A stretch of DNA of 62,963 bases, filler included, from Basidiobolus ranarum (lineage: Eukaryota), in assembly GCA_040143965.1 (NCBI GenBank). It is 10 parts of 10 records of this genome, joined end to end, with 100 filler letters (N's around TTAATTAATTAA, not from the genome) between each part and the next. Parts side by side here need not be neighbours in the genome. Positions count along the whole stretch, not along the records: positions 18,955 to 25,167 come from JASJQH010008252.1; 9 more parts are not named here. The stretch is one strand, 5' to 3'. Shown in pieces: positions 1 to 62,963 of this stretch (the first letter of the stretch is position 1; each line of letters opens with the position of its first letter). Below the pieces are notes generated by a model, which saw only the letters and a program-made list of their open reading frames with translations, had not been told where the DNA came from and made no database searches. The position numbers and the translations under genes are program-made.

Positions 1-2802
1 GAGTCCGTTCTCTCGAGACTGGGTGATGACGAAAAACTTCAACTGGCATTGAAGAGTGCTAAGGAAGCTGAGAAAGTAGCCGAGGAAGCTGTTGCGAGAA
101 AAAATGACCTCGAGCTTGAAATCGCCATGAAATCTGATGGTTTGGTGGGTATCCTGAAGGCAAAGATTTATTCTCTGGAGGATTTGGTTCGAATGTCTCG
201 TTACACCATCGAATCACTTGAAAATGAGATTAAAGAGATCCGGGAGCAATATCGCAGTAAACTTACCAATCAGGCGACTCAGCTGAAAGAGTTGTATCTA
301 ATGATTCGCGAAAGTCCCCAAGACTGTGAAAACGGCCATTCTAGGGCAACTACTGCTGACATGAACTTTGCTAGTGACAAAGAGCAAAGGTTACAAGATG
401 AAGTCGAGCGTTTGAAAAATGAACAGATCACAGTGCGTCAACAGATGACCAGTCTGGAGATTCAGATTCAACAATTTCGTCAGAATTCTCAGCCTTCACT
501 GATGGAGCATACTGATCAGCTGGAATTGTTGGATACTGAAGACTCTGACATTGATTACTCCATTCACTCATTCATATCCCTCGACCACAACAATCCTAGC
601 ATTCTGGAAGATTCAGATGACTCTTGGGCTGAGGAGAGTATCCCTACATCAACGCCCAAGAATGATTTTAGACAGGTCTACCGAAGGAAAGGACATCATA
701 AGAAATCCACACCTGCTTTATCCATGGCGAGCGATTCATTTCGGGACGAGACCGGAAATCAAGATGTTCGAAAAGGCTCTACTACATCTATATCTCGAAT
801 TGACTTGCCGAGCGAACAAAGAAAAAATATTGTTAGTGAATCCACGAATATCTTAAATCGTGTCAGATACAACGATTCGCCATTAAAAGCGGAAAGATCG
901 TCAATGCCAGTGACATCGTCAACTCTTCTTTCATATGTATCCGACGAGGTCAATACAGCGCTAACAACAGGTCTGTCACCCCGTAACTCTAAGCCACCAC
1001 CTTTCACTTCTATATCACCACCACCGCCACCACCTCCTCATCAGGATAGTCTAAATGAATCGGCACTTAACTCTACACCTATTGCCTCAACACCTCCATC
1101 TATCGTAACCACACCTTCTCTAGACGAATCCACCCCTTCAACACCTCTTCCATCCTCAAGCATACTAAGTCCCGGATTACCACCTCCTCCCCCACCACCA
1201 CCACCAATGTCGAGCCATACTTCGAATTCTTTTCCTCCACCTATGCCACAATTAAAGCCACGTAAACAGCTTAAATGGCTGCCTAGAAGTAAGGTAAAGC
1301 AGTTCCCCTGGGAAAAAATACCAGATTTTGCAGTCGAACGAACGGTGTGGTCAGAGAAAGTCAAAGAAGAAGAAAGCTTGGGGGAGGAGTTTACAACCAA
1401 AGGGGTATTTGAAGAAATCGAGGAGATATTTTCAGCACGTGCTATTGAGCCAATAGACCATGACACAGCGAAAGAGGAAAAGGCGGAAAGTAAAATCACA
1501 GTGTTGAATAGTAAACTTACTCATAATCTGATGATCATCTTGGGAAGACTGAGGCATCTATCGTCGGAGAAGATTAGAGAAGCTATATTGAATTTGAATG
1601 AGAATATATTAACTGAAATTTTAATCCGGCAATTCCTACAATTCATGCCCTCTGCCGAGGAAAGGGGACTTTTGGCTGAGTATAAAGAGACCCCAGAGAA
1701 ATTAGCAAAAGCTGATGCATTTTGCGCGGAAATGATGAAAATCGATAGATATGAGCAACGCCTTCGAGCTATGCACTTCAAGCAAACCTACTTTGAAAGA
1801 TACATAGCCCTAAACGAGGATCTATCCGCAGTTTTGGAAGCTTCCGAGGCATTAGAAAAAAGTCACCAATTCCCAAAATTATTGGAAATCATATTAGTGG
1901 TTGGAAACTTCATGAATGGGACATCGTTCCGTGGTAGCGCTTATGGTTTTAAAATTCATAGTATCAACAAATTAGTGGATACGAAGGGCAAGCGGAATCA
2001 GATCACACTACTACACTTCCTGGTCAATACGATAGAACAGAGATTCCCCGGCATTCTGAGGTTCTTAGATGAACTAAACCCAGTAGACGCCGGGTGTCGT
2101 GTTTGTTTTCATGAGATGAAAAGCAATTTCAAAGAGCTCAATGACCAATTTGAAGAAACCCAAATTGAAATTGAAAAATATCACTCCGGTCCGGATAAGA
2201 GTCAAGATCCCTTTACAATACAAATGAGAGGATTTTTAGCTTCAGCTGGTGAGCAACTTAGTGAAAGTCAAACCAAATATGAGAGGATGCATGTCACATA
2301 CGAGAAGATAGTGAAATCATATGGTGAGGATCCTAAGACCATGACACCTGAAGAATTCTTTGGAATATTCAAAAGTTTCATGACTTCTTTCGAAAAGGCA
2401 CTTAAAGACAATCGCTTAAGAAGAGAGCAAATAGAAAGAGCGGAGAAACGAAAGCACCAGGAAAACGCCAAGCTTGACGAACCTATCGCTGAAAAACCGT
2501 TGGAATCCGAGTTATCTGTCAATCCATCCCCTCCAACCGAAGAGGAGAAGGGTGTTATGGACAGTCTGTTGGATGTTTTACGCCGTGGTAATGATTTCAA
2601 TGCAGCTAGACGTGCGAATCGTACTGAAGCAATCTCTAGGTTGCGGGATCGAGATCGTAGACGTACTATACGTACTTATCGTCGAGGCTCCGTACATACT
2701 CGTGCAAAAGATTTACTCGTTGATCTTTCTAGCGACAAGATCTCCAGGCGCAATACTAGTAAGTCCACTTTGTCCATCCCAGCTCTAGCTGAGGATAATT
2801 AG
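1..2802 (+). CDS. Formin (FH1-FH2-DAD), 5'-partial
   Basis: Frame is open from base 1. Coiled coil, then poly-proline FH1 (PPPPPPPPPM), FH2 motifs (KVKQFPWEKI, LVVGNFMNG...AYGFKI, LLHFL, YGEDP...PEEFFGIF) and a DAD-like GVMDSLLDVLRRG followed by a basic stretch. Confidence 0.95.
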   Translation, partial: ESVLSRLGDDEKLQLALKSAKEAEKVAEEAVARKNDLELEIAMKSDGLVGILKAKIYSLEDLVRMSRYTIESLENEIKEIREQYRSKLTNQATQLKELYLMIRESPQDCENGHSRATTADMNFASDKEQRLQDEVERLKNEQITVRQQMTSLEIQIQQFRQNSQPSLMEHTDQLELLDTEDSDIDYSIHSFISLDHNNPSILEDSDDSWAEESIPTSTPKNDFRQVYRRKGHHKKSTPALSMASDSFRDETGNQDVRKGSTTSISRIDLPSEQRKNIVSESTNILNRVRYNDSPLKAERSSMPVTSSTLLSYVSDEVNTALTTGLSPRNSKPPPFTSISPPPPPPPHQDSLNESALNSTPIASTPPSIVTTPSLDESTPSTPLPSSSILSPGLPPPPPPPPPMSSHTSNSFPPPMPQLKPRKQLKWLPRSKVKQFPWEKIPDFAVERTVWSEKVKEEESLGEEFTTKGVFEEIEEIFSARAIEPIDHDTAKEEKAESKITVLNSKLTHNLMIILGRLRHLSSEKIREAILNLNENILTEILIRQFLQFMPSAEERGLLAEYKETPEKLAKADAFCAEMMKIDRYEQRLRAMHFKQTYFERYIALNEDLSAVLEASEALEKSHQFPKLLEIILVVGNFMNGTSFRGSAYGFKIHSINKLVDTKGKRNQITLLHFLVNTIEQRFPGILRFLDELNPVDAGCRVCFHEMKSNFKELNDQFEETQIEIEKYHSGPDKSQDPFTIQMRGFLASAGEQLSESQTKYERMHVTYEKIVKSYGEDPKTMTPEEFFGIFKSFMTSFEKALKDNRLRREQIERAEKRKHQENAKLDEPIAEKPLESELSVNPSPPTEEEKGVMDSLLDVLRRGNDFNAARRANRTEAISRLRDRDRRRTIRTYRRGSVHTRAKDLLVDLSSDKISRRNTSKSTLSIPALAEDN

Positions 2803-5284
2803 GCGGTAAAAGTGGCCGACTTCTCCAAATTCAAAGATATCTTCAACGCTCATATGAGGTATATTCATTGCGTCCATTCGACCAATATAGTAAATAGTTC
2901 TTATATTCTCGTATCTATATAGTTACACATATATATCTTTATTAGCTCATAGACCAACGTTTTCTCTTTGGCATGTATGAATATCTAGAGCCATTGTTTC
3001 GCATCGTGTCACTACTACTAATCACAGTAGCAAGTTGCATAGACTATTAAACTCCTTAACATATACACCAACATCAAGGAATTCCATTCCATCTGTGTCT
3101 TGCTTACTAACCATCTTTCGTAGATGTAATGACGCAGTAGCATATTAGGGCAGGAGTTGATCATTCTATGAGATACTGTGGAACATAGCCATATCTGAAA
3201 TCTGTAGAGAAGCATTAGAGCACTGCGTAGAAAGGGTAATGATTTCCAAATAACACAGATATGCAGCGCCAACCCTATCCTAATGAATACAGAATTAATT
3301 GGATGCTACGCTGTTTCACTTGTGCTTTCAAACAATAGAAATGACGCCAACTTGAGGTATTACTAAGGTTACACGTGAGTATTGTCTCGGAGGGACAACG
3401 GGGATTAATGGCAGTATACTCACTCTGACGGTCGTACCATCGATCCCATAATGTAGGATTGAGCTGAAGCATATCTTGATCCAAGTGGTACGACAATCGT
3501 GAAACAGTGAGAGGTCTAGATCGAGTAGATTCATTTCATGGCCTGAAATACTCTAAATAGGTTATAGTTTTAAGAAATACTACGAAAGCCCCACTAATAG
3601 TAATTACGAAGTTGGTAAATGAAAGATGTGCCATCTGGTTTGCAAGTTGTCATCTTAACACTTTCTGATACACGGCTAATATGAATATTTTACTTTTAAT
3701 ACGCCATGAGGGTACAGGGGAGGGAGGTGGCATATTTATGGTTGATGTTTCAGGATGACCATTCCAAAGTGGTGTACTGACCGGAATTTAGCAACGAGCA
3801 TGGATTTTTTATAGCAATGGTAGTGAGGCGTATATCAACTATTAGCAAAGATATTCTACAATATAATGCGCCCAAATCCCTCCTCCATATATTGCACAGC
3901 AAATGTGATCCACCCCACCTTTGTTCTACAGGGAGGCACAATCAAGAACGTTCTTTTTGAGACTCCAGTAATTACCAACACCAATCTCATGGTACGAGTG
4001 AGCTAATATTGACAAGCGGTCCAAAAACAACCGTTGTTGTCAAACACCATATGCATCAATGTTGATGAGTGTCACTTATTGAGCCTTCGTTGTTGCCCCT
4101 TAAAGTCCATACTAGATGTATTGACAGGAAAGTTCTGCAGTTGAAGCCATTTGAAACTTTAAAGTTATATCGAATATCGTGATCCGAAAAATACAAGGTC
4201 CAGGAAATACTACCCCAGGAAACCAGCTGGTTCTACTTGAATCATTTGGGACAGAGTCAAAGTGCCCGATGCTTCTTTGCATTGTTGATTGAGAAGTGCT
4301 TGGGTGTAAACCAGTAAAATGATTTGTAATTGGAATATTCCAAGATTGTAGCAACTTCTTGTCCAAGTGCACTCAACATTCTGGCCTTTTCTAGTAGTGC
4401 CGTATGAGGGTTCACTATTTTGCACAAGCCTGAATCATGCCATTTCTACCTAATCAGTTTCGAAATTGAACGTGATCAAAACTGATATAAGGAGATTGAT
4501 CACAAAGGCCATCAATGCAGCAGCTCGATAAGCTTAAACTACTAGTACATTAACGGATAGCTTATTGCAACTTTGTCGCCAGAGTGACCAACATGGGTAG
4601 GAAAGTACCCATAGTTCGGTGGACGATTATCATTGTATCCTGCGCTTGTTATTAAATCCACCAACATTGGCAGATACTAGGCACAGTTGCACATAATTAT
4701 CGCCAATTTCTAGGGCTAGCTATATATAACAAGTTCTATTTATCAACATCCAATCAGGATCTAATGAATGTGAAACCTAACTAGTTGACTGCCTACAATG
4801 GGTCCGATCAAAACTTACATGGGGGGGCTAATGATTACAAGTCTGCTGACGAGATAAAATTTGCACTTGGGGATTTTTCCCTGTCCGAGAAATCCGGGCC
4901 TTTCCACAGAAGGACATTTAGGGTTAGATCTGAATGATATGAATACATTTCCTCTCGCTTTCTAAATCGCCAGACAGGTTTGTTGAGTACTCAGACTAGC
5001 GCAGTCTGTGTGACCTGAGATGCTCTTTATTAGCTTAATGAATGTTATACAACACCACAAATCTCTAATTACTTTTCTACAGACACACCAGTCGTTGCTT
5101 ACTATTGCCAATCTGGCGAGTTATTTAAATCGAACATCGGTCCCCTCCATCCCAGCTGTTCAGGCTTCCTAGACTTCCTTGACAATTTCAGTCGCTTCCC
5201 CTCCTCTCCCCTTTGCCCAAGGAAGTAGCATCCCCGGTCAACTGATACAACTAACGATTCTGAGCGGAAGCATTCATTCCCGAA

Positions 5285-6222
5285 ATGATAAGACAGTTCA
5301 CTAAAGAGTATAATATGCCACCGCTGTACGAACAACGGTGGCCCTTCGCATTGAGACTCAAGAAGTCCATTATCCCTCGTATCATTCTAAAAGTTGTGAT
5401 GATGACAGCTTTCAGCGCCATCATTGTTGCTCTAAGAATGTACGTAAATCCTGATATTGCCATGAAAGGCCAGCTTATTACCATTCTTGGAATGGTCACC
5501 TCTCTTTTACTTGTTTTCCGTACAAACACCGCTTATGATCGTTATTGGGAAGGAAGACGTTTGTGGAGCACACAGATGGTTAACTTGCGAAATCTCACCC
5601 GGTTGATCTGGGTGAACATTGCTGAGAAGACACCTAACGATAAGAAGCTCAAGAAGATGGCTGTTAAGCTCTTAATCTCTTTTGTGTACTCAACTAAGCA
5701 CTACCTGCGTGAAGAGTATGATTATGCCGACATTACACCAGATATGGTGCCATTTCTTCGTACTTCCACCTCCAAGTATCGTACTCCAACCTCTATTGTC
5801 AATCAACGTGAACAATCATTACTACGTCCTATTGTTCCGATCACTGAAAGTAAAACTCCCGGGAGTAACTTGCCTCTCGAGATCACTATCCATTTGACAG
5901 CCTTTATTCAGAATCAAAAAGATGTTGCCAACATCGATGCACCATTGTTTACTATTCTTACTAATTCAGTCAGCAATATGACCGATTGCTTAACTGGGTT
6001 TGAGCGTATTCTTCGTACACCTATTCCAGTGGCATATTCGATTCACTTGAGCCAAACCGTCTGGTTCTATCTTATCATGCTGCCATTTCAGTTAGTAGCT
6101 GAACTCGGGTGGATTACCTGCTTGGGTGTAGCACTCGCATCATTCACATTATTTGGTATTCTAGCCATTGGCGGAGAGCTTGAGAATCCCTTTGGTTATG
6201 ATTGGAATGATCTTCCTTTGGA
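5285..6222 (+). CDS. Bestrophin/UPF0187 (YneE-like) anion channel, 3'-partial
   Basis: Motifs LLLVFRTNTAYDRYWEGRRLW, ERILRTPIPVAYSIHL and IGGELENPFGYDWNDLPL; hydrophobic helices; runs into the linker. Confidence 0.92.
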
Positions 6223-6322
6223 NNNNNNNNNNNNNNNNNNNNNNNNNNNNNNNNNNNNNNNNNNNNTTAATTAATTAANNNNNNNNNNNNNNNNNNNNNN
6301 NNNNNNNNNNNNNNNNNNNNNN
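6223..6322. other. Artificial contig linker (N44-TTAATTAATTAA-N44)
   Basis: Six-frame stop linker, identical in all nine gaps. Confidence 0.99.
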
Positions 6323-6444
6323 CTACTATATAAGTCACCATATACTCTTAAGAATAAACTAACTAAAACACACTATCATAAGTTGCTTCTAATACTCAAA
6401 GTCTACCCCATTATGTCAAGATCCTCCAACAAAATTAAATAACG

Positions 6445-7131
6445 CATATCCAAATATGAGAATCAATATTCTAACATTTATGAATACCAACAAAATACCA
6501 TCAGGAAGCTACTGTTTCACCATCAAAATCCCTGGCAGAATGCAAGCCACCAATTTTGTGATGGTTCTCTGATGTTTTTGCAAGTTAGAAGGGAGGATCC
6601 AATCCAGATCAAATTAATTTTATTTTTGTTAGGGTGTGAACAGTAACAAGAGTCAGCTATTTGCCAAGTATCAGTGCTATTCAAATTTTCAAATGTTTAG
6701 CAATTTTTCCACCATTAGTTTGCTGGTAAAGCTTATTGATATTGTTGAGTTATGTCTGATTGGTCAAGTATGTGCATATGTAAAGACTAAACACCATGAG
6801 ATTCTGGTGTTTTTTGATTCTCATAATGTTGGGAATACAAAGCCTAAGATATCTAAATAAAGGCATGCATATTAATTCAAATTCCTACAGTAGTAAACCC
6901 AGTAACTTCCCATCCAAATGTTATATGTTTTCAAAGTTTGTTGGAAATTAAATCATGCATGCCAAATATGAGGATTAATATTTACACATATATGAATATC
7001 ATCAAAATACTGTGAAGAAGCAGCTGTCTCACCATAAAAATCTCTGGCAGAATGCAAGCCATCAATATTGTGATGGTTTTGCAATCTAGTAGGGTGGATG
7101 CAATCTGGATCAAATTGACTTTATTTTTGTT
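6445..7131. repeat. Diverged ~180-bp direct repeat pair (~6445-6632 and ~6957-7131)
   Basis: Both copies share CCAAATATGAG...CTGGCAGAATGCAAGCCA...TTGTGATGGTT...GATCAAATT...TTTATTTTTGTT. Confidence 0.8.
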
Positions 7132-7194
7132 TGGGGGCTCAAGTCAGATGTTCTTGGATTCAAATGAAAGCCAAAAATTTCCATATCAATCTAG

Positions 7195-7538
7195 AGTTGG
7201 TGATTTGATGTAAATCATGGTTAGAACACAGCCAGATATTGCATATCTGATAGCTTACCAGATTTAGGTTATCCTCCAAATTCACCAACTATAATATTTC
7301 AAGATAAACCAAGTTGTATCAAATTAGCTAAAAATCCCATATTTCATTGTAGAAGTAAACATATAGATATTAGATATCATTTCATTAGAGACTATAGAGA
7401 ATAAGCTTATCAACTTAACTTATTGTTCTACAAAAGATATGATTGCTGATATATTAACCAAAACATTAGCTAGACAGAAATTTGAGAAATTTAGACCTTC
7501 CTTAGGATTATTTATATGACTATTTAGTTGAGGGAGAG
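7195..7538 (+). mobile_element. Degenerate Ty1/Copia RT-RNase H remnant with PPT
   Basis: Translates to (LM*)IMVRTQPDIAY, KLAKNPIFHCRSKHIDIRYHFIRD and DMIADILTKTLARQKFEKFR; followed by the purine tract GAGGGAGAG at ~7530. Confidence 0.9.
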
Positions 7539-7886
7539 TTTTATAATTAGCATTGCCTAAGCACCTATATAGTCATATATAGCTTAGTACTTAGTTATCT
7601 AATATTTCACTAAGATATTATCCATTATTCTCAATTGGAATATACTTGGATTATTTTTTATCAACTTAGAAGTACTCAGATATATAGATTTTTCAAACTT
7701 ATGCAAGAAGCCCCAAACTTTGCAAACATGTTTCTTGGACCTTCCTTAACACATTCTACATGTTAGTTTGCTTACATCTTGGCAAACTATAAATGTCAAC
7801 TTCCAACTCAATAAATCAATAAGTTAAAACCACCAATTTCTCTGATTCACCAAACCACTTCCAACAGGCTCCCAAATACTTTAACA
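7539..7886 (+). repeat. Probable 3' LTR of the Copia remnant
   Basis: Follows the PPT, is AT-rich and ends ...CAGGCTCCCAAATACTTTAACA, resembling the LTR ends in 44186-50383. Boundaries approximate. Confidence 0.45.
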
Positions 7887-8453
7887 GCATAGAGGGCATT
7901 GATGGGCTTGGAAAAGCATTAGCCACTGAACCAGAATACATAGAAGTATCATAAGCAACTAGTACCATCTGTTTATTATCGTTATCATTATTATTACCTT
8001 TGTAAACAGGTATCTAACCTCTCAGATTTTTCGCATATCTTATATTACTTAGTATTACTGGCAATGTGCTCTTATTTCCTCAACGCTTATCTTTATACCA
8101 TGTCTGTATACAGTTCGTATCTTGCCTCACTACCTATCGAAACAAATTCTTGTAGTATGTAAACATTATATGCTGTAGAATTGAGATTGAGAATTTATCC
8201 GAAATGGTGATTTCAATATCAAAACAAAGTGAGCCAATCAGTTCGAGTATAAGATTGTTTTCAATTTGAACGGATTAGATACGTTGCTGAGGATGAAGTG
8301 AAGGGAGTAATTAGGAATTCATTACCCTATTATCTGAACCTCTCATTTACGTGTTTCCACTTGTTCTTCCATCCACCTTAATAGAGTTTATTCAAGAAGT
8401 AAGCGAACCATATATCACGTCAATTAACCATTTACACGACACCGTTACTTTAT

Positions 8454-11400
8454 ATGGTAGACGAGACTCCACAGCCACGTAAACGTATTGGTTTATTAAA
8501 AAGAAAGGATGGAACCGCCGCCTCCTTATCCAGCTCCGATAATGAAGAAGGTGGTTTATTCTCGAAAACTTCTCTGGGGTTTTCCTTGGGAAACACTATA
8601 GATTCTGATTCGGATAGTGATGTTTCGTTACCTTCCACTGGAAACTTGAAACGTTTAACTGGAAGTTTACTTTCTGGAAGTGGACGTCTGAACACCTCCC
8701 TTTTTAACCGAAATACGTTGGGGAATCATGGTTTGGAAACCCCCTTGACTTCCAAATCTGATTCAGATACTGATTCCGATATGGAAAAGAAGCATAGTCC
8801 TTCGGTAGTGAAAGAAGTTGTAAAGAAACCGAAGAATCTTTCGAAACCTGGTAAAGCAGCCCGAATTCTTGAGATGTTAGGATATGAATCGGATGATGAA
8901 GTAAAAAGTGGTAATTCAGTTCCATTAGTACTAGATGTGATACCACCTCTTGATGAATCAATTCCCAAACAAAATCCTACTATAAACACGAATTCTAGTT
9001 CGGATTCTAGTTCTGAGGAGGAATCCAATGATTTAAAGGTTAAAAATATCAAAACACCCAGGAAAACAGCCGGAGGTCTCAAGTCCGCCACTAAAAGAGA
9101 TCTATTAGAAATGCACAAAGAAACAGAAAGGCTAATCAGACAGTCTGGATTGGCTGCACCTATACCTAGCCCTAAAGCAGCTCCCAAGAGACTCAACATG
9201 TCGGCCTTCCTTCAAAAGTTTCAAAAACCTGTTGTAGAAGCTGTGCCTGAAATTGAAGATACCCCGAATGTCATTTCTGAGGAGGATTCAACGAGTAAAA
9301 GTCCACCTGCAGTCACTTCAAATATCACTACTACAGAATCACAGCAGATAGAAAATATCTTGGACTCTCAGATTGAAACAATTCCTCCCAAGGTGAAGAT
9401 CCCCAACACTCTTAGTGGATTTTTATTGAAACCTCTTCCAAATTCACCAAGAAACTCTACCGCGACTACTGTTGACAAAGGTAAACAAGTAGAACGTCAT
9501 TCCGAAAATGAAGTAGATACCACGCTGTCGAAACCCTCTATTGATAAGGGAAAAGAGAAAGAGCACGAGCAATCAACCAACACCCAACTGGCCGATCCAT
9601 TTGTTACTAAGAAATCCAATATCGTAGTCCCCTCATATCAAGCATCCGATAGTGATTCGGAACTAGAGATTATTGAAAATCCGAAAGATTTGGCTATCCA
9701 AGGATTGCTGAAAGTGGTGCAAAAGAGACCAAGAAAGTCTCCAGTAAAACCGGTGTGCAACTCAAATACTGCAGCGTTTACTAGCCCCAGTCGAATTCGA
9801 AATGGTAATACTGTAACTCAACGACAGCTCAATCGTAAATTATTAAACACCATACAATCACAATCGGCGAAAAAACGAATTGAAGATATCGAAAAGCAGC
9901 TAGCGAAACAATACGCGCCTGATAAAGAAGTTCCAGATATACTGTCAGATGAAGAAGGCATTCTCCTATCTGGTGAAGATGAAGAAGAATATGAATCAGG
10001 ATCAGAAATTCAATCGGGAAATGAAGAGCAGGAACTTTCAGAGAGTGAAGCTAATGAGCCTTCACATGACCTCGAATTCACCAAGCCCGAGAAAGCCTCT
10101 ATTGAATCTGATGAAGCCGTCAATGTGCAACAGCGAATCTCTGTGGATGAAGACAACTCCTCCGAGGACGAACTGCCCCCTCTCTCTTCTTTAAGAGCGC
10201 GAAGCAAGCCTTCTATGTCCAATCGAGTTGTGATTGATGACGAAGATGAGGAATCTGTAGCCGCTACCCTCCCAACTCAACCTCACAATAATGGATATAA
10301 CAGAATAGAACAAATTGATGAAGAGGGATTCTTGATCAGTAGCTTGCCTAAATCCCAGGACTCGCAAGAGTGTTACGAAGATAGTGGTTTTCCTACCCAA
10401 TATATTACAGAGGAAGGATTTTTGACTCTTCATGCCCCTACTCAAGAAACAATTCTATGCACTCCCTCTCAAGATTCTTCTTCGGCAACCCAACTAGTGA
10501 ATTCATCGCTTACTTCGATTTCTCAATCACCACCTCATACTTGGAGCCGCTTACAACAAGGACGCTCAAGTGAATCTGTCGAAAATTCAATACCAGAAAA
10601 CTCCAAACCGATGACCGAGATGGACGCTTTCGCACTACTTGGGCAAGCCGCTACCAATGAGTATAATAAATCACAAGAAGCGTCGCTGGTCACCCAATTG
10701 AAACCCAAAATGAAAACTCACTCGGCGTTCATCGATGCTGAAGCTGAAGAGGAGGAAGATGAGTTTGGAGTGAAGATTGATGATGATGAAGAGGAAGAGG
10801 AATCCGACGAAGATATTATGATCCCAACACTAGACGAGGATGAAGAGTTTGATCACCAGGACATCAAGGAACTGCATCTTCAACAAATGAAAGAAAAGGA
10901 TCGTAAAGATATCACAAACTTGATGAACGATATAGCTACTGGTGGTTTGCGAAAACGTCGTAGATTGGGATTTGATGATGGTAAAGGATATGACCTAGAT
11001 GATGAGTTCTCTGATGATGAAAATTTGAATCGTCGCTCTAGACTTCGCCTCATCAAAAGAAGAACCAATACCGACGATTTCCTTGACCGTATCGCTAAAA
11101 ACCCCGAAACTGCAGCATTTGCTAGAGCTGCAGTAGGTAAAGAAGATGTGGATGATCCAGATCCATTTGATCATGTGGAAGACAACGCAGAAGACGTCTT
11201 TTCTATGTTCCGTTCCAATCACTCAGTCAGTGTAGAGGAAATATACAGTCGCGAAATATCAATGGAGGTCGATGAAATGGATGACACAGTAGAGGAAGTC
11301 AATGAAGAAGCCCTACATAATTCCGAAGCAAGAATATATTATGAGCAAGTTACCACCAGCAGCACCAGTACTAGTACCAGCACCAAATCTGTGAGCTTCG

Positions 11401-11903
11401 ACTTTTCTCAGAATGATGATTTTGAAGGACGTGATTTATCCATCCTACGCTTGATTAAGAATCGCGGTTCAGCACTTGCTTCATCCGTTGAAGATCCCAA
11501 TGATGATACATATGAATCTTGGATGAACCCCCACAAAAGTGGAGTCTCATTCTTGGAGACCAATCCTGATCGTGCTAAACGATTCGTCAGTATGGTCAAT
11601 GAAGATAAGATACTAGGAGAAGTAGTCGCACGTAAAGAATTTAATCACAAGAATATGGCTTTCCGCTCTGCATCAAAAACCAAGATTGTCTCCCTAAAAT
11701 CATCCACCAAGTTGACCAAGGGAAAGGCTCCAGAACGCTCCACGATCAAAGAATTGGCACAACCCCGCGGGTCTTCTGCAATAGACTCACCAACCAATTA
11801 TTCTACAACATCGCAACCATCTCGTTCTGAACTGGTTACTGAACCAGCCGCAGCACCCTGTCCTTTATTGAAAGTTCTCAGTAGATATGATAGTTTTCAG
11901 TGA
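8454..11903 (+). CDS. MRC1: Mrc1/claspin-like replication checkpoint mediator
   Basis: Acidic, low-complexity 1149 aa. TKRDLLEMHKETERLIR resembles the Mrc1/claspin N-terminal helix; SQ/TQ cluster; MRC1-like domain FIDAEAEEEEDE...DITNLMNDIATGGLRKRRR...KNPETAAFAR. Confidence 0.8.
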   Translation: MVDETPQPRKRIGLLKRKDGTAASLSSSDNEEGGLFSKTSLGFSLGNTIDSDSDSDVSLPSTGNLKRLTGSLLSGSGRLNTSLFNRNTLGNHGLETPLTSKSDSDTDSDMEKKHSPSVVKEVVKKPKNLSKPGKAARILEMLGYESDDEVKSGNSVPLVLDVIPPLDESIPKQNPTINTNSSSDSSSEEESNDLKVKNIKTPRKTAGGLKSATKRDLLEMHKETERLIRQSGLAAPIPSPKAAPKRLNMSAFLQKFQKPVVEAVPEIEDTPNVISEEDSTSKSPPAVTSNITTTESQQIENILDSQIETIPPKVKIPNTLSGFLLKPLPNSPRNSTATTVDKGKQVERHSENEVDTTLSKPSIDKGKEKEHEQSTNTQLADPFVTKKSNIVVPSYQASDSDSELEIIENPKDLAIQGLLKVVQKRPRKSPVKPVCNSNTAAFTSPSRIRNGNTVTQRQLNRKLLNTIQSQSAKKRIEDIEKQLAKQYAPDKEVPDILSDEEGILLSGEDEEEYESGSEIQSGNEEQELSESEANEPSHDLEFTKPEKASIESDEAVNVQQRISVDEDNSSEDELPPLSSLRARSKPSMSNRVVIDDEDEESVAATLPTQPHNNGYNRIEQIDEEGFLISSLPKSQDSQECYEDSGFPTQYITEEGFLTLHAPTQETILCTPSQDSSSATQLVNSSLTSISQSPPHTWSRLQQGRSSESVENSIPENSKPMTEMDAFALLGQAATNEYNKSQEASLVTQLKPKMKTHSAFIDAEAEEEEDEFGVKIDDDEEEEESDEDIMIPTLDEDEEFDHQDIKELHLQQMKEKDRKDITNLMNDIATGGLRKRRRLGFDDGKGYDLDDEFSDDENLNRRSRLRLIKRRTNTDDFLDRIAKNPETAAFARAAVGKEDVDDPDPFDHVEDNAEDVFSMFRSNHSVSVEEIYSREISMEVDEMDDTVEEVNEEALHNSEARIYYEQVTTSSTSTSTSTKSVSFDFSQNDDFEGRDLSILRLIKNRGSALASSVEDPNDDTYESWMNPHKSGVSFLETNPDRAKRFVSMVNEDKILGEVVARKEFNHKNMAFRSASKTKIVSLKSSTKLTKGKAPERSTIKELAQPRGSSAIDSPTNYSTTSQPSRSELVTEPAAAPCPLLKVLSRYDSFQ

Positions 11904-12003
11904 TTATTATCAACCTTCCTCTTCAAATATATTCACTCCATGTACATAAACTATTTAACAACCGCATTATAAGGGTCTTTAGATCTTGAATTATTATATG
12001 GTT

Positions 12004-12043
12004 ACACGCTACAATAACACGCAACAATAACACGCAACAATAA
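12004..12043. repeat. Short tandem repeat, ~3 copies of a 13-bp unit (ACACGCAACAATA)
   Basis: acacgctacaata acacgcaacaata acacgcaacaata. Confidence 0.85.
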
Positions 12044-12409
12044 ATTCTTCGAAAGGAATAATGACGAATTAAGGTTTGAGCTTAATAGTTATGTCAAATT
12101 GCGTGAATAGCAAAATGATCCAATCAAAAACTGTCCTGTGATTCAGAGGAAATAAAGTTTGACACTAGTGTTCTTTTATTGCAGATTTGATCTAATATCA
12201 AATCAATGACGACAAGTTTGGAGGCATGGCATTATCAATCACGCAATATTGTTGCCAAACGACCTAACATAAGCAGGATTCTCCCCCAAGCAGATATTAC
12301 GATAGACACGGCTCAATTCGAGAAAATTGCGCTATATATAAATATCACAAACGTTGTATGATAGTTATCTATCGAAATTCACAACTGACTTTCCTACTCT
12401 CTTACCTAA

Positions 12410-12540
<131 letters not shown>

Positions 12541-12640
12541 NNNNNNNNNNNNNNNNNNNNNNNNNNNNNNNNNNNNNNNNNNNNTTAATTAATTAANNNN
12601 NNNNNNNNNNNNNNNNNNNNNNNNNNNNNNNNNNNNNNNN
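12541..12640. other. Artificial contig linker
   Basis: N44-TTAATTAATTAA-N44. Confidence 0.99.
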
Positions 12641-13457
12641 TTCTCAAATAGTACTGTTCATTGACTATACTACAAGCCTCCACTGGCATATACTCTCGAG
12701 CATCTTAAAGATTAGCATCTATCTTACTAAATAAATAGAGAGTGAGAGTGGTAAGTGTACGTAAACTTGGTAGTTGTCCTTCCTATTTTGAAAGCCCATG
12801 ATAGATGTAAATTTAGGGCTATTCAACTGACCACATCAATGAATTTTATGTCACTTGGTCTGCTACCCAAACTACATCCATCAATTCTAATACATTCTAT
12901 GTAGTGTCGAGAGACCATTCATCTATTTTCCCTTGATTGATGTCTCTAATGGTTAGAAATAAGTCTTTACGATGGTTCGCCATTTTATCTATGGCTTGGT
13001 ATCGTCAAGTATCCATCTTATACGATACTTGACCATACTAGCCGCTATGCCAACCCTCGTCAGTAATGTCCAATACTTCTTACAAAAGTCCAAGTATATC
13101 AAAAATGAATGGAAATCTACTTCTAGCTGTGTTTTTAACTTTCGGTTATCGGCAATAATACTCCCGTGACAAGTAACAAACACCATATTCCATCCGCATA
13201 CATGACATGTAAGTAACGACCATCCAAAATGTACAAATGACATTCTCTTCCTATTCTAGTGAATTGCGGTTTTAGGTGACTACGGATTGCGGACTACGGA
13301 GTTTCAAGTAAATCCATTGCGGAATTCACACCAGATAATCCCAATCGCCGAGAATACGTGGCAGTTTTTCCGAGGTCCAATGAAAGTTCGTTGCTAGGCA
13401 TAACTATATAAAGGAGTATAGATTCTAACTTCATCTCAAGTAACAGACTACTTAGCA

Positions 13458-14426
13458 ATGTCTTCCAAGTGTGCAGTAATTCGTAAGCCTAGCTCTGGCC
13501 AACCAATCGAAACTTCCAATGAAAATTCCAGACCTGATATGGCTGTAGTCAATAATGTGTCATGTGATATGTGTGATGTTCCTACTTTGTCAAAATGCTT
13601 TGCAAAAGTGGTTGACATTTCTCGTCCTGGTTGTAGTTACGGGCACCATAGTTGGGAGCCCGAAAATAGTTCCCCTCCTGAAGATGATGTAGATTGCGTT
13701 AGTAAGGGAGCTAAGGACAAGTTCCCACAAGAATGTGTCAGAAGACACCGGCATATTAGATCTTTTGATAACTTCCCATCTAGACATGTTAGGAAATTCT
13801 GGATTTTTGGTCACAGAAGTGAGTTCCCACATGGGCATGGAGGAAGGCACTGTGTTGCTAGATCCGATGACAGACATTCATATAAGCGAGGCAAAAGGCA
13901 TTGGGCTGGTAAGCATAGACACGATTTCCCACATGGATGCCGACACTGTAATATGGATTCTGATCACATATTCTGGCCAAGTTATGGAAGAAAACACCAT
14001 CATAATGGGCGCAGAGATAAATTACGATCCATACATCGAAGCTATTTTGGCTATGGGTCTGAAGACATGTTGCATCACAAACACGAGCGACATTGGAATA
14101 GTAGACCTGATGACAGACATACGTCTAGGTGTAGAAAAAGTCATTTTGCCCATCATCTTGAATACCCATTGAAGTGTAAAGGGAAACACCACCATTTTTG
14201 GCCAGAAGATAAGATTGAATCTAGACATGATTCAAGAAGCAGGGATGTTTCGTGTGAGGGTAGCTTATTGTCTAGTATTGAGGGGGATGCAGCCCATGAT
14301 TGTTGTTCGAAGGAGGATCAAATCCTTGATGATAATGCCTCAAACTCGGGAAACAAAAGTGAGCCTGAAGAAGATATTGAAAATACTAGTGAATGCGCAA
14401 TGCAGGCTGAAGGCCCAAAGGAATAA
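13458..14426 (+). CDS. Hypothetical His/Arg/Cys-rich protein (322 aa)
   Basis: Intronless ORF with TATATAAA ~50 bp upstream; basic His-rich core flanked by acidic Cys-containing ends; no family recognised. Confidence 0.65.
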   Translation: MSSKCAVIRKPSSGQPIETSNENSRPDMAVVNNVSCDMCDVPTLSKCFAKVVDISRPGCSYGHHSWEPENSSPPEDDVDCVSKGAKDKFPQECVRRHRHIRSFDNFPSRHVRKFWIFGHRSEFPHGHGGRHCVARSDDRHSYKRGKRHWAGKHRHDFPHGCRHCNMDSDHIFWPSYGRKHHHNGRRDKLRSIHRSYFGYGSEDMLHHKHERHWNSRPDDRHTSRCRKSHFAHHLEYPLKCKGKHHHFWPEDKIESRHDSRSRDVSCEGSLLSSIEGDAAHDCCSKEDQILDDNASNSGNKSEPEEDIENTSECAMQAEGPKE

Positions 14427-16095
14427 TTGCAGAGTTAGTCATATGTGAGACTAATTGACAAAGAATCAATACTAACCAAGAGTGATTGAAATACATATCC
14501 ATATCGAGTATATGTTAAATAAATATTGACGCAGTCCAATATCTAGTAATTGTGTGTTAAGTTTCAAAGCCATATGTCTCTTTAATAAGTATTAAATCTC
14601 GGGACGCAATACACCTATGTTCACCTATAATAAAAATCCCTTGATTGTTTAAAAATGGTTCTAACGGCTTATAGTCCTTTTGCTAGATAACCATTCACAA
14701 CTGCTCCATATCAACCACGATTGCGGCAGATGAAATTACCAGAGCTGGGAAAGAAAGCCGTATTTCTCATCGAGTCACAGTCACTCAGAGTGCTCAAAAG
14801 GAAAGAGTAGTAGATATTGCCAATCAATCTTGTGACAACTGGATGATACGAATACTTGGTTTAGCAGAAAAGATTGTCTTTCTATCAAAAATTCTCAAGT
14901 AACTCTTAGGATTATGGTTATATTGTGAGCTACACGATTCTAACTATAGGGTCATTACTGGGGCTTTTATAGTTAGGCATCAAGAGATGGAATATCTAAC
15001 AATGAATTATTGAATGACCAGCGGAGATCCCAGTTTAAAAGGACTGATAATGTAGTGGATAACTGCTTTCCAGCATCAAAGACTATATTGCAAAGGTCTC
15101 CTTCTCCAGCTACTTCTTCGATACTGTTGAGATATTATAGTTCAGCATCTAAATATTCGTATGTCATGTCAATATCATACTTGATGTACATTAATGAATG
15201 ACCTATCAATAGAATTGGTAAACATTATTTCGAGCGTCACTGATATTGAGAATATTCTCTGGTTTAACTCTCTCCATACATCTTCCTCAACTGCAATACT
15301 ATCCTAGAGGTAGAGCCTTGCAGTATTGCCCTTCATTTCTGATGTTAATCAAAATATTGGTTTTCGATTCAACAGAGCGAGAAGTGCATATCATAGATCT
15401 CTTCTACCATCCCAAATACTTTCAAATCATCCATGACATTTATATTTATCTATTGCATCCAATAATTACAGTTTTCTTCATTCAATATCTGGAATGCAGA
15501 ACTAATGAACGAAAGGTTTGTGAAATGGAACAAAATTTAAAGGCTTGCTTATTTTCCATTTTTCTACCTACGAGTATAATCGCTCTATTTCCAATCGAGG
15601 GCTAAATAAAGCTCAAGTAAGAAACTTCAACCTGTTCTCAGAATTGCTTTTCCAATCACTAACCCTTTTGGTCCCTGCCAAGGTCACTCTACTGGAAGAC
15701 TAATAACTGATGAGATTGCATATATTATTACAAAGGTTGAATAGTTATTGGCCTGGCTCTATATTTCGAATTAGATAAAGATACCCTAGTGGCAACTATC
15801 CTCTCATTGACTCCGAATACAAGTCAGGTATTGTACCTTTAATTTCAACTATGATATATCTCTACCAATTACAGCATAAACACAACATATGTTAGATCAC
15901 AGTGCAATTGGGAAAGTGTCGAATATTTAACTAATAGGTACAACATCAGATTTATAGTCACTCAATTAAAAACTACTGGAATTGACTACCAACATACGGC
16001 CAACTTTAAGAATGCATTCTATATACGAAGGTCTAAAAGATAATAGAAATAAGCTTGCTAATAAGGGAAATAACGAATAATCGGATGTTTATATG

Positions 16096-18129
16096 TTAAT
16101 ATTGCTCCTGTTCAGTGGTAACGACTCCTGCTTCATACTTCCATTTTGCAGTATGATCACAGGTACACTTACGAATTCCGATATGGCATTGCTTCTTCCA
16201 GAAGGCCATTCCGATATCAAAAATAGTTTTTGTGTGCTTTGGAGCTCGTGCAGCATATTTCTTCGTCACAATCTGCTCCAACGCTGCCCTCACACTCTCC
16301 TTGAGCATTTGGTTGATGAGTGTAGGTTGGGGATTTGGCTTTTCAAATTGAATAGATTTGAATTCAAAAATCAACATAGTATCTTGTTGAGGAAGTCTAG
16401 GAACCACTACAAGGTCACACCTCCCAAGACCGGATTCAATATTCGACTCTACCTCATAACCTTCTGAACGAAAGAAGATGCACATGCCAAGAACGAACAT
16501 ATGATATACATTCTCACTTGACCCACGAGTTACATCATGATACGAAACACTGGAGAGAAATAATCTTGGAAATTCGTTACAGAACTTAGATGCATTTCCC
16601 CCCATGAGTGAGGTAAGAAGAGAGAGGGTGGCAGGCTGATTATCCGGCGCGATAGCAAACATAATCCACGTCCGCCATTCATTGAAAATCTCTTTATTCG
16701 GGATGATCAGACGCCCATGGCTATTAGTTGTGAGATATCCGGCATAATATAGAAGAGTAAAAAGAGCTCCGTCTCTCGCGCCTCCTGACTCTATGTCAGA
16801 ATACGCTAAGCTGTCCAATATCGTCATCTCCACTCCAGCTTTCAGGTCCTCAGGAGAATGATGGAATGACTCTATGAGGTGGGTTACCATGTGCTTGAAG
16901 GAAACGTTCGAACTCCAGAGATACTGACGAAGTGTAACAGTGGACCCGGTTTGTGTCCAATATGGCTCAAATCTCTTATATTGCATGAATCGCATAATGG
17001 ATACAGGATTATATAAGTGTACTCCGTTTCCGGTGAAGTAACCATTATACCACTCGGCGATATCTTGCATGTCCTCAATACGGTGAGATCTCCCAAGTAC
17101 TTCCTGTACCTCACTCTCAGTAAACCCAAACTTGTCCTCATACAAGGCGAGCGAATCTTCTGTTGATTGGAGGTATAATGGATATACGACAAGGTTATTC
17201 AGGCCAGAAAGAAATCCAGACTGTCCGATTCGCAAAACACCAACAAAGAGTATTTTAAAAATATCTCGGTTGCCCTATATTCCCATTTTATAATAAACAG
17301 CTTGATAAGAAATACTAGCAAAGAGAATAATGAAACCTTGAAATACTTACTTTTGCCAAAGAAGAAAACATAGTATGAAAAAATTCATTGGCTTCATTAT
17401 AAAAGCCTTTGTCGAATGAATGTTCCATAGGCCAATCGTCTCGTCAATTAAAACAATACACTTCTTTCCATGATACCGTACGAGGCAATGTGCTAAAGAT
17501 TTTAAAGAATGCATCATTATGGTGCTATTAGCTTTACCTAGGCATAGCTGTTGAAAAATATCTCGATAAGCTGTAGGTAGATGGTCTTCGAGATAATCAT
17601 ATTGGTTGAAAAGTTCGAGTAGAGTTACACTAAGTGATTCCAACATTGTATCCCAACTGGCAGTATTGAGATCCTAAGAATCCGATTAGTACAATAATCT
17701 AGATATATTATGCTGGTATAGATACCTTTAATGCTACGTGAATCACAGTATAGTTAGCAAAATGCTTGTTCCAAAAGTCAGTTTTCTCTCGAATTAAAAG
17801 ATCATTAAAAAGTTGTTTTCTCTCCTCCAAATCTTCTCCAGGGTAAGGTACTTTGAAGAAGCTTTCTAGCATAGAGAGGTTTGTCGACTTTCCAAAACGA
17901 CGAGGACGAAGGATCAAAGTAACATGTGAGGTATCCATTATGAAATCAGAACATAGTAGAGATTTGTCAACGAAAGTAAAATTTTGGTCACGATATATAT
18001 CAAATATGTCAAGACTAACGGGAAATGTTTGGCTATTACCAACAACACGAACTGAAGCTGTTTGTAATGAAGTAGAGTGAAAAAAATAACCTTTGAAAGA
18101 GTGAAAGATAAGAAAATTTTTTTACTCAT
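16096..18129 (-). pseudogene. AAA-ATPase-like plus PD-(D/E)XK nuclease (DUF1703-type) gene, 4 exons, one frameshift
   Basis: Exons 18129-18126, 18057-17726, 17673-17351 and 17274-16096 with GT-AG introns. FVDKS, Walker A RPRRFGKS, Walker B VLIDE[Y]D, FLSGLNN, WYNGY, LYNP, LLYYAGYLT, IPNKE; nuclease motif ESGLGRCD...FEFK. One base is missing at 17439/17440. The tiny first exon is less certain. Confidence 0.88.
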
Positions 18130-18756
18130 GCTTGTTTATTGTTGCTCGATTCTTATTAGTGAGAAGAGAGTGGTCTTTGCGATCAATAATGAAGAGAGAG
18201 ATAGCAATAGAGAGTGAAACAGTATATTATGTTGAGCGCAATGGAAGTTATAACCAAGTGTAAAAGATTACAGCAGTGGCGCAGCAAATTAAGATCGAAG
18301 ATGTTAAATCTTTAGTGAAAATAGGGAGTAGTTACGCAATCCCAATAAGTAGATAGAAAGCCAGGACTAAATAGATGTGTTAATTGATTTCGATATGATA
18401 AGGCTTTGAATGAAAAAAATCTATAGCAGTCATAATTATTGCTTTCGGAGTGTAAGCATTCTAAATTTGCAGGTATAATAATCAGCAATTCATCTTGTAT
18501 TTCAGTTCTCTATTTAGAGATTTGAGCCTCTTGTTCATTATCTTAAATGAGGCTCTCATTCTGGATCCTTACACAATCATTTGATACAGAAACAGTAATA
18601 GCGGCAAGGGTCTTGTCCTTTCTGTGATAGTTATTGATAGGCTTTAATGCCACTATTAGTATCTACACTGGGGTATGGCACATATAGCAGAAAGCACTAA
18701 ACTAGTGTGTAAGTGATAGTGATAGTATAGTGTTCGAAATGAAGCAATTAGTAATG

Positions 18757-18854
18757 CACCTCATAGAGTCATTCCATCATTCTCCTGAGGACCTGAAAGC
18801 TGGAGTGGAGATGACGATATTGGACAGCTTAGCGTATTCTGACATAGAGTCAGG
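18757..18854 (+). repeat. 98-bp inverted copy of 16784-16881 (part of the AAA-nuclease gene)
   Basis: CACCTCATAGAGTC...GACATAGAGTCAGG reads as the exact reverse complement of 16784-16881; ends at the contig edge. Confidence 0.93.
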
Positions 18855-18954
18855 NNNNNNNNNNNNNNNNNNNNNNNNNNNNNNNNNNNNNNNNNNNNTT
18901 AATTAATTAANNNNNNNNNNNNNNNNNNNNNNNNNNNNNNNNNNNNNNNNNNNN
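18855..18954. other. Artificial contig linker
   Basis: N44-TTAATTAATTAA-N44. Confidence 0.99.
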
Positions 18955-18955
18955 G

Positions 18956-19063
18956 AGTATGGATGAGGCTGAGGTGATTGCTGAAGCGAACAAGCATGCA
19001 CGTGAGGTTGCTGAGAGAGCAGGCTTAGCACCCAAACTTAAGGCCAAGTGGCCTGTTGTTTAA
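18956..19063 (+). CDS. C-terminal fragment, probably a metal-dependent amidohydrolase (MTA/SAH deaminase, AtzA-like)
   Basis: SMDEAEVIAEANKHAREVAERAGLAPKLKAKWPVV* resembles the xDExxIxxEA...RAG...WP tail of this family; only 35 aa are visible. Confidence 0.5.
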   Translation, partial: SMDEAEVIAEANKHAREVAERAGLAPKLKAKWPVV

Positions 19064-19119
19064 ATAACACCCTAAATCACTAAGAGAGGAAGGGGGAGAT
19101 ATTCAAGCGGTTACAGAGA

Positions 19120-19260
19120 ACCCGCTCTTCAAAACTGTATATATCAATTTTATCATTTCATTCTTTGCGGTTTCCCAGTCGACCCGTTCAAAAACTGTAA
19201 ATTTTTATCTTTATTCGTATGGTTCTCAGTCGACCCATTCAAAAACTGTACATTGATTTT
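19120..19260. repeat. Three diverged ~50-60-bp repeats downstream of that stop
   Basis: Recurring ACCC...TTCAAAA(A)CTGTA at ~19120, ~19182 and ~19233; the last two share CAGTCGACCCRTTCAAAAACTGTA. Confidence 0.75.
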
Positions 19261-19330
19261 CGTCTTAATAAATAGGAATAGCACCCTACTTTGTCAGATA
19301 CCTTAGATGATATCATAGAATAGGACTTGG

Positions 19331-20425
19331 TTAAGTGGATTGACTTAACTCATAGGCAAAGCCAGTAACAACTCGAGAGAATTGCAACATGTGATTGTAG
19401 TCAACTGTTTCAATAGTATCATTTGCAGAATGAATGTTCGGATTGGCTGATATATTATCACTTTCAAAATGCAAGGCGGAAGGATAGCCGGCACGGGTCC
19501 ATGACGCATGATCGGAACATCCATATCCACATCTGAACTCGCCAATTCTAAGTGTAGAATAGGCGGTGATCACCTTCTTTAGGAATGTAGTTAAACCTGG
19601 ATCAACGTTGTCTGTCACAACACCAATCACTCCCGTTTTATCGTTGAATCCAGTCATGTCTGACTGTAACATACCGATCACCTTTGTCCTAGCTTCTCTG
19701 TATTGCTTCGCAATATCGCCTGATCCGAGAAGACCTTCTTCTTCGGCTGAATACCAATGGAATTCAATGGGTCGTTTTGGTAGCAGACCACCTTGGACAA
19801 AGCTTCGATATGCTTCTAAGATGGTTACTGTACCACTGCCATCATCATCGGCACCCGGAGCTCTACCAGTGGTGGGATTGTATTGATTGATAGAGTCTTG
19901 ATGAGCTCCAATAATAACTGTCTCATTATTTCCTGATATACCTTCGATCCTTGCAATTATTGACTTCTGGACCCAAGAATGACTTACCTGACGTACACTA
20001 ATTTTCACAGCAGGACTGGTGGCAGTAATGGCAGCTATCTGCTGGTACAACCAGTTAGAGGATTCCACTCCAGTTTGAGATTGGTAATAGCGATTATTAA
20101 ATGTGACAAATTCTCTTAACCAACTCTCCATGTTGGTGGTGTTCAAGGAATCAAGAAACGGTTGAATATCTTGAGCTCCTGATAACTTCTCTGGTAAAGG
20201 AATTATTTCTGGTTTATTGAGTATTTCTAGATCCTGGGTGTCTGTGATATCGATGAAATTTCGAACTCTAGAACTTTGTATCTCCGCTTGAGACACCCAC
20301 TTCGGTGTATCATCATGGGAATATTTGAGTAGACGAAGAGAATCAATGGGTGCGGATGAGAGAGAGAGAGAGGCCAAGATATTGACAGGAATCAATAGGA
20401 CGATGAGAGTACCAATGTTCAGCAT
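19331..20425 (-). CDS. Secreted leucine aminopeptidase, peptidase family M28
   Basis: Signal peptide MLNIGTLIVLLIPVNILASLS; IGAHQDS, APGADDDGSG, SAEEEGLLGS, QSDMTG, CGYGCSDHASW, IHSAND. Confidence 0.95.
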   Translation of the reverse strand: MLNIGTLIVLLIPVNILASLSLSSAPIDSLRLLKYSHDDTPKWVSQAEIQSSRVRNFIDITDTQDLEILNKPEIIPLPEKLSGAQDIQPFLDSLNTTNMESWLREFVTFNNRYYQSQTGVESSNWLYQQIAAITATSPAVKISVRQVSHSWVQKSIIARIEGISGNNETVIIGAHQDSINQYNPTTGRAPGADDDGSGTVTILEAYRSFVQGGLLPKRPIEFHWYSAEEEGLLGSGDIAKQYREARTKVIGMLQSDMTGFNDKTGVIGVVTDNVDPGLTTFLKKVITAYSTLRIGEFRCGYGCSDHASWTRAGYPSALHFESDNISANPNIHSANDTIETVDYNHMLQFSRVVTGFAYELSQST

Positions 20426-20739
20426 ATTATTAGAGTGTAAAAAAAAGTCACAATTCCCTTTCAATTTATACTCTTCTTTTCATTCTAACTCTTGAATGGT
20501 TAACACACTCGGATGATTTTGGTTATAATCTCTCAACAAGATAGGTTTATAAATACATCTATGCTGGCTATTAATACACATATCTATTGTATATGACAGT
20601 TACTAAGCAAGTGATGTATATTATTCGCTGACGAAATATCAGAAAAAGACTGAAAATAGAATGCAAATGTTTGATATCAGAAGTCAAGGGCTAATTTACC
20701 TTTGAATACTACAATATAGTACAACACTAGTAAATTCAC

Positions 20740-21031
20740 CTATACATGATATGCAGGTGGGAGTGTCTGTTGCAGGTCTGTTGGTTCATACTTAGGTACC
20801 GGATCGTACACGTATTCGGGTAAAGCTGTGTAAGTTGGTGGTGTATCGATATTTCTTACGATTGGTTCTCTGGAAGGCCTTACTTCACTATTAGGCCTAT
20901 GCGTAAACGTAAATGGGCGCGAACAAGTTGGAGTGCTTGCAGGATAGTTACGGGTATTGTTAACAAATATTGCAGCCGAAAACAGTATCATAATGATGAT
21001 TCTAGAAGAGGATTGAATGATCTACGTTCAT
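20740..21031 (-). CDS. Small PY-motif membrane protein A (5' end apparently frameshifted)
   Basis: Hydrophobic IIIMILFSAAIFV, then PPTY, LPEY, VPKY and PPAY. TATATAAA at ~21080; the ATG at 21031 (MNVDHSILF) goes out of frame at ~21002; an in-frame ATG lies at 20991. Confidence 0.6.
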
Positions 21032-21387
21032 TTGAATGGTTCTGAGCTTAGCAATTCTGTTTCACAATCCAACTCCTTTATATACCAAATTATGTATTTC
21101 CGTGAATATCCCGATAGTTAATCCATTCACATGTTTAAATAAAAGAGGGACGGGTGTATTTAACCGAAGAGCCGAATTCATATTATATCACAGGATTGCG
21201 TTTCTCATTTCTCGCTTTTCACCTCTCATATTCCCGAATATTACTGTTTTACCCATTAAGTGAGATAATACCGATTCGTCAACCTAGCAAATGAATTAAA
21301 AAGTAAATTAACCGAACAAATAGAAACAAATGAATTTTATCATAAATGAATGCATCAAAATCCTATACAAGGGATATATCGTAAGAT

Positions 21388-21768
21388 TTAGTGATACAGC
21401 GGAAGGGAAGAAGTCACGTCAAATGTTTGCACAAGCGATTGAGGACGTGAATGGTACACTGGAGGAGGATCTATCAAACTTATGCACGATGTTGTATCTA
21501 GGGAATCCCGAGTATAAATGGGCATAAGTCCAGTGGTGCTAGATGATTGTGTTGAATGCGGTGTGTAAACAGGTGGTATGTCCTCTAGAAGGGATTGCGT
21601 CGGTCTCCATACCTGCCTCTCCACGTCTCGCATCTCATCGAGGTCACTATGTTCAGTCTTCATCCTTGCTCGTAGTGATCGAAATGTAATCGCGATAGCC
21701 AGGAGAATTAGAAACGCTGTGAAGGACGCTGCCACATTAACAGTATAATCTGATTGACCTTGGCCCAT
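21388..21768 (-). CDS. Small single-pass PY-motif protein B (126 aa)
   Basis: TM VAASFTAFLILLAIAITF followed by RSLRARMK; PPVY twice and a terminal LPLY; TATAAAA ~45 bp upstream. Confidence 0.8.
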   Translation of the reverse strand: MGQGQSDYTVNVAASFTAFLILLAIAITFRSLRARMKTEHSDLDEMRDVERQVWRPTQSLLEDIPPVYTPHSTQSSSTTGLMPIYTRDSLDTTSCISLIDPPPVYHSRPQSLVQTFDVTSSLPLYH

Positions 21769-22231
21769 GGAAACTAAGTTGTCATCAATGGTTATCTCAT
21801 GAATGTGGTGGTTTTATAGCCAAAGTTTTCATTCTATTCATACAATGCGTTAGTTTCATAAAGATCCCCTTGGCAACAACTCCTTAGTCACTTTCATCAA
21901 TTTGAATCACCCTTCGATTTGTATCAACCGTAGTTCAATCATGGGTTAAGGGGCTGATGAGGTGAGAGAGTCGAAGAGGAGGAATCATATGATGATGCTG
22001 TACGTAATTTAAAGGAAGTAAAACTGACTATAATATGACGCTGAACTCTCTTTAAACCAGGTTTTGAAAGAATGCATAATTGGTTTTATTGAGATAATAT
22101 ACAGATTGCATTAAATAAGACTATTGAGATAGTCTACCGGCATTAAATAAAGTTATGTGATTATCATTACATGAGTATCTATTTGCTGATCTCTAACTAA
22201 CTGGGTGTGTGTATATAAAATATATTACTAG

Positions 22232-22639
22232 TTAGCGCACCAATTGATACACTGGTGGAGGTAGTTGTACTTGCGTTTCTATCGGAATATGACTTGTAGT
22301 GGTAGACTGATACTCGGGCGGTGGTTCAATAATTGGTGGGTCATCCATTGATGGTTGCGATCTCATAAAAGTAGGTACAAACCTACTCAACCCACTGAAA
22401 GCCGGACTCGGTGTATACGATGGAAGGATTTCTGTTACTCCCTCAGGGTTTTCCTCAAGTGCTCTGTTCACACCTCTTTCCAGGCAAGGTGTGTTTTCGA
22501 CGTCTTCTCTCGGTGAATTTAGACTTCGCGTATGGTTCGAGTAGGCAATTAATACTCCCACAAGCATGCCCAACACTACAAATATTCCAATAATTAACCC
22601 AATGATATCTTGAAACCCGATGTCGGAAGTAGAACTCAT
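22232..22639 (-). CDS. Small single-pass PY-motif protein C (135 aa)
   Basis: TM IIGLIIGIFVVLGMLVGVLIAY; LPSY, PPPEY and PPPVY. Confidence 0.85.
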   Translation of the reverse strand: MSSTSDIGFQDIIGLIIGIFVVLGMLVGVLIAYSNHTRSLNSPREDVENTPCLERGVNRALEENPEGVTEILPSYTPSPAFSGLSRFVPTFMRSQPSMDDPPIIEPPPEYQSTTTSHIPIETQVQLPPPVYQLVR

Positions 22640-23273
22640 GAATATAATTTAGAAGAGATTGTTAAGTGGATTAAAGGTTAGATGGATTATTTATAATCAG
22701 ACATTTAGTTTGACCTCATTTTATATGACAAAATCACTTGCACTTAATCCCGTAATTCTGGCTAATTGCACAGCGATTTTTCCGTGTGTTAACCAAATCC
22801 AAACATTTGCACGATGTAATCATCAATTTTTACTCATCTCGCAAATTCAAACACTAAGATGTAGTTTAAAAGTTCAAACATTAATCACAGGACTTGTTCC
22901 CTGTGATAGTGCCAGAGGACAAGTCCACACTATGGAAACAGTGCAAATCTGCTACAAATACTATATAGTAAGAGCATATATATATATACAGAATAGAGTT
23001 GGACACATATATATATATATGCAATATATTCAGATGAGTTTCCATTCTGGTGGCTGTTTGAGCGCTCACGTATTTTAGAACGCCCTTGTCAGAATCACAA
23101 GGTTCATTAACTAGATTTGTTCTATTCTCAGAAGACAGAGAAAGGGAATATGTTACAACTATTACCATACACATGTATATATCTCACAAGACAAACACAA
23201 GGCTGATGTCATATTCCAGAGTTTCATCCATCAGGGTTAAAGTGGCGTTAGAGTGTCACCATAAGTATCGGCC

Positions 23274-23568
23274 ATGTCAATATCAGCTATAAACATCGAA
23301 TTCTTCATGGTGCGCAAGCCCCTTCTTTTACAGATAGTTGTGACCTTTGCTGCCATGATATTCTGTTACTCCCCTTCGGCTCCCATACACGCTTACCTAT
23401 ACGTAGAGTCTCCTACCCTGGAAGAGTCAGCTAGTCCACCATCCTATCGTGCAGATGTTGATGTCTTCAAGTGTTGCCTCAGATATGGTTGTGCAAATAT
23501 TGCCGGCAATTACAACTCCGTCTGGAACAGTGGTGACGATTCCACTACCTTCTTATTCAGATAACTAA
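23274..23568 (+). pseudogene. Pseudogene D, paralog of PY-motif protein F
   Basis: Aligns to 24565-25026 with a 162-nt in-frame deletion (second hydrophobic segment and a PPSY) and a 4-nt frameshift at ~23466. Confidence 0.8.
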
Positions 23569-23738
23569 CATCACATATATACCGTCATTCCACTTTTTTT
23601 ATGTACAAAATTTAGAGTAATCCCAAGAAAAATAAACCATTTCTCAACCGCTTTATCACTATACATTGCCATGTCGTATCTACCTGATGAAGATAGAAGA
23701 AGGTAAACCATCACTCTCAAAATCAGTAGATAGAGTTT

Positions 23739-23980
23739 CAACTCACTGAAAGCCGGATTTGGTGTATACGATGGAAGGATTTCTGTTACTCCTTCAGGAG
23801 TGCTCTGTTCACTCCTCTTTCCAGACAAGGTGTGTTTTCAGTGTCTTCTCTCGGTGGATTTAGACCTCACAAATGGTTCGAACAGGCAATTGTTACACCT
23901 AAAAACATGGTCAACACTACGAATAGTGCAACAATTATCCCAATAATATCTTGAAACCCGATGTTGGAAGTAGAACTCAT
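23739..23980 (-). pseudogene. Pseudogene E, paralog of PY-motif protein C
   Basis: MSSTSNIGFQDIIGIIVALFVVLTMFLGVTIACSNHL* with CGA>TGA at 23869-23867, a 10-nt deletion, and truncation after LPSYTPNPAFSEL. Confidence 0.85.
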
Positions 23981-24160
23981 GAATATAATTTAGAAGAGAT
24001 TGTTAGGTGGATTAAAGGTTAGATGGATTATTTATAATCAGACATTTAGTTTGACCTCGTTTTAAACGACAAAATCGCTTGCACTTAATCCCGTAATTCT
24101 GGCCAATAGCACAGTGCATTGAATATACAGATTCGAAAGCTAAAATGTAGTTAAAGATCT

Positions 24161-24244
24161 AAACATGAATCACACTATGGAAACATGAAGCACACTATGG
24201 AAACATGAAGCACACTATGGAAACATGAATCACACTATGGAAAC
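24161..24244. repeat. 20-bp minisatellite x4 (AAACATGAAKCACACTATGG)
   Basis: Four near-perfect units read directly; only one partial unit at the paralogous site (~22926). Confidence 0.95.
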
Positions 24245-24564
24245 AGTGCAATACCGTAAGTGTATTTACATATATAGAATAGAATTGGCCACATATATAT
24301 ATGCATCATATTCAGATGGATTTCCATTTTGGTTGATCGCTCTTGTATTTTAGAACGCTCATGTGAGGACCACAAGGCTTAATTAGCTAGATTTGTGCTA
24401 ACCTCAGAAGACAGAGAAAAGGGATATGTTGCAATTGTTGCCACACATATCTATATAGCTCCCTTAGAGTACACAAGGCTGATATCATGTGACCTCGCCA
24501 ATATTCTAGAATTTCGACCATCAGCGTTAAAGTGGCGTTAGGATATCACTATAAGTATCGGCTA

Positions 24565-25026
24565 ATGTCAATATCGCTCATAAACGTTGAATTTTTCATG
24601 ACTCGCAAATTCCTTCTCTTACTGATAGTTATGGCCTTTAGTGTCATGATATTTCGCCTCTCCATAGTGACAGTGTTCCTATTGGGTATTCTCATATTGA
24701 TATATTGTAGAACACTAAATAAAAGTCGAACAACCTTTCCAGCCGAGGAACAGGGACAATGTAGCCCACAAAGTTACCGGGAAGCTGATCCAACAATGGA
24801 AGAACTACCCCCATCCTATTACTCCCCTTCGGCTCCCATACCCGCTTACCTGCACATGGAGTATCCTACCATGGAAGAGTCAACCAGTCTACCACCCTAT
24901 AATGCCGATGGTGATGTCTCACCTTCAAGTGTGGCCTCAGGAGTGACTCGGCAAACACCGCCGACAATTACAACTCCGTCTGAAACAGTGGTGACGATTC
25001 CCCCACCTTCTTATTCGAATAACTAG
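24565..25026 (+). CDS. Small PY-motif membrane protein F (153 aa)
   Basis: Long hydrophobic region FLLLLIVMAFSVMIFRLSIVTVFLLGILILIYC; LPPSY, LPPY and PPPSY. Confidence 0.8.
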   Translation: MSISLINVEFFMTRKFLLLLIVMAFSVMIFRLSIVTVFLLGILILIYCRTLNKSRTTFPAEEQGQCSPQSYREADPTMEELPPSYYSPSAPIPAYLHMEYPTMEESTSLPPYNADGDVSPSSVASGVTRQTPPTITTPSETVVTIPPPSYSNN

Positions 25027-25167
25027 CATCAAAACCATATATACAGCCATTCCACTTTTTTATGTACATATTGTAGAGTAATTCCATGAAAATAAACCCT
25101 TGCTCAGCCGCTTTGTTACCATACATTGCCATGTCATATCTACTTGCTTCCACTACATGTATATTCG

Positions 25168-25267
25168 NNNNNNNNNNNNNNNNNNNNNNNNNNNNNNNNN
25201 NNNNNNNNNNNTTAATTAATTAANNNNNNNNNNNNNNNNNNNNNNNNNNNNNNNNNNNNNNNNNNNN
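25168..25267. other. Artificial contig linker
   Basis: N44-TTAATTAATTAA-N44. Confidence 0.99.
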
Positions 25268-25442
25268 AGCTTTCTGCTTGTTGTTGAAACGCCTGTTTGA
25301 AACTCTTGGCCATAACTGATTCCCCTACTTGTATACCAAACTTTCCTATTGCTCTAGAGTATTGGGAGGCTACATTTCCTCGGGGGGTAAACAATGTACC
25401 GTAGGCGTCGAAAGTGATAAGACGTAAAAGTGACTGTGTCAT
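25268..25442 (-). CDS. HAD-superfamily hydrolase (HDHD3/REG-2-like), 5' fragment
   Basis: LRLITFDAYGTLF...VASQY...KFGI is HAD motif I plus the cap start; truncated by the linker. Confidence 0.85.
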
Positions 25443-26902
25443 AATGAATTCTCTCCACTCAGAGAAAGAAATAGAATGGTAAAGTAGTATACTATGGGAG
25501 TCATTCGTTGAGGCAAATTTAAGATAAGGATCAGTAGATAATCAAGTGATGAAGATCTAATCAGTTGGAAAATCCATGATTTTAATTAAGATCGAGTACT
25601 ATCAAGTCATTTACCTCCACACTACTTAGGTCTATAGCTGATAAATCCAAGCATTGAGGTGTCATTTTCTTACTAGATTAATGTTAATATATAATAACGT
25701 CCAGAGATAAACTCTTGGAGATTACTCGTACCGACTAGGATACATTTTAATTAGCACTTTCCATCTCAAGCTAGTAGGCTTGCTTAGTCTGTCTCGCATA
25801 AACTTAAAATTAGGTTTGAAGTCTACTTTTAAAACTCTTATCTAATTTGGTCATAAATGTGATTCATACCATAGATTCACAATGCTGTATAAGTTGAGAA
25901 ATTCTAGCAAGTACAAAATCTCTTCCTTAGTAACTGCTACTTTTGAATGAAGCATAAGGTATCGTTTATTTTAATCTCGCTGTCAATGCTTCAATTCCCT
26001 CCTCATGTCATATTATAACCATCTTGAACGATTGCCTCGTTTCAAATGAATTTCTATTGCGATAGACTGTGGAATAGAATCCTGTAGACAATTATAAGAC
26101 AGCAACCTGGGTAAGTATATAGCAAAGAAAGTTCGAAGCAATACACTGATGCAAATACAGATTCTTAGTGAAGAAGTAAGACTATCTTCAAGCTGCTGCC
26201 GATGATGGGATATTATGCACGTTTTGTAGCCTTGATGGAAACATCTATTGCTGCTAGAAAGTGCCATGTAATTAGCTATAATAGTCGAAAACATATTGGA
26301 CCAAGCTTGACACTATCTGATTTTAATCAGCCTAGTCTACCTCAATAGATACTCGTCAATGTCTTAGGCCAAGGTCTATTAACCTCTGATGTGATGAAGC
26401 AAAGATAGTGTTACTTTCAACCGAAGGAAGAAAAGGGCTAAGGTCAGATGTTTCCCTCAAATAAAGTGTATATATACAGATGATGGGCTATTTCATGTTA
26501 TTATGCGTATATAAAGACAAGTGCGTAAGGCAGTGTATCTTACTACAGAGAAAATTTGAGTGTGCTGGGAGCCTCGAAATGAAAGAATATGTTACTACGC
26601 GTGCCAGGTGAATATTTGTGTTCGAAGAAAATCCAAGTTTAGCCGTGTTTTATACAAGTTTGAATACTATGGTCAACATAGCAGGTATACATTTTGAACT
26701 TGAATTAAATAAGAAAATTAAATACACGAATGGGTAGCAAATGGGAAGAATGTCTCATTTTAAAATCAAAAAAGTCGATTACAACAATTCGTTAACTGGA
26801 TTATACGGATTCACTTATATTGCAGGGGGAGGATGATTCTGCTGTAGGGTGGGTTTCATTGCATTTGTACCAGACTGATTGCTCATTCATAATTGGCGAT
26901 TC

Positions 26903-29205
26903 TCATTCACATCTCAGACTCAATTGCCGTATCTCTGCTTCATCCACATATTTCAGAAATAAGCATTTCGGAAACACTGATACGTCAGGTCGAAATGGGT
27001 ACCTTTTCGATAAAGTTTGGAACGAGAGCAGTCGTTTGATGACCGACGCAGTAATGCGATGCTTGTGGAAGTTGACTAGTTTAGCCGAGTCTTCTGAAGA
27101 AGGAGGTAGGTATGCCGGAAGTTCGGAATTGTAGGTCAGATCGGACAAGAATAGACCAAAGAAAGGTATACATGCCTCTCCGACCATCTTACAATCTTGA
27201 CGCTCTGGGTCACTCCACATCAAATCCCTGTAGTCTTCACTTGCTTTTCGCATGGCACCTCTGATATTCGTCCAATTCTTACAAGGGCTGGTAAATTCTT
27301 TCAGTTCGTCTAACATACGCTTCTCTTGCATGCCTACTCGTTCCCAAGTGCGTGAGAGGCGTGAAACATTCGATGATTGGAGCCCTAAGAGGATTTGAAG
27401 TAATGTACTGTAGTTTCGATGTTGGTAACAACGCTACACAAATATTCTGATGAGTAAATGGTCCTATCCAGATGTATTTTATAGACCAGTAATTACCATG
27501 GCGATGCGAACGAGCTTCTCGATGATGCGGGCCCGTTCCTCAATATGATCACAAGTCACTATCTCTGTAGCTACCCACTGGCACATCTGAATTGGATTTT
27601 TAGTAATCTATTGGATCATTCTTAAAAACGGAAATTCACTCACAATATTGAACCGATCAATCTGCGATAGTACACCACTACACTTCTCGTGACTGTCTTT
27701 ACCGGAATCGGGCTTCCACCTTACTTCTACTAGCTCGTGCCATTCGACTGCACATAGGCACCGCTGCTCAATGATACAGAATTGCTGAGCGATGGTTTCT
27801 GTGGAATATGAGAAGAGGAACGATCGCTTATGTCGGGAATTGCCGTTTCGGTCGTTGGGGGACGAGGTAACAGGACTGCCTGGTACCTCCATATCCACTA
27901 TGTACCCGTTACTGGTGCTAGAAGAACGAGACGTTCTCATATTCTGTCGGCGATCTGTGGGTTGAGAAGTTCCAAAAATTATAGAATTATATATTTCTGG
28001 AATCCTTGATTTTGAGTTTGCCAAGCTACATGCCATTCTCATAGTCCATTGGTTTAATGAAGCATCATCTGGAGGTTCGATAGGTAGATTGAGTAGTGCT
28101 AGCTTATTGCGATACAAGTTAGATTTTGCTGTACATTCGGAAGTAGATGATACAATGGAGTCAAAGGAGGTTTTATGCCCAAGTTGCTTGCTGTGGTCGT
28201 TTCCTTGATCTACATGCTCACTTAACGATGTCAGTGATCGAAGAGTTGACTGAATAGAGTCTGCAGAAGTCAACTTTTTGCATTGGTAAAGTTCGTACAA
28301 ACTAAAAATCAACTTTATGTCTTCCGAAAATTTAATGATCTGAGGGTGATTAAGCATTGATTTCAAGAAGTTCTTCAGCGTAAAGCTTAGCGTTACGGAT
28401 GAAGCAAAGTCATATGTGAAATACTCCTTGAGCCAATATTTGATGATAAGGTGGATTTGGATGCGTATTTTGCGTGATTTAACAAGTTCGGCACGTAAAG
28501 AGTCTAGAAACTTTGAGACGAGCGACTTGCAAAGCTGTACTGGCGACATAAACAGACGGTAGGATATGAAGAAGTCGGAAATAAATCTGTAATCTAAAAG
28601 GCAGTAGCCGTTAGAGAAAGATTTTGGTTACACCTAGTATAAGTGTGATTACCTGCTCCATTCACGAGTATATCTATGAGTGTTTCTACAGTTGCGGCAG
28701 AGAGTGATTTGCCACTCCTAGAGAAAGCCTTCGCCTTGCTGGGTGCTGATTTGGGTTGGCTCTTAGATGCCACTAAGTTTGCTTGTTGGATAGGATATAA
28801 ACCAGCACTGACATTATTCAAAGACTCTGAAATCTGATCTTTTTTACCGTTGCTTTTGTGCGTGGAAAAGGCTATTCTGGCTCGCTTACTTGCCTCGGCA
28901 CTTTTTATCATTTGCAATTTAGCGATACTATAATCTTCGGTTATCTCAAAAGCCTGGGCTACCTCAAACTGGGAGTATTGTTCTGTTTGTTGAGAGTACG
29001 TAGTAGTTGCATTTATCAAATCATGGACAATATCCCGAGAGATTCTTTTAGTGGTTGTTGTCAGTTCTATCGTGGAGTTCTTCTCCAATATCCCCTTTTT
29101 GACGTCGGTTAGAAAGAGCTTTTGAGTTGACTTTTGGGCTTTATATTGAGTGGTGGATGGTTCAGTCTTTTTAACCAAGTGGCTTTTCCAAGTATTTGGC
29201 CACAT
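26903..29205 (-). CDS. Ras guanine-nucleotide exchange factor (REM + CDC25 domain, Lte1-like), 4 exons
   Basis: Exons ~29205-28653, 28593-27644, 27586-27497 and 27433-26903. LSAATVETLI, FISDFFISYRLFMSP, IAQQFCIIE, CQWVATEI, NYSTLLQILLGL, CIPFFGLFLSDL, LVNFHKHR. Start codon uncertain. Confidence 0.9.
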
Positions 29206-31477
29206 TGTGTGAGGTGCTTTCAAGGACCGTAGACAATAGAAAGAGAATAAGAAGAGCTAAGGTTTTCGGCGCAGTAGTGAGAGAGAGGATGGGATAAATT
29301 GCAGAAGCTCGAAAGAGAATGCCACCCTTTTAGTAACTCCTTTTCACATAGCAAGTGAAACCTGTGGACTCAGGAGGGGGAAGTTTGGAGCCGAAGACCC
29401 AGTGTCATTTTAGAAACCAAGTTGAGGTTGAGTACTTGAATGATCTAATTAATGCTCATTCTATCTGGTCGTCAGGCTTGGAGTGATGGGGAACTTGAAC
29501 TGTATTACATTTAATCTGGTTTGATCAGCTTTTGAGCTGCAATTCCAACGGTCAGCATCCAAGTGCTATGGAACGTTCAACTCGTCAATTCAAATTGGGC
29601 TAGAAATTAATTAAAACTCATGCGCCATGGAATAACAGATCCTGCTTAAGCTAGCAATGAGGGACCAAGGAGGTCCATTACATTACTTACCAATACCGAT
29701 TTAGATTCGAGGTGTCAATCTTCTCGAATCCTACTAATCAAATTGTGACTGCAACAAACAAACTGTAGCTTATTAGGAGTCCGACAGCCATTGTTGAGCC
29801 AAATCAATCCCTGATCCGGATCTGAATCTGAACGGTATCCTTCCATATATGCTTGACATGAAAGTTGGAATGCGGCGCAGGCTGCTTGCACATGAATGAC
29901 ACCGATTGAAACCGATAATCATCTTGCAGAACTTATTATTCTCTTTCAAAACCATTCTTAGGGCTACTAAGATGCTTACGCTCCTTCACTCATATGAGCC
30001 ATTTCTGAACGCGACACACACCAGAAGCAACTGTTGTCTATAAATTTGTCTTGGTTTGGTCTAACCCCCTACCAAACTAGGTTTGAGAAGATCATCTAAC
30101 TAGGGGGCTAAATGGGGCAATATCATGTTCTCCATTCACAGCTGGTCACTAGCCAAAGCCTTCTTTATTGCAGCGTAATAGGAAAGCTATTACTACTTCT
30201 CTTCCATCAGTTCAAGAAAGGGTATAGCAGCTTTGAAGCCCTATTCTAAGTCTCGCTACTAGCCTACTAAGGAGTTACATAGGCCTAAAGGGAGGATAGA
30301 GTTAGAGAGAACTGGGCATAGGGGATAATAAAACTAGAGCAGGGCGAACCAAGATTAAGTAAGCATCTCAGTGAATACTAAAAACATATAGTATGTATAA
30401 TCAACCTAATGAATTGCCCAACTGCTGCGCCTAATGTGCCCAACTGTCTTATATCGGCCTGGTTACATTGGGTGTTGGAATGGATTCCTGTTCCTACTAC
30501 TGTTGAATGAAGCAATATTAATAGATCATGAATGTTCTAAATCCCTAATATTGTATCAAACACGCTAATTCTACCAAATACTTGCGAAGTTACGCTAAAC
30601 TCTCCTGAATCTGCCGGACATATATTACGAGCCTGTAGCTGAGCTGTGTGCAAGATTATTTCCATCCCTAATCTTGAGTTATTTTAGCGTCTAAGGGACC
30701 ACAAATCCAGCATATAAAGGTAACATCTTTCTTAGGCTGGGACCTTAATGATTGACACATACAAAAGAAGACAGAGGGATACTGGAGTTTCTGACTGCAT
30801 TGCTGGATATTATACACAATTTGAATATATAAAGCAATCGAGTTTTACATTTTTCGTGGAAACATCTGAAATGGGCTAAATATCCAAGTTGAAAGAGTAG
30901 AGTCTACTATCAATAGGAGCTGGAGTCAAGTCAGTCATATTGCATGCCACTCATCAAACCTTAACATACTTGAGTAGTAGTTTTATAATAGCGAGGATTC
31001 GAGTCCTTGGAACTCATCACTCTACTACTTATTGAGCTTCAATCGGTATGATCGATGCGGTTTTGTTTCTATTGCCGATTCCCCATTGATTAGCGCGGGG
31101 TTCATCATCCGGTTTAGTACACAAAGGCCGGATAGAGTATGTGGAGGGAATTACTACGCGGTAAATAGTTCATCAGATGCTTGTGAAGAGTAACATTTAG
31201 GATGCCTACTGCCTCCAGAAATACTGTTTCAACAATCATGCTAGTGCTATTGTCAAGCTTATGTGCCCTACTCTGGCAGTATTTAAGCCAATATATAAGC
31301 ATAGAAATTGTAAATTACTACTTGGAGATATTAGGGGGGATGAAAAGCACCAGGTGGTGTGGACTTTATTTAGCGGACTTGTTCCATTGTGCCAGGATTT
31401 ATCAGACCTTGGATCAATAAATTAGAGTAAATGTGATTGAAATTGATCATGCCGGAGGGTGCTGGATAGTGCTTAAT

Positions 31478-31577
31478 NNNNNNNNNNNNNNNNNNNNNNN
31501 NNNNNNNNNNNNNNNNNNNNNTTAATTAATTAANNNNNNNNNNNNNNNNNNNNNNNNNNNNNNNNNNNNNNNNNNNN
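31478..31577. other. Artificial contig linker
   Basis: N44-TTAATTAATTAA-N44. Confidence 0.99.
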
Positions 31578-31578
31578 C

Positions 31579-34152
31579 ATGGACTGTACTCACGACAATG
31601 AGACTCCGAATCAAAAGAGAATGGCTGAGGATACTCTTCCTAACGCCGCTTTGGTAGCCATGTCATCATGCTCTGTAGGTAGCGTCAAGGGTTATGATGA
31701 AATCTACCCTAGACTTTTGGATCTTGTAGGGGAGAACAGAAGATATGAAAAACTTGAAGACCCACTTAATACTGGTATTGGAAAGAGTAAAAAAATCCTG
31801 CAAGAACTTCATCAGCAGATGGCGGAAGAAGGCTACAAGGAAGTTCATGTTCATCACGAAAACCAATACGTTATGGTACATCGTCAACATCCCGACACTC
31901 ATGATGGTTACTTCATGATTGCTCATACTGCTTTTGCTAACTCTGAAGAGCGTTCTTGGGTAGCACCAGTAAAATTAAGAGGAACTAAAGCCGAAGTTAT
32001 CTTCTGTCACAGATTGGTGGTCAAGAATAGAAAACCTGAGCAAAATAACGAATACCTTACTGGCCTCGAAACTATTCTTGAAGAATTGCCTGCCCCCCAG
32101 TTGGTTGAGGGCTCAGATGACCATGGCGCTTACACCGAAGTTGTCTTCCCTGAGAACTTTACTCGCGGAAGTGTGATGCTAATGAAGACTTCATTAACAT
32201 CCACTCCTGCCGGTATTCATGAGAAATTGTCGAGCGGTATCAGAGAAGCAGTTAGTAAACTCGGTTTACTCGAAATCAATGTTGCTTTGTACCGATGTGA
32301 CCAAGAGGAAAGAGATGTCCTCAAGGATGATGGTACTTACAACGTTCCTAATTACGGCCAACTACCATATAGTGGTTTAGAAGGCTTTATGTCTGTTCTG
32401 AAGCCTATCATGAAAAATAGTGATCTAGGTCACCCTTTCTGTGGACATTTGAGAGAAGGCCAGTGGGTATTGGATTATATCGTCTCTAGACTTGATAAAT
32501 ATTCCGATCACTATCCCCTTCTAAAAGACCTTAGCCATTGGTTTAAGCAGAAGTTTGAGATCATCCGTCAATTCCCCAACTTCTTACTTCCAAAGTACTT
32601 TGCCTCCGTTCTCCACACTGCTTATGACGCCTGTCGCGACCGTGCTGTCGAGCATATGTCACCTTTCGTTCGTGATGGTGATGACTTTATAAAATCCCTA
32701 GCATTAACCTCAGTTCAAATGTACGGAGTAGTTGATACTACCAGCTTGCATCCCACAAAGCCTGGCCCATGTCTCGCCGCCGGTCTCCCTCATTTCTCTG
32801 TTCGCCATATGAGATGTTGGGGTCGTGATGTGTTTATTGCGTTGAGAGGCTTAATGATGGTAACTGGTAATTTCGAAGGAGCCAAGGAACATATCCTAGC
32901 ATTTGCTGGTAGTCTTAAACATGGACAAATCCCCAATCTCTTGGATAGTTTGAGAAAGCCAAGATATAATGCTCGTGACTCTACTTGGTGGTTCTTACAA
33001 GCAATTCAAGATTACTGTAATCTTGCACCCAATGGTATCGAACTTCTCAAAGAGAGCGTTCCACGCAGATTCCCCAAGACAGACGAGTTCGTTGAATCTG
33101 ATGACCCTCTCGCTTACTCGTATAACTCCACCATCATTGAGATTATACAAGAAATTTTGGAACGCCATGCCAATGGTATTCATTTCCGTGAGTGGAATGC
33201 TGGTCATAATCTTGACCAGTCCATGAGCCACGAAGGCTTCCAGGTTGATATTACAACCGATTGGAAGACTGGTTTGATTCATGGTGGCAGTCAGTATAAC
33301 TGTGGTACCTGGATGGACAAGATGGGTGAATCCCCACGCGCAGGTACAGTAGGAGTTCCAGCTACTCCCAGAGATGGAGCTACCATTGAAATCATTGCAT
33401 TGTTGAAATCCACTTTACGCTGGATCTTGAACTTGTCCGCATCTGGAAAATATCCACACAAAGGAGTCCAGATTCAAGATAGTGGCAAGGTCATTACATT
33501 CAGACATTGGAACGATCTAATTCAGAAATCCTTCGAAGAGCATTTCTATGTTCCATTAGAAGAAACTGAGGATGCTCAATATAAGATTGACTCGAACCTC
33601 GTCAAGCGTCGTGGTATCTACAAGGACACCTATGGTTCGAGCAAGAAGTACACCGATTACGACTTCCGACCCAACTTTAGCATCGCCATCATTGTCGCCC
33701 CTGAATTATTCAATCCTAAACACGCCCTTTCTGCTCTCGAGAAAGCCAGAGAAACCTTGATGGGCCCATTGGGAATGAGAACTTTAGACCCCGCTGACAA
33801 TGAATATCGCGGTGATTACGAAAACGGTAATGATTCCGACGATCGCAGTGTTGCTAGAGGATTTAATTATCATCAAGGACCAGAATGGGTTTGGATATTT
33901 GGATATTATCTTAAGGCGTACTTCACATACAAGTTGAAAAACACCAAGGAAGATGTCAATGAGCTGATATACACTATTCTACGCGACTTGATTCCTCACA
34001 AGAAGGAGATCGAAACCTCCAAGTGGGCAGGCATTCCCGAGTTAACCAACTCCAATGGATCCTTCTGCGCTGGATCATGCCCAACACAGGCATGGTCAAC
34101 GGGATCACTTCTTGATGTTTTGCGTGAGTTAGCATTGAGTGCAAAGAACTAA
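31579..34152 (+). CDS. GDB1: Glycogen debranching enzyme, 5'-partial
   Basis: MDCTHDNETPNQKR, LAAGLPHFS...RCWGRDVFI, NCGTWMDKMGES, PRDGATIEI, NYHQGPEW, CPTQAWS. Confidence 0.97.
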   Translation: MDCTHDNETPNQKRMAEDTLPNAALVAMSSCSVGSVKGYDEIYPRLLDLVGENRRYEKLEDPLNTGIGKSKKILQELHQQMAEEGYKEVHVHHENQYVMVHRQHPDTHDGYFMIAHTAFANSEERSWVAPVKLRGTKAEVIFCHRLVVKNRKPEQNNEYLTGLETILEELPAPQLVEGSDDHGAYTEVVFPENFTRGSVMLMKTSLTSTPAGIHEKLSSGIREAVSKLGLLEINVALYRCDQEERDVLKDDGTYNVPNYGQLPYSGLEGFMSVLKPIMKNSDLGHPFCGHLREGQWVLDYIVSRLDKYSDHYPLLKDLSHWFKQKFEIIRQFPNFLLPKYFASVLHTAYDACRDRAVEHMSPFVRDGDDFIKSLALTSVQMYGVVDTTSLHPTKPGPCLAAGLPHFSVRHMRCWGRDVFIALRGLMMVTGNFEGAKEHILAFAGSLKHGQIPNLLDSLRKPRYNARDSTWWFLQAIQDYCNLAPNGIELLKESVPRRFPKTDEFVESDDPLAYSYNSTIIEIIQEILERHANGIHFREWNAGHNLDQSMSHEGFQVDITTDWKTGLIHGGSQYNCGTWMDKMGESPRAGTVGVPATPRDGATIEIIALLKSTLRWILNLSASGKYPHKGVQIQDSGKVITFRHWNDLIQKSFEEHFYVPLEETEDAQYKIDSNLVKRRGIYKDTYGSSKKYTDYDFRPNFSIAIIVAPELFNPKHALSALEKARETLMGPLGMRTLDPADNEYRGDYENGNDSDDRSVARGFNYHQGPEWVWIFGYYLKAYFTYKLKNTKEDVNELIYTILRDLIPHKKEIETSKWAGIPELTNSNGSFCAGSCPTQAWSTGSLLDVLRELALSAKN

Positions 34153-34538
34153 ATTACGTAGTGATCCATCGAAACAGTCTGTTTCTATCTAGAATACACA
34201 CTATTCTTCCAATATAAAGTCAACTTATTGATGTATAATTTTTTAATTAAATCTATGAATTTGGATAAAATCTTATTCCGGTTCATCTTTTCTATTGAAT
34301 CTTTGAAATTCTCTACATATCATTGAATATTTAATGCTCTTACAGGTACCTGTTTTCTGTTGAAGGATCAACAATAAGGATATGATATAATAGTTGGAAG
34401 TGTAGTATTTCCCTACTTAATCTGTAGAAGAATGTTACAGAATAGACGGTGGTGTAGCCAAAACTTCAAAATTATCACAGTCAATTGAAAGAGGGGATAT
34501 CAAAACTAAGAGAAGTATCTTGAAAATGGGGAACAACT

Positions 34539-36054
34539 TTAGTTCAGAGAATACTCATCTGCTCTATGGTTGTGCATCTCGTGTTCTGTTGCGTCAAGTT
34601 TGTTCTCTCGAAGACGAGTAAACAGTGCAAAAGCCACGATGATCGCATGACATATACCCAGTAAAACAAATGGCGCACCTTGCATCCACTCATCAAAGAG
34701 CCAACCACCAAGCTTGTTCACGACCATTACTGCCAAAGCACCAAAGAAACTGTATACACCAGCGACACTTCCACGAATTTCCTCATCCACATAAGGGCCA
34801 TTCACTAGGATTAAGCTAGTAACAATCATTCCAATCTGACCAAATCCAATTAATACCGCCCAAAAGTTATTAATACCAGTGAGTGGATTCTTATTGAAAG
34901 CGAATGGGAAACATCCAATAATACCAAAGACGCCTGCAATCAAGGTGGTTGTAGTTCGACGTAAACGATCACTTAGAATACCAAATATTGGTGCCCCAAT
35001 GATCGCACAAGCTTGTGCAATTCCAGACAACCGAGAGGCAATGTTGTAAGCACGAGGACAAGAAGCCTTGCCTTCACTTTCGCATAGATTATTGTCAAGA
35101 TAATATTGTGCAACCCATAAGCTTATGAAAGTTGATACAACCACAGTGTCGGCACGAGCCACAAAACTAGAGATATAACCAAGTGCAACACGTGGATCTT
35201 TCCCGGCAAGAAATCCTTTCTTTAATAAAATGAACATGTTCTCCTTTGGCTTACTAGCCTCAGCTCTTCTAGACGCTCTGTCCTTATCTTTGGGAAGAGT
35301 AAACCATAGAAAAACGCTTAGACACAATACAACTCCTCCCACAGTGTAGAAGCTAGTTTTAATTGCTTTCTCCGAATCTCCATTATAGAGAGAGGTAAAA
35401 CGAGCTGGAAGGGGAAGCAAAACTCCAACTGCAAAAAGTGCACCTATTTATATAAAAATATCCTAGAGAGTTAGAACACCTATGCAATTTGAGTGAGAAA
35501 TATTACCTTATACCTATTCCAGAGAAAAGGCCAACAACCCCAGTAACACGGCCTCTCTTATTGCTTAAACAGTCGCCCAACATAGCAGTCATCATAGAAG
35601 TGCAGGCACTAGAGCCTGCCGCAAATAATAGACGAAGTAGTAACAGACCTGGGTAGACTTCTCTGGCAGTAGTAAAAGCTAGAATACTAATGCTTGTCAG
35701 GAAAAAACCAAGAACATAGATGGGACGTCTACCGATGCGATCAGACAAAGTTCCCCATAGAACCACCATTATTATGGAGAGAATCTCGTCATAAAGACCA
35801 AGAGAGCCAGTTATGTTTCCTATGTTACCACTATCGACTTTGATGATGTCTGTGAGAACGAACGCCTGCGAAGCACCAACATACACTACAAAACAAATAG
35901 AGAATGCTACGGCTAACAAAAAGGCTATAAAGTTGATTGGCTTTATATGGGGGCGTAGTGAAAAGATCCGAAGAAAAGTTCTCTCTTCAAATTGTTCTTC
36001 ATGGGCTCTATCTAGCACTTCTGCCTTGTCGAATTCCACTTTTGTATCCGTCAT
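34539..36054 (-). CDS. MFS transporter, 2 exons
   Basis: Exons 36054-35514 and 35443-34539 with a GT-AG intron; motif A WGTLSDRIGRR and a second FGILSDRLRR; about 12 TM helices. Confidence 0.92.
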
Positions 36055-37674
36055 AACTCGACTCTGTTCCGTGAAGAAAGAAAGCGAATTGATAAAACCT
36101 ATAAACTATTAAACATCCTGGAGGATTAACCTGTTGATTCCTCATCGAGAAAGGTTAAATCAATTTAGCTATAAATTTGGAATAGAGGGAGTACAAAGGC
36201 ATCAACATCACTCGAATCGAACATTTGGCAAACCAATTGTGTTCCAAACATTTCCTTTTACCGCAATTTTATGAAGCTAATTTATATTCTCGGACAGCTA
36301 ATGATGGGAAACATCATCCGAGTAAAATAGAGTAGTCAAATGGAGAAATTGCAGAGCTACACCTTTATTAGGGATAGCCATAGATGCTTTTAATATCTCT
36401 ATATGGGTAAGCTGTTGGTTAAAAGTAATATTCCAATGCCAAGCATCAGCTACAAATAGTCCCTTATTAGCGTAATGTTGAATCAGCACAACGAATCTTC
36501 AAACTGGGTCACTATCAATGATTATGGTTATCGGCATCGAGATAAAATTGTCTCGATCTAGAAGCACATTCACTCTCAATCGAGGTTGTACTAAATCCGT
36601 TTCTAATTCTTTGATATGATCCCAATCCTCACAAGGAACTCTCTTGCTAGGCTGTCTGATGAACGAATCCGGGCCAGCCGGTAGGAAGTGGCGTTAGTGG
36701 CAGGTTTTGCCAACTGTTCTGTTGAGATTGCAATCCCTTTGCCAGCGCAATGTTGATGTTAATCATTATATTCTTTGCATTGGACCCCATACTCAAGGGT
36801 AGCTTCGTAATGCCTTGTGGTACAGAATACGCCCCCGATGGGTTCCTGTTAATGGGTTCCAACTGCTTTCGAAGGTTCTCAGTGTTTGAAGCCGTCAAGA
36901 GGGTTTGGAATGTAGACTACCAGTGCTGAATATCAACTTGTTACTCAAGAAAGATACAAAGAACTTTCAAGAAAACTACTATTCACTAGCGACCTCCACA
37001 CAGTGTATTTTTCATCGGTGCTCCCAAATCGATGACATATAGGATGGAAGTGTTTTATTATGCAGCAGAAGCACTGAACAGATCTTGTGGAACCATAAAA
37101 AAATGAATTCTACAGAAACGCATTAATTATTCTCGAAGGCTTCAAATTTTATGTATTGGATTGCTCGTGTGGCTAGTTTACCACCAAGTGCCACGAACTA
37201 CACTGATAGCCCGTCTCAATACTCAGTCATGGCTGATACACGTTCACTTCTTCCTAACTAGAACAATCTGGATCGCTGAAGCATTTACCACAGGATGTGT
37301 CGATAGAAATATTTATATAGGGAAGCTAGTTCCAAGTTGCAGATTGACACTAACCACGCTACCCAGAATCAATGCTTACCATTAGCTTGAATAAACCTTC
37401 GTCTTATAGTTGCTGATACCAGATATACTGAATGCCATCCTTGTCGATGTATCGCGTGCTAGTTGAGCTCAAAATAAGGATTATCGATAGTGTTACTCTC
37501 CTAGATTATTCGAATGCAGGAGCAGACACAACAGCGTTATTGTTGTTTAAACCTATTTTACTAGATCCTATTTATATGCTATATCATAACGATCTGCACC
37601 ATTATCGCACCTTGATTCTCCAAACGTTGATGATTTTCAACGAGTTGAACAACAATGGCCGCCATTGATTACCT

Positions 37675-37783
37675 GTTATATTCACTGCTCTTCAAGGATT
37701 CGAGTATTATAATGCACCATTTACTTTTAGTGATGGAGTATTTGGTTCTTGTTTCTATATGGCTACTGGTTTCCATGGATTCC
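37675..37783 (+). pseudogene. cox3: Mitochondrial cox3 fragment (NUMT or chimeric join)
   Basis: [36 protein letters not shown] is the conserved Cox3 segment, with AT-ending codons; it starts abruptly after nuclear-type sequence. Confidence 0.9.
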
Positions 37784-37883
37784 NNNNNNNNNNNNNNNNN
37801 NNNNNNNNNNNNNNNNNNNNNNNNNNNTTAATTAATTAANNNNNNNNNNNNNNNNNNNNNNNNNNNNNNNNNNNNNNNNNNNN
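37784..37883. other. Artificial contig linker
   Basis: N44-TTAATTAATTAA-N44. Confidence 0.99.
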
Positions 37884-38031
37884 CATTTCTGCGAGACACA
37901 CCACGTTCGTACTCGTTATCATACTTATCTTGCTCATACTGGCGGCCATAACGAGAGTTATTTTGTTGATCACTTCTGCGAGTCAAACCTCTTTCGAAGC
38001 GGCTTTGTGATTGATGTTGGTTAGAAGGCAT
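37884..38031 (-). CDS. Hypothetical protein, 5' fragment
   Basis: MPSNQHQSQSRFERGLTRRS...YERGVSRRN is open into the linker and has an ERGxxRR repeat; family not identifiable. Confidence 0.5.
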
Positions 38032-39060
38032 GTTAAGAAATATTGGTTTTACTGGTTATCAAATGAATTAGTATTCAAGTGTAGTGAGATATTTACTCGC
38101 TGCTCCGTTTTATAACAAGAAGTGGCTTGGACGACCGACACGTGAAGGCTAAGCCACCACCTCGATGGATTACTCCTAAGGCAATACGCAATAATCTCTC
38201 AAAATTCTTCATATATTTTAGCATGCATGACCCTATTTCTAATATCTTCCCATTATTCAAATTGCGGTATCCCATCATAACATATGAAGGGTCCATGATT
38301 ATCGATTCTTTGTTAATGATTCATGATATGAATAGCTTGATTTTATTTAACACTGGATACGAAAGATAGAATCAAAACTCATGTATTTAGAGATCTCTTA
38401 CAGTGTATATCCGTCAACGCATAGATATTTGATTCAACATACCGGTTCAGGTGAAGTCCGCACCCAAAAGATCCAGTTTCAAGTTAACATAAGGGTTCCT
38501 TTATCTTTTAAACAATCAACGCATTTCAGACTTGTATTAGAAGGTTTTATATAATATTCTGGGTTAGCTCTTCCTAATGCATCGCCAACATTCATTTATC
38601 TTCTAGCAGGCCATGAATTTACACAATGCCAAGGTGAGGTTAATTAAATATCCTTTTGAAACTTAATCTGACATATTCACTTCGGTTTAACCGATCAAGT
38701 ATAGGAATATATGGCAAATTAAGAGGAAATGAGAGTAACTTTTCAAAGAGAATCATTCTGGTATTAACGGTGCGTTATTTTATCTGCTGAAGGTTGATCG
38801 TCTAAGCCAATGAACTTAGTAGGAGCTCTCCAAAGCATCAGCTTTATGAATATCAAACCTGCCGATATTAGAAGATACTTACAAAAAGTAAATTCATGGA
38901 GAAGCTTAACGTGTGGTTGAGTAAACTTACCTTTTGAAGATTGGCTAGTATGCTTTTAGTACTTCAGTGAATGATGCTGCTTGAGATATATTTGGACGAA
39001 AGTTGAGGTGGTGTGCATATAATTGATTTCTTTGGTACGTACTATCAAAACTAGTAACTT

Positions 39061-39388
39061 GGTTGGACAATTCAAATTATGACCTCTCTACGTATGGGTC
39101 CATGGTTGGACGTACTAAAGCAATCGTTCATCGATGCCATAGAAGATGAGCCAAGATTCCGATGGTATGTTGCTCACGATGGCTCGATTGCTAATACGAT
39201 TGGTATCACTGAATTACTGTGACCTGGTTGGGGAACGAATATTGTGTTTGAAATGTGGAGATCAAAGATTCGTTAGAGTTCTATACAATGGTCAACCATT
39301 TCCTTCAAGACAAGAAAACCGGGACTAGGTGCCATTAGATGAATTCTACAAGAGATTGGATCGAGTCATCCCCACTGGTCGAATGTAA
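39061..39388 (+). pseudogene. Histidine acid phosphatase C-terminal relic
   Basis: LRMGPWLDVLKQSF...RFRWYVAHDGSI...L*PGWGTNIVFEMWR, then frameshift to RFVRVLYNGQP and VPLDEFYKRL; retains the HD motif but has a stop and frameshifts. Confidence 0.75.
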
Positions 39389-39512
39389 CGCTAACTAAAG
39401 CTCTAGTTGAGATAGCGGTAGCTGCAATGTAAGAGTGGATTATCTATTAAATTCCACTAACATTATCTCGTTTATAAATATGTATTGCTGCTAGTAAGGA
39501 ATCTTAATGTAT

Positions 39513-39758
39513 CTATTTTGGAAAGATATCCATCATTATTCCGGTCAGTGTTTTATAAATACAAGGATTGAGTACTTTTACCACTGCCACTTCACCCCCG
39601 TGAAAGTGCCCGTGTGTATATTGCTTACGTATGAAATCTTTCATTGATTGCGGCAAGTCCAAACAGGAGATATAACAACTCGGGGGCAGTAAAGTTCTTA
39701 AATTGTTTGGATGTTGTTGATAATTGAAAGCTATTTCTGTGCAATCCAAGAGAGACAT
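39513..39758 (-). CDS. Possible 81-aa hypothetical protein
   Basis: TATATAAG ~100 bp upstream, AAGATGTCT start context, HGHFHG motif; no family recognised. Confidence 0.3.
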   Translation of the reverse strand: MSLLDCTEIAFNYQQHPNNLRTLLPPSCYISCLDLPQSMKDFIRKQYTHGHFHGGEVAVVKVLNPCIYKTLTGIMMDIFPK

Positions 39759-40364
39759 CTTGGTAGTGAAATTCTTTAGTGTGTTATAGTTGTCTTTTAT
39801 GGTCCTGAGTCTTTGATATGTATTTACCCTTTGTACTCTATTTTTCCTATTTAATCTCTTATATAGTGGTATTGTGTAACCTGATACTATATATATACTA
39901 GAATATCCCCTGACCATTCGTACATGTTGATATATATATATATTGATAAAATAGAGCACTGTTGATTTAATGATGTAATATTAGAGCATGATGTATACAA
40001 TAAAAGCACTCACCAAGTTAAGTTGCACTTGACGATCAGTGGCAGTATTCAGTTGACTATATTGCCTACTACGAAGCAAGGAATTCGTCCAACGTTGAAT
40101 TACTGAAGCTGAGCTCTTTTTACATATGGTTGCTTCAAAGTAGTATGTTTCTTGTCTCGTATATACACCAACAGCCTGACTCTAATTTCAACAATGATGA
40201 AAGATTTATTAACATGCACTGTTTTGGATCCATGGGCTACAAATATGTCCAACTCATGAACTGCACTTGGTAATGTATAACTTAATTTGAGGATGACGAA
40301 GCAATATTGAATATTTATATGCTTCGATAACTACATACGCATTATGGCCAAAATAAAACCACAA

Positions 40365-41471
40365 TCATTGGATGGTGACTCTGCCTGATGGATAAATTGC
40401 TGTCACAGTCTGTGTTTGGTCATCAATATCCAGGATTTCGAGAGCTCCAAAGTGAGAACCATAATATCCTGATATTCCCACGTCAATATCAAGATAACTG
40501 TTGTTGCATCGACTCAAAATACGACCCGTAGATGACTGTTGAGTATGGCCAGATACTAACCGTTTAACCTTCACAAATCATAAGTAAGTATTCATCCACC
40601 GGACTGCACTTAATTGATAGTTACCTTTAAAGTATTCATGACTTGCTTTACCATAGCACAAGCCTCATCGATGGTTATTTCATTGTCACCATCCTCCAGT
40701 CCGCCGAAACCTCTCCACCAAACGGGCCCTTGGGTTTTAAATAGAAGGTCATCATACTTAGCCGCAGCTATGTTACTGTGTACGAGTGTATTCATGCTAG
40801 CGATGCCTTTACTTGCCCAAGTTGGGTGTAAATCACCATGGGTGAATACAGTGTGACCACGTTGGACAAAGGTGATGTTGAAGGAAGACTGAAGGAATTG
40901 TCCTATCCAGCCAGATGAGACGTTCCAGGCGGCTTTGCGCGCATCTTTGCCTCCAAATGTTGCAATCTCCTCTTTAGTCACATATCTCCAGTCTCCTTTG
41001 AGATTCATAATTTCGTGATTTCCAAATATGTTAACAACCTAATGATAAGTAACTTAGTCTGCATTCCACAACAATGGCACAGCATGACTATCTTACCTGA
41101 CCACCAGCTTGAGCTGCCTGAGTTCTTAACTTCTGGAAGTATTTATAAAGTACGATGGTGTCAGGGCCACGATCCACAATATCTCCCTACACATGTAATC
41201 ATTAGTATTGGTTTCCCCAAGAGCATAGGGTCAAACTTACTGTCTGCACTAATGTGTTGGTGCCCATGATCCAGTCACCGTTGGAATTTACGACTCCAGC
41301 CATTTGAAGTACACCCAGGGCATTTTTGTAGTCACTGTGGATATCACCAATTGCAATAGTACGATGAACATAGCTCACAGCGGGGGCAAGGGATACAGTT
41401 TCGACAGCGTTTCCGAGAGGGGCGCCAAAAGCCAGAAGGCACAGATTACTCAATAGCAGTAGACGATTCAT
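40365..41471 (-). CDS. Secreted calcineurin-like metallophosphoesterase (Shewanella-like phosphatase type), 4 exons
   Basis: Exons 41471-41241, 41186-41097, 41038-40625 and 40568-40365. Signal peptide; GDIHSD, GDIVDRGPD, GNHEIMN, FTHGD, GPVWWR, SGHTQQ, IDVGIS. Confidence 0.92.
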
Positions 41472-43991
41472 TTTTCGAAGAACACAATTAAGGAATAAGG
41501 CCAACAGAAACATTTTATACGTTTTCTGATGATCCGGTAGTATGGTTACCCACTGAGCTATGTAAGGAGTCCCTGTACTTCAACGGCATTCAGTAGTCAC
41601 CCCCTCCCTAGCTATAGGACTTTGTTTAGGCGGTAGGTTACCTCAATTTCGACCCAGTGCAAAACAAAATTCTTGTCTTATAGGATAGTTAACTGTGTGC
41701 ACACCCTCAAAGCCTACTCTTACGCAGGTTAATATGCTGTCGCACAGAATGCGGGTAACTGATTCCAATACACGGATTGTTATCTTTTGCAGTTCCTAAT
41801 CTCACGCTTTCATTTTATAGATTTTGATTCGACGAAGCAATCATTGGTGATTGGTACCCCCAATTTTAGAAAACGAACGCGCTCTATTCTATGGCTTATC
41901 CAACCCACCCGAATACATGAACTGTAACTAAGGATATCAATAGATTGGGAATACAGAAGTTTCACTTTCCGACTTGGAGAGTTTCCGCATCGAGGTAGCG
42001 ATCGCCAGTGAAATGAATCTCGGCTATGGCCGATCTGTGTATTTGGGATTTCTGATGAAGGCGGCAGTTTCATAATCAGCTCTTAGGATCACACCCCCAT
42101 CGATATTTGTTTACTTCGCCCCAGAGGAGAATGAATTAAAGGAGAGGTGTGGATTGTAAGTTCACCTCCTCACCACTGAAAGTGCCACATTGAGCCTCCT
42201 AGTTCCAATCGAAACAACATGGCGTAGAGCCAAGCCGTGCTATTGGAATAGAAATGACAGAGGTTCAAAGGGCTACCAATATATATCACTAGCCACTGGC
42301 ATATTTAGTAACCAGGCGCATATGGAACCCTAGGTACTATTCAGTACTCCATGTCGTATATATCTTGCTGTAGACAATTCTTGACGGGTAGGTTTATATT
42401 CAGTATTAGCCAAGTACTCGTTCTGAAGAAGCTCGTATGAAACCGAGCAGCGAGTGACATTGACCGTACTCAGATCACAATCCGAATAGTGTCGGCCGTC
42501 ACTCGCCCTCAAATCAACCTATCAGAAACTATGTGCTAATTACGCATCCCAGTATTGGACGCTTGAATGCCAATGGTAAGCTTTCATACTCGTGAGTACA
42601 CGTGCTGATTTTGAACATAGTTGGCCTCAAGCGATCTTGACTGCTTAGAGTCTTTGTTATAGGTTGCTGATCAGTATATCTGAAGCAATCAGGCTAAATA
42701 ATTTCATCCCCACCGATCGTAAGCTAATAGACAAAGTGACTAACTTGGGTTTCTACCAATCGAGTACTTCGACTGAGTATGGCCGATCGACATCATTGGA
42801 TTCCGGAATATACAACTTCTGAACCAGTATGGAGCATACACATGTGATAAGCAGCTTCTCAATCCATAAGAGCGTAGAGGATGGGCAGCCCATCAAGGTT
42901 GCGTTGTCACGTCGGACATTAACCAAATTGCCGTCTACTTGTAGTAACAATGGTATACTTTGCATCTTGCTTTTAACTAGTATTGAAGTTTTGGGCTTAC
43001 CAAATTGCCATATGAAAGTGCTGAATTCAGAATGTGTGAAAAGTAACGTTTCATTAAATAGCTATATTATTTGACCTCTATACGATGTTGACAATCGCTC
43101 TCAAGTCATCCAATCAGGTTCCAGATAAGTATTCGGATGATTATAATTCATGTTTCTCACATTTATCGTACTACATTCTCACTGCGTTAGGAAAAGGCTA
43201 ACATGTATTCCCACAGAAGTCCAAGTATGGCATTTTTATAGATATAGCATGTTGAGATCATAGATCTGCAGATCTTTCCTTTTAACTTAACAATGGTTTG
43301 AAGGTTGTTCGCGTTAAGCGTTAAGGACTTACAAATAAACTAGAATCTACAGATTTCCGCCAGACTGAGTAATCCATATTGGAATGAGCTTATCTATATT
43401 TATCTTAGAAAGATTTGTAGGATTATTGATGAGTCGATGACCACAATATATGAGTGGGTTCCAATGGACTTGGTGCTTCGGTGGGTACAGTCTATATGTT
43501 AGCAATATTGATGTCCAATGCTGTTGGATGTCTGTCCATCAAATGCAATTAACACACTTTCAGGTCGAGGCAATAACCTCACCCATCATATATTATTCCC
43601 TTACTAGTATTAACCTGACTTGTAAATTTCTGGGTGGGTATGTTCCCATCCGAGGTTTAAATTTGTCACATGTAAATATTGCCACGCATTTATTAAGTAC
43701 CTTTTGATCATTGAAATTTTCCAAACCAAGTTATAGAGCGAAATAATTCTCGGTGGAGTAAGGGATATCTAATCACAGTTTCACATTAACGTTACTCATG
43801 TGTTATGGAAGCAGTACAGAGATGTATAATGGGCGCATACTATTAGTTTACCAAGAAGAGGAGGGGGAGGACCACTGTGTTTTTTGCGTGCTGTAGGACC
43901 TCTTCTGTACCAAGGTAGCCACTACTATATAAAGAACTCATGTGTCCTTTCTATGAATACATCAGTCTAGTATCCAGGCTTAAAAACTAGA

Positions 43992-44085
43992 ATGGGAGTA
44001 TTGGTAAAGGTCATCAGTAGTTTTGTGTTGATTGCAGGCTTATTCAACATAGGAGAGGTCAATGCCGCCAAAGACATTTCTCAGT
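43992..44085 (+). CDS. Secreted protein, 5' fragment
   Basis: MGVLVKVISSFVLIAGLFNIGEVNA/AKDISQ is signal-peptide-like; TATATAAA at ~43926; truncated by the linker. Confidence 0.55.
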
Positions 44086-44185
44086 NNNNNNNNNNNNNNN
44101 NNNNNNNNNNNNNNNNNNNNNNNNNNNNNTTAATTAATTAANNNNNNNNNNNNNNNNNNNNNNNNNNNNNNNNNNNNNNNNNNNN
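44086..44185. other. Artificial contig linker
   Basis: N44-TTAATTAATTAA-N44. Confidence 0.99.
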
Positions 44186-44885
44186 CTAGGTCAGGAATAC
44201 TCTGCCACTCCTGATGCACAAAAGAAGATCAACAACTGGGTGCACTTTTCTCCATGGTAATGGAGCCATTGCTTGGAATAGTAAGAAGCAACCAACAATA
44301 GCACTTTGCACTACAACAGCAGAGTATATGGCTGCCTCTGCTACTACACAAGAAGCTATGTGGTTAAGGAAGTTAATTGTAGACTTAGGACATATGCAAA
44401 AATGTGCTATTACTGTATTTGAAGATATTCAAAGTTGTACTTCATTAGCTAAAACCCTACATTTCATGCTGGAACCAAATATATAGATATTAGGCATCAT
44501 TTTGTTAGAGAGGCAATAAAGAAAAATATAATTGAGCTTGTCTATTGCCCTACTGAAGATGTAATAGCTGACATCTTAACTAAACCTCTACCTAAAGCAC
44601 AATTTGAATTATTAAGATTTAAGTCAGGTTTTAGAGAAATACAAAATAACTAGTTGAGTGGGAATATTGAAATTATATATATAGCAACTCAGTATTTAGT
44701 AGTTAATTTTTTCATATTCTGATTATTTAGCACTCAATTCTGTCATTCATAAATGTCTGTTTATTGCTCTAATTGATTGAAATAGCAATTAGCTCACTTT
44801 TACCAATTTTCACTATGTTCTTAAAACTTCTCCAAATCACTTTGAATTTTCACCCATGCTTAACAGGCAAGTTTGTTATGATATA
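44186..44885 (+). mobile_element. Copia RNase H end, PPT and partial 3' LTR (LTR from 44665)
   Basis: RRSTTG...IAWNSKKQPTIALCTTTAEY, IDIRHHFVRE, ADILTKPL; PPT GAGTGGGAA at 44656. Confidence 0.92.
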
Positions 44886-44889
44886 CTCC

Positions 44890-45268
44890 CTTAATAGCTA
44901 GCTTGGGGCTCATATTCTGATAAAAGTGTTCAGGGGATTTGGAAGTTTTTGGACAAGGTTTGGATTTGTAAATTGGACACTGAAGTTCTATTGAATTGAA
45001 TATGTCCAATTTATAGTTTGCTATGAAATAGAACTATTGAGCATGCTTTGATCATTACAAACATGCCTGTTAAGCATGGGTGAAAGTTTGAGGTTATTTA
45101 GAGAAGTTTTGAGAAAATAGGCAAAATTGGTTAAAGCAATCCAATTGATACTAGTAGCAATTAGAGCATTACATGCACATTTTTAAATGGCAGAATTGAG
45201 TGCTAAATAATCAGAATATGAATAAACTAAGTACTAAATAATGAGTTGCTATTTATCTAAATTGAACA
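44890..45268 (-). mobile_element. Copia LTR (44918-45268) plus PBS-like remnant, minus strand
   Basis: TG...CA termini (TGTT...TATCA on the minus strand), followed by ATATGAGCCCCAAGCTAGC as after the LTR ending at 46924. Confidence 0.85.
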
Positions 45269-46289
45269 ATTTTGGTTGTTGAATCCATCTAATTGGAATT
45301 CAAGATAGTAAGTTAGTTGACCAAAATTAGATATTTTGAATTAGGCAGATATGCTAGATTTGGTTCTCCCCAAAGTCATCAAGTTATTGGTTGCTATAAT
45401 TGGTTTATCTTCATATCAGGCTAGTGAAGTTAGGTTTTCAATTGGGCTTGAAGTAGAAGCTATAGTTGCCACTCTTTTGGAATATGAGTGTTTCAAAAAA
45501 GCTGCTATCTTGTTATTCCAAACTTTTTTAGATTGTTTATACCACAGAGTGTTTTCTGCAGTCAGCAGGGTTTTTCAAGGTTTTCTGGGTCCAAATCTCC
45601 ATGTGGTAGGTCCTTATCAATTTCCTTAGCAAGGATACCATGCAACAAGCAGTTTGAACACTGATTCAACACTTAGTAAACTGTATATAGTTGAAATTGG
45701 AAAAAAATAGTTCTAAACAGATTATACATCTCAACATGAGCAAAAGTTTCTGTTTAATCTGTTCTTAATGTTTGGCAATAGCCTTGGGCTACTAGTTTGG
45801 CCTTGTCCCTCTCTGTTAAGCTATCAGAGTTGCGTTTAACTATCAACACTAGGTGGCAGCCAGTTAAATTTCTATCCCCAATTAAATTGTTAAAATCAAA
45901 GCTTGATTATCAATTGAAACCTGGTATGCATCAACCATTGCAGATCTCACATGTTTTGTGCAACAGCCATTAAGGGCATACTCTACAGTCCAGGGCTCAT
46001 ATACCTCAGCTGTGCAGGATTTACACCCATTTCTAGGACTCATGCATATAATATTTGGGCCAGTTCTGATCTAATTTGATCTCCTGGTTAGGGATAAACG
46101 TACTTCAGCTTGTAGCATTGTCAATGGTAGTTCAATAGGCAGGATTACACTGAGGGGTGCAAAGTAATGCCATTTTCTTCATTGTTGTTGTTTGAAATAT
46201 CATCAAATAATGGATCAGGAGAAAACTGATTGTTTCTTCCTCAGATGTAGTATTAGGTGAAAGTTCTTAATAATAACTCAACATATCAT

Positions 46290-46570
46290 CCCTGGACTTG
46301 ATTAGGTGTCCATTATTGTTACATATTTTCTTAATTATAGTTCCAGCTTAAGTTTCTACAAGTAGTTAAAAGTCTCTAAACATAGAGAGAGCTTATTGTT
46401 TTCTCAATATGAAGTAGACTCAAGAGTATCTTGTAACATCATCATTAAATATGATTAAATATCCTTTTCCACCAGACAATAATGTTTGTGTATTTCAACA
46501 CAGATCTGAATGAATAAGATCCAACTTTTGTCCAGGTTTGATTAAACCCAAGCTTTTGCACAGTTGCCAG
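46290..46570 (-). mobile_element. Degenerate Copia integrase core
   Basis: LDLIHSDLC...SGGKGYLIIFNDDVTRYS*VYF...FRDF*LLVET with stops. Confidence 0.85.
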
Positions 46571-46580
46571 GCTTGCTTTG

Positions 46581-47983
46581 CATTAAATTAGAAAAATAGC
46601 AACTAATAATATAGAAGCTAATTTATTCATATTTGATTTATTTAGCATTCATTATGTCATTCAGCCATATGTATATATTGCTCTCACTGATACAAATATC
46701 AGTTGTATCACTTTAACCAATTTTCTCTATTTTCTCAAAACCTCTCCATATCACCTCAAAATTTTACCCAGGCTATGCAGGCATATTTGTTATGAGCTTT
46801 TCCAATAGCTCTATCTCATAGTAGCTCTAAGTAGAACAAATTCTATTCAGTAAAACCTAAGTGTCTACTTCATAAATCCAAATCTTGTCCTACAGGCTTC
46901 CAAATCTCCTACACACTTTTATCATGTTAAGAGCCCCAAGCTAGCTGTTGAAGGAATATCTACCAGCACTATTACCAGCAATTTTTGCATCCACAGAGAA
47001 GTTAAATGGTGAAAACTTTCACCTTTGGAAGTATTAGAAGCAAATGGTGTTAGAAGACAAGGATCTTTGGGGATTTGTTGTAGGAGAAGAACTGGAGCTA
47101 AAGAGACCTCTAGAAGCCATCCTTGTCATTCACAAGAAGCAGTGGAAAGCTCTCTCAACACTTTGTCTACATCTCAGACTCTCATTTGAGGCACATGCCC
47201 TATGCAAAAAACATCCAAACTCTTAGAAATCACTTGAGGGATTCTATAAGACTATAAGTCTAGCAAATAGATTACAACTTAGACAAAAATGTTTCTTTAT
47301 TCAAAAAAATTTGGTTGATCATGTAGCCAATTATATAAATTGGATCCAAGCTATGGCCAATTAGCTAGAATTCATTGAAGCACCTCCAAATGTAGATGAC
47401 ATTGTCATGACATTATTTGGGAGCTTGCTAGTTGAGTTTGGGAACTTAGAGTTGCCCTAGAATCAAGATTGGAGGTATTCATAATGGAATATTATGGAGC
47501 CAGGCCTTTGAATGAGAAATTAAGGAGATATAAATATAAGTTAAATACAGCAAATCAAGCATCTTTCAGAGCTGCAAATGTCAAAAGGCATTATGAATAG
47601 TGCCCATAATAGGTAATCAATCATTTGCAAGTATTGCAAGAACACATCCCAACTAATGAAAGATTGCAGAAAGAGGATTTTTGCCAAAGAGTCAAAATTA
47701 GAACAAGCAAATCAAGTAAGCACTGATAGGGATCATCTGAATCTGCCATATTAGTAACCACTCTGAGAGACACAGAAATGTGGTACAAAGATTCAGAAGC
47801 TTCCCATCATATGGCGAACAAGATTGATTAGTTTTTCAGCTTGAAACCAATTCAAATAGGGAAAGTCTATTTAGGTGATGACTCTGCAATAGATGCAGCT
47901 GATAAAGGCACAGTCGAGCTCAATTTCCACCAAGAATTAGCCACACCATCTGAAAAATTGGATGATGTTCTCAATGTACCAAT
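46581..47983 (+). mobile_element. Copia 5' LTR (46581-46924), PBS and degenerate gag-protease
   Basis: LTR ends TTTTATCA, then TGTTAAGAGCCCC; EKLNGENFHLWK...LEDKDLWGFVVG (gag) and WYKDSEASHHM (protease); many stops. Confidence 0.88.
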
Positions 47984-48335
47984 TGATAAAAGTGTTTAGC
48001 AGATTTGGAAGTGTTTTGGACAGGTTTTGGATTTGAGAATTAGACACTTAAGTTTTATTGAATTGAATATGTATTACTCATATTCTGCAACAATATAGAA
48101 CTATTGCACATGCTTAGATCATAACAAACATGCTTGTTAAGCATGGGTGAAAATTTGAGGTGAATTGGAGATGTTTTGAGAAGATAGTAAAAATTGGTAA
48201 AAGTGATCTAATTGATATTTCTAGTAATTAGAGGAATAGGCACACATTTTGGAATGGCAGAATTGAGTGCTCTATAATCAGAGTATGAATAAACTAACTA
48301 CTAAATAATCAGAGGCTATTTACCTAATTGCAAGA
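47984..48335 (-). mobile_element. Copia LTR copy, minus strand, interrupting the preceding element
   Basis: Collinear with 44918-45268 (TGATAAAAGTG...GTTAAGCATGGGTGAAA...GGCAGAATTGAGTGCT). Confidence 0.85.
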
Positions 48336-48459
48336 GATACTGTCTCAGAATCAGCTGTTGTTGCTGATGGGATATACATTAAAGACTACCCTAACATAGG
48401 TGGTGTCTTTGTTCTATAATATCCTTCTCATGCCATGACAGAAACATTCAAAGAATGAT

Positions 48460-50383
48460 GAGTCACTTTTTTTCTAATTTTAATGCTCCCACTGAACTAA
48501 TTATTTTGCCTTTCTCTCAAACCTAACTTGTATTTCATTACTTCCAATTGTGCTTTAACAAAAGGTTTGATTCAGTTGTCAGCAATCATTTGTTCCATAG
48601 GGCAATAGAGAAGTTTAATTATACTATCATCTCCTGCTTGTCTAACGGAATGATGCCAAATATCAATATGTTTTATAGTAGCTTGAAATGTAGGGTCCTT
48701 AGCTAATGAAATACAGCTTTGCTTATGTTCAATTACGGTTACAGCTAAGTCCTTAAAAAACTTATTCAACCACATAGCTTCTTGTGGAGTAGCAGAGGCA
48801 GCCATGTAATCTACTTCTGTAGTGAAAGTGCTTTGGTGGGTTGCTTTGTACTATTCTAATGATGGCCCCATTATTCTAGAGAAAAGGGCACACATTTCTT
48901 GATCTTTTATCATTAAGGCTTGCTTTCCAGTCTGAATCATTGCAGCCTTCCAGAATGGGTGCATCAGGAGTGGCAGAGTAGTCCAGGACTACAACTTTAG
49001 TTCCTTGCAAATACCTGAATATTTCTTTTGCTGCCTTTTGTGCTCAGGCACTGGAGATCTGAGATATTGGCTGACAGTTCCCACTGCCATCGCAATGTCT
49101 AGATGTGTTCCAACCGTTGTATATATTGAACTCCCCATCATGGATTAATAAGGGAACTCATTGCTTTGATATAAGTCACTTTAGGTCAAATTGGATGATA
49201 TTTTGACTAATCTCACATTGGGATCCATTGATGTTGATACAAGCTTGCTATTCTCCATGTAGAAGCATTTTAAGATATCTAGGATGCATCTAGACTGATT
49301 CAGCATGAATTTCCCACTTGGTTTATATCTCTTGAGTTGGATTCCAAGGAAATAACTTAAATAACCCATATCAATCTTCTGAAGTTGCTTTGATAAGCTG
49401 CTTTTTGTCTGTTTTAGTGCTTCTAGATCATATGTGACTGTGATCAAGTCATTCACATATAGTGCTAAGAGAGGATCCCATTTCAGGTTGTTCTTATGCA
49501 AATGCTGTGTTCTACTGTGCATTTTTGGAACTCCAGTGATTCCAAATAGGTATCTAGTTTGTTCTACCATGCCCTGGGTGCTTGCTTGAGTCCATGTTGC
49601 AATATTTTTAGTTTACAAACAATATAGAGGGGTTTTTGGTCAATGAATTCATCTGGTTGCTGCATATTGATTTCTTCTTGTAGATTTCCATTCCAAAAGA
49701 CTGTTTTTACATCCATTTAATGTAAATCAAGGTAATGGATGGCTGCAAGTGCCAGGATTGATCTAATAGAGCAAACCTTACCTACTGGAGCAAAGATTTC
49801 ATTAATTCAAAGCCCACAGTCTGGGAATAGGCTTTTACAACTACTCTTGAACTGTGCCTTTTTATTTCATCAACTTGGTTTTTGCCTTTGTAGACCCGTT
49901 TGCTATCTATTGGCTTTTGTCCTGATGGTAGAGAACTTAAAACCATGCTTTATTTTCCCAAAGTGAATATAACTCATTGGACATAACTTTTTCCCATAAT
50001 TTTAAATCTGGATACCCCAGATCTTCCTCAAGAGTCTGTGGCTCATTACAGATAGCTTCATAAGCACAAACATCAGTAGGCCTAAGATCTATCATAGTTA
50101 CCAACAAATACTCATGTTATGCTTTTGGGTTCCAATTTAGAACATTTTTGCACTTGAATTAGGCAATATACTGTGCAACCAAAGATCCTTAAATAATCCA
50201 CACTTGGTTTCAAACCATATAGAGCTTTAAATGGAGTAGAAACTTGTAGCTAAATTGCTTGGCATCTACTTTTAAATAGACAGCAGTGTAGACAGATTCA
50301 GCCCAATATTAGTAATCCAACATTTGATAATGTAACATTGCTCTTGCCATCTCCACTTTGGTCCTATTATGATGTTATGCTAC
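48460..50383 (-). mobile_element. Degenerate Copia pol (integrase end, RT, RNase H), PPT and LTR stub
   Basis: WAESVYTA, MDVKTVFWNGNLQEE, LALYVNDL, YFLGIQ, GTHLDIAMAV, KHIDIWHHSVR; TCAGTGGGAG PPT-like tract at ~48490. Confidence 0.92.
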
Positions 50384-50483
50384 NNNNNNNNNNNNNNNNN
50401 NNNNNNNNNNNNNNNNNNNNNNNNNNNTTAATTAATTAANNNNNNNNNNNNNNNNNNNNNNNNNNNNNNNNNNNNNNNNNNNN
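50384..50483. other. Artificial contig linker
   Basis: N44-TTAATTAATTAA-N44. Confidence 0.99.
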
Positions 50484-53400
50484 ATCTAAACAACGCCATT
50501 CAAATAAATACATAATCTTACCACCCCACGTCTAGAATACTGCTTTGAAGAATGTCTCCATTATTTACTTAATTAGTCGTGGTAAGCTTACGAAAGTGAA
50601 TTGTTGACGGCCTATGAATTAGACTTGGATGAGAAGGAATTTTAAGAAAGTAGTGTCCTCAAGTCTTTAACCTTTCAACCTTCCGCTTCTTATTATATGC
50701 CACAGCGGGACTAAAAAATAGGTTTCAGGTTTATTTGATGGAATTTCCCAAATGATCTTCGGTGAGTACAATTAAGATACGTCAATGATTTGAAAATGGT
50801 AACATCCACTTCCACTCTCTGAATGGTGCTACTTAACGGGAAGAAAGGGTACTGGTACCTAGTGGGAACAGAAACTCTTTACAATTTATTAACCTCGAGA
50901 ATCCAATGGCCATATCAGTCTGTGGCCAAGGTTTCAAAGTCTATTTCATTCATTTCTCTAATTAAGCTTTCCGCTCCCAGTGGCATTCGCTAGCCTGTGA
51001 GAAGTGAAGATCGGAGAGCATGAAGAGAGATATGTTGCGCGAGAGGTTCTCTACCCTGAAACATCTTTGATCTTCCTCAAGAACCTTAAAAATGAATCAA
51101 AATGATTTGAATTAGTCATGCAACAAGTCACAGAAACATTCACGACAACGGCAGAGATGAATACTTTCAGGATGGTGAATAATTTGCCTACTGAGCATGG
51201 GCTTGAATACACTCCGCATCATACTGAACGTTAGCTTTCTTTTACCGTTTCGGAAGAGGTTTCCCAAGGATAAGCTATATGAAACCACTGATATTGATGC
51301 TGTTGAAACCATCGAGTCAACTACTCCATTTGAAATGGTGGGCGGAGTGTTGCCAGCAACTAATTGGTAATTTTGACATGGAGAATGGAGGATAGTTACT
51401 GATTTTTGGATTAACACCTTGAACGTCTTTACACTCCCACTACTGATACCAACACCATCACCATCACCAATACCACCACCTCCACTGGCATACAGTTGTC
51501 ACCAGATAACTGATTAACAGAATAGCCTATCGTTGCTCTTCACAAGCAACACCCTATGCTGGTCCACCAAACCTCAACAGAATCAACGTCAGAAATATTC
51601 AGACTCTACTTGTAAGCCAATCGTGGCCAAGCAAAGGATGAACATAGGTGAAAACGGATTTTATCAATGCACATTAATTTGTTGAGGTTGGTGGCCCCCA
51701 CGCCCCCGCCATCTCTACAGGAGACGGGCTTTGCCTCCCTCATCGTAGGAGACAAAGGTGAATTACTCTCCCTGAGATATGTTGAATAGAGAGAGGAATT
51801 CTCTCGGAAGAATACACTGTCAATGGAAATCACCACATGTGCTCAATGGTTGACGCTAAGTTACCGTCATACTGGAATAGAGTGATATCTTCCAGAAGCA
51901 GTGTTTGGGAATGTCGGAGTAGTCATCTGCGAATCTTAATGATCCATCAACACTTGATAGAGATTTGGTATTTTTTGAGTATGATGATCCTATTTATGGA
52001 TGAAAGAAATCGGCCCAACGCTTGGTTGCAAAGCTACCAACTCTAACCACATCGGGCTACCCCTATCCAACGTTGATTCATCTATGACTGCTTAGCAAAC
52101 TTTCGCTCGTCAGATGTTCTTAATAAGATCCGTGATGATCATAAGTTGACTCTAGATCGCACTGTTCGCACCTCTGATCAGGATGATTACTCTAAGAGAT
52201 GCCAGAATACAAATCCATCATGACATCGATGATCGTTGCACAATTGTTCTAATGGAGGAGGTGTAATTTAGACTCGCCAGCTCCAAAGTGATGAGTGACG
52301 TTTGGACTTGAGACTTGGCATCTTTTCAGCAATCAATACGCGAGATGGATCCCATTTCATTGGAACACCTTGTCGGCTCTTTTACAAGTAGAAGTCACTC
52401 AAGACAAGCGGAGTTTCGTCATTGATAGGATTCAGGAAACCTTCGATAGTGTCACGAGTAAATTTGGTAATCTTCCCCCACCTGTATCCCACTTCCATAT
52501 AGACTTTAGCCAGGCAGAATAGACTCCATCACAATTATTTGGTCACCTCTTGACTCACCAACAGCTCCAGGTTGGTTACTTGCTGTACATTGCGTGATTA
52601 TTCTGGTAATGCTAATTTTGACGCAGTCAATCCTAATTGTTAACTTCCAATGCCCTAAGAATTAGCTCTCTGAACAGATTGACAATCCCTTTTGGTGGGT
52701 TTCTTGGTTCTTGAAACCTGAATGCTCACCAGTTTCATTGAGATGATAGTTAGCCTCAAATGGTAACTTGAAAAGCCCTATTCATCTCTCTTCCAAAGTA
52801 GGCACTTATTCATGATGTACATTGATTGTAGTAATTTGATATGGAAATTTCTGAACAAGTTGTATTTTCTTGCATTCCTAACTCAGCATCGGTGCAGTAG
52901 CACAACTATCCCAGAGCTTACAATAGCAACTCCAATTAGTTTATTAAGTTTAGACATACTACTAGTGTGGGAATATGGGAGTGTTGTACCTAAATATTCA
53001 TGGACTACGCATAGTTAAGCTATAGCTTATTTGAGAAGCATTTGTGGCTGTTTCATATACAACAGGCCAACATTCAATGTACATGGGCATAAACTTGTCC
53101 AGACACTGTCGATTGATAGCTTATTTTCTGAGGATTGTGACCCACACTCATGGGCAGACATTAGAATCGAAATGTACATCAATACCCGACTTATTGAACA
53201 CTATCTGGCAAAAAGAATGATTGTTATGGCTGTGAGTTATCCTTGATATCTATTAATATACCCTGTTCAGACTGAATTGGTTATACTACTACAGGATAAT
53301 GGTGCCCTTATTGAACAAGAAGATAGTATGCATGCACTTGGCACTATCACCTCTACTGCACCCTAGTAATTGAGCATCAAAATCTCTGGAACTTTCAACA

Positions 53401-54002
53401 CACACGCTTGTAGATCTTTTCTATAGGAAGAATAGCTCAAACAATGCTCTTCAGAATAAGGTCTAGAATTTCTTGATGCTTCTCGTTGGAATACTGCTCC
53501 TTGAATAGTTTGTTGACCGCAAGCAATTAATATCTGGTATTGAATGCTACTACTTCCTATCGGTTTACTTTATATCTTAATATTAAGAGGGTTATTAACT
53601 GATGTTTAATATATTGTTACAGAATTCTCAGAAACTCAGGTGCTAGTTGCATCATGGATATGTTTATTGACTTTGAACAATTCGATCACTATTTAGTCAA
53701 AAGACTTTCGATAATGCATAGCGAGAGTTTAAAGTTAATTCCGCCACAATCTCACGGGTCAGATGAATTTCCGTACCGAATGTGACTCGAATGAATCTCC
53801 AGTATTTTCGGCAACTACGAAAATTCCTACAATTTCCATGGGTTCCAAAATCCAAAATATTTTCCTATCCAGTAATGAAGCAGAAAAAATTTATTCAATG
53901 ACAGAAAAATTTGGGTGGGATACATTTTAGTGACTTCGAGTTGAATTTTTTTATTAGAGTTCTCTGGGATACTACATTATACTTTTTTGTAATAAGATTA
54001 AT

Positions 54003-55236
54003 ATGATTTGGAGAGCATTCAATACTGTGTTAAGGGCAACCCCTTCAACCAGAACCTTATTGATACCACAACGTACCTTCACTGTCGGCTCTAAACTAAG
54101 CTTTCCTCGCGTCAAGCCTACCTTATCTTCTCTTGGAAGACAAAGCTTGGCTCACCTTCAGGAGGCTGGATATGAAAGCGAAAACACCATAGAAAAAACT
54201 AGATTTACCGACTTTTCCCCTAAAAAGAAGCACATTGCTTATGTGGAAGATTTGTTTCCGAAAAACCCATACCATTTAAAGGATACTGAGAAACTCCATC
54301 AGTTAAGAACCGCGGATATTAAAGAAGTATGTACCCAAATACATAGATATTACCTATTGACTTAGCTTTTATACGATAAACCCTTTATTCGATACTTATC
54401 TATTGATTTTTTTGCTTTAGGTCGCTTTTATAGGCAGATCAGGAGTCGGGGTATGGATTCCCATGGAAAATATTTCTAAAACAACCACTAAAACCTTACT
54501 CAAACTATAGAAAACTGCAGTAATTCATGCCGTTGCCGGTCGTAAAAAGATGATGAAAACTTTCCAAGGACACAAAAAAGACCGGGTAAATATCTCTCTT
54601 GGGTTACTTTACGTATATGAAATGCAGAATTCCCTGACTTACTTTTTTATTCAAACTGACTCTTTAGAAAGCTACTAAACTTCCCAATTTTTTCTCGATT
54701 GACGATAAATTGATTTTGGTTGATATACCGGGTTACGGACGTAGCAGTTGGAAAGATTGGGGGCCTGAATGCTTGGCTTACTTCACCAAGCCAAAGCCAA
54801 AGTAAGTAGCCAAAAAATTATTTGGAAGCTTATTCAGCCATTTGAATCCCACTAATAAGGTTCAATTAGTCTTACCCGAGTTTTCTTGATTCTGGAATCA
54901 TATGAGGGATTGAAAACCGCCGACCGGAAAATGGTGAAGTTCTTAGAGAAGCACAAGATCGAATACCAGGTATGTTGAGACCCTTCAATCATCATTACTT
55001 CATTACATTTCCTCACTACTTTGGAATTTATTTTAAAGGTGATCATCACCAAAGCCGATCATTACACTAATATCAAATTCCGAGCACAAAAAGCACTCAT
55101 CGAAGATGATCTGTTCGATAACACACAAACTTGTTTTCCTCAAGTCCTCCCGATGGCTCTACCCAAGAAGAAAGGAATTGACGAGGTGAGATGTTCTATC
55201 ATTAGAGCATGCAAAATTCAACCCGCAGACATTTAA
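54003..55236 (+). CDS. EngB/YihA-family GTPase, probably mitochondrial, 6 exons
   Basis: Exons 54003-54326, 54421-54450, 54511-54585, 54668-54801, 54870-54969 and 55039-55236. EVAFIGRSGVGKT, LVDIPGYG, IITKAD; Arg/Ser/Thr-rich presequence-like N-terminus. Confidence 0.88.
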
Positions 55237-55768
55237 ATTCTGAATCTTTACATATACGTAATAACTGATAAAATATCTCTCAAATATTTGCTGTTCATTG
55301 AAGCACTTTTTCTATTGTATATAATAGAACACAGTGCATTTGAATTAATGATGCCGTGTACATCTTAGTTTATGCAATCGACAACTGACTCCACTTGTTC
55401 ACGAAATAATTCTACAATTATTAGAAAGTACCGAGATTCGAAGAAAAATACTAGAATACTAGGTAGGTTGTTGTCACCATGTATGACATATTCCATGACA
55501 TTGACAACATGTAATTTGTAAAGCAGCTATGATGAACAACGTTTCGAATTTACAAGGATTCATATTTATTACATTTAATGACTGTACAAGTGACATAGTG
55601 GCATCATTATATTACACGTGGTGGTTTAGTACCATTGTTCGTTAACCCACGATTAAGAGTTCCCGGCGAAGTGCGAGTCATAGGGTGTTGATATATTCCG
55701 AAAGCTAAGATAAAAATGGGTTAAAATCAAATATCAAAGGTAGTTACGATAAACTGATTGAATAGGCG

Positions 55769-56006
55769 TATCAGTCCCGAAAGATGGTATAAGAAAACAA
55801 CATCGCCTTTAGGCTAGTTATTCGTGGTTGTTGTCATCACATGCGCCATTAATAAATTTCGTTGATGAAATAGATTATTACCTTGAAATAAGAAAGAGAT
55901 TTAGTAAAGGTGTATGTTGGAGTTTCAATAACGTTGACAGAAGAATATCAGTCCCGAAAGATGGTATATGATAACAACATTGCTTTTTGCTAGTTTATCG
56001 GTTTGG
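55769..56006. repeat. Diverged ~60-bp direct repeat pair (starting 55769 and 55946)
   Basis: Identical core TATCAGTCCCGAAAGATGGTATA followed by similar AACAACAT...GCTAGTT. Confidence 0.8.
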
Positions 56007-56676
56007 TTTACATCACTATATTTCTTCCATTTCAAAAGATATAAATCAAATATTCACCTTATATACAGAGACGGTTCTTGTTTGCGAGAGATCAACTCAT
56101 CACCTTGGAAACGGAGGCATTCCGCAGATCACTTGCTATTCTATTGAGAGAAGTGATGAGGGAGATAATGTTAGACTTCCTGGTGATTCTCGTTTTATGT
56201 CGATGCTCCGTGTGGAAAAAAAATAACTACACCAATCACAGTAAGTACCTAGTGAAGGGGGAGCGCACGCACCCTTGGTTTATTTCTAAAGATTCCGATT
56301 GCCATCCAGATTAGGATCGATAAGAAATCCTAACTAAACGAGAATGAAAAAAATGCTATGCTGGAAAAGGCAAGTGTTATTGCTAGTGAAAAATGAGGGA
56401 ATTTCCATTACCTTCATATTACGTAGTAGTTCAGTGGATACAAACTTGAGGATATTTTAGAAGTGTCGAGCAAATTAACTCATGAAGGAATTCGATAAAC
56501 ACATAAAGAAACACATGCCGATATTAGTGCAAAACAATATTTTATTGATTTAGTATTAGCTAACACATAACATGTAATTCTCAAATAAGATGAAACATGT
56601 TAGGCTTAGAATTGCATAGAATGAGGAGCTTGTCCCTTTCTGAGAGTGAAGGAAGCATTCAAGTATGAACGGAGAT

Positions 56677-56776
56677 NNNNNNNNNNNNNNNNNNNNNNNN
56701 NNNNNNNNNNNNNNNNNNNNTTAATTAATTAANNNNNNNNNNNNNNNNNNNNNNNNNNNNNNNNNNNNNNNNNNNN
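56677..56776. other. Artificial contig linker
   Basis: N44-TTAATTAATTAA-N44. Confidence 0.99.
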
Positions 56777-57391
56777 AACCTTAGTAAAGGGGTCATTGGT
56801 AGGATCCGAATTCCAATTATATTCAGCAACGTCCAATAAAAATGGCAAGGAGGGTTCTCCTACTATCAACTGTATCATGCGTATAGCCAAGTCCATTCCA
56901 GCACTCACACCAGAGGAAGTGAAGACATTTCCGTCTTCAGTCCACCTGGCTTCTCTCACCCAGTGAACTTTGGGACCAAACTGTACTACCCAAGGAAAAG
57001 CCATCTTATTAGATGTCGCTCTCTTCCCATCCAACAGACCGGCATTTGCCAAAATAGCCGAGCCTGTACATACAGATATTATGTATTTTGCTTGAGATGC
57101 CATTTTCCTCAATATATCCAGGAACCCGTCTATCACCATCACCTTTTCAGCGCCTGCCCCGCCACCAGGTACAAAAACAATGTCAAGCTTGGGCGGATTC
57201 CTCCAACTATGGGTACATACAAGTGATGTTTGCCCACTCGAAGGGCAAGCCTCTCCATCTTCGCTTAAGTATAAAATTTTAAAATGGTCTTTGAAGCCCT
57301 CCAGCATGCGTGTTGTACCTGTCACGTCAAGCAGGTCATATTGAGGGAACAGAATTACTCCAAATTGAAGTGGCCCATTGTTCGAAATCAT
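56777..57391 (-). CDS. DJ-1/PfpI family protein (isonitrile hydratase-like), 3' end truncated
   Basis: LLDVTG, VFVPGG, ISVCTGS (nucleophile Cys), LLDGKRATSN, TSSGVSAGMD, AEY...DPF. Confidence 0.93.
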
Positions 57392-57800
57392 AATCAAGTA
57401 GAATTAAGTGGACATCCACGGGTGATTGTACTTTTATAGCATTATCAATTTGTATTACCAATGTGCTCCTCAAGTCTACTATACATGGCCAGATTAGAGT
57501 GATTTCCATCCAGATGACTCATCTGCGCTTGATATACGATTCTTAATTTTTGAATTTCATGCAAATTGACACGGTATGTAGTCTAATGATTAGATGACTG
57601 TAATTTGCAACACTAGTGAGAATCCACATTTACCAGAGATTCACTATTTCTCACTAGCAACCTAGTACACCAAATTCATAGTCTCTATGCAGAGTTAGAT
57701 TCATCTGGCTTCCACCTTAGGGTTAGGTATGGGACTCAACCCATTGCAAACTCGATGTAACCAAAAAACACCTGCCACTCTACAATTTCCATTATCTCCC

Positions 57801-58076
57801 GGTAGTGAAGTGTGGAAGGTATACACAAGCATCTATTGATACTCGATAGGGTAAGCGCTAGAATATTTCAAAAGGGCAACAGACTACTGGCCAATATTCT
57901 TCTTCATTCCTAACGTCAAGTGACGCAATCAAGATCCCAGCAATTAATCAGATGCTCACTAGTTACTTGCCTAAACGAACCCCCATTCAACAACATGAGA
58001 TCAATGATCCTCTGGCTACAGCAAGCAGTGAGCAACAAATAAGCAGATAGTATGGATGGGATGGGATGGGATGGAT
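57801..58076 (+). repeat. Dispersed ~255-bp repeat, copy 1, with a (GGGAT)n tail
   Basis: Highly similar to 62707-62963; followed by ATGGATGGGATGGGATGGGATGGA. Confidence 0.9.
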
Positions 58077-58299
58077 AGATTCTTATTCAGTTTATTCACA
58101 ATTTCAGTTAAATACATAGATACTCATTTCGTATTTCACACAATACGGTACTCGTTACTTCATTTTGGTTAGAGATATTTGCAAGTTACGCTTAGAATAC
58201 GCTTAGAATCGTTACATGGGTTGAGTTTGCCAAGGATTTGTGTCTGAGACGTGCCACTCTCCTATCATTCTCTCTCCCCCAGTGTTGACGAATACCAGA

Positions 58300-59559
58300 T
58301 CAGAAGTCGCATTGGTCTTCGTTGTCGAACCAATCATAGTCAGGGATGTTCAAGTTCTCTGGAAGTAGAACGTGGTCGATGGCATGGAAGACACCATTCT
58401 CAGCTGGGATGTCTGAGAAGAGAACATGAGCCTCATCGTTAATGCGGATATTGTCACCCGAGCGAGTGCTGGGCTTGGCTTCGACGAGTAGTCTCTCCCC
58501 ACGAAGGAAGGTGTCCAAGTATACCACCTCACCACGGCGGCCCTGCTTATACTTGCGATCACTGCCACGGCCAAAGCCACGATTATAGCCACGGCCGTGA
58601 CTGCGTTCATAGCCTTGGGAGAAGAGAGAGTTGGAGTCCTGAGCAAGCTCGTTGTTGTCATATCTGTGGCTGAAGTCACCACCTCTGTAGCGAGGTCTCT
58701 CGAGATCCCGACCACTGTTTCCACCGCGTCTGAATCCTTGACCTCCACCAGTGCCCACATCCTCCATCTCGAACTCGGTGCTGTACAGAAGCTCCGGGGT
58801 AAAGTGATACTCAAGGATCTTGCGAAGGTCACGAGTTCCTTCTTGGCTGAAGAGATAGCTAAGGGCCTGACATCCAAGTTGTCGGAATGCTTGATTGGTT
58901 GGAGCCCAGCCTGTGATGGCTATTTGACTTTCAAGTTCGCGATACAGGCCAGTTCTCTGAAGAGCAGCACTCAAGGTGGAGAACTTGGTAGGCATCTTCA
59001 TGATCATCTCGTACATGTTCTGGGGTGGAAGGACTACCTCGTCAATTGCATGTACAAGGCCGTTCATTGCCTCCATTCCAGACTCCTGAATGGGTACCAG
59101 GTTGTTCAAGAACACATGGCCAGCACGACGAACCACTCGAATTTGCTGCTCTTGTCCATCGAGGCCTGGCTCACGAAGCTTCGTTCTGAGTAGCTTTGTC
59201 TCGACCAGACTCTGTCTGTCCAAGAACTCAGGGACCATGTGGTACTTGAGTACGGTGCTGATCTCTTCTGGGGAGAGTCTCCCTTGATACCTAACTCGGA
59301 GCTTCTCGAAAGCCTCATTGGTTGGCGCAAAGACGGTGACTTCCTGTCGGTTGCCATCCAAGTCGTTCACAAGCCCACTCTCATAGGTAAGGCTATCCAT
59401 GAACTGTGAGAAGCGTCTGTCGTTAGCCAAGATGTCCATAACGGAGCTGCCCTTGCGTCCTCCACGATCGTATCCTCGATCATATCTATCTCCGCGACCA
59501 TATGGAGAGCTGGCCACAACAGCGGTCGAGATAAGAGCAAGAAGAAGTTGAATACGCAT
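58300..59559 (-). CDS. Secreted fasciclin protein with two FAS1 domains
   Basis: Signal peptide; TVFAPTNEAF, LKYHMV, NGLVHAIDEVVLP; second domain TGWAPTNQAF, LEYHF, NGVFHAIDHVLLP. Confidence 0.95.
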   Translation of the reverse strand: MRIQLLLALISTAVVASSPYGRGDRYDRGYDRGGRKGSSVMDILANDRRFSQFMDSLTYESGLVNDLDGNRQEVTVFAPTNEAFEKLRVRYQGRLSPEEISTVLKYHMVPEFLDRQSLVETKLLRTKLREPGLDGQEQQIRVVRRAGHVFLNNLVPIQESGMEAMNGLVHAIDEVVLPPQNMYEMIMKMPTKFSTLSAALQRTGLYRELESQIAITGWAPTNQAFRQLGCQALSYLFSQEGTRDLRKILEYHFTPELLYSTEFEMEDVGTGGGQGFRRGGNSGRDLERPRYRGGDFSHRYDNNELAQDSNSLFSQGYERSHGRGYNRGFGRGSDRKYKQGRRGEVVYLDTFLRGERLLVEAKPSTRSGDNIRINDEAHVLFSDIPAENGVFHAIDHVLLPENLNIPDYDWFDNEDQCDF

Positions 59560-60784
59560 GGTGTGTTTGTTTCCTCAAAGTGGATGAGTTTGAGTCTGGA
59601 GAGAGAGTCTGGTCTGATTATATACCCACCACATTCTCATGCTAGCATTCATTCTCGTGCCTAAGCCACCAATCTTGCACCTTGTCACAAATGAATCTGT
59701 CAAATCCACCAAATTCAGCTAAACTAAGCCACTACTTGAGCAAACGTAATAAGACGACTATACAGGTCATCTACATTGGTTTCAGTACAGTGATTTAATC
59801 CATTTGGCCGGTAGATACTGTAGTCAGGAATATTTGAGGGTAAATTTGGATATCTTTTGATCCTTCGTTATGAGTCTGCAATATGTTGATGACAACCACT
59901 TCATTTTCAAACTTGTTGATGATATTAAGTAATCATAGATAATGCAGGATACTCATTTCCGCTGATTTAGCATCTCATGAACATAAAATGTCCTTCTTGG
60001 CTGTACAAATATTACTGGAACTACTAATCAAATGGCAGAATCCATGTTCTATTCTTTACATTCAAATCAATTGCACTTACTAGCAGCCAGTAGCCATCAA
60101 GATTTCCTGTGTAAATATCAATCTCTGATCAAGTGCTTACCATCATTCTTAGTACGACCTTTTGAAGTATTTGATGATCTAGAATACTACAAGTCATAAC
60201 AAATTGTTTGGCGCGGAAGTCATGTACCACATGGAATTGTGTGATATTATGGAAATGATGAGAGAAACGTACATGTATCAGCCTATCTTGCATAATCTGC
60301 TAGACTGTTTAGATTTCACAGGATTTGTGGGAGAGCAAATAACTACGACGAATGTAAGAGGAATAAGATCGAATTCGGCAATTAGTGGTTTAAATTACAC
60401 TGACCAAATATAGGAATTTTGGTTTTCCTCATGTTATTTTTCCAATAGAGTGTAAGAACTGCCTACTACAAAGCACTCTCCCGCAATTCAACCAAACTAT
60501 TATTATTATTGATAGACTAGAGTGTGCCTCTATTACCTAGATCATTCTCCTTAAATAGTGTAGGGCTACTTTTATTCCGGTAATGTATATCCAAGTAACA
60601 CACGTCCATTTCGGAAGGGAATTTTTTATTAATGGAATATATTATAAATTATTGCACAGTCTAGGTACTTAAATATACTAGGCTGCCTTTCTAATTGATG
60701 GACTTTCTATTGCTTTCCGATACTTTCATTAACTTTTAACTTTGCCTTCGGGTCTTAACGTAATTCATAAACTTTTGACTAATA

Positions 60785-61980
60785 ATGAATACTAAACGTA
60801 GTCCTTCTAGACTTTCAAGCTCAAACCAGACTTTCGTTTCCTCTCCTACTTCTCCAACTCCACCTACAAACGAACAATTTCAACAAAAATATATCACTAA
60901 ATGGAGTCCAACTGATGTCAGTTCGTTTATTCTGGGAATAAACGATATACCAGTTGAAAAAGGCAAAGAATTATCGGATTTTATATTGAAAAAGGATATT
61001 GACGGTAAAAAACTATTACGCACTAAACCGGAAGACTTACGTAAAGCCGGAATTAATATAAAGTGGTGTCGTATTGCGATGGAAGCTTTGGAAGCGGAAA
61101 AGAAAAAAAGAGGTGAGTTTCTAATGGTTTATATAGTACTTTTCTTTCTCGTATGTAACTGTTGCTATTGCTCATATTAGTTTTGGCAAAAGCCGCCCGC
61201 TCACAAAGTCGTGCTGGTGCTCACTCACCTATTGGAAGTGCCTCGCTATGTAGTGAGGATGATACTCGGTCTATCTTTTCAGAATGTGATAATGAGGTTG
61301 GTCTTATGAGTTATGAGCCTGTGGAGGCAATTCATACATTAGACGTACCGAATAGCACCTCAAATCCTTCACAATTGACACCAGTCCTACCTGACCCGTT
61401 GTTAACTCCATATGCGCACTTACCTGACCATTTCTCTGAAATAATCGAGAAAGCCATTCAAGAGAAATTAGAATGGCAAAGAACGGAGTTCAACCAACTG
61501 ATAAATGAACGTCTCATAGAGCAAAAAACTTCATTGGAAACTATATTACATACATCTACCCACAAGGAGCATGATGCTCTACACGAGAAACTACATCAAA
61601 GCTTTGAGGAGCATCAACACTGTATGAAGACGACGATGCAGCAACAGATGTCAGATTACGAACAAATCTTACGCGAGCAAACAGAAGATACGCTGGAGTC
61701 CCAGAAGTTTGTACTGGAGAGGATTATAGCTTGTAAAGTGGAAGAATTAAAGGGTTTGGTCAGTAAAGAGAGTAAACATAATGGAATGGATAAATGGGAA
61801 GAGGTCGTAACTACCATAGAAAATTGGAAATTGGAGATTCAAGAGCTAAAGAAAGGTTTATTAGAGGGAAAGGAAAATTCAAATGGGCCCGTAATTTGGT
61901 CAAGGTATCTCGGGTTCTTCCTGAGCGGTTTGGCTACTGGCTCTATACTTGGCATGCTTTTTTTCAAATATTCTCGGTGA
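60785..61980 (+). CDS. SAM-like domain, coiled coil and C-terminal TM protein, 2 exons
   Basis: Exons 60785-61112 and 61181-61980 (GTGAGT...TTAG, phase 1). KWSPTDVSSFI...DIDGKKLL...EDLRKAGI; C-terminal YLGFFLSGLATGSILGMLFF-KYSR. Confidence 0.8.
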
Positions 61981-62706
61981 ACAATAACTCATAACACTCT
62001 TTGACTTCTCAATCATCTTTTGGCATTATTATCTCTTGCAATCTAAACATGGATTATCTACTTCTTTTCATACCATATCTCATTGATCACCAACACCAGA
62101 CAATGTACTCGCAACCCATTCTTGTTACATGAGCTTAGCTTCTACTCTATTACTATCCTCAAATTTGAGTGTGATTCTTCATGTTTCAATAGAAATTACA
62201 AGGGAATCGAGCCATCAAGAGCAATAAATGTTGAGATAATACCCGAATCCAAACTAGACAATCAAATTACACACAACGTCAACATCGGTATTTCCCGAAA
62301 ATACAGTAGAACACATTTATTTATTATTATCTTTTGAAATTTTACTCCCCTTCAAAATACATTATCAACTCCTTATATCTTTTCAACAATTGACTTCATG
62401 TGCTTTATGTTAGTGGATGTCTGTTAAATCACCTAGTAATTATCCTAGATAACAGTACTAGAAATACCTCCAACACCTGTAGTATCTCTGCCAGTAAGAG
62501 ACAAAGCTTCAACACATTGTTCTCAAGCCTCTAACTGGAGAGATAAAAATTGGTGTACCTAAAGCCCTCAGAATCCACCTGTTTACATGTATATGTATAC
62601 GCCCAAGAATGTACTAACAGGCCGCCACAGTATAAACTAGTAAATGTCTCCAAACTCTACTAGAGTCTCCAATAAGAAATAATGATGGGATGAAATGAAA
62701 CACCAA

Positions 62707-62963
62707 GGTAGTGAAGTGTGGAAGGTATACACAAGCATCTATTGATACTCGATAGGGTAAGCGCTAGAACGTTTCAGAAGGGCAACAGACCACTAGGCCG
62801 ATATTCTTTTTCACTCATAGTATCAAGTAACGCAATCAAGATCCCAGCAATCAATCAGATGCTCACTAGTTACTTGCCTAAACGAACCCCCATTCAACAA
62901 CATGAGATCAATGATCCTCTGGCTACAGCAAGCAGTGAGCAACAAATAAGCAGATAGTATGGA
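62707..62963 (+). repeat. Dispersed ~255-bp repeat, copy 2
   Basis: Matches 57801-58056; the contig ends where the microsatellite tail would begin. Confidence 0.9.

Follow-up and report, generated by a model that had tools for sequence, protein, structure and literature searches.

Ligases of the Rsp5/NEDD4 type select their membrane-protein targets via PY-motif adaptors. The known membrane-embedded adaptors belong to few, old families (Rcr, Bsd2/NDFIP, Ear1/Ssh4 and Sna3), among which the NDFIPs have three membrane helices, while two helices and a single PY motif are typical of Sna3. Sna3 is described as a very small membrane protein whose PPxY motif binds Rsp5 and whose endosomal sorting depends on this binding. 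Rcr1/Rcr2, fly Comm and human PRRG4 are presented as small type-I PY membrane proteins (Zhu 2020, PMC7401822; Justice 2017, PMC5578492). The PY motifs in the cytosolic tails of Rcr1/Rcr2 are reported to bind Rsp5, lysines in these tails to decide the proteins' own fate, and an exomer sorting motif (LxYYD plus LxxPxxxVV) to be conserved in fungal Rcr1/Rcr2 (Zhu 2020, PMC7401822). NDFIPs are described as membrane-embedded and as needing the three PY motifs of their cytoplasmic sequence for ligase activation; this sequence is reported to be active only when tethered or polymerised, the soluble form giving no activation (Mund 2018, PMC5892558). In the wtf antidote of fission yeasts, three PY motifs of the N-terminal tail are reported to bind Rsp5-family ligases redundantly; lysines are needed and the protein itself is the substrate (PMC10721834). 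The pattern [LP]PxY is given as the WW class-I consensus (PMC7401822, PMC10721834). Full-text literature searches returned no paper on a fungal tandem array of genes for small membrane proteins with PY motifs.

Here, we analysed such a cluster in Basidiobolus ranarum (assembly GCA_040143965.1). The window, that is, the whole stretch of 62,963 nucleotides under study, is a concatenation of ten contigs, each about 6.2 kb long, with N linkers in between. The true context of the cluster is therefore the contig at 18955–25167 only. On this contig, three genes are intact (B, C and F), one is doubtful (A) and two are decayed (D and E; Table 1). All ORFs were found where the first-pass annotation had placed them. 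Its count of four genes stood for B, C and F, which are intact, and is doubtful for A, which has no usable start for its helix. The tail of A is intact, but a full membrane helix needs reading up to 21021, 10 codons before its ATG, and no in-frame upstream ATG covering this helix was found up to that position; the nearest upstream ATG, at 21032, is one base out of frame. A is doubtful because an in-frame ATG for the complete hydrophobic segment is missing; a frameshift or decay of this copy, or else a mistake in the assembly, is the probable cause. For F, the public gene call starts at Met12 (142 aa), and a start at Met28 would give a single-helix protein.

Table 1. Features of the PY-motif gene cluster, with positions along the window
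Feature	Position	Strand	Description
A	20740-20991	-	83 aa from its ATG; PPTY, LPEY, PPAY plus variant VPKY
B	21388-21768	-	126 aa; helix ~12-29; PPVY 65, PPVY 102, LPLY 122
C	22232-22639	-	135 aa; helix ~12-32; LPSY 72, PPEY 107, PPVY 128
D	23274-23564	+	96 aa ORF; decayed copy of F
E	about 23738-23980	-	decayed, 3'-truncated copy of C
F	24565-25026	+	153 aa; PPSY 82, LPPY 109, PPSY 147 plus variant IPAY
Tandem duplication unit 1	22387-23737	.	5' two-thirds of C, shared intergenic region, D
Tandem duplication unit 2	23738-25148	.	E, intergenic region, F

About three PPxY/LPxY motifs per gene, one of them C-terminal, had been claimed for A, B, C and F. Each contains exactly three [LP]PxY motifs, the last of which ends 2 (A), 1 (B), 4 (C) and 3 (F) residues before the C-terminus. 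Eight of the 12 motifs are PPxY and four are LPxY; A, B and F each have one additional xPxY variant. Spacing is similar as well, with 21 (A), 20 (B) and 21 (C) residues between PY2 and PY3 and 37 (B) and 35 (C) residues between PY1 and PY2. As a control, we searched all ATG-ORFs of at least 60 aa in the window (n = 84): 76 were without [LP]PxY, four had one motif and four had three, and the only ORFs with more than one motif were A, B, C and F. The window's ORFs that lie outside the cluster contained 3 motifs in 10,835 aa. The 497 aa of A, B, C and F together thus contain 12 motifs versus 0.14 expected (Poisson 8.5e-20, which treats the 12 motifs as independent, shared ancestry of paralogues inflating the motif count). 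If the four are paralogous, the point becomes retention of the motifs while the rest diverged to the 21–29% overall identity found among the cluster proteins.

Beyond the motifs, the four proteins had been thought to show little similarity; in fact they align collinearly. Pairwise BLASTP gave E values of 0.009 (B-C), 5e-4 (B-F) and 0.004 (C-F), and hhalign of B+C versus F+P0004 (see below) reached a probability of 67% (E 5e-5) over 84 tail columns. In the four-way alignment, the only invariant columns were I27, E62, P66, Y68 and P83, corresponding to PY1 with its preceding acidic residue and the P of the second xPx[YF]. These comparisons suggest that B, C and F form one divergent family. A 149-aa protein, P0004, matched F with an E value of 1e-13 and 35% identity across 123 aa; identity was densest at F residues 81–112 (PPSYYSP.AP.P.YL..YPT...SLP.Y). 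P0004 has four [LP]PxY motifs, one helix, no lysine and six arginines. Conservation of PY motifs in relatives, on which the first-pass annotation had made its proposal depend, is therefore seen in the sole outside homologue found, in which the PY core is retained but which may be a paralogue of F within one organism. Other homologues of the cluster were not detected among 1.84 billion representatives, nor were any of B and C among 5.8 billion clustered proteins or these representatives. Since B and C are orphans, F and P0004 are the one pair in which cross-species motif conservation could be seen.

Hydrophobicity and structure prediction gave a common architecture. Kyte-Doolittle maxima (17 residues) were 2.44 for B, 3.15 for C and 2.79 for F. 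B has a short N-terminus and a single helix directly followed by RSLRARMK; its AlphaFold2 model comprises one helix at residues 4–39 (pLDDT 92–93 over residues 11–30) and coil past residue 46 (pLDDT about 50–60). Atlas models also consist of a helix and a disordered tail (pLDDT 0.58 and 0.54). That is, B, C and F are predicted to have one membrane helix and a disordered tail. In F, two hydrophobic stretches (16–30 and 32–48) are separated by a single Arg; the first resembles a signal peptide, whereas it is the second that corresponds to the sole helix of P0004 in the alignment. A Sna3-type hairpin in F was rejected, given this single Arg and the alignment of only the second stretch with P0004.

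We then compared the cluster with the described families. B, C and F are short proteins with one helix and an L/PPxY tail, as in the Comm/PRRG4/Rcr class. The likeness to Rcr1/Rcr2 of S. cerevisiae (PF12273), as far as described, extends to small size, a short N-terminus predicted to lie outside, one helix and an L/PPxY-type tail. However, three canonical motifs are present here instead of the PPSY and VPEY pair of Rcr, the last motif is at the very C-terminus, the tails are almost lysine-free, and the genes form a cluster that includes a tandem duplication and pseudogenes. Membership in the RCR family was rejected for lack of a PF12273 match (A, B, C, D and F at E ≤ 1; P0004 at E ≤ 0.001), and a regular expression for the exomer motif LxYYD/LxxPxxxVV found it in none of five proteins (A, B, C, F and P0004). 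Likewise, hmmscan gave no match to any Pfam family. The RCR, WBP1 and Shisa profiles, proposed earlier as places to look for relatives, and those of NDFIP and Sna had no hit within the same E limits (1 for the five cluster ORFs, 0.001 for P0004). In a language-model search, 24 of the 30 clusters nearest to B were unnamed, and the three shown were fungal (best score 0.93). For B as for C, no named family scored higher than RCR, with 127–132 features in common, at scores (B 0.81, rank 14; C 0.82/0.79) that lie below the 0.9 bar. These neighbours serve as leads only.

Similar to NDFIP1/NDFIP2 of animals and Bsd2 of yeast, the proteins would present a membrane-tethered cytosolic sequence with three PY motifs, but this sequence is described as N-terminal cytoplasmic in NDFIP (PMC5892558) and is a C-terminal tail here. 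Membership in NDFIP/Bsd2 was rejected on the single helix, the position of the motifs C-terminal to it and the missing Pfam match. With Sna3 of yeast they share very small size and PPxY in a membrane protein; Sna3/Pmp3 membership was rejected, since no Pfam match was found and B and C have one helix. The nearest described case found for the cluster is the wtf family, like it a fast-evolving, multi-copy fungal family with a three-PY tail described as cytosolic. In contrast to the cluster proteins, with one helix and almost no lysines, wtf proteins are reported to have several helices and an N-terminal PY tail with 7 lysines (PMC10721834), and no toxin partner is evident at the cluster.

Taken together, we consider it somewhat probable (about 0.55) that B, C and F are specific to this lineage and, tethered to a membrane, use their three PY motifs to recruit or activate a ligase of the Rsp5 type; they would act like Rcr1, Comm/PRRG4 or NDFIP yet outside those families. 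B, C and F, and perhaps once A, would then be genuine genes, restricted to the lineage and members of a single family that diverges rapidly. They would encode very small single-pass proteins whose short N-terminus is extracellular or luminal and whose one helix is followed by a disordered cytosolic tail of about 100 residues. This tail would offer three canonical PY motifs (plus the xPxY variant in A, B and F) to WW domains of the Rsp5/NEDD4 type. Several tethered motifs may bring the ligase to a particular membrane and probably open it there, so that it could ubiquitinate membrane proteins nearby; where the proteins reside or which clients they choose would depend on their divergent helices and linkers. 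We infer topology, WW binding, adaptor role and expression of the cluster proteins from sequence.

A feature absent from the first-pass annotation is lysine depletion of the tails. The tails of A, B, C and F contain 3 lysines in 377 residues versus 22.6 expected from the 6.0% lysine in 13 long ORFs of the window (binomial 2e-7), with a normal number of arginines (25; R:K test 7.7e-6). C is lysine-free over its whole 135 aa and P0004 over its 149 aa, and the tail of B has one lysine; C and P0004 thus show the long lysine-free stretch, kept in relatives, that characterises a lysine desert. Such deserts have been linked to disordered proteins of the ubiquitin system (PMC10169902). A lysine-poor tail fits a protein that adjoins a ubiquitin ligase yet is not consumed by it; in the recruiter reading, it would spare the recruiter from ubiquitination and destruction.

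The same feature bears on two alternatives. One is that the proteins are self-sorting cargo or substrates, whose PY motifs bring Rsp5 for their own ubiquitination, or for a ubiquitin-free ride, to the vacuole. Rcr2 (PMC7401822) and the wtf antidote (PMC10721834) are described as using PY motifs in this way, Sna3 as behaving likewise, and cytosolic lysines as deciding ubiquitination and vacuole delivery of Rcr2 or Rcr1 (Zhu 2020, PMC7401822). The lone lysines of B (KTE) and A (KYE) adjoin acidic residues and are possible acceptor sites. However, the wtf antidote tail is reported to require 7 lysines (PMC10721834) and Rcr2 its 4 (PMC7401822), whereas the tails here are strongly depleted and C and P0004 have no lysine at all, which makes cargo unlikely. 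Alternatively, lysine-free multi-PY tails could act as ligase sinks or decoys that occupy WW domains, keep Rsp5 from its adaptors and damp turnover. Three PY motifs, a membrane tether and a lysine desert would serve a decoy as well as an adaptor, and a regulator that acts by dosage could be expected to diverge quickly and to vary in copy number, as seen here. But no sequence feature specifically supports inhibition, and tethered multi-PY sequences are reported to activate WW-HECT ligases in the system tested (PMC5892558); we regard decoys as improbable. As judged from sequence, the adaptor, decoy and cargo readings are inseparable.

Just as improbable as decoys, in our view, is that the Pro-x-Tyr motifs serve other proline-recognition domains, tyrosine sorting or phosphorylation, or that the tail points outward. 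The N-terminus of B, MGQGQS, fits the N-myristoylation pattern (MGxxxS), and this modification, if used, would place the N-terminus in the cytosol and the tail outside. In A, C and F, Asn-x-Ser/Thr sequons (NNT, NHT and NKS) follow the helix at a distance of 1–4 residues, but sequons that close to a membrane helix are too near for glycosylation. Lysines plus arginines just after versus before the helix, counted by eye, stood at 4:0 (B), 2:0 (C) and 3:1 (F), a positive-inside count that favours cytosolic PY tails in these three proteins. A prediction of luminal or extracellular tails, which the first-pass annotation had named as a refutation, was not obtained. In addition, all 12 motifs are of the class-I WW consensus, and there is no evident reason for lysine avoidance outside the cell.

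D and E stem from the tandem duplication, with a unit of 1.35 kb, of a C-type and an F-type gene lying head to head, as seen from 14 direct-repeat families with a spacing of 1275–1462 nt and 78–93% identity. D has lost its membrane helix, linker and PY1 by a 162-nt in-frame deletion, and a further 5-nt deletion shifts the frame ahead of the C-terminal PY motif. E is interrupted by a TGA in frame and lacks 10 nt; its homology stops at the duplication junction, and PY2 and PY3 are therefore missing. That D and E are pseudogenes, as first annotated, is borne out by these stops and indels acquired after duplication, and the proposed birth-and-death evolution is real, given a tandem duplication and two or three decayed copies. 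Since the homology of unit 2 stops about 20 nt before the contig end, the array may continue beyond the assembly. C and F are still open across 135 and 153 codons. Codon-usage scores of A to F (-0.06 to +0.01) lie between those of 32 spurious ORFs (-0.11, SD 0.08) and 41 true coding chunks (+0.12, SD 0.09). pN/pS was 0.67 for C versus E and 0.89 for F versus D, with flat differences by codon position (13/8/10 and 19/19/15, respectively); clear purifying selection was not seen in these pairs, in each of which one partner is a pseudogene. At this composition, a stop-free run of 126 codons has a probability of 2.3e-4 per start, and by rough estimate one or two such ORFs could arise by chance in 63 kb. 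The least probable reading is that the genes are non-functional, an ancestral gene with PY motifs having been duplicated and its copies now decaying, some with reading frames that happen to be still open: visible damage in three of six copies (A, D and E), the intermediate codon score, pN/pS without clear selection, the orphan status of B and C and the chance-ORF estimate speak for it, but three ORFs of 126–153 codons stayed open while D and E decayed over the same time, motifs, spacing and lysine avoidance are kept at 21–29% identity, and the F homologue P0004 has the same traits.

If B, C and F are recruiters of an Rsp5-type ligase, PY adaptors can arise and turn over fast as orphan, clustered genes, and a triple PY motif with a lysine-free tail would be their minimal conserved design. 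Homology searches would miss such adaptors, and a pattern of helix, at least two PY motifs and lysine depletion could find them; the lysine desert would be a testable design rule. A further reading, which we think quite unlikely, is that the cluster is an evolving arsenal and not a housekeeping set, its lysine-free triple-PY proteins being quickly duplicated, diversified and discarded under conflict or a fast-changing regulatory need. They might, for example, divert or sequester Rsp5, the one essential ligase of its kind in the cell, at particular membranes, loosely like wtf drivers, which also exploit it; the C-type and F-type genes, lying head to head, would then act as a two-part unit. In that case, multi-PY lysine deserts would be a recurrent, independently invented way of hijacking or tuning NEDD4-family ligases in fungi.

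The ORFs reported in the first-pass annotation were recovered at their positions, and its count of about three PPxY/LPxY motifs per gene, one of them at the extreme C-terminus, proved exact. A, B, C and F, which would encode small membrane proteins, each carry precisely three [LP]PxY motifs (PY1 to PY3 along the tail), with 2, 1, 4 and 3 residues, respectively, between the last of them and the stop. Strict PPxY accounts for 8 of the 12 canonical motifs, and an additional variant xPxY is present in A, B and F. PY2 and PY3 are spaced by 21 residues in A and C and by 20 in B. Among the 84 ATG-initiated ORFs of at least 60 aa in the window, 76 contain no such motif, four contain one, and only A, B, C and F contain three. 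The window ORFs outside the cluster yielded 3 [LP]PxY in 10,835 aa; the 497 aa of A, B, C and F hold 12 versus 0.14 expected (Poisson 8.5e-20, a value that treats motifs as independent, which they are not if the four are paralogues). For paralogues, the enrichment means that divergence of the remainder left the motifs in place.

Features of the cluster, its contig and the other contigs (positions along the window)
Feature	Position	Strand	Description
A	20740-20991	-	83 aa
B	21388-21768	-	126 aa
N-terminus of B	21751-21768	-	MGQGQS
C	22232-22639	-	135 aa
D	23274-23564	+	decayed copy
E	~23738-23980	-	decayed copy
F	24565-25026	+	153 aa
Duplication unit 1	22387-23737		direct-repeat families; intact C + decayed D
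Duplication unit 2	23738 to ~25148		direct-repeat families; decayed E + intact F
20-nt unit, ~4x head to tail	24142-24245		E-F intergenic
20-nt unit, once	~22920-22940		C-D intergenic
120 nt upstream of C	22640-22760		compared with E
120 nt upstream of E	23981-24100		compared with C
Antisense ORF, 65 aa	21330-21527	+	lysine-rich; overlaps 3' end of B
M28 peptidase, secreted-type	19331-20425	-	Pfam E 9.6e-36; the contig's other gene besides the cluster
PD-(D/E)XK nuclease-domain ORF, 324 aa	16096-17070	-	PDDEXK_9, E 4.5e-17
RasGEF gene	26906-29205	-	several ORFs, broken partly by short gaps
MFS transporter gene	34539-36054	-	several ORFs, broken partly by short gaps
Copia-type reverse transcriptase fragment	49184-49570	-	RVT_2, E 3.6e-8

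Beyond this architecture the four had been thought to share little similarity, a view that the alignments contradict. BLASTP gave collinear alignments (E 0.009 for B-C, 5e-4 for B-F and 0.004 for C-F), and a profile of B and C matched one of F and P0004, a 149-aa protein that is the sole homologue found outside the cluster, with 67% probability (E 5e-5, 84 tail columns). The only invariant columns in the four-way alignment of A, B, C and F are I27, E62, P66, Y68 and P83, which correspond to PY1, an acidic residue and a second xPx[YF]. These comparisons suggest that the four probably form one divergent family, although compositional bias could contribute. F and P0004 are clear homologues (BLASTP E 1e-13, 35% identity over 123 aa), with identity concentrated in the PY1-PY2 core (F residues 81-112). 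P0004 carries four [LP]PxY motifs and 6 arginines, and its single helix lies two residues from the N-terminus.

When 1.84 billion representatives were searched exhaustively with an HMMER profile (E up to 0.001), four matches were returned, namely the window's own three proteins and P0004 (E 4.5e-4), while a word-indexed search of 5.8 billion clustered proteins returned self-matches only (1 of 15 candidates for C, 1 of 14 for B and 1 of 132 for F). At E up to 1, none of A, B, C and D matched a Pfam family; an SP24 hit to F (E 0.057, 13.8 bits versus a cut-off of 30) fell on its hydrophobic stretch and was judged a chance match. Using tblastn with five proteins, no further member was detected on the other nine contigs and the P0004 gene was not found within the window; weak matches fell on the proline-rich region of a formin. 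Zero relative loci were confirmed among the pattern matches in metagenome contigs (82 and 226 in two scans) and viral contigs (41 in one scan). PDB sequences gave four matches to the family profile (E 0.79-2.5), none meaningful and all confined to profile positions 4-48, the N-terminal part with the membrane helix.

A feature absent from the first-pass annotation is that the tails avoid lysine. The four tails contain 3 Lys in 377 residues versus 22.6 expected from the 6.0% Lys of 13 long ORFs in the window (binomial 2e-7), whereas arginine is normal (25 residues; R:K test 7.7e-6). C and P0004 contain zero lysine (P ~1e-4 at 6%). The G+C content of the window is 39%, and in a genome of this composition the depletion cannot be a base-composition effect. 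In the published account of Rcr2, four cytosolic lysines are required for Rsp5-dependent vacuolar sorting; their exchange for Arg redirects the protein to the plasma membrane, and lysines added to Rcr1 send it to the vacuole (Zhu 2020, PMC7401822). The three-PY tail of the wtf antidote is reported to require seven lysines, the protein itself being the substrate (PMC10721834), and lysine deserts are described as common among disordered proteins of the ubiquitin system (PMC10169902). From these results, a lysine-free multi-PY tail would be expected of a protein that holds a ligase and is not consumed by it.

L/P-P-x-Y motifs bind the WW domains of Rsp5/NEDD4 ligases (Zhu 2020, PMC7401822; PMC10721834), of which the fission-yeast Rsp5-family member has three (PMC10721834). 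NDFIPs, which are membrane proteins, depend on three cytoplasmic PY motifs for ligase activation; the NDFIP tail fails to activate in soluble form (PMC5892558), so tethering matters. The main Rsp5-binding motif of Rcr1 is reported to be a variant, VPEY (Justice 2017, PMC5578492). The same elements come together in B, C and F: anchoring in the membrane, three canonical motifs and a disordered, lysine-poor tail (0 Lys in C). On the NDFIP and Rcr1 precedent, we propose that B, C and F would recruit or activate the organism's Rsp5 from a membrane tether, with place or client determined by their divergent helices and linkers, and we assign this reading a probability of roughly 55%. The motifs are present, conserved and free of lysine; each mechanistic step beyond that is what we infer from them. 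The chief alternative, that the proteins are cargo using the motifs for their own sorting, has a three-PY precedent in the wtf antidote, but the lysines on which that protein and Rcr2 depend are nearly missing here, and we regard it as unlikely. A still smaller chance falls to ligase decoys, which would also hold a ligase without being consumed; in NDFIPs, three tethered PY motifs serve activation instead.

B, C and F each contain a strongly hydrophobic segment, with Kyte-Doolittle 17-residue maxima of 2.44 in B, 3.15 in C and 2.79 in F. AlphaFold2, run for B on the four-sequence alignment, predicted a single helix at residues 4-39 (pLDDT 92-93 over 11-30) and coil from residue 46 onward (pLDDT ~50-60); in the Atlas models, mean pLDDT is 0.58 for B and 0.54 for C. 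Counted by eye over 15 residues each side of the helix, K+R after versus before it are 4:0 (B), 2:0 (C) and 3:1 (F, counted from Met28), and every charge of P0004 is located after its helix. By the established positive-inside rule, this asymmetry predicts that the tails of B, C and F are cytosolic, and not luminal or extracellular, the arrangement that had been named as speaking against adaptors. That the motifs serve some other purpose, or that the tail faces outward, is about as improbable as decoys: the charges point the other way, whereas the N-terminus of B fits the N-myristoylation pattern, which, if used, would argue for the opposite orientation from the outward N-terminus indicated by charge. 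In F, a first hydrophobic stretch follows MTRK, the start of the public gene call. The P0004 helix aligns with the second stretch, so the first looks like a signal peptide, or translation starts at Met28; the tail is on the same side under either start. One to four residues past the helix, A, C and F have N-x-[ST] followed by Arg (NNTR, NHTR and NKSR). Such sites are too near the membrane for glycosylation, and the sequence may thus be a juxtamembrane family motif.

We consider B, C and F very probably real genes. They stay open while the duplicates D and E gained stops and indels, they keep spacing, motifs and lysine avoidance at 21-29% identity, and they were independently called in a public collection; the motif statistics and the homologue of F argue in the same direction. 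Codon-usage scores in the cluster range from -0.06 to +0.01, between the means of 32 spurious ORFs (-0.11) and 41 true chunks (+0.12). With one partner of each pair a pseudogene, pN/pS near 1 is expected, so that the values of 0.67 (C/E) and 0.89 (F/D), like the even spread of differences over codon positions, give no sign of constraint either way. A run of 126 stop-free codons has a probability of 2.3e-4 per start, so ORF length alone proves little. Non-functional remnants would fit the intermediate codon scores, but the intact frames and retained motifs make them the least likely alternative. The antisense ORF at the 3' end of B has a codon-usage score of +0.06 versus -0.06 for B, and zero Pfam matches.

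Four apparent genes had been proposed, and of these B, C and F are intact, but A has a doubtful start. From its own ATG, the hydrophobic run is just ~10 residues (maximum 0.51); read from ten codons upstream, which contain no in-frame ATG, the helix score is 1.99. The first ATG that follows the upstream TATATAA box, at 21032, is shifted by one base from the frame of A and meets a stop after nine codons. The sole GT...AG intron candidate that could rescue the start is 24 nt long and leaves the wrong frame. Since the RasGEF and MFS genes are interrupted in part by short gaps, the genome appears to have short introns, a point to consider when small ORFs such as A are modelled as genes. As judged from the reading frames, A is doubtful as a gene: its tail is intact, and either the copy is frameshifted or the assembly is in error here. 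A, B and C were rejected as exons of a single gene; each has its own initial helix and its own stop following the terminal PY. Upstream of A, B, C and F, 0 8-mers are shared versus 1.4 expected from shuffles. TATA-like boxes occur upstream of A (-93), B (-50) and C (-86/-56), with none near F, and carry reduced weight in an AT-rich genome.

D and E are decayed, as annotated, but they are not independent relics. The contig contains 14 direct-repeat families with a spacing of 1275-1462 nt and 78-93% identity, and these show a tandem duplication that produced both. What was duplicated is a pair of genes arranged head to head, their starts ~600 nt apart. D has suffered a 162-nt in-frame deletion, losing helix, linker and PY1, plus a 5-nt deletion; E has a TGA and a 10-nt deletion, and its homology stops at the duplication junction. 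Repeat homology ends ~20 nt before the contig end, so the tandem array may extend beyond the contig. In one of the two duplicates, the 20-nt unit has expanded within the shared promoter region. Over the 120 nt preceding C and E there are 5 differences (4%), versus 17% at synonymous sites in the coding part, which could reflect local gene conversion or conservation of a regulatory or 5'-UTR element.

The window (62,963 bases) consists of ten contigs of ~6.2 kb joined by N44-TTAATTAATTAA-N44 linkers (N runs). As these are artificial, features on different contigs are not genomic neighbours, and the real context of the cluster is its own contig only (18955-25167, 6,213 bases). The other contigs encode a formin, an Mrc1-like protein, a glycogen debranching enzyme and MFS transporters, as well as a fasciclin protein, a fungal-type bestrophin, the RasGEF gene with its short gaps and the copia-type fragment, a retroelement remnant on a contig other than the cluster's. 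PDDEXK_9, matched by the nuclease-domain ORF, is a mostly prokaryotic family.

B, C and F resemble small type-I PY-motif membrane proteins (Rcr1/2, Comm, PRRG4), and share the triple PY with NDFIP/Bsd2. Membership of the RCR family was rejected: the profile search proposed against Rcr1-type families left the RCR model unmatched, the exomer sorting motif was found in 0 of five proteins and language-model likeness was just 0.81-0.82. NDFIP or Sna3 membership was likewise rejected, since these proteins differ in the number of helices and the position of the tail, and Pfam gave no match. The nearest published case is the wtf family, but wtf proteins are multi-helix. In the literature consulted, we also found no tandem cluster of small PY-motif membrane-protein genes in fungi, in agreement with the first-pass annotation. 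Its observation is thus confirmed and sharpened, and its interpretation partly supported: the motifs, the homologue and the tail side predicted by charge favour adaptors, whereas the proteins belong to none of the RCR, NDFIP and Sna3 families and A is doubtful. What the sequences partly support is that the cluster would be an orphan, fast-turning-over addition to the known ligase-adaptor class, with the lysine desert as a clear design rule of its tails.
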